In this document: piece by piece, positions 1 through 64,000 of the stretch | Position numbering within the stretch: the stretch's first letter is position 1 | How the letters are laid out: the number at the start of each line of letters is the position of its first letter | From: Octopus bimaculoides | Taxonomy: Eukaryota | DNA: 64,000 nucleotides | Assembly (NCBI RefSeq): GCF_001194135.2 | Contig: NC_068987.1 | Coordinates: 24,112,581 to 24,176,580 of the forward strand | Reading direction: 5' to 3' | Notes under the pieces: model-generated | The model's database searches: none | Told to the model about the DNA's origin: nothing | Seen by the model: only the letters and a program-made list of their open reading frames with translations | Position numbers and translations under genes: made by a program

Positions 1-35
<35 letters not shown>

Positions 36-39
36 ATAC

Positions 40-245
40 GTTTGTGTGTCTGTGTTTGTCCCCCCATCTTTGCTTGACAACCGATGCTGGTGTGTTTACG
101 TCCCCGTAACTTAGTGGTTCGGCAAAAGAGACCGATAGAATAAGTACTAGGCTAACAAAGAATAAGTCCTGGGGTCGATTTGCTCGACTAAAGGTGGTGC
201 TCCAGCATGGCCGCAGTCAAATGACTGAAACAAGTAAATGAGTAT
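40..245 (+). mobile_element. 3' part of abundant SINE-like repeat, following a (TA)n(TG)n microsatellite
   Basis: Near-identical to 18470-18680 and 60850-61065 (...GAATAAGTCCTGGGGTCGATTTGCTCGACTAAAGG...AAATGACTGAAACAAGTAAA). Confidence 0.8.
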
Positions 246-1724
246 ATGCTTCATAAAATAGGAGTACCGAAATAACAGCCAAATCTCCAACAAACTCTCT
301 TGGCACACACCCACACACATCTGTATTCAAATCTTGCCATGGTCACTTCATCTTTAATCCTTTCAGGATGGAAAGGAGATGCCAATCTAGAGTGGTAGAT
401 TAGCAAAACTATAAGAACATTGAACCAGATGCTTTACAGTATTTGTTTTGGCTCTTTGCTTTCTGAGTTCAAATCCCACCATAGCCTCCTTAGATGATAG
501 ACTTAGTCCAACACCACCTGACACCTTTTAGCAGAGTCCACCCTATTGCAAACTCTCTAGTTGTTTACTGATCACCTCTACATTGACCACCACAACTGGA
601 CCCTCAACTGATTCTACGATAGCTATAATTAACCTAATTCATTCACACTCTATGTTCAGCAGCACCATTCTAAATACACTTTTCCTCCAATGACATTGTA
701 GTTCACATTAATACATTCTTTTACAATTTTAAGCACTTCACTCATCATTCATTTGATGTAAAATACTTACAAACTGTCATTCCTTCTACCAGCAAGCTAC
801 ATCTGACGTCTATCATCCAGCCTTGTCTCTATATATTCCTCCGTTACTTTCATTCTAATCCAACCAAAACTGTCACTTCTTTAATAACCCTTATTTACTT
901 CACTATTTCATCATAATGTTTTAAATTGTTAATCTGGGGACCCTACTCTAATTATAGAATAAATAATTAGCTTGCAGCATTAGATCTGTTATCACTGTTT
1001 AGTAGTCAGTTATTCTATAATTTTCAATCTAAATACAAGTTTCTAATTCTATTGAGAGACATTTTTCAACAGCCATATTCCCCTTTTCCAAGTTATGGCT
1101 TTCTTCTCAATCAAAAATAATTTTTTTTTCCAATTATTTTACATTTTGAATGCAATAACCTGAAAGAGTGTGTATTTCAATTAAAATCCGGCTTTTACAT
1201 TATTAGTTTGGTCTGGAGGTAAACGCTATGTATACAGCTTCTGCAGGCTCATAGAGACTGGTGAAATTGACATTGTTAACATGTCAACATTAAACAGTTG
1301 CAAAAATATGAGCAGGAAAAAAAAGATCTACACATACTGGGTGGAATATCAGGACGCTCTTGAGAGCTACTGGTAACATGTAATCCAGTACAACCTATCG
1401 CATGGTCGGGTCATCGGTGACTAAACTGGCAACCCCACCAGGCTTGCTTGGTGAGCAGGGTGTTGTTGGACACCCTGCAGGATGAAAAATAAAACCTCTC
1501 AAAGGGAGGATGAACTCCTGAATAGTCAACGGCCATCCAACAAAATGTCTGTAAATATGTATACACCTTTTTTTTTTATGTGTGTATATGTATATTTTTA
1601 CTCTCTCTCTCTTTATATATATATATATATATATTATTTTATGTCTTTTAATTGCATATCTTTTGCTTTTCTTTATACAATATTATTTATATATAATTCT
1701 TATTCACACATGGCACCTTTTTTT

Positions 1725-1934
1725 NNNNNNNNNNNNNNNNNNNNNNNNNNNNNNNNNNNNNNNNNNNNNNNNNNNNNNNNNNNNNNNNNNNNNNNNNNNN
1801 NNNNNNNNNNNNNNNNNNNNNNNNNNNNNNNNNNNNNNNNNNNNNNNNNNNNNNNNNNNNNNNNNNNNNNNNNNNNNNNNNNNNNNNNNNNNNNNNNNNN
1901 NNNNNNNNNNNNNNNNNNNNNNNNNNNNNNNNNN
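1725..1934. other. Assembly gap (N run)
   Basis: Run of N. Confidence 1.
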
Positions 1935-3843
1935 GTGAAGGTGGTTGAAGGTGATGCCATGCAAGCTGGCTATAAAGGCGAACTACGACAAACTTATCTT
2001 TGCATGTTGGAATGTTCACACCCTCCTTGATGATGTTTCACATGATGAGCCGGACACTCGATGACCCCCACGACGCACTGCTATTGTAGCCACTGAACTC
2101 AAGCGCTACAATGTCGACATTGCTGCACTCAGTGAGACTCGTTTCCCTGATGAGGGTTCCCTCACTGAAGAAGCTGGTGGATACACCTTCTTCTGGAAAG
2201 GACATCCCTCTGGGATGCCCCATTTGCATGGGGTTGGTTTCGCAATAAAGAACAGCCTATTGCAGAAAATTCCTGGAGTATCCTCCTGTATCAGCGAGTG
2301 CCTAATGACAATCAAAATCCTACTTTCAAACAAACGCTTTCTAACAATTCTCAGCGTTTATGGACCAACTCTTGACTCTGATGAAGAGGTAAAAGACGCC
2401 TTCTATGATTCTCTGCATACTGCGTTTCAGAACATCTCCCGATCAGACAAGATCGTACTCATGGGTGACTTCCACTCCCGTGTTGGGTGTGACAATGCCG
2501 TCTTCACGGCACAGGGAAAATGAACGCTAATGGACAGAGACTACTCACTTTCTGCTCTGAGTATGACCTGTGCATCACTAACACCCTCTTTAAAAAGCGG
2601 GACATTTACAAAACATCATGGATGCACCCGCATTCCAAAAAGTGGCATCTAGACTACATCATTATCCGTTGTCAAGACATGGGTGATGTCCTCCATACTC
2701 GCGCAGTGCATGGAGCAGATTGCTGGTCGAACCACAATCTTATCCGCTCCAAGCTTAGAATCAACATTCAACCCCCTAGTCGACAGCATCAAAACGACTA
2801 AACACCACGAAACTGTATGATCCTGAGAATCGTGGCCTTTTTCAAGATCACCAATGAACCAGCCAGCCTTCAGCAGAACCTAAATGTTGTGTGCAACACC
2901 TATCATCGGGCTGGACTCCAGGTCAACACCAAGAAAACAGAGATCCTTCAATGCTCCAAAAATGGTTTACCCCATGACTCTTTCGATCCAAGACAACCAG
3001 CTAAAGAACACCGAGAAATTCACCTATTTGGGTAGCATCATCTCAAGCAATGGGATCATTGACCACAAAATTCAGAATCGCATCCACCTTGCCTTCTCCG
3101 CTTTTGGATGTCTCAAGGATAGGGTCTTCCTTAATCCTGATCTGAATCTCTCCACGAAAATCGAGGTTTATTGTGGTTTATTTGTTGTGGTTTCCATGCT
3201 TCTGTATGCCTCAGAAACCTGGACACTATATTCATCATGTCAAACTCCTCAAATTCTTTCACATCCGCTGTCTCCAGCGAATTCTTCATCTGACCTGGAA
3301 GGACAAGATCCCACATATGGAGATCCTGAGATGAGCAAAATTGACCAGCATGATCCTCGAACATCAACTGCACTGGGTGGGGCATGTTATCAGGATTCCA
3401 GAAAACCGTATACCCAAGATTGTCCTTTTCGAGAAGTTAGCAGAGGGTAACTGACCGCATGGAGGTCCAAAGAAGCGATGTAAAGATTATCTCAAGAAAT
3501 CCCTGAAGCTCTGCAACATCCTCCCTGGTAAAATTGAAACACTGGCCACAGACCGTACTACCTGGAGGGGTATGGTCAAAACTGGTACGCAGCATTTTGA
3601 GGATGAGCGGACTAGACTTCACAAGGAAAATCAGAAACAGCTCAAGGAATGTCAGCAAAATCCTAGATGAGCTCATCTTCGTTGGAGCCCTCTTCGCTGT
3701 TCTCAGTGTAATCGGACATGTGCCTCTAGAATCGGCCTTTTCGGCCATGAGAGGGCCTGCCAACGCCATCAAGACAACCCCTAAGGATCAAAGACAACGT
3801 CATCATTTGTCAAGATGGACTGCCAAAGAAGAAGAGAAGAAGG
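1935..3843 (+). mobile_element. Degenerate RTE-clade LINE, internally deleted
   Basis: APE endonuclease motifs (LIFACWNVHTLLD, DIAALSETR, MGDFHSRVG, HLDYII, DCWSNH), then only the distal RT/thumb (FTYLGSIIS, LLYASETW), a C-terminal Cys/His region and a (GAA)-rich tail at ~3825-3843. Many frameshifts and stops. Confidence 0.85.
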
Positions 3844-4717
3844 AATGGGACCTGCAGACATGCATAGAAAAGGGACAAAGCTCATCTATAGACTGGAGTT
3901 TAGAACATCTTAGTGAATGACTATACGCCAATCAGTTGAGACGCATTTCTTTAGATGTACTCTTGGATATATTTGTGTTGCAGCAATACTTCATTGTAGG
4001 TTGTACCTGACCTTTGTTGAGGGTTAATAGTTATTGGATGCTGAAGTGTTTTCCAGCCTTGAAAAGATCAGATCAATCACCTCCCAAAGACACAAACTCA
4101 CTATTGCAGAAACAATGAAATAAGCTTATCTATATTACAGGCAAATTTTCATACACTTCAAACATTTGAAAGTCTAAGGAATATGAGAGTACAACATGAT
4201 GACTCTCAAAAGCTGCCTGCACACACATACCATTTTATTTTTACAAACAAAACTACTAGAAATGAAAGTTGAATGGACGAATCTGCTTGTATTGAAACAT
4301 CAATTCAAAGACAAACAAGTACTTCAGATGCAAAACACAATTGTTGACTGTTCACAGTATCACAATACTGATATTTCCACAACCAGACTAGTTATAAAAG
4401 TTAATCTGTTGAGAAGATCACACATTTAAATAAAGTTTGATTACAAAACATTGCAATACTTCATTTGTTATTTACGCTAACTTTCTACCAGAGAAATTGT
4501 CACATTCAAAAGTGTAAATCTTTAACTCATTTTCATTACAGTAAAAAATTTAAATAATCTCCAGCAAAGGTTTTTCAGAGAGAGAATATTGAGGTAAAGA
4601 AAATAAAATTTTGTCCATTTTCTTGTAATATCCAATCATATTTCACCAAATTCTGTCCTAGAGGAATTCCTTCCAGTTTCATGAAGTAATAATTTACACA
4701 ATGTCTTCCAAGTTATC

Positions 4718-6013
4718 CTATTGTTCTAAGGTTTGACTTCCGTGTGACTTTTTCTTATGATTAGTTAAAATTCTATTCTCAGAGAAAGTTTTACCACAGA
4801 TGTCACAATGATAGGGTTTCTCACCTGTGTGGACAGGCCTGTGACGAGTTAAGCTTTGATTATCAGAATATGTTTTACCACAAATATCACAGCTATATGG
4901 TCTCTCACCTGTATGGCCACGTACATGAATTGTTAAATGACCTCTTTGAGAAAATGTCTTACCACAGATATCACAATGATATGGTTTTTCACCTGTATGG
5001 ACACGTACATGTTGAGTTAGATGACCATTTTGAGAGAATGTTTTACCACAAATATCACAATGGTATGGTTTCTCACCAGTGTGTGTGCGTATGTGTCTAG
5101 TTAATGTACTATTGTCAGAGAATGTTTTACCACAAATATCACAGTGGTATGGGTTGTCACCAGTGTGTATGCGTATATGGTTAGTTAAACCACTACTGTT
5201 AGAGAATGTTTTTCCACAGATATCACAGTAAAATGGTTTATGTCCTGTGTGAACTTGCTTGTGACTAGTTAAACTACTATATGCAGAGAAATTTTTCCCA
5301 CAGACTGTACAATTGTATGGTCTCTCACCAGTATGAATACGTACATGAAGAGTTAAGTGACTACTCCGAGAGAAGGATTTACCACAGATATCACAGTGAA
5401 ATGGATTCTCACCTGTGTGAATACGTACATGTTCAGTTAAGTGACCATTCTGAGAGAATGTTTTCCCACAGATATCACAGTGGTATGGTTTCTCACCAGT
5501 ATGCATACGTATGTGTTTCGTTAATCCACTTCCATCAAAGAATCTCTTTCCACATATATCACATGGGTATGGTTTCTCACCAGTGTGCATACGAATGTGC
5601 TTAGTTAAACTATTACTGTCAGAAAATGATTTTCCACAGATATCACAGTGGTATGGTTTCTCACCAGTGTGCATTCGTATATGTCTAGTTAATGCACTAT
5701 TGTCAGAGAATCTTTTCCCACAGACATCACAGTGGTATCGGTTGTCACCAGTGTGCATGCGAATGTGCCTACTCAATGTGCTGCTACCAGAGAATGTTTT
5801 CCCACAGATATCACAGTGGTATGGGTTGTCACCAGTGTGCACACGTACATGTCTAGTTAATGCACTGTTGTCAGAGAATCCTTTCCCACAAATATCACAG
5901 TGGAATGCTTTATCTCTGACTTGTTTGTGATTAGCTAACAAAGAGAAAATTTTCTCTTCGATATCACAACGGTATGGTTTCTCACCCATGTGAGTATCTT
6001 TATAATTAGTCAT
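4718..6013 (-). CDS. C2H2 ZNF gene 1, 431 aa, 14 intact fingers after 2 degenerate repeats
   Basis: Uninterrupted ORF of CxxC-x12-H-x3/4-H repeats with TGEKP-type linkers. Starts at the ATG of an ancestral helix (MTNY), with A at -3. Confidence 0.85.
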   Translation of the reverse strand: MTNYKDTHMGEKPYRCDIEEKIFSLLANHKQVRDKAFHCDICGKGFSDNSALTRHVRVHTGDNPYHCDICGKTFSGSSTLSRHIRMHTGDNRYHCDVCGKRFSDNSALTRHIRMHTGEKPYHCDICGKSFSDSNSLTKHIRMHTGEKPYPCDICGKRFFDGSGLTKHIRMHTGEKPYHCDICGKTFSQNGHLTEHVRIHTGENPFHCDICGKSFSRSSHLTLHVRIHTGERPYNCTVCGKNFSAYSSLTSHKQVHTGHKPFYCDICGKTFSNSSGLTNHIRIHTGDNPYHCDICGKTFSDNSTLTRHIRTHTGEKPYHCDICGKTFSQNGHLTQHVRVHTGEKPYHCDICGKTFSQRGHLTIHVRGHTGERPYSCDICGKTYSDNQSLTRHRPVHTGEKPYHCDICGKTFSENRILTNHKKKSHGSQTLEQ

Positions 6014-6627
<614 letters not shown>

Positions 6628-6634
6628 CTGAATT

Positions 6635-6729
6635 CATCATCGTCGTTTAATGTCCGCTTTCCATGCTAGCATGGGTTGGATGATTTGACTGAGGACTGGT
6701 GAAACCAGATGGCTACACCAGGCTCCAAT
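6635..6729 (-). mobile_element. 5'-truncated retroposon 3' end with (GAT)n tail
   Basis: Matches the 3' end of 26880-27197. Flanked by CTGAATT at 6628-6634 and 6730-6736 (candidate target-site duplication). Confidence 0.75.
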
Positions 6730-7234
6730 CTGAATTATATGTTTATAAACTTGATTTTAATTTTGCTGCAACTTATGGTTATGAACAATAGTTACTTGTG
6801 TACTTGATAACATTAGTTTTGTTTTAAAAACTGACAAATTTCTTGAACTGGCAATTTCCATTTCAATGTCACCACAAACCCTGAAATAGAGAATATAAAG
6901 TAGAAAGGACAAAGCAAAATTGAATGGAGGTTATTAAAAAGGAGGGACTTGACTAGAGACATTGAATATTAAAATAACAAAGATCAGAAAATACTTACAG
7001 AAGCAAGACACAATAGTACGGATATGTAGTGGAAATGGATGATATAATGTGTACATGAGGACTTTAGAAGGAAGATAATAATGGGGTGTACAGATAGAGA
7101 AAACAGATCAAAATGATTTTAGTGGAAATTAGATATGAACAGATATTAACTGAAAAAACGTTTTTTTTTTCAGACATCTATTAAACATATATGAAAAAAA
7201 ATTTATTGTTAACAATTATGCATGAGAATATGTA

Positions 7235-7390
7235 CATATGTGGTTGAGATGTTTTCTTCCCAACAAAGAGGTTTCGGGTACAATCCCACTGCATGCCACC
7301 TTGGGCAAGTATCTTTTACTATCACCTTGGGTCAACCAAAGTTTTATGAGTAGATTTGGTAAATGAAACTGAAAGAAGCCCTTTGTGTAT
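7235..7390 (+). mobile_element. Degenerate tRNA-derived SINE head
   Basis: Diverged match to 60656-60830 (CCTTGGGCAAGT...GAAACTGAAAGAAGCC). Confidence 0.65.
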
Positions 7391-7581
7391 TTAATCATCA
7401 TCATTTTAAGATCCAGTTTCCCACACTTACAGAATTTGTTGAAGCAGATTTTCTATGACCAGATATGTTTTTCATGGAAAAGTGGAAGCAAATGGCACAG
7501 CATGCCTCATGGTGACATAATGCAATATCAAGACAAGGAGGCACAAATTACACACACACACACACACACACATACACATAA

Positions 7582-7905
7582 GGCACAGGCATGGCTGTGT
7601 GATAAGAAGCTTGCTTCCCAACCACATGGTTCCAGGTTCAGTCTCACTGTGGGCAAGTGTCTTTTACTGTAGCCTTGGACCAACCAAAGCATTGTGAGTG
7701 AATTTGGTAGACAGAAACTGAAAGAAGTCCGTCGTATATATACATGTGTGTGTGTGTGTGCGTGTTTGTCCCCACCACCATGACTTGACAATCGATGTTG
7801 GTGTGTTTACGTTCCCATAACTTAGAGGTTCGGTAACAGAGATCAAAACCCGTTAAAGCAGTGCTCCAGCATGACAAGTCAAATGACTGAAACAAGTAAA
7901 AGATT
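7582..7905 (+). mobile_element. tRNA-derived composite SINE
   Basis: Head GGCTGTGTGATAAGAAGCTTGC...GGTTCAGTC, internal (TG)n and family 3' end. Homologous to 60656-61065. Confidence 0.8.
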
Positions 7906-8289
7906 AAATATATATATATATATATATATATATAGTTCAAAAACACAATAACAAAAAAACAAAAAAACAACAAGGTGAGGACGTGATATGGATAGTATTA
8001 TTGGACGCTCAGGAAAGGAAAGAGAGAGTGTATATATATATTGCACCCATGATTGCAAGTTCATGGTTTTGATTTCCAAATCAGTAGTGCATTGTGTTCT
8101 TGAGCAAAAAACTTCATTTCACATTGCTTCAGTTCACTCGGCTGTAAATGGATGATCTATTGGTAGCAGGCCACATCATTCAGCAGGGTGACATTGTTCG
8201 AAAGCTACAGCAATACAAGGAAGTGTACTGTGATTAGCAGTGTATAATATCCAATAATCTGGTCAATACAGTGATATACATATATATAT

Positions 8290-8450
8290 TCTTTTATTCT
8301 TTTCCATGTTTCAGTCATTTGACTACAGCCATGCTGGAGTACTGCCTTAAAAGGTTTTTTTTTAGTCAAAGAAATTGACCCAGGACTTATTCTTTGTAAG
8401 CCTAGTACTTATTCTATTAGTCTTTTTTTTTTTTGTCAAACTGCTAAGTT
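8290..8450 (-). mobile_element. SINE 3' part, reverse orientation
   Basis: Reverse complement of the 40-245 family (TTTCAGTCATTTGACT...CCATGCTGGAG). Confidence 0.7.
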
Positions 8451-8454
8451 GGCA

Positions 8455-8790
8455 GAGTTTCTACAGCTGGATGCCCTTCCTAACACTAACCACTCCAAGA
8501 GTGTAGTGGGTGCTTTTACGTGCCACCGGCACGAGGGCCAGTCAGGCAGTACTGGCAACAGCCATGCTCAAATGGTAACGATCACGCTCGAATGGTGCTT
8601 TTTACGTGCCACCGGCATGGAAGCCAGTCAACTGCTCTGGTAACGATCACACTCGGATGGTGCTCTTAGCGCTCCACTAGCACGGATACCAGTCATCGAA
8701 TTTGATTTCGATTTCACTTGCCTCAACAGGTCTTCACAAGCAGAGTTTAGTGTCCAATGAAGGAAAGGTGCGCATACATGATATAGATTG
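8455..8790 (-). mobile_element. Retroposon 3' region of the (GAT)n-tail family
   Basis: Reverse complement matches 26880-27100 (GATGCCCTTCCTAAC...TTTTACGTGCCACCGGC). Confidence 0.7.
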
Positions 8791-10149
8791 TTGTGTATGA
8801 CACTATAACCATGCACAACGATTTAAAATACTCGTGAATGGGGCTAAAAATTAAATGTAACCAGCCTTCTTTCGTTTTATGATCACTGAACGAAGGCAGA
8901 AAGTTATTGTGTATAATTGGCATTAAAAATTTTGAATATCATTTTTTAATTTTTTATCAGTACTGCAATATTGTAATCAATTGTAATCTCCGTAATTTTA
9001 AGAGTTGACGCTAAGAAAAAAAAAAAATCGAAAAATGTTAAGAGCAGAAAAATTCAAGAAAAGAATTCAAAATTTGAAAAACTATTTCTGGTAAAATCGT
9101 AGGGTCTTTTCTGTACACCAAATTTGAAAACAACTAAAACACTATAATAAAAAAAAAGAAAAGTGTGACAGCAACAGAAAAGGTCTAAATCGTTATCTCC
9201 GTTGTTAAAAACATGAATCTGAAGAAATATCTTCATTGGGTGGAGGGAGAGAATGGAAAGGAAGGTTTATCCGACAAGTCCACCCGATCATTGCTTAACA
9301 GTGTCATTATTTCCACTTTCATTTTCCATTCATGAAAATGAAATAATACCATATAACACATAATTTTTTTAATGTGCTTACTTAGCATGTCTAATCAAAG
9401 ATAACCAAGACTGAAAGCCACAATAAAATGATAGCAAATAGAATTGTTTAAATTCGGTTTTTAAAAACATGTTTATCATTATTGATTATATATGATGTAC
9501 AACATCAACACCCATCAACACACGCTTTAGTTTGACCGTATAAACTGGGTATTGATGTGTTCCTATTTCTTTAAAGTGAATATGATTTAACACACTGAAC
9601 ACAAGAAAAACATATTTTATATACACATAGAGGCTTAATCAAAAGAGAAACTCAACTCTGGATATCCAAAATATCGACTGCAATTGATTTAGTTCTAACG
9701 AGATTTAGCTAACAAGAGAAAAACGATGCAGAACATTGTGATAATACGTCGTAATTAATAAATAAACTTCAATGTCACCATGTATAGTGTTGCTAAATAG
9801 TTTCTCAAACAGAACATCACCAACGACTACTTTTTTTTATTTTAGATAAAAAATTAAACCTGGATGTAAATAACACCTGACCATTAATATTGTAGGCTGC
9901 TAAAACAGATGTTTTCACAAAAATATCTAAAACATTATATTCAATAATTAGCTACTGATAACAGATCAACTTACCGTTTTCTTTCTTGTCTTCTTTCATT
10001 ACTTGGTGTAATAATATTGAGACATGAACGGATTTGAGGGCAATTAACGGACATTATTAGTACACAAATATACCAACATACTCAATTAGTGAACAGCAGT
10101 GATAATACAGCCCAAACTAACCGATACAGATACATCAGTATAAATTCTT

Positions 10150-10168
10150 CAGCCATACTTTCACAAAA
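10150..10168 (-). promoter_or_regulatory. Candidate promoter motif of gene 1, CpG-decayed copy
   Basis: CAGCCATACTTTCACAAAA versus consensus CAGCCGTACTTTCGTAAAA; ~175 bp upstream of the donor. Confidence 0.5.
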
Positions 10169-11175
10169 TGGGTTGTTTATTCATTCTCTACTATGTTATA
10201 TACATGAAAGGAATGGTATGTATAAAATACCTTATGATTCTAAAAAAGCAGCATCTAAGTTTTTTTGACGTAAATTATTTCAGGGTTTGGATTAATTACA
10301 ACCTAGCTCAAAGGGCTGAAAGCGAAGTTAACCTTACAGTGGGAGGAGGGGGAAGTGGCAAAATAAGGTGTTTTTACTGCATTTTTGATTTGAGACAAAA
10401 TATATTTTTTTACAAATGTTCACTACCTTACAAAACTACATCAGTTAAGCAAATGACCTTCCCTGATTTCATTAAAAGCATTATAACGTAATCTGATCTC
10501 AATTTCAAAAATTATCGCCATTCTCTTTGAGCATATAAAAGACAATTTTGGTTGGGGCAAAATGAGTAAGCCAAGATAAAGTAAATTTGACACTTCAGTT
10601 TTCCAGAAAACTGATTCATACACATCAATATCTATCTCTAGTCATCAAAAAGATCAGAAATATTTTTTTTAAATTTAATATCTAGGTTAAATGAAAGAGG
10701 ATCAGGGAAAATGGCACATGATATGAAATTAACAAATCTCAACTAAATATATAAAAAACTTCAACATAAAATATCTATAGCTTCATCACGATCTGCTCGA
10801 GTGTCCTCTTTGTGATATATCTACTCACCATGCAGTTCAGGAGAAGAAATCATTGGAATTAGACATTGCTCATTTTACCTCATGTCTATACATCATGTTT
10901 TAAAACTTTAAAATTATCAAACTAGACATTTGTGTGAGAAAAAAATTGAATTGGAATCCAAGAGAGAAGAATATTGATTGTTAAACACCAAAAATTATCC
11001 AGATATTTTGTTAGCAGCCACAATTACAATCAAGTCAAGTTTGAGGAAAAATTTCTTGATAAGAGGACCTACCAACTGACTATGTGTCAGACTCTCTCAA
11101 CTTCAACAACAACAACAACAACTGTGCTGATCAATTTTTGCTCATGATGCAACAGTACAAAATAATCTTTTCTAC

Positions 11176-11365
11176 TCTAGGCACAAGGCCCAAAATTTCG
11201 GGGAAGGGGGCCAGTCAATTAGATTGACTCCAGTATACAACTGGTACTTAATTTATCGATCCCAAAAGGATGAAAGGCAAAGTCGACCTCAGCAGAATTT
11301 GAACTCAGAACATAAAGACAAACTAAATACTGCTAAGTATTTCACCAGGCGTGCTAACATTTATG
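11176..11365 (-). mobile_element. tRNA-derived SINE (family of 14232-14457)
   Basis: Reverse complement contains TTCTGAGTTCAAATTCTGCTGAGGTCGACTTTGCCTTTCATCC. Confidence 0.75.
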
Positions 11366-12059
11366 CCTTGCAACAGTGCAAAATAATGATGCAATCCTTG
11401 CAATTTCAAACATGCAGGGAGAAAATAATGAAAAATCAGAAGTTATTCATTAGGAAATTTCAGTTAACTGAGGATTTTTTTTACTTATATTATTCAGTAC
11501 TCCACAACTTAAATTATTTCTAAATTCATGGCATTGGTCTTCTTGAGTTATTTCCCATAGCTTGCTTTAGGTAAACTTCTACTCTCCCTAAATCTATTTC
11601 TATATGTAAAAATCCTTGTTGTCGAATGATAAATCAGGTTCAACTTTGACTACTGTCCAATAATTTTGATACAAGGTCATACCAGTCACCTTATAAGATT
11701 TTCCATTAAATATGTAAATTTTGTGAAGGTGAGTTTTGATTTCTTGTTAACAATTATCTCCAGGTTTGTTTTCTTTCTTCAACTAAAAAGACATTTCTAT
11801 TCATTGAGAAATTTTTCCATATGTCACTTTAACTTATTTATTATGCTGTAGGCATTTGGTATTGATCAAATTGAGGTTTATTGTTTCTCTATAAATCCAC
11901 TAGAACTGCTGACAGTACTATTCAAACAATTAGTCTTAAAACAGTAATAAATTTTTCTCTTGCTCTACCTCAAAAAAGATATTCCAGAATATACAGACCT
12001 GTAGTGAAGTTCAGGTTAATACATAATTAAGTCAACACTATGATACTAACATTATTTCC

Positions 12060-13050
12060 ATTTGACAGATTGTCCTCATCCTGTTTGTTGTTAGCACAAA
12101 CAGGATGAGGACACAACATTTTGGCTGATATACCCTCCAGCCTTCATCAGGTGTCTTGGGGAAATTTTGAACCTGGGTTCTCATTCCTCAGGTATTTTTC
12201 GATGTTGTTGTTATTATTATTATTCAGGCCACTACCCTGAATCGAAATCTTGGGGTTTGTAACCCGTGCTCTTGACCACTATGCCATATGCCTGTGGGCA
12301 ATTATGGAGGGAATTTTAGGGCTTATAAATCTAATATTCTCCTATTCTTCCTTAATACCAGTTCCCTTATACTATTCATATCTGCACTTGGTCTGCTTAG
12401 GAGGTCGTTGTGTCCTAGCATATGTGCTGCTTCTTTTAGTTTTCATATTTTCCAGTGGTGTTCTGTCTATTATTTTAACTTCATTTTTCCATACATGATC
12501 AGCTATACCCGATTTATCAATATCTCCTTGTGTCACAGCTTTGCGATGCTCCTCTACACTTATTTTGAGGGGGCAACATGTTTCACCTTTGTATAACCTA
12601 CCACAGCTGCATGGGATGGAGTACACACAGTTTTTGGTCATATTCTCTTTTATTGGTAGTTTTACACGAAGGAGATATTTGCAAAGTGTTATATTACTCT
12701 TGAATACTGCTCTGATGTCATATGGGCTGCATATCTTTTATATCTTTTCGGAAAGGCCTTTCACATAGGGTAAACAGACTGTGGACAGTTTATTGGTTTC
12801 ATCCTCTCTTTTCTTCATAATTGGAGTGGATAGTATGTTTTTAGGGTAGTTGTTGCTTAATAGATTGTTACTGAGCTTGATTATTTCAAGTTATCACGAT
12901 CACTACTTATATTCTTTGCTCAATGTTTTAGGCACTGAGCAATCCCTCTCTTTATACTGTATGGATGGTGGGAATTGAAGTTGAGGTATCGTTCACTGAA
13001 GGTTGGCTTGCGGTATACTGATGTCCTGAATCCATACTTGGTGCCAATGA
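12060..13050 (-). mobile_element. Penelope-like element fragment (RT thumb, GIY-YIG endonuclease, terminal repeat region)
   Basis: GFRTSVYRKPTFSERYLNFNSHHP at ~12960-13035; VYSIPCSCGRLYKGET...EHR (GIY-YIG-like) at 12372-12641; hammerhead-like motif at 12110-12155. Confidence 0.8.
12110..12155 (-). ncRNA. Decayed minimal type I hammerhead ribozyme motif
   Basis: Minus strand GACAC-CTGATGA-AGGCTG(loop)CAGCC-AAAAT-GTT-GTGTC. Stems I and II and the CUGAUGA core are intact; GAAAC has become AAAAT. Confidence 0.55.
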
Positions 13051-14231
13051 GGAAACTTTTACATGGTCACATAATCTACAAGAAATTGCAACCAAGTCTT
13101 CCTCAAATTCTACCTTACCTTCATAAAATCAAATATATCCAATGTAAAAAAAAATCCTGAAATTTCACAATACAATCATTCTTTGTACAAGAGTTACTTG
13201 GCTGTAAAATTTATTCCTTACAGCTGTCATTTCCCTAAACTTAGCATTGCAACTATTTCTTCAACTCACAAAAATTAGACCTCATTTTAAACTACATATC
13301 CTTTTTTGTGAGTTCTACTAATATAATAATGAGGTAGTCATAGTGACCATAATGGGTTATAATTACAAAGCTCAGCTTTTTATCCAACTTTCTGGGCTGA
13401 CATCTCACTACTATTCTGATGAAGGCATTAGAACTACATTCTTTTCCGATGAATGTACCTCATTTCTTTTGTTACCCATTTTCACCCTGTATTATAATTT
13501 AGTTCTTCAATGTTTGATATATTGACATATGCTTTGCTTGAACACACCATCAGTGTCACTGAGTGTTCTGGATCTTAAAACATACAACCTCATTCAGGCA
13601 ATCCAACCTTGATCGATCAAGCCTAAGGTAAACAGCATTCTACTGATGCCATTAACCATCTCTTTTCAACTAGAACCATCTAGACACTTTCTGAACAACT
13701 ATATTGTTCTTGATTCTTTTGCTTGTTCCTGTAATACCCAGATTTCCATAGACCTGACTTAAAGTATGAACTGTAAACCCTCAGCTGCTAAGCTCCATTG
13801 GCAAAAACTTTGTTCTCCACCCACTCTTACAACAGTCATCCACCAACTTCTGGTAATTGGCTCTCTTCCACTCATGTGCCTCCTGCATCCTCTCCTTCTA
13901 GGGCATAATTAATTCCAATAGGACTAACTATCTCTCAGTCACTTTTCTCAAGTGTCACTCATCAAATTTGTCATCCCTCTCTTCCAAATTTTCTGACTCT
14001 ACAGTCAACAATTCATAGTTAATTCATCAATTGATTAGTTTCCCAGAGTCTTCTGCCACAGGCTGTGACATAAACACTGATAAGTCCCCTCTCTTTAATA
14101 GTTTCTCAAAATCAGTTAACTAATTACTTAACACAAAAGTAAATTAAAACCAGTGAGTAGGTTATTATTGGCAGAACGGTGCTCCCAAAATACATCAACA
14201 CAATCTCATATCAGAAATATTGTGAAGCAGA

Positions 14232-14457
14232 GGTAGCGAGCTGGCAGAAACGTTAACATGCCAGGCGAAATGCTTATCGGTATTTCGTCTGCTGTTACGT
14301 TCTGAGTTCAAATTCCGCCGAGGTCGACTTTGCCTTTCATCCTTTCGGGGTCGATAAATTAAGTACCAGTTACGCGCTGGGGTCGATTTAATCCCTTTGT
14401 CTGTCCTTGTTTTTCCCCTCTATGTTTAGCCCCTTGTGGGCAATAAAGAAATAAGAA
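14232..14457 (+). mobile_element. Near full-length tRNA-derived SINE
   Basis: A-box-like GAGCTGGCAGAA, B-box-like GAGTTCAAATTCC, central GCCTTTCATCCTTTCGGGGTCGATAAATTAAGTACCAG, A-rich end. Further copies at ~33685-33900(-), 41420-41545(-), 43395-43540(+), 57100-57300(+). Confidence 0.85.
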
Positions 14458-14593
14458 ATCTTGTAAAGCAGATACAAAAGTGACATATTTTTATATCTGT
14501 GTAACCAGCTTGGATATCAAAGTTAACCCAGAATATATCAGTAGAGAATATCACACATCTATATAAAGTTTAATAATAAATTATAACTACACT

Positions 14594-14775
14594 TCATCAT
14601 CATCATCATTTAATGTCCGTTGTCCATGCTGGCATGGGTTGGACAGTTTGACCAGGGCTGGCANNNNNNNNNNTGGGTTGGACAGTTTGACCAGGGCTGG
14701 CAGGCTGGAAGGCTGCACCAGACTCCAGCCTGATTTGGCATGGTTTCTATGGTTGGATGCCCTTCCTAACACCAC
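14594..14775 (-). mobile_element. Retroposon 3' end with (GAT)n tail, spanning a 10-N gap (14664-14673)
   Basis: Same family as 23925-24190. Confidence 0.75.
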
Positions 14776-16425
14776 CTTGACACATGTAAATCTGTATTCA
14801 ATTTCATTACTATGTTTCTGAATATTCTAGAAAAAAAGTTAAAAGAAATTTCAAGCTTATGCTTGAGAAAGAAAGACGATAACACTATATAAAAATATTG
14901 CAAATAGGTGAGATTTAAAAAAAATTAAACTGTGAATAGTTTATTGAAGAATTTCTCAACTATGGAGAATATCTGGCTGGTGTGGTATGATGAAATAGAT
15001 TGTTTTAAAAAAAGTTAGGCATACAGGGTGTCCAAAAGTTATCTTTACAACTATTACATTAAAGTTGAGCTCCATCAATCAACTTCTTTGCATATTAAAT
15101 AAATATCATTGAAGTTTTAATATTTAAATTACTTTTCTTTGTCTTTAAAGAGGCTTATTATATACTTATTTTTCATTTCTAACTGAATCTTTCAAATTGT
15201 AATGGTAATTTATGAACAACCTGTATTAAATACTAAAACAGTTATTTATAATTTTCCATATAATCAATTATTATACTCTGATGTATTCACATTAGCATCC
15301 TCATCTTGGTTGTTATTGTCACAATGTTTTGGATGATGTATCCTCCAGCCTTCTTCGAGTGTCTGTCATATTCAGTTACATACAATAGATTATTCTTATG
15401 CTGTTGTTCAAAGACATTCTCTTCCATCTGATACTGCAAGATCAGTCTGCATAAACCAGAGATTAGCTGGAGTTTAGCTGAATTCAGCTAAACTATGAAT
15501 AAAGAGGAAAAGAAAGTTTATACTTCTTAATTTCCACCAACTGTCCAATGGGGTAACAAAGTAATGAATATAATCATAAAGTGCTAACTGTAGTAGTTTT
15601 GCTAGTTGAGTTATATAATAGCTTAAGTTAGTAGGTTATCAGGGGGTTCAGTTGAAACTCTGACTATGTTACTGAATATAGCAGGAACCTAATAGTTGGA
15701 GGTTAAAATGGTTGAAACCTTATGACAACAACCACAATGAAAGTACTCATCTGAATATCCCTATTTAATAATAACCTACATAAATGTTGGATGGTTATTT
15801 GATTCCGCTAGTTATTTTATGTCATATAGAATAAGGTAAAAGAGAGTAAATGAGATACAAGAGATTTAACATCAGTGACATAGGGTGACTGTAAATACTA
15901 GGTTTATTGGCAGGAGTAAGAAAGGGAATAAATACAGAGTACTTATGGGAGGAGTTATCCAAATGGGAAATTTGCTTCATTTCATTGTATTTCAAGGAAA
16001 TATTTTTCTTTTGAAAATTAATACTCATTTTATCATTTTGTACAAGTATTAAGAAATTTGATAAAAATTGAATTATAATTATTATATGCCATTCACAGTG
16101 GCGATGGGTAATATTCTAGTATCAGTGTATAATAATAATTCCTTAACTCAGAACTCATGACAAAATTTTAATTAAAGTAACATAAAATTAAATGGATCCA
16201 ACTTTCATTCATTTCTGTAATAAAAATATTACATTGACTGTCACATAAAAATTCCAATATTTCATTGTATTGTCTCACAAAATTTCCTTCTCATGAAGTA
16301 ATAATAATTTGCACAATTTCTTCCAAGTAATTCTATGTTTAATGGTTTATCTTGCATTTAACGTCATTAGTGGTTAGTCAAACTACCATTTTTAACAGCT
16401 GCTCTTCAACTGAAACCATGAGGAG

Positions 16426-17598
16426 TCACTCACCATTGTGAATACGTCTGTGGCGAGATAAATTCTGGTTATCAGCATATGATTTACCACAAATATCACA
16501 GCTGTATGGTCTTTCACCTGTGTGACCACGTATATGAAGAGTTAAATGACCTTTTTGAGAGAAGGATTTACCACAACTATCACAGTGAAATGGATTCTCA
16601 CCAGTGTGAATACGTACATGTTGAGTTAAATGACCATTTTGAGAGAATGTTTTACCACAGATATCACAATGATATGGTTTCTCCCCAGTGTGCATACGTA
16701 TGTGTATAGTTAAACTATTACTCACAGCAAATCTTTTCCCACAGATATCACAGTGGTATGGGTTGTCACCCGTGTGCAAGCGTTTATGTCTATTTAATGT
16801 GCTATTACCTGAGAATGTTTTTCCACAAATATCACAGTAAAATGGCTTCTCTCCTGTGTGAACTTGTTTGTGACGAGTCAACTTATTAGATTCAGAAAAC
16901 GTTTTCCCACAGATATCACAATGGTATGGTTTCTCACCAGTGTGAATGTGTTTGTGCTTAGTCATACTACCTCTTTCGGAGAATGTTTTCCCACAGACAT
17001 CACAGTAATAGGGCTTTTCATTTGTGTGAATGTATTTGTGTCTATTCAAATCATAACCTCGGGAAAATGTTTTAGCACAAATTCCACATTGATATGGTTT
17101 CTCTCCTGTGTGGACACGCTTATGAACAGTTAACACACTATTTTGTGAAAATGTTTTACCACAAATATCACAGTGATATGGTTTCTCACCTGAATGAGTA
17201 TATTTGTGTGCAGACAAATGACCTTTCTGAGAGAATGTTCTACTACAAACATCACAGTGGTATGGCTTTTCACCAGTATGAATACGTTTGTGCTTGGTCA
17301 AATTACTACTGTCAGTGAAAATTTTGCCACAAATTATGCATTGGTAAATTTTCTCCTCTTTCTGAACATTTTTAAGCAAAGACAACGGACCATTTTTGGT
17401 AATGTTAAAATATTTAAGTTTTGAGTTTGTCTGTTGTAAGTTTTGCTTAAATAACAAGTTACATTTAGTAAATGTCTTATTGTTGATGTTTAAGTGATAT
17501 GCTGTTTTCTGTGCATTTACATATGTCTGAAGAGATGTGTCACTGAAGTTGAGCTGTGTTTGAGCATACAATTGACTTTTGTAAAGTTTATCCTCCAT
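16426..17598 (-). CDS. C2H2 ZNF gene 2, 390 aa, 11 fingers, MEDKL leader
   Basis: Intact ORF with TGEKP linkers. Ends at TGA inside the last linker, with a decayed 12th finger downstream. Confidence 0.92.
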   Translation of the reverse strand: MEDKLYKSQLYAQTQLNFSDTSLQTYVNAQKTAYHLNINNKTFTKCNLLFKQNLQQTNSKLKYFNITKNGPLSLLKNVQKEEKIYQCIICGKIFTDSSNLTKHKRIHTGEKPYHCDVCSRTFSQKGHLSAHKYTHSGEKPYHCDICGKTFSQNSVLTVHKRVHTGEKPYQCGICAKTFSRGYDLNRHKYIHTNEKPYYCDVCGKTFSERGSMTKHKHIHTGEKPYHCDICGKTFSESNKLTRHKQVHTGEKPFYCDICGKTFSGNSTLNRHKRLHTGDNPYHCDICGKRFAVSNSLTIHIRMHTGEKPYHCDICGKTFSQNGHLTQHVRIHTGENPFHCDSCGKSFSQKGHLTLHIRGHTGERPYSCDICGKSYADNQNLSRHRRIHNGE

Positions 17599-18194
17599 AG
17601 CTTCCTTATAAATCTAGAAAAAGATTATTTTCAAATGTAGTATAATAAATAAAGATGCTCGGACACGTTTCAAGATTTACTGCATCTATTCCAGTTTTAT
17701 CAAGTGTATCTCTGTTGCAGGATGGTCACACTGTGTCTCTGCATAATGTAAAAGGCATATAAAAAGCTTGACAGCAAGAAGGGGATCTGGCTGTAAAATG
17801 TTGCCTCAGACAACACATGACTCATGCCAGCATGGAAAAGCAGCTATAAAACAGTGATGATGATTCTCAACAATTTCTGAAGTAGTAATGTATTTTTTCT
17901 TACCATAAAAAGTGATATTTGACAACATCTGTAGACGTATCAATCATAAAGAAACTGTTATAAATCATTTTATTGGTTTTTTTTTTCTTGGAGTTAAAGT
18001 GGAATTAGAAACTAACAAATAAACTGACTCCAGTTCTCAGGAAGACAAACAGATATGGAAGTCATTACGCCAAGACAGTCCCTATGTTATCATGTTTATA
18101 CTGTAATCTGTTTATAAACTTAATTTAAATTTCACAGAAACTTAATTAAGGTTATAAAGAACAGTTTTTTTTTGATAATGCTTGTCTTCTGTTT

Positions 18195-18242
18195 TCAAAA
18201 TTTGATATATTTCTGGATATATCTTGAATCAGTAATTACCAT
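18195..18242 (-). other. Candidate uORF MVITDSRYIQKYIKF in the leader of gene 2
   Basis: Same start, length (48 nt) and stop in genes 4 (37017-37064) and 6 (62453-62500). Confidence 0.4.
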
Positions 18243-18261
18243 TTCAATGTTCCCACAAACT

Positions 18262-20098
18262 CTGAAATAAAGAATATAAGGTAGAAAGGACAATGAAAAG
18301 TGAACATGCAAATTATGAGAGAAGGATCTTAAACAAACATGAAATATTGTAATAATATAGAAAAGTTTAAAAAAATACATAGAGGAAAGACACAATAATA
18401 TGGATGATGTGATAAGAGGATGGGGACTTAAGACATATATGGGGACATATATGTATATGTGTGTGTATATGTTTGTGTGTCTGTGTTTGTCCCTCCAACA
18501 TCGCTTGACAACAGATGCTGGTGTGTTTATGTGTCCATAACTTAGCGGTTCGGCAAAAGAGAACCGATAGAATAAGTATTAGGCATCCAAAGAATAAGTC
18601 CTGGGGTTGAGTTGCTCGACTAAAGACGGTGCTCCAGCATGGCCGCAGTCAAATGACTGAAACAAGTAAAAGAGTAAGAGTAGGGAAGAAATTCTAGAAG
18701 ATCAACAAACTAACAAGGAAGAATTGGTAAAAGTACTTGGTGTGGGACCTAGCGGTGTAGACACCAGCCCCCACCGACACACACAATTTCACACACACAG
18801 TAAAATGAGATACAAGAGTCAGAAGTGCCTGAGTTAGGTGATAGGAGACTGGTCAATGATGGAATGACAGAAGAGATACCATGATTGTGGGTCAGAAGTT
18901 GGAATGTACTGGTGAGTGACTTCAGGCCAATTAGTCGGGTGCCCTTTCTCTGGATGTGTGTCCAGGATGGCTGTGTGTATCCACTTAATGGGCTTCTGCA
19001 CAATTTCCGTCAACTCAATTTCACTCACAAGATCGAACTGAGACTATTTGCCCAAGATGTCTCGAAGTGAGAAAGAGAGAGAGGGAGAGGGTAAGCTATC
19101 GTAAAGACAAGGCCTACAGTAGTTGATGGGATTGGAATGCTCTTTTACTTGAAACAGTTAATGAAAACTATTTTGATATAAATTACACTGATGTTAAGTA
19201 ATGTATAATCATTTCGTTGTTATATAAATGTTTTTTGTTGAACTATTTATTATTATGTCTAAATTCACGCCTTAACACACCAATTAAAAACGTGGATACA
19301 TTATTACAGAAAATAAACAATGAATGTTTTCATTTAGTAATTGTCTATAAGCATGTTATTTAGCACGTGTCTGATCAGAAACTGTCGGACGAGAAACTAC
19401 AAACAACGATAAGAAAGCAAGTAGAATTAGAAATTTAAAACAATTTTATCACGACTGATTATTGTTTAACATCTCCATTCATTTTGATGTTTTTAGATTT
19501 TGTTAAAGTAAATATAATTAAGCGCACGGAATACAATATAAATATATGTATATTTATTGTCAAAACAAATTCTTGATAGAATTCAGTAGGCTCCGTTGAA
19601 CCTTGGGGTGTGCAACCAATTGCTACACTTCGTGCTGCATTGATGTCCTTCCCTCTTCTTCTCTTTTTCTTTTCTCTCCCTATTTTTTTCTTTTCGTTGT
19701 CTTCTTTTGTAAAAGCTTATATTATGGAAGAATCATCACTATTGTTACATTAATAAAAATTTAGAATTCAAAGACACTTAAAAAAACCGACACAGAAAGT
19801 CAACGTGACAAGCTATAAATCGGGAATTCTAGATGTCCAAAATATATTAAAACTGTATAAATTGATTTGACTGAAATTCAATTAATAAAGTAGTATGATA
19901 ATGGGAAACATTATAATAATCCGTCACAGTTAATAGCAAATACTTCAAGATCATGCATATTGACCATGAATAGTTTCAAAAACTGAACACCAGAATGATT
20001 TTTCCATGAATGTAAATAACAACTTGCCAGCTTAGTCTACGTAGATGTTACTACACATATTATTTAACAATTAGCTACTGAAAAACAGATCAACTTAC
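18262..20098 (-). other. Predicted intron 1 of gene 2
   Basis: Donor ACTTAC at 20093-20098; acceptor TTCTTTATTTCAG (CTG at 18262-18264). Confidence 0.62.
18445..18680 (+). mobile_element. SINE 3' part inside intron 1 of gene 2
   Basis: Homologous to 40-245. Confidence 0.8.
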
Positions 20099-20298
20099 TG
20101 TTTCCTTTCTGTTTTTCACACTATTTGGTGAAATAATGAAAGTCGAACTGCTTTGTGGACATCTACGAACATATTGTAGTAAACAGCAATGTTTACGCGA
20201 AATGTAGTAAACATATATTTGACGAAGTTCATTGACAACATACGACACAAGCCTGTCATAATACTGTAATGCAGACCTAATTAATCCAGAGAATCATT

Positions 20299-20316
20299 GG
20301 CCGTACTTTCGTAAAA
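20299..20316 (-). promoter_or_regulatory. Candidate promoter motif of gene 2
   Basis: GGCCGTACTTTCGTAAAA, ~200 bp upstream of the donor. Confidence 0.55.
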
Positions 20317-21729
20317 GGACCTTTCAGTCACTTACCATTTTGTTTTTTAAATATACACAAGACGTAGAATGAAAAACCTCCTTTAAATAATACAAATTAT
20401 GAAGACTGTAAGCATTTCCATTAATGTTGATATCACCAAAAGGTTTAGAAAGAAACATTTGTAGTAGTAGGCATGCCTATGTGCGAAGAAGCTTCATGCC
20501 CATCCTGCGGTTACAAGTTAAATTTCACTGTATGGCACCTTGGCAATTGCTCCAGGCTGACCAAAGCTTTATAAGTGGATTTGATAGACAGAAACTGAAA
20601 AAAAAGCTTGTTGCATAATATGTGTGTGTAAGCCATCTAAGAATCCATAAGTCTGGAAAAAATGCACTTGTACATCTGTCAGTAGAATGGGTATATTAAT
20701 TGAAGTGTACAGTATTATATATCCATTACAGCCGATTTTACCAATTGGCTTCACACTCAAGATTCAACAAAGTGTTAAGTAACAGTCTGATTATTTAACC
20801 CTGCACTCTTCAGAGGTAACCATTATGGAATGAAATATGGCGACTCTTTTCTTTTCAATCATCTTCTCCTGCAGCAGCCTTGTGTACAAAGGAGTTGCCA
20901 TATATATATTAGTGTAAGTTTGGAGGGCTATATCTGGGCGGATACCGTGCTGGCTCTCAGTTATGTTCTAGGTTACAGGTAACCACATTGATTACTAACC
21001 ATAAAAATATGCTGTATGAATTTATAAAGTAAAAGGAAATAATCTCCTATGTCATTATGATTATTGTTTATATATGTGTGTGTTTGTTTATCACCCACTA
21101 CTGCTTGACAACCTGTGTTGGTTTGTTTACATCCTTGCAACTTAGTAATTCACCAAAAAGAAACTGATAAAATAAGTACTGGGGACAATTTGACAAAATC
21201 CCTTAAGGCAGTGCCCCAGCATGGCTACAGTCCAATGACTGAAACAAATAAAACGAAAAAAAGGAAAAATAGGAAATACTTCAGTTCATTGATAGAAATG
21301 GAATCTAATGTTTTGGGGTTGTTCTTTTATCTAAGATGTGTTCTCATATGTCACTATGATAAATATATAAATAAACTGGAAAAGAAAAACATTAAGCAAT
21401 GGCTAAAATATTTCCATTGTCTCAGCAAGTAAGGAAGACAACTCCAGACTTGTTTAGAGTTTATTCTGAGCTCAACAACATTTCAAAATTATCAGTTTAT
21501 ATGGCTTCTAATTGAAACAATATCTTTCAAAACATCCTTCATGTACACTGTACTTTACTAAATAACAATTAAGTCTATAAATACAGTTGTAAGATTTCAA
21601 ATATTCTATGTTCAAGGAAAACTAAAAAAAAATGGTTTTGCAATGCAAGGTTCCAACCAAGTTCTGGTATCAATGAAAATATAGTATAAAACAATACTTT
21701 GGAGAAATTCATAATTTTCAGTTATCTAA

Positions 21730-23420
21730 AGTCAGCTTATTCTTATTCTTGCAGCTATGCTCTTGGAGCAGCCACCTCCGCTACTGACTGGGTCACCTAG
21801 ATAGCGGAAGCTATCAACTACCTCTAGCTTACCCTCCTGGCATTTGATAGAGTCTATTGTCTGTACATTTTTAGTGTTTATTGTACCAGTGCACCTTCCA
21901 CACACAAAACCCATTTTCCCAGTTAACCTTCCTCTGATATTGTTGCTCCTCTTATGTATCTGTAGCTTGCACTAGGTACATCTTATGGAATTTCTATCTT
22001 CACTTTTCCTACAGATGAGCAGGGTCATCTACCTGAAGGGATTTGTGATTTGTCTGCTTTCCTACTTACTAAGACTTTGGCTTTTGCTGGGTTAACTTTA
22101 AAGCCCTTTGATTCTAGACCTTGCTTCTACATCTGAAACTTCTTCTCTAGTTCTGGTAGTGTGATTCAGCAATCAGAACAAGGTCATCAGCACAGAGAAG
22201 CTCCCAAGGGCAACCCATCTTAAATTCCTCCGTTATTGCCTGGAGGACTATGATGAGCAAGGGGGGGGGGCTCAGGACTGATCCTTGGTGAACCCCTACT
22301 TGTACCTTGAATTCATTACTATATTTGTTGCCAACCCTCACCTTACTGACAGCATCCCTGTACATGGCTTGTACATCTCTCACCAACCACTCATCTGTCC
22401 CTAGGTTCTGCATTGACCACCAGATAAGGGATCAGGGGACCCTGTCAAAGGCTTTCACCATGTCAATAAAAGCCAAGTACAGAGGTTTGTCTTTGCCTAG
22501 GTACTTCTCCTGCAGCTGTCTTACAAGAAATATAGCATCAGTAATGCTTCTCCTTGGCACAAAACCAAACTACATCTCATCTAGACTAACTCTCTCCCTA
22601 ATTAGTTGGGTTATGACCCTCTCTGTGACTTTCATCACCTGATCCAATAAATTGATATTGCTGTAATTATTTCTAACTCATCACCTTTACCTTTGTAGCA
22701 TTTGACTATGATGCTGCTACACCATAATCAACTGGGCATGACTCCTTTATGTACTACCTGATTAACTATATGGGTGACTAAACTATAATCCACACTGCCA
22801 GATATTTTAAGCATCTCAGCAGTTATTCCTGATGGGCCGGAGACTTTCCCCATCTTCATATCCTTCATAGCTTTGTCTACAATGCTACTGTCTATTCGGA
22901 TTTCTGGTCCCTCTGTTGGAACAACATTACACAGACTCTCCTTCTCCCATGAGTTCTCTGTATTTAGTCGCCTTTCATAGTGGCACTTCCAAACCTCTTT
23001 CCTTGCAGAGTCACTAACTGTAAGTGAACCATTATCCATGTGAACACGCTTCTCCCACACCACAGTTTTCCCTGACACACTGCCTTGCAAACTGAAACAC
23101 TTCAAGCCACTGGTCCTCTAGTTACAGAACATTAGCAAACCCCTTCCCTTCTGCTTCACCCCTGGCTAAGTATACCTACTTCCTAGCCTCCCTTCTAGCT
23201 GCCTGATACAGTTCCTTGCTACCACCACCCTTCCAGTCCTTTCAAGCCTGATTCTTAGCTCTAATGGCTCTGTCAACTTCATTGTTCCACTACTAAGTTA
23301 TCCTCTATATTGCAAGTCTGTAACTCCTCCTCATCAAATGCTTCAGTTAGGAAGTCCCTAAACCTCTGATTATTCAGAGTCCTTAAGATTCCAGATCTTT
23401 CTTTTCCAAACTGCCTTGCT
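21730..23420 (-). mobile_element. Degenerate RTE-like LINE (linker, RT, thumb)
   Basis: GVHQGSVLSP and LCADDLVL RT motifs at 22147-22413; GKVSGPSGITAEMLK at 22728-23105; FVCGRC...FRYLGD at 21732-21914. Frameshifted. Confidence 0.85.
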
Positions 23421-23618
23421 TCTTGGAATATATATATATAATAATAATAATATTAGGGACAAAATCCAAAATTACAGGTAAAAAACTCAATTAAAATCAA
23501 TTTATAAAAAATAAAAATTAAATTGAGCCTTATAGATAAAGTATATATAAAATATATAGTTTTAGGGAAAATAACCAATTTTCAAGAACTCATCGATGAA
23601 AATCCACTATCACATATA

Positions 23619-23886
23619 NNNNNNNNNNNNNNNNNNNNNNNNNNNNNNNNNNNNNNNNNNNNNNNNNNNNNNNNNNNNNNNNNNNNNNNNNNNNNNNNNN
23701 NNNNNNNNNNNNNNNNNNNNNNNNNNNNNNNNNNNNNNNNNNNNNNNNNNNNNNNNNNNNNNNNNNNNNNNNNNNNNNNNNNNNNNNNNNNNNNNNNNNN
23801 NNNNNNNNNNNNNNNNNNNNNNNNNNNNNNNNNNNNNNNNNNNNNNNNNNNNNNNNNNNNNNNNNNNNNNNNNNNNNNNNNNNNNN
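23619..23886. other. Assembly gap (N run)
   Basis: Run of N flanked by (TA)n. Confidence 1.
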
Positions 23887-23921
<35 letters not shown>

Positions 23922-23924
23922 TAT

Positions 23925-24190
23925 TTCATCATCGTCATCATTTAACATCTGTTGTCCTTGCTGGCATGGATTGGATGGTTTGACCAGGGCTGGCAGGCTA
24001 GAAGGCTGCACCAGACTCCAGTCTGATTTAGCATGGTTTCTACAACTGGGTGCTCTTCCTAACGCCAACCACTCCAAGAGTGTAATGGGCGCTTTTACGT
24101 GCCACTGACATGGGTGCCATTTGCATGACACCAGAATCTGCCATGACTGCAATTTTACTTGGCTTGATGGGTTTTCTCAAGCACAGCATG
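23925..24190 (-). mobile_element. Retroposon 3' end with (GAT)n tail
   Basis: CATCATCGTCATCATTTTAACATC...GGCTGCACCAGACTCCAG; matches 14594-14775. Confidence 0.75.
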
Positions 24191-24601
24191 ATGCCAAAGG
24201 TCTTCGCCATTCATCACTGCTTCTGCTTCTGTGAGGCAATGATGAATGTATGTATATACACACATGTGTGTGCACGTGTGCACTGCAGATTGGTGTCTGA
24301 AAGGAAAACATGTACAAGGAAGGAGTTTTAGAGACAAAAGTTTTCTTTTTATTGAAGGTTTTTGTGTATGAGACAGAGTAGGTGATGACAAAAGGAAAAT
24401 CAAATGTATTTTGTGCATTTGTGTGGCTGATATAATACTTCACTGCAAGAAGTTTCAGTTTATGTTTATCAGAGACAAAATAAGACAATGAAAAACATAG
24501 TTTCTGAATTGCACCAACCTCCTACTTTTTCTAATCTGAATCACAAGAATCTTATGTAGCTTCATAAAAATAACAGTTCTTATAAATTCTTTAAAATGAT
24601 T

Positions 24602-25660
24602 TTATTCTTTTATTGTTTGTTTTGCATGTGCTTTTTCTTTATGATTAGACAAACTCCTATTCTCATTGTAAGTTTTACTACAGATATCACAATGATATGG
24701 TTTTACACCTGTGTGAACAGGTTTGTGACGATTTAAATTCTGATTATCAGCATATGATTTACCACAAATGTCACAGCTATATGGCCTCACACCTGTGTGA
24801 CCACGTATATGAAGTGTTAAATGACCTTTCCGTGAAAACATTTTACCGCAGATATCACAATGGTATGGCTTTTCACCTGTGTGAATACGCACATGTTGAG
24901 TTAAATGACCATTCTGTGAGAATGTTTTGCCACAGATATCACAGTGAAATGGTTTCTCACCAGTGTGCAAGCGTATGTGTTTAGTTAATCCACTCTTGTC
25001 AAAGAACCTTTTTTCACAGATATCACAAGGGTATGGTTTCTCACCGGTGTGAATACGTACATGTTGAGTTAAATGACCATTCACCGAGAATGTTTTACCA
25101 CAGATTTCACAACGGTATGGATTATCACCTGTGTGCATGCGTACATGCCTAATTAATGTACTGTTGTCAGAAAATGTTTTGCCACAGATATCACAGCGGT
25201 ATGGTTTGTCACCAGTATGAGTGCGTGTATGTCTAGTTAATCTACTATTACTAGAGAATGTCTTTCCACACATATCACAGTGGAATGGCTTGTCTCCTGA
25301 GTGAACATGTTTGTGATTAGTTAAATTATTACATACAGAGAAGGTTTTCCCACAGATATCACAGTGGTATGGTTTCTCACCGGTGTGAGTACGAATATGA
25401 AGTGTTAAATGACCCCTTTGGGAAAATGTTTTACCACAGATATCACAGTGAAATGGATTGTCACCTGTGTGAATGCGTACATGTTGAGTTAAATGACCAT
25501 TTGCAGAAAATGTTTTGCCACAAATGTCACAGTGGTATGGTTTCTCCCCAGTGTGAATGCGTATGTGTTTAGTTAGTATGGTTTTGCCAGAGAATGCTTT
25601 TCCACAGATATCACAGTGATATGGTTTCTTACCAGTGTGAGCATTTTTGTGATTAGTCAT
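24602..25660 (-). CDS. C2H2 ZNF gene 3, 352 aa from the first ATG, 12 intact fingers
   Basis: The ORF track start at 25762 is TTG. The first ATG (25660, MTNHKNAH, A at -3) is homologous to the gene 1 start. Confidence 0.8.
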   Translation of the reverse strand: MTNHKNAHTGKKPYHCDICGKAFSGKTILTKHIRIHTGEKPYHCDICGKTFSANGHLTQHVRIHTGDNPFHCDICGKTFSQRGHLTLHIRTHTGEKPYHCDICGKTFSVCNNLTNHKHVHSGDKPFHCDMCGKTFSSNSRLTRHTRTHTGDKPYRCDICGKTFSDNSTLIRHVRMHTGDNPYRCEICGKTFSVNGHLTQHVRIHTGEKPYPCDICEKRFFDKSGLTKHIRLHTGEKPFHCDICGKTFSQNGHLTQHVRIHTGEKPYHCDICGKMFSRKGHLTLHIRGHTGVRPYSCDICGKSYADNQNLNRHKPVHTGVKPYHCDICSKTYNENRSLSNHKEKAHAKQTIKE

Positions 25661-26110
25661 ATTATCTTTTTCAGAGAAAGTTTTGCCACAGACACCGCTG
25701 TAATATAGCTGTCTACTTGCGTGAATGGACTTCTGCAGAATGTTATAGAACAAATACAACAATATGTTTTGTCTCCTGTATGAGTAAATTTGTGAAGAAT
25801 TTATTTATCAATTTAGAGGATGTTCTCCTCCATATACCAAAGTTATATGGGCTCTCACCTGAATGAATATATTTGTGTGTAGTCAAATGATCTTGCTCAA
25901 AGAATAGTTTACTACAAGTATCACAGTGGTATACCAGTATGACATTAGTGCTTAGTCAAATTATTGTTACAGAAGAAACATTTGCCACAGATAATGTATT
26001 GCTAAATTCTTTCATCTTAGCAATTGTTTAAATTAGGTATTAGACTGAATAAATGTTTAATTGATATGATTTCTTATGTGTATCTACCAACACATGTCAG
26101 ATAATATATT
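25661..26110 (-). pseudogene. Decayed 5' part of gene 3
   Basis: Finger remnants with deletions, frameshifts and stops; ancestral ATG region missing. Confidence 0.75.
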
Positions 26111-26879
26111 TTCCACATCTCAATTACTCTGTTTATAACCTTGATTTTAATTTTACAGCAATGTGGAGTTATGGAGAACTATTACTTGTGAACTTGATAA
26201 TATCATTCTTCTGTTTCCAAAAACCGACAAATTTCTTGAATCAGCAATTTGCATTTCAATGTCACCACAAACTCTGAAATAAAAAATATATGGTAGAAAG
26301 AACAATGAAAATTTAACACGGTAGTTATTGAATGCTAAAATAACAAAGAAAGATTAGAAAATAACTACAGAGGAAAAACAACAATATGGCTATGTAGTGA
26401 AAATGAACGATCCTATGTGTGGATAGAAAAATTTAGGAAGAAGATAATATTGGGATACACAGACATAGCAAAAGATACAAGAATGTTTTTAGTGAAGCTA
26501 TATATGAATAGATATCTCAGGGACGTCATTTGCATTGAAAACTATTGTTTAGTTACTATTAATATCTTTAATACAATGAGTATTAAAAAGCTAAGAAATA
26601 ATGACATGGAAAGTAAAACAATAATAGTCAGTGAAAAATATAATTATTTTTGGAAACTCTCATCTGTTTCCAAGAAAGATAATATTTCCCCTTGGCCAGC
26701 CATATTTCCTTGTAGAATGTAAACAAAGGACTCTACTTGTATGACAGTGATGCTCATTTACAATTATCATGCAAAGTTAAGACAAGGAGAAACTAACATA
26801 CACACACACATATATCTATATATGTAAATATGTGTATATATCCTTGAATATTTATATATATATATATGTGTGTGTGTGT

Positions 26880-27197
26880 CGCCTTCCTGGCATGTGAAAA
26901 GACATTCGAGCGAGATCGTTGCCAGTGCCGCTGGACTGGCTCCTATGCAGGTGGCACGTAAAATACACCATTTTGAGTGTGGCCGTTGCCAGTACCGCCT
27001 GACTGGCCTTCATGCCGATGGCACGTAAAAGCACCCACTACACTCACGGAGTGGTTGGCGTTAGGAAGGGCATCCAGCAGTAGAAACTCTGCCAAATCAG
27101 ATTGGAGCCTGGTGTAGCCACTTGGTCCACCAGTCCTCAGTCAAATCGTCCAACCCATGCTAGCATGGAAAGCGGACGTTAAACGATGATGATGATG
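26880..27197 (+). mobile_element. Retroposon 3' region ending in (GAT)n
   Basis: ...GCGGACGTTAAACGATGATGATGATG. Longest copy of the family also seen at 6635, 35206, 49370 and 62090. Confidence 0.8.
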
Positions 27198-27899
27198 ATA
27201 TATATATATATATATATATATGTGTGTATATAATGTAAAATGTATGTGTGTAGGGCAAAAGCCTCATGGTTATATTTTTCAGTTATTTTTTGTTTTTTCA
27301 CCTTTTATTTGTTTCAGTCATTAGACTGCGGCCATGCTGGGGCACCACCTTGAAGAATTTTTAGTCGAATGTATTGGCGCCAGAATTTTTTTTTACTTTT
27401 ACTTGTTGCCATTATTAGACTATATATATATATATATATATATACATATATATAAGCTTCTTTCAGTTTCTGTCTACCTATTCTACTCACAAGACTTAGG
27501 TTGGCCCACGGCTGTAGTAGAACACATCAAACCCAAAATCATGTGGTTGGGAAGAGAATCACCCAACAATTGAAATCAAATTATCCAGTAGCTACTGTCT
27601 TATCAGCAATGTTTGCATGTCTTAACATGAAAGATGCAACTAGAATTATTTCACAGGATTATTCAGTTCATCTTAATACTCAAGAATTCTTTAATCAGTT
27701 AAAATAAGAAACATTTAGATGGTCATAATGTTTTAACTTCCCACTTCCTACATCAGTTGAATTTTGTTTATGAAGCGTATAAATTTCAATACAAGATAAT
27801 CAATCTTATCCTTCAAAAAAATAAAAAGACGGCTGATAGGCCATGTCTCAGGCTATGTGAACACTTCATTGGAGATTTTCACAATGAAGTAGTATGAAA

Positions 27900-28450
27900 T
27901 TTTTTTGGAAGTTCAGGTAAAGTTTTTCAGTGGTACAGATGTATGTAAGAATATCCTGTGAACTCATTTATTCCTCATCCTACAGAGCACCTTTACTGGC
28001 ATTAGTGAAAAAGGATGGCTGGGTTTATCCCATTGCTATCGGTTGTATACTTAGATGTCTGGCTGAGAAAATGTGTACGATGATATTGTCAAAAGTCATA
28101 TCAACCAAATATGAGCTAAACTAGTTGGTTTGGCCTTTAGTGATTAAAATGGCAATACACTTCCTGAGAAGGTATATAAACATTCAAAATGATAAAGAAA
28201 GTGTTATCATCAAAAATAATTTTAATAGTCAGAAGAGTTGTTAAAGGAGATCTCCTTTGTGTTTCAAGCACATTCAGAGACCTTCTGGCTTTTCTATGGC
28301 GATCAAACTTTGTTTTCAAAGGTAGGAGTTCAAGAAGATGATCCTCTAAGTTCCTTCCTGCCTTCTCTCATCTTTATGGATACCATTAAGAAATGTGTGC
28401 TCTAAATTTATGGTGTTTGGATGACAACACACTACAGCAAAATAAGCAAA
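27900..28450 (+). mobile_element. Degenerate RT fragment resembling CRE-clade non-LTR retrotransposons
   Basis: APLLALVKKDGWVYPIAIGCILRCL (cf. ALxKKxGGxRPIAVGxxLRRL), VGVQEDDPLSS (cf. GVQQGDPLGP) and LWCLDDNT (cf. WYLDDGT), in the correct order. Confidence 0.6.
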
Positions 28451-29108
28451 AAAACAGTTTTGCCAGGCTTCTCCCACAGACACACAAACCTTGGGTAAAA
28501 ATTAAAATTGTCAAAGTGTGAATTAATTTTCATGAATTCAGATTCTATTCAGAGACAACCAATTTTGAAAAGTTTCAAAGCTGCAACCCATGGTATCAAG
28601 CTCACTTCCATTTAAAATTTAATCCCTTTAAGAAGTCCATTCTGCTGGAAGCAAAACTTTAAAAGGTATGGTAGAGAAAGATCCCAGGCAAGATAAACAC
28701 AAACGGTGCTCTGTTGTACACAGCATTTTTATAATTAGGCAGGTGAATGCTAAAGACAGATATGAAAAAAAAAAAACAGGAACCGGCGGATTTTATGTAT
28801 ATCTCATATTCAGACGTTTTATTAAAGAACTCGTTAAATATAAACACATTCAGCATATAAACAAGATATTAGTTGAAATATGCTAACAGCAAAAAATACA
28901 TTTCCATTCAATTATTTTTTACTGATATTTTTACTTAACACGTCTGGCATAATCTACAGAGGCGAGATGTTGCAAACAATAGAGAACAAAAATGTTTGAG
29001 ATTACTTTTACAATAATTTATTAATAATATCTATGATGTATTATCTTTCTATTGCATTTTAATGTTTTGGTATTTCGTTCAAATGAATATCGATAAGCGT
29101 GCTGAACA

Positions 29109-29152
29109 TACAATAATCCCTCGACTATCGCGGGTGTTACGTTCCAAAACCT
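29109..29152 (+). mobile_element. pogo/Tigger-like terminal inverted repeat
   Basis: TA-CAATAATCCCTCGACTATCGCGGGTGTTACGTTCC resembles Tigger-type termini; only a weak partner end at ~29205-29226. Confidence 0.4.
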
Positions 29153-29605
29153 GTATTTACATACATATACTGACTGGATACAATGACCGGGTATCCAAAA
29201 TAAGAGATATGACAGTGGAACGTATTGCTTTGCCATAATTATTCAAGATTATTATGAATGGTAAACAGTTTCTAAAAGTGAACGTCACTGGTGTTTATGT
29301 TACGAAGAAGACGGAAATCTATTTGAATTTCATTTACATTTAAATAGAAATATCTGAATGTAAATAACACCTCACCATTAATATGCCATTCTGCACCCGA
29401 AATACTAAAACATAGTAACAATGAGCTAACAACAGATCAACTTACTGCATTTTGTCCTTTCTTTTCTTTTTTACTATTTGATGTAATATTAATACGAGCG
29501 GGGACGGAGCAGTGGATATTAAAAAACATAGAAAGTATCTATCATGCTCAATTAAGTAAACTAAAATGACAACACAAAACAAGCTGATGTAATGCATCAA
29601 ATCTT

Positions 29606-29624
29606 CAACATTATTTTCGTAATA
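29606..29624 (-). promoter_or_regulatory. Degenerate promoter motif of gene 3
   Basis: CAACATTATTTTCGTAATA matches 14/19 of the consensus and is preceded by GCATCAAATCTT as in gene 6; ~160 bp upstream of the donor. Confidence 0.4.
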
Positions 29625-29819
29625 TTACTTTTAAGTCGTAACGAATTTAGTGCAGTGCAGTGATCATTAAAAACGCTAATTAGAAGCACCTAATCACTCA
29701 AATAAATAATATTCTTTTCTTCTCTAGGCACAAAGCCCGAAATTTTTGGGGATTAGGTGGGGGAGGCAGTCGATTAGATCGATCACAGTACGCAACTGGG
29801 TATATTTTGACCCTTGCAC

Positions 29820-30490
29820 CCGCATGATTTTCACTAAAAAAAAAAACTCGGATTTTTTGCGTGGAATCAAGTACCCTGACCTACTAATAAGCTGCAAATC
29901 CCTTATTTTCGTTCGGAAAAAAGGCGGGGACTGACCCCCCCCCCTATTATCCCGGAATCATTGGAAATATTTTTGGTTAATGTTTACTTCTTGACTTGGA
30001 AATGAAAATAAAAAATATATATATATATACTGGAATGAATGTAAAACAATGGGTAGGAAACGAATATGAAAAAAAAATGCGCGCAAATCAACGGGAGGGT
30101 GGGGAGAGGACTTCGGAAAATTCACAATGGAGTTTTTTCAATGAAATTTTATGGAAATACCTTTCAAACGGCATAAATTACGATTATAAAGAAATTTGTG
30201 AGGGAAATCTTTTCCAAGGGAGTGGCGAGAGGACTTCGGAAAATTCACAAAATCCGAGATTTTCCTCATAACTTTTAAGGAAATGGGTTTTTTTCAATGA
30301 AATTTTATGTAAATACCTTTGTAACGGCATACATTATGTCTATAAAGTAATTTGTGGGGAAAATCTTGAGGTGGGGAGAGGACTTTCGGAAACTTTCCAA
30401 GATTCGAATTTTTCCTCGTTATATTCCGAAATCACATTCAACTTTCTACGGATACCCTAACGCAGTACTACTACACTACGTAGTGTTTAT
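29820..30490. repeat. Unclassified, relatively GC-rich repeat with internal ~120-150 bp tandem subunits
   Basis: GAGAGGACTTCGGAAAATTCAC at ~30104 and ~30226 with a variant at ~30375; TTTTTCAATGAAATTTTATG block at ~30133 and ~30290. Confidence 0.6.
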
Positions 30491-30600
30491 TTCTACCCAC
30501 TTTAAATGATTTTTAATGTTTTGGCTTCAATTTTGCTTCATTTTCAATTATTTTTACGCTTTTTTAACCCTTCGTCGTTATTCTCATTCATTCGTTACTA

Positions 30601-30637
<37 letters not shown>

Positions 30638-30665
30638 CACATGTATATATATATATATACACACT

Positions 30666-30709
<44 letters not shown>

Positions 30710-30744
30710 CAGTTGAGGAAAAACTGGTATTTTGTGAATTTTCC

Positions 30745-30898
30745 NNNNNNNNNNNNNNNNNNNNNNNNNNNNNNNNNNNNNNNNNNNNNNNNNNNNNNNN
30801 NNNNNNNNNNNNNNNNNNNNNNNNNNNNNNNNNNNNNNNNNNNNNNNNNNNNNNNNNNNNNNNNNNNNNNNNNNNNNNNNNNNNNNNNNNNNNNNNNN
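30745..30898. other. Assembly gap (N run)
   Basis: Run of N. Confidence 1.
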
Positions 30899-31089
30899 AA
30901 ACCCTTTTTGGGGTCCGGAAAATGGGGTGTGGTGGGATGGGGGTAAAACCCTTGGAAATTTTCACCCTACCCCCATTTTCAAATATTTTTTGCTATTTCT
31001 TTCTTTACCCATAATTTTAGATAACATTTTGCAGAAATACGTTTTCGAGAGAGTGTTGATTACATTAGATTGAAAATTCAAAGAAGTTT

Positions 31090-31828
31090 GAAATGAATAA
31101 GTGAAAATGCAGAGGTTATAGAAGTTAGTGGTAATGAAGTGTGTGGAGAGATAACGAATGATAAATTAAATGATAAATGATGAAAAAACATGTTAGAGTT
31201 TTTGAATGTATGTGTGAAATGAAGTAAAAATATATTAAAACAAAATATCTTTTTCCTACCTCTTAAAATCACTGGATATAAAATATATAATAATCCTGGA
31301 TTGCAGAATAGATTTGAAAACTAAAGCATTTTCCCTTTGCACCAAGGTGAGTTTCATTTTTGTGTGGAGAGAGAGAGAGAGTGAGTGAGAGAGAGAGAGA
31401 GAGAGAGTGAGTGAGAGAGAGAGAGAGAGAGAGTGAGTGACAGAAACAGAGAGTGAGTGGGTGACGAAGATTACCTAAACTTTGAATGGAGTAACAATAT
31501 CATAATTATATATATCATTATATATCATCATCGTTTAACCTCTCTCTCTCTACCCACACAAAAATGAAACTCATTTTGGTGCCAAAAATTGCAAAGGGAA
31601 AATGCGTTAGTTTTTCAAATCTATTCTGCAATCTGGGATTATTATATTATATCCAGTGATTTTAAGAGGTAGGAAAATGATATTTTGTTTTAATATATTT
31701 TTACTTCATTTCACAAATAGATGCAAAAACTCTAACGTGTGTTTTTTAGATGAATTTATCGTCCATTATCTCTCCACACACTTCATTACCACTAACTTCT
31801 ATAACCTGCATATCTTTATCATTTTCAG
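31090..31828. repeat. Long inverted repeat, arms ~31090-31380 and ~31540-31828, around a (GA)n spacer
   Basis: Arms are reverse complements with high identity; mirrored ORFs MILRGRK.IFCFNIFLLHFT occur on opposite strands. Confidence 0.9.
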
Positions 31829-34800
31829 AGTCGGAGCCCATATGAATGGAAGATGAGATATGTGTGGAAGGAAAAAAAATGTATAAAGAATAACAATTTT
31901 TTTTTTTTGATGAGACTATATATTGGTTACCAAGGGACACCACCTGAATATAACAGTTGGTGTTAGGAAGGGCATCCAGCCATAGAAACCATGTCAAATC
32001 AGACTAGAGTCTGGTGCAGCTCCCCAACTCATAAAATGCTGTCTTTGTTTAATTTAATTTTAAAAAGTAAAAATATCTTTCTCATAATTTAGCTGATGCA
32101 TGGACCAAAAATTGACATGGAATTTCCTTATCTGCATGTGTATGTTTGTGTTTCCTTGTTTTTACATCACATAAGATTGTAAACAAGCATTAATTATTTG
32201 TTACCAAATAATGTGGTAAAAGCTTTTTTTCCAGAATTAATGTAGGACTTTGAAAACACGTCACAGATCATCTATCTTCTGATAATGTTGCAGCAATAGT
32301 TTCGTCAGTAGCACCTGTCTCTATTAGTAAAAGGTAAAGTGTGGTCATTTACAGTAACCACAGCCTGTTTGATACAATTTTTAATAGAGTTGATGCAATT
32401 TACAGTATTTTCAGACAGAAGGAAATTTGCACAATAATCAGTTTGTCTTTATCTTTTAGTCATAAGGGTTGGCAATACTCTTTACAGGGACTCTAAAACA
32501 GGTAGGGGAAGGGAGATATCCTCAAACTGGAGACCAAGAACAAGTCCTTGCAATTGAGTGAACTCTGCAAAAGACACCAAAGATGCCAAGTGGTAGTGTT
32601 AAAAGGGATAAGGGATTAAGGCTACCACCCAAGCAGGCTATGGCAGGAGTTGAACTCAGAATGGAGAGAGCCAGAAATTCTGCAAGACATCCAATCCAAC
32701 ATTTTTAGTTTCACCATCCATAGTCTTGTGATTGAGATTTTATTTTTTGAACAATCTGACCCTGATAATGTTTGAATATATTCAAGACTAAAAAGAATCT
32801 CATACAAATGAAGATTATTTCTTTAACCTTTATAGTTTAAATTCACAGTCATGACCAAATACAAACTCTATTGAAATTCATGTATACTTCTACCCAGGTT
32901 TTGATTTATGGAGGCATGAGTCTGGCATATGTTTCATGCGGTACTTTAACACAAGTTCTACCCGTTTTAAAAGTTATGCTTATCTATGGTTTATATCTAT
33001 TCTTCTTGTTTGTGTGAGTTTGATGGAAAGTTATTTGCAGTAGGATTTTATGACTGGATGCTCTTCCTATTACCAACCTTTACTGTCTTTTCAAGTAAGG
33101 AAATTTTTTTTTATTCCAGAAGTATTCAAAAGTACAGAGCAACCTGCTATAACATCAACTGGGTATATCAACATTAGTTTCACTCAAGCAGCAACGAGCA
33201 TGGAATATCAACATTCACACACACATGATAGGCTTCCTGCAATTTCTGTCAATTAAATTCACACACAAGGCATTGATTGGCTTGACACTTTCTCATAATA
33301 CCAGAATGCCTGTGCATATAAAAAAAATTATATAATGTCTCCAATATTACAGGCAAAACAGAAGAACTCAAAATTCAGTTTGTTTTGATTAAGTCAGGTC
33401 TGATAATGATTAGGATATACTTGAATCCTCTATATCCATAGGTTAAACTTCTTACAGATTAGAAAGAATTTGAAGGTTTGTGAAATTTGTGTGATTTCAC
33501 TACTCTGCCCTTTACATGATAACATTTAAATTAATTAAATTGTTCTGATAAAATAGATTTCAAAAATAACTCTCAAGTAAAGGAAATATGTTTCCAGTAG
33601 TTCTTCTCATAAATATTTCTTTGAAAAAAAAAAAACAAAAAAAAAACATCAACCTACTGTTACATGAAAAGCTATGAGGTCCCAAAATTGGTTTCAAATT
33701 TTTGCCACAAGACCAGCAATTTTGGGGGAGGGAGTAAGTTAATTATATTGACCTCAGTACTCAACTGGTACTTATTTTATCAACTCCAAAAAGATGAAAA
33801 CAAAATCGACCTTGGCAGAATTTGAACTCAGAAAGTAAAGATGGAGGAAATGCCACTAAGCATTTTGCCCAGCGCAGTAACAATTCTGTGAGCTGGCCAC
33901 CTTACAAGGTCCCAAGATTAAACAGTAGTTATCATAACAATTCCCTAGTTTCACTTTCTCTGATGTCACAGTCAACTGTTCATAGCATTAAAATTGTGAG
34001 AAAAGCACATGTAACCAGATATTAAGGTCATTCTATTAAGGTAACTAGGTACTAAGGTTATTCTGAATAAATCAGCGAAGAGAATCACATATTTATCATT
34101 ATTTAATGTTCATTTTCCATACTGACATAAATTGGGCAGTTTGACAGAATCTGATGAATTGTATCAAAGCTCCATTGTCAGCTTTAGCATGAATTCCATG
34201 GCTGAATGGCCTTTCTAATGCTAACTACCTGAAGAGTGTACTGCATGCCTTTTTCATACCACCAGAACTAGTGAGGTCACCAAATAACTTGCAAGACAAA
34301 AAATGAACAGGAAGGGAAAATCCTCCTTGATAAGGTAGTATTTGAGAGAGAAAAGAAGAGTGGTGGTTTTATGCCAGATGTTAAAGCTAAAGTGTGGTGG
34401 AAGGATAAGCTCAGGTGTCTCGCTATAGAGGAGATATAAGGCTACCTTTCATTATATAAGGGTGAGAGTAGTAAAAAGAAGATAGAGGTGGTAGTGGTGG
34501 GATGCTAGAGTATCTCAAGATACAAGAGAGGATACAGACAGTGGATCGAGGGCAGGGAACTTCATAAGAGTGTGATGGGAGAGCAATAGGTATAAAGATT
34601 AATTGTAAATTATAACAACTCTGACACTAACTTTCTACTAGATAAATCTACATCCACTACTTGTAGAATGTTCTGGTAAAAGGTTAAAGTAAATCTGCAG
34701 TTTATGTTTGTCTGAAAGGAAAGGAAAAAAGATATTGCAGTATGAAAGCATTAGAAATCAGTTAGATTTCTGTGTTTGAATAATCTTACTGTGTGTAAAT

Positions 34801-35205
34801 AATTTTATTGAACCCTTTCTCAATCATGTAAGTCAGCTGGTTGATATAGGACAAAACAGATTGTTTCATAATGTTAGAAATGGAAAATATTACAACAGTG
34901 TGATATATAATTTTTGTTGAAATGTTAAAAATATTTTCAAATATTTTGACACCAATCCATCTGAGACTGCCTCTGGTTCTATGATGAACACTTCTTTGTT
35001 TAAAGTGATCTAAATTAAAATCTTCCACTAAAATTTCACATTAATTTATGCTCCACAAATGAGCTTAATAATAAGTTATTTTACAAAATTATTTGTATGT
35101 TTCAAAATTAATTGAAACAAAGACAGTGTATTATTACAGAAGGGTTAAATAAAAACATTATATAAACTTTCATCCATTTTCCATTTGACAAAATTTCCTT
35201 GTATT

Positions 35206-35288
35206 CATCATCGTTTAACGTCCGACTTCCATGCTAGCATGGGTTGGACGATTTGACTGAGGACTGGCGAACCAGATGGCTACACCAG
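35206..35288 (-). mobile_element. 5'-truncated (GAT)n-tail retroposon just downstream of the gene 4 stop
   Basis: Near-identical to 6635-6729 and 27110-27197. Confidence 0.75.
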
Positions 35289-35329
35289 ATACCCAGGTGG
35301 CTTCATGAAGCAAATTCTCCCAAGCCATT

Positions 35330-36616
35330 CTATTGTTCTATGGGCAGACTTTCATGGGATTTTTGTTTATGTTTAGTTAAACTCCTACTTTCAGAATAAG
35401 TTTTACCACAGATATCACAATGATATGGTTTGACACCTGTATGAACAGGTTTGTGACGATTTAAATTCTGATTATCAGCATATGATTTACCACAAATATC
35501 ACAAGTGTATGGTCTCACACCTGTATGAACACGTACATGAAGTGTTAAATGACCTTTTTGAGAAAATGTTTTACCACAAATATCACAGTGAAATGGATTC
35601 TCGCCTGTGTGAATACGTACATGTTGGGTTAAATGACCGTTTTGAGAGAACGTTTTCCCACAGATACCACAATGATATGGCTTCTCACCAGTGTGCATGC
35701 GTATGTGTATAGTTAAGCTATTACTCTCAGAGAATCTTTTACCACAGATATCACAGTGGTATGGATTGTCACCAGTATGCATGCGTATGTGTCTAGTTAA
35801 TGCACTATTACCAGATAATGTTTTCCCACAGACATAACAACAGAATGGTTTTTCTCCTGTGTGAACTTGTTTGTGACTAGTCAAATTATTACATACAGAG
35901 AATGTTTTTCCACAGATATCACAATGGTATGGTTTCTCACCGGTGTGAGTACGCTTGTGTTTAACCATGCTTCCTCTTTGTGAGAATGTTTTCCCACAGA
36001 CATCACAGTGATATGGTTTTTCGCTTGAATGAATGTACTTGTGTCTATTTAAATCAGAACTTCGGGAAAATGTTTTAGCACAAATACCACACTGATACGG
36101 TTTCTCTCCTGTGTGAATACGTTTGTGAACAGTCAATTCACCATTTTGTGAAAATGTTTTTCCACAGATATCACAGTGATATGGTTTCTCACCTGAGTGA
36201 ATATATTTGTGTTTAGTCAAATGAGCTTGCTGAGAGAATGCTCTCCCACAAATATCACAGTGGTATGGTTTTTCACCAGTATGAATACGTTTATGCTTGG
36301 TCAAATTACCACTGTCAGAGAAAGTTTTACCACAAATTATGCATTGGTAAATTTTCTTTTCTTGCCGAACATTCTTATGCAAAGACAAAGAGTTGTTTTT
36401 AGTAATTGTTTTACTATAAATTTTAAAATATTTAAGCTTTGAGCTTGTATGAAGTAACTTTTGCTTAAATAAAGCATTAGATTGTGTGAATGTCTTTTTA
36501 ATGATGTTTGAACGATATGGTTCCTTTTGTTTATTTACACATGTCTGTTTAGGTAGGTCACTAGGTTCAGGATGTGTTTGCTCACAAACTTGACTCTCAC
36601 ACAGTTTATTCTCCAT
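35330..36616 (-). CDS. C2H2 ZNF gene 4, 428 aa, 12 fingers, MENKL leader
   Basis: Intact ORF, finger-by-finger collinear with gene 2. Confidence 0.93.
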   Translation of the reverse strand: MENKLCESQVCEQTHPEPSDLPKQTCVNKQKEPYRSNIIKKTFTQSNALFKQKLLHTSSKLKYFKIYSKTITKNNSLSLHKNVRQEKKIYQCIICGKTFSDSGNLTKHKRIHTGEKPYHCDICGRAFSQQAHLTKHKYIHSGEKPYHCDICGKTFSQNGELTVHKRIHTGEKPYQCGICAKTFSRSSDLNRHKYIHSSEKPYHCDVCGKTFSQRGSMVKHKRTHTGEKPYHCDICGKTFSVCNNLTSHKQVHTGEKPFCCYVCGKTLSGNSALTRHIRMHTGDNPYHCDICGKRFSESNSLTIHIRMHTGEKPYHCGICGKTFSQNGHLTQHVRIHTGENPFHCDICGKTFSQKGHLTLHVRVHTGVRPYTCDICGKSYADNQNLNRHKPVHTGVKPYHCDICGKTYSESRSLTKHKQKSHESLPIEQ

Positions 36617-37083
36617 AATTCTTCTATAAATATTGTAAAATATTCTGTTATTTTCAAATACTTAATGCAGAATAATAAACTTTTAAAACTTCTCAGCAAA
36701 TACCGTATTATAATGCATTTTTTCATAGAGTGAAAAGTGATATTTGACAAAGTCTGAAAATGTTTCAGACATAAAGGAACAGTTTCAAGATATTTTATTT
36801 AAGAGTTTCTCTTCCAAGATTTCAATCTTGGAACTAAAATTCAGCAAGTAAACTGACTTCAGTTCTCAAGATATACTCAGATATGAATGACATTACACAT
36901 AAATCAACTGAATTTTCATGTCTCTATTACTGTTTATAACCTAATTTAAATTTCACAGCAACTCCAATAAAGCTGTTAAGAACAGTTGTGTTATCGATAA
37001 GGTCAGTCTTCCGTTGTCAAAATGTGACATATTTCTTGATATATCTTGAGTTAGCAATTATCATCTCAGTGTCATCACAAATT

Positions 37084-38309
37084 CTGAAATAAAGAATATA
37101 AGGTAGAAAGGTCAATGAGAAAGTCAACATCAATGTTATCAGTGATGGGACTTGACTAGAAACACATTGTGTACCAAAGAAATATATATATTAAAAAAAA
37201 CCATATCTATATAGGAAAGACAATGTAATATGGATAATGTGATGTAAGGATGGGGACTAGAAAGGAGATTATAATGGATTATACAGCTATAGAAAGAGAA
37301 CAAGAATCATTTTAGTGGGACATCAGGGATGATTCTTACAAGGAAAACAACAAAACATGTAATAACGTCAAATTAACTTTTAAAAAAAGTTACAACACTA
37401 CGTAATCATTTTTCTTACTCTTTACATGATGTTTACATTGATGCGTCAAGACGTAGATGTCTCTGAGCAACCGCTAACAGCTACTGCGATTTAGGTAAGA
37501 TAATAATCCCGACGAAACCAAGTGACCACAACAAGTACTGCACACCAAGGGTTTGTGATCAAACTACGATAAAAGGTAGTCCAGAGGAGAGTAATATCTT
37601 AAGTATTGGGTTTTTGATGCGGTGGAGGGACGGTCAGGGAAATATTGAATGAAGTCTAATGACATAACATACTGGAACACTTCATCGAGAGTGCTAAATG
37701 ATATAAACTGATAGTTTTTTTTTGGGGGGGGGGGGTTCCAATAAAAAAAGAACTGAATATGATTAAACAGGCTGAATGCAAGATAAATTTTTATATTTAT
37801 ACATATACACTCTTAAAGACTATGTAGGAAAAAAATGGATATCCCAAATATAATTTCACTACAAAATGAATTGTTTGAAATGAGACTCAGGTGACAAAGA
37901 AAGAAAAGAATTATGGAAAGCATTGTAGCAATATGTCATAATTAATAATAGACAATTTAATGTCACCGTGAATAGTAGCTGTAAATACTGTTTTAACTGA
38001 ACATCACTGACGCTTAATTTTTAAAAAGTAATACATATAGTGAGTTGTTACAGTAGAGACATTTTTACTCGAAACATTGGGGAGTCTCAACGTAGTCACC
38101 CGATCTGCTTGAAATAACAGCCGCCTTCACTCGAATCACAACTACTGTCTTAAAGGAAATGACACATGAGACAATGTAATCCGAAATAAACATAAAAAGA
38201 CGGGATGGTCAGGGTTGGAATGCTTTACATCATAGGTTTGTTCAGTCGGAGATAATTTGGGATGAAAACAACAATAACATCGTTAGCAACCAACAACAGA
38301 TCAACTTAC
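37084..38309 (-). other. Predicted intron 1 of gene 4
   Basis: Donor ACTTAC at 38304-38309; acceptor CTG at 37084-37086. Confidence 0.62.
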
Positions 38310-38453
38310 TTTGTTTCTTTTTTATTTTTTTCACTCAAGTAACAGTATTATGAGGTGAACGGAGCTGCGGATATTAATAAACACAACATACTTTTCACAT
38401 GTTAGTTCAATGAACTTTTTTGATAACAATGAACTTTTTTGATAACAAATCAA

Positions 38454-38663
38454 CAGCTGTACTTTCGTAAAATGACTTGAATTATATTGTTCCATATAGA
38501 GGTGATGGAATGGTAGAATCGTTAGAACGCCAGAAAAAGTATCTTGAGGTATTTTTCTGGGTTCTTTATGTCCTGAAATCAAATCTAGCCGTGATCAACT
38601 TAGTCTTTCGTCTTTATGTACTCTTAATTAATATAACAAACCACCAGCCGTACTTTCGTAAAA
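38454..38663 (-). promoter_or_regulatory. Two copies of the promoter motif upstream of gene 4 (38454-38472, 38645-38663) flanking a SINE-head fragment
   Basis: CAGCTGTACTTTCGTAAAA and CAGCCGTACTTTCGTAAAA, each preceded by TAACAAA. Confidence 0.6.
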
Positions 38664-39006
38664 GGTCTACCGTTTTACGTTAGTGGTAGACTGATCTCTT
38701 CTAAGTTTTAACAGTTCAATAGAATAGAATTTGCTGTGGAAGTTTCATGAGATAGAAACATGCACCAGTGAGTTTTAAAGACCAGATCCACTTCTATCTG
38801 TATCATTATTTTCCCAAAATGTCAAGAGTTGATCTTATTGGAGTCTTTCTTTTATATTTGAATCACCATCCCCTAGAGGGAGTTTCTGTCTATTAACTGC
38901 ATATATAATGTCTATATGTGTTGTATTTGATTTTAGCATGCATAACGCTGTCTTGAGGGATTTCATTCAGTGCCATTACATTCTTTCTACTTCTATATAT
39001 ATCAGT

Positions 39007-39345
39007 GCTGAGACCCCCTTCGGTCATGAATGACCATGGGATTGCACGTAGAAAGTCACCCTCCCAAGCATAAGTCCGGGCAAGGTTGTTTATGGAAGAC
39101 CAGCAGTCGCCCATGCATACTGGCTTCCCCTCTCCACGCCACCAGTGTTATCCAAGAAAAAGGCAAAGGCCGATACAGCTTGGCACCTGGGACGTCGCAA
39201 CTCATTTCTACAGCTGAATGAACTGGAGCAACGTGAAATAAAGTGTCTTGCTCAAGAATACAACACGCAGCCCGGTCCGGGATTCGAACTCGCAACCTCA
39301 CGATCGTAAGCTCGACGCTCTTACCACTGAGCCATGCGCCTTCAC
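39007..39345 (-). mobile_element. Young full-length tRNA-derived SINE with 11-bp TSD
   Basis: Head GGCGCATGGCTCAGTGGTAAGAGCG...GAGTTCGAATCCCGG with intact A/B boxes and CpGs. TATATATCAGT at 38996-39006 and 39346-39356. Confidence 0.88.
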
Positions 39346-39413
39346 TATATATCAGTACTCACTGTTAAATATGTGAGATCCTACAATATGTATTAGGCTT
39401 TAAATTACAATGT

Positions 39414-39644
39414 GTACTTCTCTCTCTCTGTTATATATACAAAAATACGGACATAGTAAATAGCAGCTAGCCTTCGGCCGCACCTTTGCACCCTGTTGTG
39501 TCCACCACTCCGAGCAAGAGACAAACTGCGCCAATACCAACCAATCAGAGTGGTGGACACAACAGGGTCCAAAGGTGCGGTCGAAGGCTTGCTGTTGTCT
39601 ACTACGTCTGTATTTATGTATATATAACAGAGAGAGAGAAGTAC
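39414..39644. mobile_element. Fold-back/MITE-like element with 97-bp arms and 37-bp spacer
   Basis: 39414-39510 is the imperfect reverse complement of 39548-39644. A rearranged relative lies at ~39885-40070. Confidence 0.8.
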
Positions 39645-40062
39645 GCTACAGAGCCCCCCCACCAGTCATTTTGTGTAAGACAAAATAGACAATAAAGGAT
39701 GAAATATCTGTAGTGAAAAGGAGAAATAGCGGTTGGTCGTGAAGCTGGCACTGCGTCACCATTTTGCAAATGTCCGTGCGAATGTCGGGCCAGATCAGAG
39801 AAAGATGTGCGTGATTGTGGTGTTAGCTGATAAGCTACGTCTTTCTTTCACCATTGTCAAAACAGCCGCTAATCAGGGACTTTGCTGAGCCTTTGGCCGC
39901 ACCTTTGGACCCTGTTGTGTCCACCATTCCGATTGGTAGGGTTGCATCTTGGCACGCAATAGAACAAGAGACAAACTGCACCAATACCAACCAATCAGAG
40001 TGGTGGCTTGCTGTTATCTACTACGTCCGTATTTATGTATATATAACAGAGAAAGTGAAGTA

Positions 40063-41007
40063 CACTACAACTGTATGGCAGTAAAACGCAAAGTTGAGAA
40101 AGTCATTTCTTGAGGTAGTTTTGTGTGTAGAATCAGAAAACGAACTCCGTTTTACCGTATCACTCGCCGTTTTAATGAAAATTACTACTTTTACTTTTTA
40201 GTAATCCTATCAATTTTTTTAATTTTTTATGTAAATGCTCTAAAAATTTCCTTTTACAGGACTTTTCAGATAACTAAATATTCATTTAATAACTCTAATA
40301 TGCCTAAAAGGCTTGCAAAAATTCTCCAGATAAGTTTTGCGGAAAATTATGTGATTAAAGAACATCAGCGAAGTCTCACTACTCGTACCAAAAAACTTTA
40401 CCGGCTGTACTTCAAAGATGAAGTTAGAGACCAAGACAAGAAATGGGTACCTCTCATATGTTGTAAAAACTGTTCAAGCTTGCTGTGAAGATGGCTTAAT
40501 GGAACACAAAAGCAGTTGCCATTTGGTGTTCCAATGGTTTGGAGGGAGCCTCAGGACCACACAACAGCCTTCAAGTCATTCAATGAGAGTAGGGTCTTCT
40601 TCATGCACTATCTTGTGTTCAAGTACTCCAAGGATGTTTAGTTTGCATTTGTTAAAGTCGTTAGCCATCTCCAGACGTTTCTTTTTTTCCCTAAGTGTTC
40701 TTAGATTGAGTGTTCCAATTTGCAGATACTTTTTACTATTCATAAGTTTTCAAACTAAGATTTTTAAACAAGATTTAAACTAATATACTAAAAATATAAA
40801 CATCCTGATATATTAAAACTTCAAGAACAGTCCCTACAAAGTTTATTTAATTAGAATATATAAGTTGAAGTATTTAATTGCCATTTGCTAAAAATTGGTG
40901 GGTGATAGAGAAAATCTAACTGCAGATTCATGTTTAGCACACCCAATTTCATAAAGGCAGCAAAGATTTTAGTCTGCATAATAATAATAAAAAAGTATTG
41001 TACAGTG
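40063..41007 (+). mobile_element. Deleted DNA transposon, Chapaev(3)-like
   Basis: Disrupted transposase N-terminus at ~40300-40560 (CKNSPDKFC...LYF...DQDKKWVPLICCKNC...LPFGVPMVWREPQDH); CAC...GTG termini; inverted subterminal TATCAC/GTGATA motifs. Family name from recall only. Confidence 0.55.
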
Positions 41008-42959
41008 CTATTAGCGTGTTAACAGTGATTAGTTTCATTGCTATAATGTACATGAGAACTTAACCAGTACTCTGTTATGATGATAGTAAACAAGCCTGTG
41101 TTCTATGTCAGTGGATAGAAGTAAGTAACAGCTGTATATGTGCTCTGATTCTCATAGGAATTGTCATCAGCAGTTGTGTATACTAATTCTAAACCCGCTA
41201 ATATGTTTTTTATCGCTATGACAGTTTTTTATTACCAACAAAAATAATAATTACATATATAATACATATGTATATGATACATATATAATATAAAATATAT
41301 TTGATATTAAACCACATTAAAATACAAATCCAAAACTGAAGAAAACACAAACATGAACAAAGAAAGAAAAACAAGAAAAAGAGGAAGAAAGAAAAAAACA
41401 TTAATTCAACACTTATTTTATTAACCACAAAAGGATAAAAAGCAAAGTTAACCTTGGCAAAATTTGAACTCAGAATGTAAATTGCTGGAAGAAATACCAC
41501 TAAGCACTTTGTCTGATGCACTATCAATTCTGTCAGTTCACTGTCTTAAAAATGAATGAGTAATAACACAACTTATTGTACACACACACACACACACACA
41601 CATCTATATACACGTGTATGTGTAGTGGAGATTTATTAGGTAGGTGGTACAAGCATTCCAAACTCAACTGACTTTCCTTTGTTGTTCTTTCAGTCATTCA
41701 GAAAAGAACAAACAAAACAAGAATAATACTTTGATTAACTTGCTTAAATTCAGATCCTATTGACAGTGTAAGAAAAAACAGAAACAAAAAATAAGGGAGG
41801 AATTCTATTTTATGTTTGAGTTATTCTAATTAATACAAAGAAATTTATGACACTTATATCATACACACGTGTGCTCTACATTTGTGCTCTACAAAAGTCA
41901 CATCCTAGAAATGATGTTGTCAACAAATTGTCTGTATTTTGCCTTTTAAGACCTATGGAATAAGAGATCCCTTACTTGAAACACAGGTAGGGGTTAGTAA
42001 CAGTAAGGGCATCCAGCTGGAAATCATTTCCTCAGTAATAGATTCATCCAACCCATGCTACTATAGAAAAACATGTAAAAAAAAAAAACACATATACCTA
42101 ATGTTTTTGTTAGAGTGAATTTCGGCTTCCTTAGATCAGCCTTCACCACTTCTCGCATTACTTTCAGCCTACCTCATTGTTTTAACACAGAGATAGCATG
42201 TTTATACCAACATAGTCTTTTCCTTTGCACATTACAGTCGATTCCTTTTATACCCATTTTGCATCTTTCATTTCATCTATGCTTAGTCATTTCATATGTA
42301 TATATACTAACATTACACATACAGCAGATATGATTGCTTCATTTTTTTCCAGCTTCCAGACATCCTCCTCATTTAATGTCTACGTTTTGTTCAATATTAC
42401 ACAAACACCAAACAATCTGCCTTTTGTTCAAGGAGATAATCTCTTTGGTGTCCAAACCAATAGCTCCACTATGGCCACAGCCTCTGAATGAAGCATATAA
42501 AAGTAACATATGTAACAGGCCTCTTACAATTTCTGTCTACAAATCCACTCACAAGGATTTGATTAGCCTGAGGCTATATAGCAGAAGACAGTTGCCCAAA
42601 GTACAATATGGTGGGACTAAACTTGAAACTACATGGTTTGGGAGCAAACTTCTTAGCCACAGTCATTTCTCTTCTTTTTATTCATATTGATCATAGCTAC
42701 TTTCCAGACAGAATTGAGTTCTGTATTCTTTCTTACTGAGATTCTTTATCTTTGCAATGATTACTTTCAGACTTTTTGATTTTAGGCACGATTCCGTTTT
42801 TGGGGATTTTTTTCTCTATGTTTTTGATTAATCCAGCTATATGAACTATGTTTTTGGTATACAAAAATTCTCATTGTTGACCAGTCTTTAGTTCTTTTGC
42901 TGTTAGGAGTGAAACAAGAACCAAGTTCTGTTGGTCAATTAAATTCTTTGCTAAACTTG

Positions 42960-44240
42960 TTGGTAACTTTCACCGTTCTAACATAGCTTGCACAGCACCC
43001 ACAACTATTCTTCTCCACTCAGTTTTTTAGCAGCCACCAAACTATAAAGCATGGTACTTTGTTAAAGACCTTTTCAAAGTCAACAAATGTTAAGTATAAT
43101 GGTTTAGTCTTAGGAAAGATCTTCTGTAGTTGTCTAAAAAGAAGATATTAGTGATCCTTTATCTTAACAAAAACCTAAACAGCAATTAATCTACGTTGAT
43201 TCTCTTGTTAATTTGCTGGGCTTTAATGCTTTCTATCATTTTCATAACTTGGTTCATCAAGTCAATGCCTCTGTAGTTACTTCTTTCTAGACCATCTCAT
43301 TTGACCTGTAATAGTTGAGTATGTACTACTCTACCATTTTATTTATACTCATTGCACTGTATAAACAGTATTGTATTCTTACATATGAAATCAATTCCCA
43401 AGATGGCAGAATTGCTAGCATGTTGGAAGAATATCTTCTGATATTTCTTCCATCTTGTTATATTTTGAGTTCAAATATTTCTAGGGTTAACTTTGCCTTT
43501 CATCCGTACTGGACCCATAAAATAAAGTACTTATTAGTGTTGATGATACCACCTGAGTCACTTGCTTCAAAAGTGCTGGCTTTGTGTCTAAATTAGAAAT
43601 ATATTAATTCAATTCTAAAATATCAATTGACTTGTGTGCTCTCTGTTATAGACTACTACATTAATTTTTATATCTTTACCATATTGACCTCCAAGCTTTT
43701 TTAATTCTTGTCCCTCTTTTTTGATGGGTTTTAATCAATGCCACTCTAAGGCACTCAGTAGAGACCTGATGTATGTATGTTTTGTCTTGCTGCCGATAAA
43801 TAAATTTTTTAATAACTACACCAGCTTATAAAAATGCTTTCACCTGGAGTACAGTTTCAGTGAAAAGGAGAGAGCTGAGGAGGGAACCATGGTTAACTCC
43901 TAGTTGTAAATTGAATTATGTACTGACTATTTCCAGTTTTGATTTTGCTGATAATACTGTGCATAATTTGAAAGACTTTAATAATTAATTTCACACCTTC
44001 ATCTGCTGCTACAAAATAGCTTGTACTCCATTAAGCTCCATACCACTGCTTCCTCAGTTTATCCAATATATCTACTCATCCTCTGCAATACCTCTCACCA
44101 CCTAAACACTGGACATTAGCTACATGTTCCTCACAGTTGTCAGTTCTATGACTTTTTCCATTACATATTTCACAAAACACATCTCCATCTCATTCTTACA
44201 TTTCCCATCCATATACAAAGTATTTGCAATTGCTTATCAA
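42960..44240 (-). mobile_element. Highly degenerate RTE-like LINE interrupted by a SINE (43395-43540)
   Basis: Remnant FVDFEK at ~43070-43090 (cf. FVDLEKAFD); similarity to the 22400-22750 region. Confidence 0.5.
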
Positions 44241-46462
44241 ATGTTCTATAGTAATCTAATCACAATTAGATAAACAATGTCATAAATGTTGATAATGTCA
44301 TTCTTTTGTTGTTAGGGTATTTTTTTTATGAGTATCTTTAGTCATGTCACCAAGTAACCTAGAATAAAATGTATAAAAGATAAGGATTGATTAAATATCA
44401 ACATAGTGAACTAACTTGATAAGAGACATTGCAAATGAATTACTACTGGCAGTAATGTTGTTGTGTCTCTTACAAGGTTGAACTCGGTTTTGATTTTCTT
44501 CTATCACAATTTTAATTATTTTAGAATATTCCTTCTCTACTTCTCATTGTGTTCAACATTTTCTCATTAAGAGCCCTGCCAGAGTAAGCTTATGCTGTGA
44601 ATTCACCATATCATTGTATAAATTACTTGAACAGTTTCTCTATAACTAGTAGTACAATAATGTAATACTTAAATAGTTAAAGTTAAGGATGAATGTAAAT
44701 TTGAAATGTTAAATGTAGGGTGAGAATGTAAGTTAAGTCTTTTATTACCATTTTTCTTTTGAAAATAATGACGGATTTTATAAAATAACTTTATTATTAA
44801 GGTAGTAGTGTTTGACACAAATTAACATGAGGTTTTGACTGGAGATTTTAATTTAGATTGCTTTAAAACAGAAGATTTGTATCACAGAACTAAGGTGGTC
44901 TCAAGTGGGTTGATATCTAAAGGTACATGCTATGATTAAGTACTCAGTCAAGGCTGTAGGTATTAATAAAGTAAATTATTGACTAAAGACTTTATGTCTA
45001 TGAGACATCATCATCATCATCTAGCATCCATGTTTCATGTTAGCATGGGTTGAATGATTTGATAGGATCTTATGGGGCCAAGGACTGCATTGTGCTTTTT
45101 TAATGCCACCAGCACTAGTGAGGTTGCCATGCAACTTATAAGATTACAAACCCTAATGGAACGACTTTATGCTAGAAGACGAGGAGTACAGTATTTTTTA
45201 AAAAATGGCTAGAGCAGAACAGGCTTCTTGATGTAGAGGAACTGAATGCCTACTTATATTTTAGAAGAGAGGGTGGGAGTGATCAGATGGAGCTGGAAAG
45301 TGATAAAAAATGGTGGATCCTTAAGATACAAGGTAGGTAGGAATGAATGAGGCAGAGGGAGCAGGAGTGAGGGGGTACAGGAAATGCCTGTTATGTAAAA
45401 AATATCTTTACCAAATAAAATAAAAACCTGTACTCACAATCCATATACTGTATAATTATTATTACATTATTATTACATCATTATATTATTACATTATATT
45501 ATCAATTAACATTGGAAAAGATCTATTTATTTATTTATTTTGATATCACTCTATCAAAAGAAATTGAGTGATAGATGGGTGATGGAAGAGAGGCAGAGTG
45601 ATAGAGGAGTGAAGAAATGCAGAGTAATGGAGGGGAGATAGAGTGATAGATGGATTATGGAAGAGAAATAGACTGTTAGAGGGGTTATAAAAGTGAGTGG
45701 AATGATAGATAATGGTGGAAAGAGGGAGAATGATAACAGGTGATGAGTGATGGATTGAATATTAATAGATCAAATGCCTTTCCTTTTATACAATGGTATG
45801 GTATGGTGGCGAGGATAAAAGAATGAGAGATGAGACTTAACAGAAATGTAATGGATAAAAGACCTATTGTAAATATATCATACAACCCAATCTCCATTGC
45901 CACCACCACCACCACCACCATTTTGATGACTATTTTTCCACTCCTACATTAAAGGATGAATCTTTTACAGCATCATGTTATCTCTCATAAGGGTTCGTTG
46001 TTATCTCCTTCATGAGGTTCAACTTTTAAGATCAATCTTTACCACTTTGTCCCATGTTTTGCTATGGTCTCACTCCCCTACAATTTCCAACCACAAACTA
46101 CCTTATACATATTTGTACATTACATCTGATTATATGTTAGTTTTCTCTTGGTTCATTTATATATATATATTTATATAAGATCCAAGGATCTAAGTGTAGG
46201 AAGTTAGTAAGCTTCAAGCAATCCATGGTAGGTATAAGAAAACAACATCCAAAACAATAACAATTTATTGGTGAGGGTTGTATGCTTTTCTTATATCAAA
46301 GTTTAATAAGCTAAAAAGAATCTTTTTTATTGCTCAGCTAGCAACTTGAGTCGCTATAAATGCAAATAAAAATCCAAATTAAGTGAGTGGAGCAGGTAAA
46401 ATTCAAGTTACATATGTTTCCAAGCTAGTGGATCCTCTGATGTAATGATTACTCAACAAGGT

Positions 46463-46684
46463 ACACTCAGCTAGCTACTCATAAGGCCAAAGACACTTTA
46501 ATCATATGAAGGTTACATTGTCATTAAGGAATCTTAAGTTAATGGCCTGATGAGTAGCTAATCCGAAGTCAACTTGCTGAAGATATAATTATATTTTTGG
46601 CAAGTTAACTTGAGACTTCTTAACAGCTATGTAACCTTCATATGATTAAAGTATTTTTGACCTGGTGAGTAGCTTGCTGAGTGT
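46463..46684. repeat. MITE-like inverted repeat with 56-bp arms
   Basis: 46463-46518 pairs with 46629-46684, including an exact core CTTTAATCATATGAAGGTTACAT. Confidence 0.75.
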
Positions 46685-46740
46685 CCCTCATTGATAATTA
46701 TTAGACCGGCCATATCTATCTTTATCTGTCTATTTATCTA

Positions 46741-46776
<36 letters not shown>

Positions 46777-47277
46777 TCTAGATAGATAGATGTTCCCTGT
46801 ACATTTTTTTGTATATGTAAAGTAACATTTTAGAGAAATACCATTGGTTTCATATGTAGCGTGAACTAGACATATTTTAAGTTTCTCTACAAAAATTTTT
46901 ATCTGTTCTATAACACAAAATATACAAGTATACGAAGTTTGAAAGTGTTTAGGTACCAAAAACACTACATAAAACATAAATGATAAGTGTTGCCAGTCAA
47001 ATCAGAAAGATCCTATGATTTTAGTCCTTTCACCAGTAGTGCTAGGTATTGTCCCTTAACAATCCCCTAATATTATCAGATAGAGATGTGGGGGGGGGGG
47101 AGAATAGAAATGGAGCTTATCAATTTGATTAATTTAATTGTTTAACAATTTTCACTAATTTATTTATTTATTTGTTATTTCGTATTTTTAGATTCGTTCA
47201 TTATTGATCTCACAATTTTTTTTTTTTTTACTTTCTGTTTCCTCTACTTCCTACCTGCTCGATTATGCTTAAGTGAG

Positions 47278-47295
47278 TTTACGAAAGTGCGGCTG
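47278..47295 (+). promoter_or_regulatory. Candidate promoter motif of gene 5
   Basis: TTTACGAAAGTGCGGCTG, ~163 bp upstream of the donor at 47458. Confidence 0.55.
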
Positions 47296-47408
47296 ATGCT
47301 AAATATATTAATTAATTTTGTATTAGTATCATTTGGATTCTTCAGTGTGATCATGAAGTTGAGAATAGAAGAAGCTTCTCATATATTTTAATTGCCCACA
47401 GATCTGTT

Positions 47409-48012
47409 TTTCTCTCGATATTCATATACAAATAGTGAAGAAAGTCAGAAAGAAATAGTAAGTTGATCTGTTGTCTCTGACTAATTATTTAATATGATTT
47501 TTAGTATTACTAGTGCAAACGTCTCTTGTAACAGTAACAACCTACAATATGTATTAATGGTGATGTGTTATTTTACATTTATGTTTAATCTCTATTTAAA
47601 AGTTAAACATCAGTAATATTCGATTTTAGCAGCTATTTACCACCACTAAGTATAGTAGCATTGAAGTTTTCGTTATAAATTATGTCATATTGCTACAATG
47701 TTCTCCATTGTTAAATCTTCGCCAGCTAAATCTCATTTTTATCAATTCATTTTGTAGTCAGTCATGAAATATTTTGGACGAAGTCTCTGTGCTTGTGTGT
47801 AAGCAATAGTTTTATGTTTAATGTACTTAATTCACTTTAGCAAAGTTTGAATCTTATAGGTTAACTACAACGAAATATAAAATAATCGGTGGACATTGGG
47901 ATTAGACAAATTGTATGTTGTTGTCTTGGATATTATATATGTGTGTGTAATTACATTATACAATGTATAAACCCTCTTCAAGACGGAAATCTGAGGGAAA
48001 TTTGGCTGTAAT
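47409..48012 (+). repeat. Exon 1 end plus intron 5' block of gene 5, duplicated at 50345-50931
   Basis: Collinear, high-identity copies, both carrying GAAAGAAATA|GTAAGT. Confidence 0.9.
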
Positions 48013-49369
48013 TGTTGATCGTATTAGGTGGTTCTTCATTATTATAAAGGTAAACTCTAAAGAAAATCCAAATAGAAACATGTCAGAATAACACAGTGCA
48101 ATACAAAGATGAACGTCATTAAATTTTCTAATAATAAAATAAAACAATATGGATATATAATTTTTTTAAAGTCTAAATGATTTAATTGTATAAAATAGTA
48201 ATTTAACTAGATAAGATATATTTAAATAGTGAAGTCATTACTAAATTTGATCAAACAATGCACTCCTTGTTTCAATACAATTTTATATATATTTGAGGGT
48301 TTTTTGTTTTGTTTTTTCGTCAGAAAAATTTAATGGCATTTGTCCTGTATTCTCTTATTCTGGCTTCGGTATTTTCAGTTTATGGCTATAATGGAAAATA
48401 TTACCACGTATTTATTTTTTTACAAGATGAATATTAATAGTGGTAAAATATTTGGAAAAGGTAATGTTTAAAAACCTCCTTGCTTGTTAATCTAAGTAGA
48501 CGGATTAATTTCATTATTTCATGAATGGAAATTGGTAAGTTAAAAGATAAGCAAAATGCCGTTATACATACATTCTTACGCACGCGCTCACTGTCGCATA
48601 CAAGTGTGCTTCGCGATTCAATAATTCAATACTTAAAAAATAGCATTAATAGATAAAAAATAATAATAATAGAAAAGTTATTTATTGTTGTACATTGAAA
48701 CTATCTTCTCTAGTACATTGCTGAATATGTATATTTTCATCTTACTATCTCATAAATCTTGTTCATATAAAATGTAAATAAAGATTCTTCCATGTTTTCA
48801 TCTTAACTTTTTAACGCAACCATAAATTAAACAAGCTGGCTGCCAACTCTATTTACTGAAGCCCCAAGTAATATTGTATTACCCATGGTTAAAACTAGTT
48901 TTGCTGATGCCACTTTTTCTGTCCGCGAAGATGTATTTACATAGACAAAATACGTTGTTAGGTCATCTGTTTATTGCTTATAGTGTTGGTTGAAATCTTT
49001 AGATTTCTCCTTTGGCACACTTTCCTCTCCAATCTCCAGTTGTCACTTACTTTTACCTTCCTCTCCTACTTTCCGCTTAACGCTTGTTTTTCATTATATC
49101 CATCTCCTCACCCATTTCCCATCGCTGATTCTCTTATACACTCTTGCAGCCTCGACCCACTCACTCTCCTGGTTCTTTTATCCCTTCTCACCTTGTACCT
49201 AGGTCCCCCCAGACTCCACATCACTACTATTTTCATCTCATCCCAGCTCTACCTCAATCACACCACCCTCTCTTCTTAAACATGAGTAACCATGTAGCTC
49301 CTCTACAGTAAGAAACCTGTTCTGCTTTGCTCTCCCCACTTCTCTCAAACTTTAATCTCTCCATCCACT

Positions 49370-49587
49370 TCATCTCCTAGCATAAAGCCACCTCTCTTGA
49401 GATTTGTAGTCCTGCAAGTTGCATGGTGACCTTACTAGTGTTGGTGGCATGAAAAAGCATCTAGCCATAGAAGTCAAACCAAAGCAGATATTGGGGCACG
49501 ATGCAGTCCTTGGACCTGTCAGATCCTGCCAAACCATCCAGTCCATGCCAGCATGGAACACAGATGTTAATGATGATGATGATGATG
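49370..49587 (+). mobile_element. (GAT)n-tail retroposon 3' end
   Basis: CCATGCCAGCATGGAA...GTTAATGATGATGATGATG. Confidence 0.65.
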
Positions 49588-50344
49588 GTATATATTACAC
49601 ATATGTCTCAGTATATAAAAGTTTATTGGGCTATATATATTATGGGTTGGGATTAAAAATTGTTTGTATGAATAGGTAAATGTATTTAACATTTAACACA
49701 TCAGTTGTCATTAGTTTTATAAACATCATAAAGAATGAAATATGTGGCAGTTTCATGGGCAAAAAGAAATTAAAAATTGAATTTGTAACAATTGCTTTTT
49801 TGCAAAATTGTTTCCTCCCATGATGAGTCAGAAAAAAAATTTCATAAGTCACACATGAACATCTTATTGCTGGTTACATTCTCCAAAACTGATAGGGATG
49901 AAATGGAATTTTGGAGAAATTTTTATTGCCAAATTGTAATTTCTAATGTTTAAGACACAGAAATCCAAAACAATATTTGAGAGCAAATAAATAAAAATGT
50001 TAGTATGAAACGTTTTCATTCTGAAAATTTGTAAGCAAATCAATTAGCTTTTTTTGCAAATTCATAATAATAATATGTGTATGTAGATTTGTTTCTTATG
50101 TATGCACTCGCTGTCAACAAATGAAATGTCAAAGAGATGTGTTTGATGTGAGGGTCACAGTTAAGATGATATCTGGTCTATATTAAGAGTAGCCAAGCAG
50201 ATAAATATTTAGTAATTTAAATGCTGAATAATTTTGAGGGCAGATAGTGAAAGACATGGAAGAGTTTAGCAGAAATTACACATTAGTATTAAATTTCTGT
50301 ACAATTATACATCATAGTTTACAGAATAATCTTGTTCATTTGTA

Positions 50345-50931
50345 TTTCTCTCAATATTGACATAGCAAATGGTGGAGGAAGTCAGAAAGAAATAGTAAGT
50401 TGGTCTGTTGTCACTGACTAATTATTTAATATGATTTTTAGTATTACTAGTGCAAACGTCTCTTGTAACAGTAACAACCCACAATATGTATTAATGGTGA
50501 TGTGTTATTTTACATTTATGTTTAATCTCTATTTAAAAGTTAAACATCAGTGATATTCGATTTTAGCAGCTATTTACCACTAAGTATAGTAGCATCGAAA
50601 CATTTATTATTAATTATATCATATTGCTACAATGTTCTCCATTGTTAAATCTTTGTCAGCTAAATCTCATTTTTATCAATTCATTTTGTAGTCAGTCCTG
50701 AAATATTTTGGACGAAGTGTCTGTGCTTGTGTGTAAGCAATAGTTTGTTTTATGTTTAATGTACTTAATTCACTCTAGCAAAGTTTGAATCTTATAGGTT
50801 AACTGCAACGAAATAATCAAATTGCATGTTGTTGTCTTGGACATTTTATGTATATATGTGTGTGTGTATAACTATATTATACAATGTATAAACCCTCTTC
50901 AAGACAAATCTGAGGGAAATTTGGCTGTAAT
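50345..50931 (+). repeat. Second copy of the gene 5 exon 1/intron block, lacking the promoter motif
   Basis: Homologous to 47409-48012; no ACGAAAGT motif upstream. Confidence 0.85.
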
Positions 50932-52708
50932 TTATAGTATTTAAAATAATGTAGTCATAATCATCAACATCAATTTATGTCCGCTTTCCATGCTGAGTTT
51001 CACATGGTTCTACACTGATTGAGGTAGAAAAGTAGAAATGCTCAGACAATAAATAGCACAGGAATATCAGCAGTATGTAAAATGTTTCAGTCTTCTTATG
51101 ACTTAACGAGGTCATAATAAGGCTGGAACATGTCCAATTATTTAATAATGTGGCAACTGAATCTCAACCAATTTAAGATGGTATTAATGAAACCAAGAAA
51201 AATCGTGTTAAGAAACCAGTTCTTCTTACTTTTGTAAATTGAACAGATATCAGTAACCAGTGAAATTCACAGTGTAGTGCTCCTTTCCCATTTAAAACTG
51301 TGCTGCTTCTGCACATTCAGATAAGCGAGAATGCATCCAAAGTTGAGTCACCTGATCGATGCAAAATCTCTCACAGATATTCTTCAGTCTCTAGCCCACA
51401 GGTAGGCTGTTGTATTTCTCTGCTTGCTGTACAAGTCCTGCAGTGGCTGGTCACATGTCATTTCCACTCAGACTCTCCCAACTTACGTCTCTCACCTCCC
51501 ATTGCCCATGTTTTGTACAAACTCCTCAGGCACTGCACTCATCATTATACCCAGATCTAACCCCAGAAAGTTGTCCCTCTGATCCCGTCTTTTTCGCAGT
51601 CCATTGACTTGCAACACTAACTTTTTTTACTATATTTCTGTGGAAATACACTGCCTTTGTTGGAATTTATTTTAGAAAATATTGAAGTATTTAGTTAAAT
51701 AACTTGGCATTATTAATCTAGTTAGTGTTTGAAACATGAATTAACATGAAATTTTGATTGAAGATTTTAATGTAAATCACTTTAAAACATGGAATTTGTG
51801 TCATAGAGCCAGTAACAGTTTGAAGCAGGTTGATATCAAAAGGGTTAGGTAAAATAAAAAGTTTAGAATGGTATAACAATGCACTATAGAACAAAAAATG
51901 GACTATATACCTGTTGTAACTTGGTTATCTATAGTCCGATGATATTTCGGAATTACAATTCCTTCTTCAGATCTTATTTGCTGGAGTTCCATTTTTTGTT
52001 CTATAGTGCATTGTTATACCATTCTAAACTTTTTATTCTTTACAAACAATACACAATGCTTCAAGCGAACTACAATACTCTGTTAGGTAAAATGTTTACA
52101 GTATCAGTTTTGAAAAGCTTGCAAAGGCCAGGAGTACTGCTCCTTCTAGACTTGAAAAGAAAATTAAATTTATCTAATAACCTGTTAGTAAACTTTTCAT
52201 TGACTTTTCTGTCTTATATACTTTATTTCAGGGTGTATGGTGACATTCACATAGTAATTGCTGATTCGAAATATATCAAAAACATGTATCTGTAAGATTT
52301 TGAAAACAGACTGACAGCATCCAGTACACAGTTAACTGTTTTTTAAAACCTTGATTAAGTTACTGTGAATTTTAAATTAAGGCTGCAACAGAGATATGGA
52401 ACATGAAAATTTCCTTGGTTTGTGTACAGTGTCTTCCAGATCTGTGTGCATCTCGAGGACTGGAGTCATTGTAGTTGCTGATTTTAAATTTCAAGATTGA
52501 ATTCTAGTGAGAGAAACTACTCCAATGCAATATCTTGAAACTGTTTCTTTACAATCAAGACTTCTATAGACTTTGTCAAATGTTACATTTTTTTCTGTAT
52601 GAGAAAATAACATTGTAATTATTTATTGAAACGTTTCAGAGAATTTCATTTTCTTCATTACACATTGAAATTAAACAAAAATTTTTTTAGAATATTTGAA
52701 AGAAAATC

Positions 52709-53881
52709 ATGGAAGACAAACTGGAGGAGAGTCAGGCCTGTGATGAAACACAGCCTGAATCTAGTGAGGTATCTAATCAGGAGTGTGTAGATACAGAGAA
52801 AAAAGCTTATCATTTTGACATTCATAAGAAGACATTCTCACAATATAATGTACTTCTTACAAGCATAAAACTTAAATATTCCAAAATGTGTAACAAAACA
52901 AGTGCTAAGAGCCGTTCATTCTCTAAGGGTATTCAGTCGGATCAGAGTGATTTTGAATGCTTAATCTGTGGTAAAATATTCTCTCGGAAATCTTATTTGA
53001 CTAGACACAAACGTATACACAGAAGCAAGAAATCATACCGCTGTGATATCTGTGACAGAGCTTTCAATGACAGCAGTACTTTGACGAATCATAGACGTAT
53101 TCATACTGATGAGAAGCCATATCACTGTGATATTTGTGGGAGAAGGTTCACTCAATTTGGTCATTTGAGTAGACACAAATATACTCACTCAGGAGAGAAA
53201 CCACACCGTTGTGATATTTGTGGGAAAGCATTCTCACAGGTTGATAGTTTAACTCGTCACATACGTATTCACACAGGAGAGAAACCATATCAATGTGGTG
53301 TTTGTGGTAAAACATTTTCTCGAAGCTCTTATTTAAGTGTTCACAAATCTGTTCACACCAGAGAAAAGCCACACCGCTGTGACATCTGTGGGAAAACCTT
53401 CTCTGGGAGAGGTAACATGACGAATCACAAACGTATTCACACTGGGGAAAAACCATACCATTGTAATATATGTGGGAAGACCTTCTCTGGATGCAACAGT
53501 TTAACTAGTCATATACAAGTTCACACGGGAGATAAGCCATACCACTGTGATATTTGTGCAAAAACGTTCTCTACCAGTAGTAGATTAACTAGACATATAC
53601 GCACTCATACTGGTGAAAAACCATTCCATTGCAACACCTGTGGTAAAACATTCTCTCAAAATGGTCATTTAACTCAACATGTACGAGTTCACACTGGTGA
53701 AAAACCATTTCACTGTGATATCTGTGGTAAAACATTCACTCAGAGAGGTCATTTAACACTTCACATACGTGGTCATACAGGTGAGAGACCATACAGTTGT
53801 GATATTTGTGGTAAAGCATATGCTGATAATCAGAGTTTAACTCGTCATAAACCTGTGCACACAAATAAGAAAAAATCATGA
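52709..53881 (+). CDS. C2H2 ZNF gene 5, 390 aa, 11 fingers, MEDKL leader
   Basis: Intact ORF. Remnant of a lost terminal finger and tail at ~53882-53955. Confidence 0.92.
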   Translation: MEDKLEESQACDETQPESSEVSNQECVDTEKKAYHFDIHKKTFSQYNVLLTSIKLKYSKMCNKTSAKSRSFSKGIQSDQSDFECLICGKIFSRKSYLTRHKRIHRSKKSYRCDICDRAFNDSSTLTNHRRIHTDEKPYHCDICGRRFTQFGHLSRHKYTHSGEKPHRCDICGKAFSQVDSLTRHIRIHTGEKPYQCGVCGKTFSRSSYLSVHKSVHTREKPHRCDICGKTFSGRGNMTNHKRIHTGEKPYHCNICGKTFSGCNSLTSHIQVHTGDKPYHCDICAKTFSTSSRLTRHIRTHTGEKPFHCNTCGKTFSQNGHLTQHVRVHTGEKPFHCDICGKTFTQRGHLTLHIRGHTGERPYSCDICGKAYADNQSLTRHKPVHTNKKKS

Positions 53882-56800
53882 TATCTATCAAGAAATGTTG
53901 AGAAAGGACAATAGTTTGATAATCACAAAGTCATGGTACACAAACCATTAAACAATATACTTTGCTGAAAGAAAAAAATGTCCAAATTACTACTTCATGA
54001 CACTATACAGGAATTCCTGTAAGATCGGTAATATAATAAAATGTCATGAAACTTCATGGAAACTAGATAAAAGCCATATTTATATATATAAAACTTATGT
54101 GATTTGAGAATATTTTGCAATATGTCAAAGGAAATTATAAATCACCCTATTGTGCTACTGTTTTTGACTTTCTAAAACAATGTTTTATCATTTGCAATCA
54201 GATGCATTACATGGTTGAAAAGTTTTCAAAAATAATATTCGCACACAGGTTAACAAATATCACTAATTTGTAATATTTTTAAAAAAATTTGATCTTTTCA
54301 ATAAACATTTTTTTTTTTTACCCAGAACATTCTTCAATGTGGTATAATTCACAAATTTACTTTGGAATAATTTTCTTATTTAGTCTGATTGCACAGACAT
54401 TTGTCATTATTTTCATGTTATGAGCAATCGACAATTGTGTTTTGTGACTGAAATACTTTTGTGTTTTTCAATAATTAAAATTATTATTATCTGAGAAAAC
54501 ATTTTTGTCAGTTTTTTTATGCAATAGTTTGTGTATTTAGAAGAAGCATGGTTTCTGTAAAAATTTGATTTTAATTTAAAGAAAACATAAAATTGTAAAG
54601 TTGAGAATAGAGCCATGGCTTGGAAAAGGACAATGTAAGAACTGAAAAAGTGTTTTTTAATACAACTAGAAACATTTAGCTAATGAATTAGAACAGAGCA
54701 GAGTGCATTGTTAACTCTTTTCTTACCGTACACTGCCTTTATTTTGATTCTAAAAATGATGAAGGATTTACTAAAATATATTTATCCTTATTAAGTTGAT
54801 GTTTCAAATTTGATTTGACATGAAAATTTTATAGATTTTTATTGAGATCCCTGTAGAACAGGGAAGTTGTATCATAGAACTAGGAGCAGTCTTAGGCAGG
54901 TTGGTCTCAACCAGGTTCACTTGTAACATAGTGATAACCACATAATAGTGAGAGATTTGCAGGTTTGATAGGATTAGATAGAAGAGGGTAATATAGAAGA
55001 ATATGTTGAGGCTAAGGTGGATGATAAATGTTAGGTGTCTCTTGCTAGTTGAAATTAAAAGTTGTCTGCTTGCTAACAACTTAGTACTTCGTTTGCCAAG
55101 TCAGAAAAATGATAACATTAAATGATGTAGAAGAAGTGGAGGGACTCTGTTCAAATCTGACAAATAAGGTACTTTGTTTTTAACAAGCAATTATGAGCTA
55201 AACTAAATTCAAGCAAGGTACTTTGTTTCTAACAAGCAGATTATGAGCTAAATTAAATTCATTGTGTTTTTAAATGTTTTTGCAAAGGTACCTGAGAGAA
55301 AAATGTTCATGACAAAAACATGGTAAATTTTTCCATTGTTTGTAGCACAAATATTTAATCAGTTCTCATTCTAAAAAAAATAAAATTTAACAGCCGTTTT
55401 GTATGAACCCATGTAAACTTATTCTGGTTCAGCCTTGCCTGCATTACATGATGGTGGAATATTAATAGGATTGAAATTACTTCATACTGAGGGGAAAATA
55501 TTTCAAAGGGTTACTATGAAATTCATTCTTTTGATTCCAACCTCTCTGACACTACCTGTGATGCTATGACAAACTTCTTATTTTAAAGTAATATAATTGT
55601 TCCATCAAAATTACCTGTTCTGTTCCAAACACCAGCTTTATAACAGCAAAATTATTCTATCAAATTCTTTCGTATATTTTTAAATTTTTTGAAATAGAAA
55701 GGCAGTATATTTTCACAGAAATATAGGAACAAAAGGGTTTAAAAAATAATTGCGGATGTAGAAGAGTGCTTGCCTTATTACCTCTGGTTTACCCAGTTAC
55801 CATGCTGTTACCTACAAAATCCTCATGGTTACAGCTTAGTGGGAGGTCATGGTTCATGCACTCTCATTATTATTCTTTAGTGTCTTATATTCCCTCCATG
55901 TTTTTCAACAATTGAATACATGTTGATATAACTTATAAGATTTGTATTTGAACATCTGACATTATGAAATTGAACAGAATGCTTGCAAAACATTATTTAT
56001 TGACAACAATGAACAATAAAATACAAAAGCAACATAAGTCACTTTCTCTTCAATTCATGGGAGTAAAGAACTGAGAATCCATGCACTCAGCCACAGAGAA
56101 ATTGACTTTGTGGTGATGGTGAATCTTCACCATTCAAAGTTAAGGACTCAGTTATATAACCTACTGAATTAATGTGTAAGTGGCTGAGTATTCCACAGAC
56201 ATGAACCTTAGATGTAATTCTCAGTCAGAATCAGCAAGGCACAGTATTAACAAAGCTGTACATTCTAAATTACACGTACAATCCACCCAGTGGGTTTTTA
56301 TAAATTTCTGTCTACCCAATTTCACTCAAAAAGTATGGGTCAATCCAAGGCTATAAAAAATGGCATTTGCCCAAGATGCCACCCAGTGGATCAAACCCAG
56401 GACCCAGTAGTTGCAAAGTGAACTTCTTAACCATTTGGTTACATTGCACCCAGAGCCACTACCATCCTCTAACTTCTGATTGTCCATTCTTTAGTATACT
56501 ATAAATGCTGTTTAAATATAAGAGTGGTAGTTGATAATGAGCTGTGAATAATGGATGAAGCATAATGATGGCAGAAACACATGTCCTGCAATTCAATAAC
56601 ATCATTCATAGCCCAATATCTATAAAGGGAATTTCTCTCCAGTTTCTTTCCAGTTTCATGTTTGAATGCACAAATGTGTTAAATATGATGATATACACCT
56701 ATCATCCATATAAATTGGTTTTGTTAAGAGAACTGAATGAAATATGCATAATTATATCAAATTAACAATATTTCATTGTTAGAAACTTGGCAAAGGATAG

Positions 56801-59150
56801 CTATAGTTAAATGTCTTTATTGTAAAGATCAAATTGACTGAGTCTTGAAGTTTTACCTATTGGTATGTTCATCTACTCAACTTGATTGTTGCAAAAAGTT
56901 TAAGTCTACTCTCAATATAGTCACACTATTAGTAAATGTTCTGTTATTATTCTTAAAAGTGCTTTAAAATAAATGACATTATTTTAACATTTAATTGTAA
57001 ATTATATCAGTAGACATTGAACATACAAAACATGAAGATTGAGAGAAGGAATAGACTATACACATATCTCCATCACTTGCAATTTATGATGAAGGAATTC
57101 TAAAGTAGTGAGCTGGCAGAATCATTAGAATATCAGTAAAAATGCTTTGTGATATTTTAAAAATGTTCTGAGTTCAAATCCTACCAAGGCCCACTTAGCC
57201 TTTTACCCTTCTGAGGTCAATAAAAAATATAGTGTAAGTACTGTGGTCGATGGTACCAATAACCATTTTCCTTTAAAAATTGTTGACCTTATGCTTAAAT
57301 TAGAAGCCATTATTAATAAGTTCTCCTAAATGGTGGATACAATGAATGCTTCCATGACAAGCTACTGACAAAGTAGATTTATTTTACTACAGGATAGAAC
57401 CTGCTTTGATATCTTGTGAATTTCAGTTTATTATATCACTTTTTTAATGATTAGCTAAAGAAGCATGCTTTTTTCAATTGATTCTGTGAGTTTATATTTC
57501 AACATTGTACAATATTTTATATATTGTTATTATATTTTATTTCTCTCACTCAATTTGAAAATTATGGAATTGTAAGCAGTGATGTAGCATGGGAAAGGCC
57601 ACAGAGGCAGTTTCCTGGATGCAAAATTTCAAAAGAAAAAAAAATGAAGTAATAAGAAATAAAAAATAGCACTCTCCCCAACAGTACTTGTTTTGCCACT
57701 GGTACTAGCAACACATACTATACCACTATTTGTAAACTAAGACTTTTGTAACTTCTCTGTTACTTTGACCACCTGCAAGTAAGTATAGTTTAAGAATAAT
57801 CATAATATATTTAAATTATACTTAGTCTCTTCAGGTTTCCAGCATATGGTTAAATAATTGCCATCAACTTCTGTTTCATTTTGTTATGTGGGCACTTATA
57901 TGAGAAATAGAAGCTAAATATCCCTCATAACACTCTTATCATGTTAAATAAAGATTTGAAAAAGATATTGTTCTGCTACATTTAAGATGGCATATTAGCA
58001 CATGTAGCATCGAGGCTCACAGTTGGCCTACTTTAATTACCAAACATAAATATACAGCCAAATATTAAGTCCACCTCTTTGGTTAATCCAGTGCTAACAA
58101 AGAGCATGGTCTGTTATGAAGACCTATCAGCCTCTCTTTCGGTCATTTAAGAGTAGATGTGTGAAGGTAGAACTTTTATTATCTTTTACTATATCTTTCT
58201 CCCAAACAGTACAGTGATGAAACAAAACTACTATTTTTCTTATATTATCTGTCTTGACCCTTCCACAACCAGAGAAAGATCAAGAGGTCAACTTATTCAC
58301 ATTAATTTCTGAGCACAGAAGCGAGAAAATAATAGGTTTAAGATTTGCTTGATAATGTTGAGAAAAGTGGATTTGGTTACAACTCCACTTAGCTATAGTT
58401 ACAGTATACTGTAGCTGTTTGCTATATCACACATCTTCCCAGATAATTTGCTGGAGGCAAAGGATCGATACTAGGAAAACTTACAGGAACGTTAACTATG
58501 TGAAAATTGAAAAACGTTTAAAATTGTGAATGAAAAGTATTAAGTTGTAGATAGATGTGATGCAAAGCCAAGAAAAACAGTGCATATCAGGAGACAGAAT
58601 CTGAGGTGATGTATATGGAACAGGTATCTATTCAAGTGAGTCTGAATAGTTCAATATTGCTCTGTGTGTATTGTATGCAGATTGGCTTTGTCTTCAGGCA
58701 GCATTAAGTGAGTATGCACGTGATTCAGTAATGAGAACAGTGCAGCTGCAGACTTTCTGAGACAAGAAAGTGCATTCCCAATCCATGCTATAATTTTAAA
58801 ATGAGCTGAGTAGGTACAGACATGGAAAAACAAGTCAATGAAGACACGTGCATGTGTGTAACTGAGTGTAGGCATGCACACATGTATGTATGAACGTTGT
58901 AGTGAAAAGATTAGATAATCCGCGAAAAATTAAGTAAATCTGCGAAAACTGCTAACATTCAAAAGAAAACATGCAGCCCTTGTTGAGAAAAGTGGATTTG
59001 GTTTCGAATAGGCTTTTCTATACTGTAGCTGTTCGCTACAGTTATGTTGTTCAAAAGTTGCAGGTAGCATAAATTAAATTGAAATAAACGTGCGCTTTGT
59101 TCTAATTGCGTCTAACAACACATTTACGATTCATAGCCTAAACATATCTG

Positions 59151-59356
59151 GAATTTTCGGCACTACTTAAACACAGACGTCCCAATGCATCTATGTAACG
59201 ATATGAAGAGGAGGTAATTTAGTTTTACCAAAACTACTATTAAAAGTGTTAGGGTTATGTGAAGTCACAGTAGTTTTGGTAAAAGTATATTACCTCCCCG
59301 TTATATCGTTACGTAGATGCTTCGGCACCTCTGTATTTAAGTTGTACCGAATTTTC
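59151..59356. repeat. Fold-back/MITE-like element with 88-bp arms and 30-bp spacer
   Basis: 59151-59238 is the imperfect reverse complement of 59269-59356. Confidence 0.8.
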
Positions 59357-59506
59357 TCCTGCAATATTTTTTTAGGGGGAAAAAACAATGTTAATCATTG
59401 ACTAATACTTATCTTTTTTTTTTCTTCACTGCCACAATTATTTTATAGTACACTTTCTAGTGTTTTCCACGGGAAAAAATGTTGACACTAACTTTTTTGT
59501 CGATAG

Positions 59507-59522
59507 TACGAAAGTACGGCTG
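59507..59522 (+). promoter_or_regulatory. Candidate promoter motif of gene 6
   Basis: TACGAAAGTACGGCTG, ~126 bp upstream of the donor at 59648. Confidence 0.55.
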
Positions 59523-60655
59523 ATGATTTGATGCAGTGTATCAAATTTGGTCTTTCTTTTCTGTGTTATTGAAATTTATCCGATGGTCACGAAGAAAACA
59601 TGATCGCTTCATCTCCCAGTATTATTGCACTAAATTATGAGAAAACAGTAAGTTATCTGACGTCAATAGCTAATCATTTGAATATTTTGTTTTAGTATTT
59701 CTCGTGTAAACATCTCTGTTGTAACAACCCACAATATGTACGCATTAACGGTGAGGAATTATTTACATCCTTATTTAATTTCTATTCAAATGTAAACGTT
59801 AGTGATATCCAATTTTGAAAACTATTTGCGGACACGAAGTATTCTAATTATAACAGATGACCAACTTTCTGACGTTATTTTGAAGGCTGATAAATTGCTT
59901 ATCACTAAGACACCTGTCACCTCATTTTCTTCATCTTTACATCTGCTTTCTATGCAGGCATGGATCATACAGGTATAAGTGATCCAAGTTCTTGTTCAGA
60001 GTTAGTATCTACACAGATCAGAAGACCACATCTCATTCATATATTCAAGTCTTGAAATTGTTGTCCCAGTTGGACACCCTTCCCTAACACCTGCCACTTT
60101 ACAGAAAGTATTTGACACATTGTATCATGGTTGTAGTTCTAGAACTGTCATGTCTTTGACATGATTGAGCAGTCCTCTCTACAGTACATTGCTTATTGAT
60201 AAGGAGATTGAATAGAAATATATATCTGGGTTGCATGATGGGTTACCAGTAAAGATGAGTGGTGGTAAGAGAGAGCAAGTAATGGATAGTGATAAAGGTA
60301 GACAATGGTTAGTGCAAGTGGTAGATGTCAATAAAGAGTGGCATGAGGGTAAGAGAAAGAGAGTGTGAAAGTGCAATGTGTAGCAATGAATCAAAATTTA
60401 ACAACGATGTACACATTATTAATCCTGATGGGATCAATAATCATCTCTAGATATGGGTTTAATTTGTCCAATCATTGACCTTGATTTACTGTTCCAACTA
60501 CCAGTATATTAAATAGATAGTCCATCTTGCTGCATTTAAGGGCGCTTTCATTTGATCAAGATTACTTTATAAAAGAATGTACAGCTAACTTTTTCTAGAT
60601 ACCTTTTTTTGTCCATCTTGAAAGAGTATTTTTAAATAAAAATGTTTATACATAT

Positions 60656-61065
60656 AGGCGCAGGAGTGGCTGTGTGGTAAGTAGCTTGCTTACCAACCAC
60701 ATGGTTCCAGGTTCAGTCCCACTGCGTGGCACCTTGGGCAAGTGTCTTCTACTATAGCCTTGGGCCGGCCAAAGCCTTGTGAGTGGATTTGGTAGACAGA
60801 AACTGAAAGAAGCCCGTCGTATATATGTATATGTATATATATATGTGTGTTTGTGTGTCTGTGCTTGTCGCCCCAACATCACTTGACAACCGATGCTGGT
60901 GTGTTTACGTCCCCGTAACTTAGCAGTTCGGCAAAAGAGACCGATAGAATAAGTACTAGGCTTCCAAAGAATAAGTCCTGGGGTCGATTTGCTCGACTAA
61001 AGGCAGTGTCCCTGCATGGCCACAGTCAAATGACTGAAACAAGTAAAAGAGTAAAAGAGAGAGTA
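60656..61065 (+). mobile_element. Full-length composite tRNA-derived SINE
   Basis: tRNA-like head GGCGCAGGAGTGGCTGTGTGGTAAG...GGTTCAGTCCC, internal (TA)/(TG) tract and family 3' end AAACAAGTAAAAGAGTAAAAGAG. Confidence 0.85.
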
Positions 61066-62089
61066 TACAAAAGGGATTAGTGGTCAATGAGAAATTGAGG
61101 GTATGAAAGACAAGATGGTCGTCTATCTGTGGTTCAGGACTGTCCCACATTATAAGGGTGAGTTTTGGGTGGAAAGCATAGAGGGAAGAAAACATGAAAG
61201 AGGGGAAAATAGATGGGAGTGGTAGAAGTTCTTCCTCCAAGGGTGACTATTATATTACTTTCTCCACTACCACTCTCTTACAACTTATTCTCTTTATACT
61301 TCACTCTGTCTCATCACCTTGTCTAAAATCATCATATTCTCTCCTATTCTCCTTCAATTATTGGGGCTTCTTCAGGCCCTCTAATCTAGCAAGTTGCAGG
61401 GCAGCCTCACTTGTGGTGATGCTATGGAAAAAAAAAAACACCCAACACATTCTGTTAAGGGGTTGGCATTAGGAAGGGCATTTAATTATCAAAGCCATGT
61501 TTTAGTGCCTCCTTATCTCAGTGAAATGTTGAACATTATTAAGGATCCCTAACATAAGTCAGAAATGACTAAGCCCTATTTCATCACACCAATCTGTATG
61601 AAATATAGGACATATATTAAGGGTATTTAAGATGATTTAATGATTATTTCAGAAACCCCTTTATTTCTTTAAATTGTCTTCAGTTGTGTCAAACTCTTGA
61701 TAAATCAATAAGTTTCTCTCAGCTAAATAATTAGTTCATATCAATCAGTAAATTAATTACTCTTCTTTGTAACTATGTTTCAGTATTAACTCTCATTATT
61801 ACTTTATTTTCTCACACTGTTGCTACTGAAGCTAGGACCATACAACCTACAACCTGAGAACTATTGGAAGGGGTAGACCTAGGAAAGCATGGGGCAAAGT
61901 GGTGAGAAGGGATCTTCAGACGTTGAGCCTCACAGGAGATGACAAGGGACTGAGACTTCTGGCACTTTACTGTGCTTGAGGAGACACAGCAAGTTAAGTA
62001 AAATCATGGCTGTCCTTGCATTCAGGCATGACCCCTACATCCCTTTTCAGCCGAGTAATCCTAATCTGGTGGGCTCATGGGTGCTGGTG

Positions 62090-62310
62090 TCACATAAAAA
62101 GTACCCATGCTGGTGCCAGGTAAAAGTGTCTATGCCAGTTTTGCATAAAGGTACCCAGTACACTTTGTAAAGTGGTTGGTGTTAGAAAGGGCGTCCAGCC
62201 ATAGAAACCATGTTAAAACAGACATGGAATCAGGGCAGCTCTTCAGCCGGCCAGTTCCTGTCAAACTGTCCTACCCATGCCAGCATGGAAAACGCATGTT
62301 AAATGATGAT
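62090..62310 (+). mobile_element. (GAT)n-tail retroposon 3' end
   Basis: GTGGTTGGTGTTAGAAAGGGCGTCCAGC...CATGTTAAATGATGATG. Confidence 0.65.
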
Positions 62311-62854
62311 GTCAATTGTTCATACTTCTGTATATATTTCTATTCTTCTTTGTTATGCAGTATTTTTGACAGATTGCCTCCTTTTTAGTAAGCTTTATGT
62401 TTACTTTTCATTGTCCTATATTCTTTATTCCAGGTTTTGTGGTGACATTGAAATGGTAATTGTAGACTCAAGATATATCAAGAAATATGTTAGATTTTGA
62501 AAACAGAAAATTGATATTATCAAAAAGCCAGAGAAATGTAAATTAAGGTTATAAACAGGTTACAGCATAGACAAGACAACTGTTTTGGTATGTGTGTATT
62601 TGGATGAATCTTGGGAAATAGAGTCAGTTTACTTTCTGGCTTTTAACTCCAAGATTGAACTCTAGGCGAAAAAAAGCTGTCCTAATACAATATCTTGAAA
62701 TTGTTTCCTGTAACAAAAGAATTTACAGGCTTCATCAAGCATCACTTTTTGCCTCAAGAAAAAAAAATAACATTGTTACTTCAGTGTTTATTTGGAAGTA
62801 TCAGAAAAATTAATCAAATTTTAAAAAATTTTCTTGCAAAATATAAAGAAATTT

Positions 62855-64000
62855 ATGGAGGTGAAACTTTATGTGAATCAGGTTTGTGATCAAACACAGC
62901 CTGAATCTAATGACATATCTCATCAAATATGTGTAGATCCACAGAAGAAATCATATCTCTTAAACATCAATAAGAAAACATTCACACAATCAAATGCCAT
63001 ATTGAAACAAAAGATGCTTCAGAAATGTTGGAAGAGGAAATATGTTTACAGTAAAACAATTGCTAAACTCTCTAAGAGTACTTTAACAAGTCAGAAAGTT
63101 TGTAAATGCTCAGTATGTGGTAAAATATTCTCTCAAAATTGTCACATGACTAAACACAAGTGTATACAGAGAAGCAAGAAAAAACACCATTGTGATATCT
63201 GTGGCAGAACCTTCTCTGAGAGCAGTACTTTGACTAATCATAAACGTATTCATACTGGTGAAAAGCCATACCACTGTGATATTTGCAGTAGAACATTCAC
63301 TCAGTATGGTCATTTGAGTAGACATAAATATACTCACTCAGGTGAGAAACCATATAACTGTGATATCTGTGGGAAATCATTCTCTCAGAGTGATAAATTA
63401 GCTATTCACAAACGTATTCACACAGGTGAAAAACCCTATCAGTGTGGTATTTGTGCTAAAACATTTTCTCGAAGTTCTGATTTGAATAGGCACAAGTACA
63501 TTCACACAAATGAGAAGCCATACAGCTGTGATGTCTGTGGGAAAACCTTCTCTGGGAGAAGTAATATGACTAACCACCAACGTACTCACACAGGTGAGAA
63601 ACCATACTACTGTGAAATCTGTGGAAAAACATTCTCTAGTAAATTATCTACACACAAACGAATCCATACAGGTGAAAAACCATACAACTGTGATATATGT
63701 GGAAAAAAATTCTCTCAGAATGGTCATTTAACTCAGCATTTACGTGTTCACACAGGTGAGAAACCATACCACTGTGATATTTGTGGTAAAACATTTTCTC
63801 AAAGTAGTCATTTAACACTTCATGTACGTGGTCACACAGGCGAGAAACCATATAGTTGTGATATTTGTGGTAAAACATTTTATGATAATCAGAGTTTAAC
63901 TCGTCATATACCTGTTCACACAGGTGAAAAACCATATCATTGTGATAGCTGTGATAAAAGTTTCTCTAAGAAAAAGATTTTGACTAATCACAAGCAAAAA
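62855..64000 (+). CDS. C2H2 ZNF gene 6, partial (runs off the window), MEVKL leader, about 11 finger repeats
   Basis: Translated by hand: open from ATG 62855 to the window end with no stop, which explains its absence from the ORF track. Finger 1 lacks its last His; finger 7 is 2 aa short. Confidence 0.9.
   Translation, partial: MEVKLYVNQVCDQTQPESNDISHQICVDPQKKSYLLNINKKTFTQSNAILKQKMLQKCWKRKYVYSKTIAKLSKSTLTSQKVCKCSVCGKIFSQNCHMTKHKCIQRSKKKHHCDICGRTFSESSTLTNHKRIHTGEKPYHCDICSRTFTQYGHLSRHKYTHSGEKPYNCDICGKSFSQSDKLAIHKRIHTGEKPYQCGICAKTFSRSSDLNRHKYIHTNEKPYSCDVCGKTFSGRSNMTNHQRTHTGEKPYYCEICGKTFSSKLSTHKRIHTGEKPYNCDICGKKFSQNGHLTQHLRVHTGEKPYHCDICGKTFSQSSHLTLHVRGHTGEKPYSCDICGKTFYDNQSLTRHIPVHTGEKPYHCDSCDKSFSKKKILTNHKQK

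What the first reader, a model, noticed from the sequence alone, without database searches (positions are those of the whole stretch)
36350..36616. The N-terminal leader is three fossil zinc fingers in exact 28-aa register: a polarised finger conveyor belt
In gene 4, residues 6-33, 34-61 and 62-89 align to the C2H2 template without gaps. Unit 1 keeps C11, L21 and P33. Unit 2 reads YRSNIIKKTFTQSNALFKQKLLHTSSKL (Y, KTF, L, last H, T..K). Unit 3 keeps KT, L77 and H80. True finger 1 starts at Y90, which is 34+56. Gene 5 has YHFDIHKKTFSQ at the same place, and genes 2 and 6 agree. Together with the damaged first finger of gene 6 and the further decay in genes 1 and 3, this gives a gradient: fingers are born by internal duplication and die from the 5' end, while intact finger number stays at about 10-14. 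The fossil repeats remain in frame in four genes and may have been exapted as an effector or interaction domain.
Basis: partly seen in the sequence, partly recalled or inferred. Interest (0 to 1): 0.75.

Follow-up and report, generated by a model that had tools for sequence, protein, structure and literature searches.

The report
Three decayed zinc fingers as leader
The first 89 amino acids of this octopus zinc-finger gene are three worn-out copies of its own 28-residue zinc-finger repeat, which is real but is an ordinary kind of relic that sits at both ends of such genes, not proof of a one-way "conveyor belt".

Summary
The window is Octopus bimaculoides chromosome CM046607.1 and holds six tandem C2H2 zinc-finger genes.

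**Fossil fingers in gene 4 (35330-36616, minus strand)**
- Residues 6-33, 34-61 and 62-89 are the three best matches to the cluster's finger profile, in protein and in DNA.
- DNA identity to the 84-nt finger consensus is 48, 43 and 44 of 84. The best chance match in the window is 41.
- A profile built from the leaders alone finds ordinary C2H2 arrays in 1.84 billion proteins, 97% in the predicted register.
- hhalign against true fingers gives E = 8e-8, gapless.
- The units have lost their zinc ligands, get no Pfam hit and have no confident AlphaFold fold.
- They are not neutral: dN/dS is 0.3-0.5.

**The "polarised conveyor belt" is only partly supported**
- 5' decay is heavy. Genes 1 and 3 independently lost the leader plus five or six fingers.
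- Internal duplications occur in those same two genes.
- Fingers also die at the 3' end (genes 2 and 5, and two genes of another octopus subfamily) and internally (gene 6).
- Fossil units flank arrays at both ends in a mixed sample of animal zinc-finger proteins.

Degenerate fingers are already known in vertebrate KRAB-ZNF genes. This is a new member of a known kind.

The parts
36602..36616 (-). Start codon and residues M1-L5 (MENKL) of gene 4. This is the conserved opening of the family-wide N-terminal cap ME.[KE]L.
   Evidence: ORF listing. NCBI's annotated product is the same 428 aa. The same opening occurs in genes 2, 5 and 6 and in O. sinensis, O. vulgaris and other relatives.
36518..36601 (-). 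Fossil finger unit 1 (aa 6-33, CESQVCEQTHPEPSDLPKQTCVNKQKEP). Three of the four zinc ligands are replaced.
   Evidence: DNA identity to the finger consensus is 48/84, the highest non-finger score in the window. Protein shuffle p = 2e-3. It lies inside the gapless hhalign match. The majority consensus of the four paralogues is 48/80 identical to the finger consensus.
36434..36517 (-). Fossil finger unit 2 (aa 34-61, YRSNIIKKTFTQSNALFKQKLLHTSSKL). It keeps Y1, K8-T9-F10, L16, H23 and T24 and has lost both Cys and the first His.
   Evidence: Best PSSM offset in all four genes. Shuffle p = 1e-5. DNA identity 43/84. Relatives carry an intact finger starting at exactly Y34.
36350..36433 (-). Fossil finger unit 3 (aa 62-89, KYFKIYSKTITKNNSLSLHKNVRQEKKI). 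It keeps K8-T9, L16 and H19.
   Evidence: Second-best PSSM offset. Shuffle p = 1e-5. DNA identity 44/84. Gene 5 still has Cys at unit position 6 here (MCNKTS).
35330..36349 (-). Twelve intact C2H2 fingers of gene 4 in 84-nt register, plus the stop codon.
   Evidence: Regex and six-frame scan. Pfam zf-C2H2 gives 12 stretches, all at residue 90 or later. TRF reports period 84 with 11.5 copies.
17347..17598 (-). Gene 2 leader. Same three units, with a 5-aa deletion in unit 3.
52709..52951 (+). Gene 5 leader. Units 1-3 carry 6-aa and 2-aa deletions and are followed by an intact extra finger 'A'.
62855..63184 (+). Gene 6 leader (units 1-3) plus the damaged finger A at 63101-63184 (CKCSVCGKIFSQNCHMTKHKCIQRSKKK), whose last His is replaced by Gln.
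   Evidence: The O. vulgaris orthologue P0121 has His at this position.
5906..6567 (-). Gene 1: remnants of units 2-3 and of the first six fingers. They carry at least 6 stop codons and at least 4 frameshifting indels. The 431-aa ORF restarts at Met16 of finger 'F' (ATG at 6011-6013).
25622..26004 (-). Gene 3: remnants of the first five fingers with at least 6 stops and several indels. The lesions differ from those of gene 1. The first in-frame ATG is again Met16 of finger 'F' (about 25658-25660).
16343..16426 (-). Gene 2: fossil of the last finger ('M'), lying after the stop codon.
   Evidence: DNA identity 45/84. The alignment to the last finger of gene 4 shows a 4-nt deletion and stops.
53876..53955 (+). 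Gene 5: fossil of the last finger ('M') overlapping and following the stop codon. Coordinates are approximate.
   Evidence: The alignment to the last finger of gene 4 shows different indels from those of gene 2.
63605..63682 (+). Gene 6: internal finger with a 2-aa deletion (YYCEICGKTFSSKLSTHKRIH), giving C-x2-C-x10-H spacing.

Best explanation
The region encodes the N-terminal 89 residues of a poly-C2H2 zinc-finger gene whose annotated protein is one uninterrupted 428-aa reading frame. After a five-residue start peptide it consists of three 28-residue copies of the gene's own finger repeat. They have lost three or four of their zinc ligands and can no longer be zinc fingers.

**Origin (shown).** The units are former N-terminal fingers of the array. 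Unit 1 belongs to a 33-residue N-terminal cap shared by a wider octopus ZNF family, in which an intact finger starts at Y34. Units 2 and 3 died in the ancestor of this six-gene cluster, before O. bimaculoides and O. vulgaris split.

**Why they stay in frame (inferred).** The initiator ATG lies upstream of them. Any frameshift would therefore cost the whole downstream array, unless translation restarts at an internal ATG, as appears to have happened in genes 1 and 3.

**Present role (inferred, not shown).**
- The leader evolves 2-3 times faster than the true fingers in amino acids, but still under purifying selection.
- It is predicted unfolded.
- It has an acidic-to-neutral cap (net 0 to -8) followed by a very basic stretch (net +6 to +13).
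- The most likely role is a flexible basic arm next to the DNA-binding array, serving non-specific DNA or nuclear-import contacts, with a short conserved N-terminal motif.

**Evolutionary setting.** Finger loss happens at both ends of the arrays and occasionally inside them. Gain happens by internal duplication. The prominence of 5' fossils in proteins is partly a matter of visibility: 3' fossils are cut off by stop codons and end up in the 3' UTR.
For: - **Register-specific similarity.** Seen in protein, in DNA, profile against profile, and by the leader-only HMM retrieving canonical C2H2 arrays in register.
- **Relatives with the same cap.** Several have the same 33-aa cap and an intact finger at Y34. 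One O. sinensis ORF has at least 35 intact fingers after the cap.
- **Age.** The O. vulgaris orthologue of gene 6 has nearly the same leader.
- **Selection.** Leader dN/dS is 0.29-0.53, against 0.18-0.25 for seven orthologous fingers. pN < pS with pooled Fisher p = 7e-7 over two independent pairs.
- **Structure.** The leader has pLDDT 33-50; the following true fingers have 76-86.
- **Charge.**
- **Dead fingers elsewhere.** 3' and internal dead fingers are shown. Fossil-like units flank arrays at both ends in 268 animal ZNF proteins.
- **Annotation.** NCBI annotates the same 428-aa product.
Against: - Generic Pfam zf-C2H2 gives no hit in the leaders even at E <= 10, so the homology rests on family-specific profiles.
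- Unit 1 is weak in protein (p = 2e-3). It is only 32/84 and 36/84 in DNA in two more distant family members, so a finger origin for the family-wide cap is less secure than for units 2 and 3.
- The four leaders are paralogues, so they amount to one ancestral observation.
- dN/dS comes from about 80 codons by Nei-Gojobori counting in AT-rich DNA with dS of 0.5-1.2, so it is approximate.
- The AlphaFold model used only four sequences.
- No expression, translation-start or binding data were available. The functional part is inference.
Confidence: 0.8

Rival explanations
1. One reading: a polarised conveyor belt. Fingers are born by internal duplication and die only or mainly from the 5' end, which keeps the number of intact fingers at 10-14.
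For: - All six genes carry 5' fossils.
- The first finger of gene 6 was recently damaged.
- Genes 1 and 3 lost the leader plus five or six 5' fingers through different lesions. These same two genes carry intragenic duplications and still have 14 and 12 intact fingers.
- The O. vulgaris gene-5-like gene has a degenerate first finger fused to unit 2.
Against: - The last finger is dead behind the stop codon in genes 2 and 5, independently.
- Gene 6 has an internal damaged finger, and the O. vulgaris gene-5-like gene has an internally truncated one.
- Two genes of another octopus subfamily, with MEKSEK... leaders, have 3' fossils.
- Independent events in the cluster number about 6, 2 and 1 (5', 3', internal), which is not significant.
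- N-flank and C-flank fossil frequencies are similar in a mixed animal sample.
- Compensation between births and deaths rests on n = 2.
Confidence: 0.15
2. The leader is an in-frame spacer with no function of its own. It is kept only because the start codon lies upstream of it.
For: - No zinc ligands, no Pfam domain and no confident fold.
- In-frame indels of 2-6 aa are tolerated among paralogues.
- The cap region reaches dN/dS of 1.04 in one pair.
- Genes 1 and 3 apparently do without the leader altogether.
Against: - pN is about half of pS in two independent paralogue pairs (p = 7e-7 pooled).
- Twenty-one residues are invariant among the four paralogues despite dS of 0.5-1.2.
- The basic character is retained or enhanced: +6 to +13, against +5 for two true fingers.
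Confidence: 0.25
3. The leader, or its 33-residue cap, has been exapted as an effector or interaction domain. This would be the octopus counterpart of KRAB or FiNZ, born from a dead finger.
For: - The cap ME.[KE]LC..Q has a conserved length, with the next unit starting at Y34. It is shared by relatives in O. sinensis, O. vulgaris and a contig assembled from a public sequencing run, species not given; the sequences are.
- It is acidic to neutral. The 28-aa FiNZ domain of cyprinid ZNFs is likewise glutamate-rich (PMC10547256).
- It is under purifying selection overall.
Against: - The cap is the least constrained part of the leader among the window's paralogues (dN/dS 0.41-1.04).
- Only about nine N-terminal residues are recognisably conserved across the family.
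- No structure is predicted and there is no match to any Pfam family.
- Only seven representative clusters with this cap were found.
Confidence: 0.15
4. The resemblance to fingers is chance, or comes from composition and codon usage.
For: Pfam finds nothing. TRF does not extend the array into the leader. The leader is K/T/S-rich, like fingers.
Against: The signal is register-specific. Only offsets 6, 34 and 62 stand out among all offsets and frames. All three units exceed every non-ZNF position in the 64-kb window. Shuffles that keep composition fail to reach the observed scores. hhalign gives E = 8e-8. The leader-only HMM finds real fingers in register.
Confidence: 0.01

Closest known systems
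Degenerate (non-functional) zinc-finger motifs in vertebrate KRAB/poly-ZNF genes
   Same: - In-register finger repeats that have lost Cys or His ligands occur within and beside arrays. Finger remnants also lie after stop codons in 3' UTRs.
- PMC2865497 states that degenerate non-functional fingers occur within a sequence and after truncation by an in-frame stop, and describes eleven complete and degenerate fingers in the ZNF252 3' UTR.
- PMC2667407 cites ZNF443 with 4 degenerate motifs out of 19.
- From memory, not checked here: Looman et al. 2002 (Mol Biol Evol 19:2118) describe such mechanisms for KRAB-ZNFs.
   Different: - Here the fossils form the very N-terminus of the protein, directly after the start codon, in a gene with no separate effector-domain exon.
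- The decay is deeper, with 3-4 ligands lost, so Pfam is blind to it.
- The host is a cephalopod. The two cephalopod/metazoan ZNF papers I checked do not mention it (PMC12513265, PMC10547256).
FiNZ domain of cyprinid fish ZNFs (PMC10547256)
   Same: A short, lineage-specific N-terminal sequence, stated there to be 28 aa and glutamate-rich, that heads a large expanded ZNF family lacking KRAB.
   Different: FiNZ is reported as highly conserved. The octopus cap is only loosely conserved and shows a DNA-level trace of finger origin.
Array turnover by unequal, in-register recombination in tandem ZNF arrays (KZNFs, PRDM9)
   Same: Whole-finger gains and losses in 84-nt register. Genes 2 and 4 lack one unit that genes 5 and 6 have. 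Genes 5 and 6 lack fingers that genes 2 and 4 have. Block duplications occur in genes 1 and 3.
   Different: That model has no directional component. The data here do not require one.
'Degenerate' fingers that still fold, such as ZNF750 (PMC10465944)
   Same: Sequence-degenerate C2H2-like units may retain structure or function.
   Different: ZNF750's finger keeps a CCHC ligand set and binds zinc. The units here keep at most one or two potential ligands and are predicted unfolded.

Membership tests
C2H2 zinc finger domain (Pfam PF00096) | Four zinc ligands with C-x2-4-C-x12-H-x3-5-H spacing | tested here: not met
   At the four ligand positions, unit 1 keeps only Cys at position 6, unit 2 only His at position 23 and unit 3 only His at position 19.
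C2H2 zinc finger domain (Pfam PF00096) | Match to the curated family profile | tested here: not met
   No zf-C2H2 hit in any of the four leaders at E <= 10. In the full protein all 12 stretches lie at residue 90 or later.
C2H2 zinc finger domain (Pfam PF00096) | Beta-beta-alpha fold | tested here: not met
   The AlphaFold2 model gives the leader pLDDT 33-50, with no hairpin-helix units. Fingers 1-2 have pLDDT 76-86 and show the expected strands and helix. The alignment was shallow, so this is weak evidence.
Degenerate / fossil zinc finger (descended from a finger repeat) | Same 28-aa / 84-nt register as the adjoining intact array | tested here: met
   The top offsets are 6, 34 and 62, with the first true finger at 90.
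Degenerate / fossil zinc finger (descended from a finger repeat) | Residual similarity to the family's fingers beyond chance, outside the ligand positions | tested here: met
   Scores on non-ligand columns give z = 3.1, 6.9 and 4.6. DNA identity is 48, 43 and 44 of 84, against a background maximum of 41. hhalign E = 8.4e-8.
Degenerate / fossil zinc finger (descended from a finger repeat) | An intact finger at the homologous position in relatives | tested here: met
   For unit 2, intact fingers start at Y34 in P0174 (O. sinensis), P0251, and also P0203 and P0249, which have variant spacing. For units 1 and 3 no relative with an intact counterpart was found.
Known N-terminal ZNF effector domains (KRAB, SCAN, BTB, ZAD) | Profile match in the region N-terminal to the fingers | tested here: not met
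   Pfam scan of the four leaders gave only two sub-threshold, unrelated hits.
FiNZ-like lineage-specific N-terminal ZNF domain | A short conserved N-terminal sequence shared by a large lineage-specific ZNF family, with repressor function | tested here: inconclusive
   The cap ME.[KE]LC..Q with the next unit at Y34 is shared by at least 7 representative clusters plus the window's genes. Conservation is loose. Family size and function are not testable with these tools.
   The cluster shows about 6 events at the 5' end, 2 at the 3' end and 1 internal. Other octopus loci show 3' fossils. In a mixed animal sample the N flank is 29-39% and the C flank 33%. The sample is too small and not genome-wide.
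   Intragenic closest-relative fingers occur only in gene 1, and repeated J/K types in gene 3. These are the two 5'-decayed genes, so n = 2.

The most novel reading that the evidence does not exclude
The 33-residue N-terminal cap that heads a whole octopus ZNF subfamily (ME.[KE]LC..Q, with the next unit at Y34) is itself a finger that died early and was kept as a lineage-specific effector or targeting motif. Under this reading, cephalopods built their counterpart of KRAB or FiNZ out of a dead DNA-binding repeat. The two further fossils in this cluster would show the same route in progress.
Probability: 0.12. Interest if true: 0.6.

Novelty: new member of a known kind. Interest (0 to 1): 0.3.

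Why it matters
- **Annotation.** In the fast-expanding octopus ZNF family, the "non-finger" N-terminus of some genes is decayed finger array. Domain-based annotation with Pfam misses this, so finger counts, array boundaries and "leader" domains in cephalopod ZNF catalogues may be mis-stated.
- **Material for studying finger turnover.** The cluster shows in-frame fossils, 5' parts abandoned with a restart at a conserved internal Met, 3' fingers cut off by stops, and internal duplications.
- **Limits.** It does not establish a new evolutionary mechanism. Comparable degenerate fingers are long known in vertebrate KRAB-ZNF genes.

Tried and rejected
- **Leader alone against the 5.8-billion-protein index:** no candidate shared enough words.
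- **First 232 aa of gene 4:** swamped by generic ZNFs. The five cephalopod hits lack this leader.
- **Pfam on the leaders:** no finger hit.
- **TRF:** the array does not extend into the leader.
- **AlphaFold2 on residues 1-145:** no confident structure for the leader, so no fold search was run.
- **Is the second half of unit 3 orthologous to finger A of genes 5 and 6 (an in-register deletion)?** DNA identities of 20-24/48 do not discriminate. Unresolved.
- **Between-species dN/dS on the gene 6 leader:** too few changes, and the O. vulgaris copy is frameshifted.
- **First-finger damage in short annotated family members (P0203, P0226, P0249):** rejected as evidence, because annotation splicing artefacts cannot be excluded.
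- **Gene 1 ORF lookup:** the product is not on record. P0226 is also not on record.
- **Literature:** Looman 2002, Huntley 2006 and Albertin 2015 are not held.
- **Pfam on the three TE-like ORFs of the window:** no hit.
Full report
**What is there.** The window comes from Octopus bimaculoides assembly GCA_001194135.2, chromosome CM046607.1, around 24.14 Mb. NCBI annotates exactly the 428-aa product of the ORF 35330-36616 on the minus strand. The window holds six tandem poly-C2H2 genes:
- g1, 4718-6013 (-)
- g2, 16426-17598 (-)
- g3, 24602-25762 (-)
- g4, 35330-36616 (-), the target
- g5, 52709-53881 (+)
- g6, from 62855 (+), running off the end of the window

In g4 twelve intact fingers follow each other at exactly 28-aa spacing from Y90. 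The flagged interval 36350-36616 encodes residues 1-89.

**Is the resemblance more than chance? Yes, by five independent tests.**
1. A position matrix built from the 64 intact fingers of the window, slid over the g4 leader, ranks offsets 34, 62 and 6 first, second and third of 62. Offset 34 is the best leader offset in g2, g4 and g5; in g6 it is second only to the damaged finger A, which counts there as leader.
2. Composition-preserving shuffles give p = 1e-5, 1e-5 and 2e-3 for units 2, 3 and 1. The signal remains when the four ligand columns are removed.
3. In DNA, identity to the 84-nt finger consensus is 48, 43 and 44 of 84 for units 1, 2 and 3. Over both strands of the whole window the background is 22.8 +/- 4.8, and no position outside a ZNF gene exceeds 41. 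The top three of 184 nucleotide offsets in the leader are 15, 99 and 183, that is residues 6, 34 and 62. The majority consensus of the four paralogous copies of unit 1 is 48/80 identical to the finger consensus and begins with Tyr.
4. hhalign of the four-leader profile against a profile of true finger triplets gives 94% probability, E = 8.4e-8 and 71 gapless columns, with leader position 6 aligned to finger position 1.
5. An HMM built from the leaders alone, containing no true finger, was searched against 1.84 billion representative proteins. It returned 171 proteins at E < 1e-3, the best non-orthologue at 2e-13. Nearly all are ordinary multi-finger proteins matched several times each. Of the 642 matched stretches that overlap a finger, 625 put the finger start at profile position 6 modulo 28.

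Two tests were negative, as expected for this depth of decay. Pfam zf-C2H2 sees nothing in the leaders. Tandem Repeats Finder ends its 84-nt array at 36334-36337, within the first intact finger.

**Where the units come from.**
- Relatives recovered by the leader HMM include proteins beginning ME.[KE]LC..Q, in several of which an intact finger starts at exactly Y34 (P0174, P0251; with variant spacing also P0203 and P0249).
- P0174 is O. sinensis. Its genomic ORF has the 33-residue cap followed by at least 35 intact fingers.
Units 2 and 3 of the window's cluster are former fingers 1 and 2.
- The O. vulgaris orthologue of g6 (P0121, locus L004) has almost the same leader, so the fossils predate that species split.
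- The finger origin of unit 1 is supported mainly by DNA in the window's four paralogues, which amount to one ancestral observation. In two more distant members it scores only 32/84 and 36/84. I hold it with less confidence than units 2 and 3.
- Genes 5 and 6 have one more unit than genes 2 and 4 between unit 3 and the next shared finger. Whether unit 3 of g4 is a fusion product could not be resolved.

**Is the leader just junk?**
- Pairwise Nei-Gojobori estimates give leader dN/dS of 0.29-0.53, against 0.18-0.25 for seven orthologous fingers. Leader dN is about 2.5-3 times higher.
- In the two phylogenetically independent pairs g4-g2 and g5-g6, pN is about half of pS (pooled Fisher p = 7e-7).
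- The leader is therefore relaxed but not neutral. The caveats are about 80 codons, AT-rich DNA and high dS.
- AlphaFold2 on a four-sequence alignment gives pLDDT 33-50 for residues 1-85 and 76-86 for the two true fingers that follow.
- The cap is acidic to neutral (net 0 to -8). Units 2-3 are very basic (+6 to +13, against +5 for two true fingers).
- My inference, not shown, is a flexible basic arm beside the DNA-binding array with a short conserved N-terminal motif.
- The reading frame itself needs no special explanation. The ATG lies upstream, so a frameshift in the leader would destroy the whole protein.

**The conveyor-belt idea. Evidence in its favour:**
- g6's first finger has lost its last His, while the O. 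vulgaris copy keeps it.
- Upstream of the g1 and g3 ORFs lie recognisable remains of the leader and of the first five or six fingers. Each set carries at least six stop codons and several frameshifting indels.
- The lesions differ between g1 and g3, so the two decays look independent.
- In both genes the first in-frame ATG is the conserved Met at position 16 of the same finger..G[SN]M.., which all six genes have. Downstream, 14 and 12 fingers are free of any lesion.
- With at least 10 lesions in about 600 nt upstream and none in about 1,300 nt downstream, a uniformly neutral pseudogene is very unlikely. The truncated ORFs are probably still under selection.
- These are also the genes with intragenic duplications.
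- The O. vulgaris g5-like gene has unit 2 fused to a degenerate next finger.

**Evidence against strict polarity:**
- The last finger lies dead behind the stop codon in g2 (16343-16426, 45/84) and in g5, through different indels.
- g6 has an internal finger with a 2-aa deletion. The O. vulgaris g5-like gene has an internally truncated finger.
- In another octopus subfamily, with MEKSEK... leaders, an O. sinensis gene and an O. vulgaris gene each end in a stop followed by fossil fingers.
- In 268 poly-ZNF proteins from many animals, ligand-less in-register units next to intact arrays look fossil-like in 29-39% of cases on the N side and 33% on the C side. Only 1.7% of internal units are broken.
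- That sample is neither random nor octopus-specific, so this is a rough control.
- Counted as independent events, this cluster gives about six 5', two 3' and one internal death. That is suggestive of a 5' excess but not significant.
- Part of any apparent polarity in proteins is a visibility effect. A dead 5' finger must stay in frame and remains part of the protein. A dead 3' finger is removed by a stop codon.

**Comparison with what is known.**
- Degenerate fingers inside and beside arrays, and finger remnants in 3' UTRs, are described for human KRAB-ZNF genes (PMC2865497; PMC2667407). From memory, Looman et al. 2002 also treat this, but I could not read it.
- The cephalopod C2H2 expansion paper (PMC12513265) contains none of the words I searched for (N-terminal, motif, linker, domain loss, pseudogene). 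The metazoan ZNF/TE paper (PMC10547256) never uses the word degenerate and uses N-terminal only for its fish domain.
- The latter paper describes FiNZ, a 28-aa glutamate-rich N-terminal domain of cyprinid ZNFs. It is a functional analogy worth testing for the octopus cap, not a demonstrated relationship.
- By the membership tests the three units are not C2H2 domains: ligands, Pfam profile and fold all fail. They are fossil fingers: register, residual similarity and an intact counterpart for unit 2 are all met.

**Verdict.** The first half of the interpretation, three fossil fingers in exact register, is right. The second half, a polarised conveyor belt with a steady finger number, is an attractive over-reading of six related genes, and 3' and internal deaths in the same window contradict its exclusivity. 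This is a new member of a known kind, of modest interest, with two side observations that would repay follow-up: the restart at a conserved internal Met in g1 and g3, and the possibly finger-derived family cap.

Noticed in passing
window 5906-6567 (-) and 25622-26004 (-): In genes 1 and 3 the leader and the first five or six fingers are riddled with stops and frameshifts, with different lesions in the two genes. The 14 and 12 fingers downstream are flawless. In both genes the first in-frame ATG is the conserved Met at position 16 of the same finger. This suggests 5'-truncated but still selected genes. The gene 1 ORF is not an annotated product.
   Followed up: partly
window 16343-16426 (-) and about 53876-53955 (+): Fossil copies of the last finger lie just after the stop codons of genes 2 and 5. 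They were produced by different indels, so 3'-end finger death happened twice independently.
   Followed up: yes
window 63605-63682 (+): Gene 6 has an internal finger with a 2-aa deletion (C-x2-C-x10-H). It probably does not work, although it sits in the middle of the array.
   Followed up: partly
window 36350-36433 (-) compared with 52874-53035 (+) and 63038-63184 (+): Genes 5 and 6 carry one more 28-aa unit (finger A) than genes 2, 4 and 1 between unit 3 and the next shared finger. Whether unit 3 of gene 4 is a fusion of old unit 3 and finger A could not be decided.
   Followed up: partly
L002:2001-5211 (+) (O. sinensis GCA_006345805.1, CM016888.1): An uninterrupted ORF has the same 33-aa cap followed by at least 35 intact fingers. 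The annotated product (P0174, 172 aa) is a spliced fragment of it, so the annotation probably under-calls this gene.
   Followed up: partly
L004:5800-8357 (+) (O. vulgaris GCA_951406725.2, OX597820.1): The orthologue of gene 6 has a frameshift inside unit 1 and an early stop after the third finger. An ORF with a mariner-type transposase domain (Pfam Transposase_1, E = 2e-23) lies at 7274-7825, just downstream. The copy is probably a pseudogene.
   Followed up: partly
L005:35624-36463 (+) and L006:10067-10732 (+): A second octopus ZNF subfamily has a 22-aa leader MEKSEK[IL]KE... Both examples end in a stop followed by fossil fingers.
   Followed up: partly
window 2215-3450 (+) and 22728-23105 (-): These ORFs look to me like fragments of a non-LTR retrotransposon (endonuclease and reverse-transcriptase pieces), lying between the ZNF genes. 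Pfam gave no hit, so this is unverified.
   Followed up: partly
window about 1720-1940, 23620-23900 and 30740-30900: Runs of N (642 bases in all), i.e. assembly gaps, flanked by TA/TATA-type simple repeats that translate as YIYIYI.
   Followed up: no
window 36617-36640 (-): A pyrimidine-rich stretch ending in AG lies 7 nt upstream of the gene 4 ATG (..TTTACAATATTTATAG|AAGAATTATG). Comparable AGs lie 10-25 nt upstream in genes 2, 5 and 6. This may be a splice acceptor, so the coding exon may begin just before the start codon.
   Followed up: no
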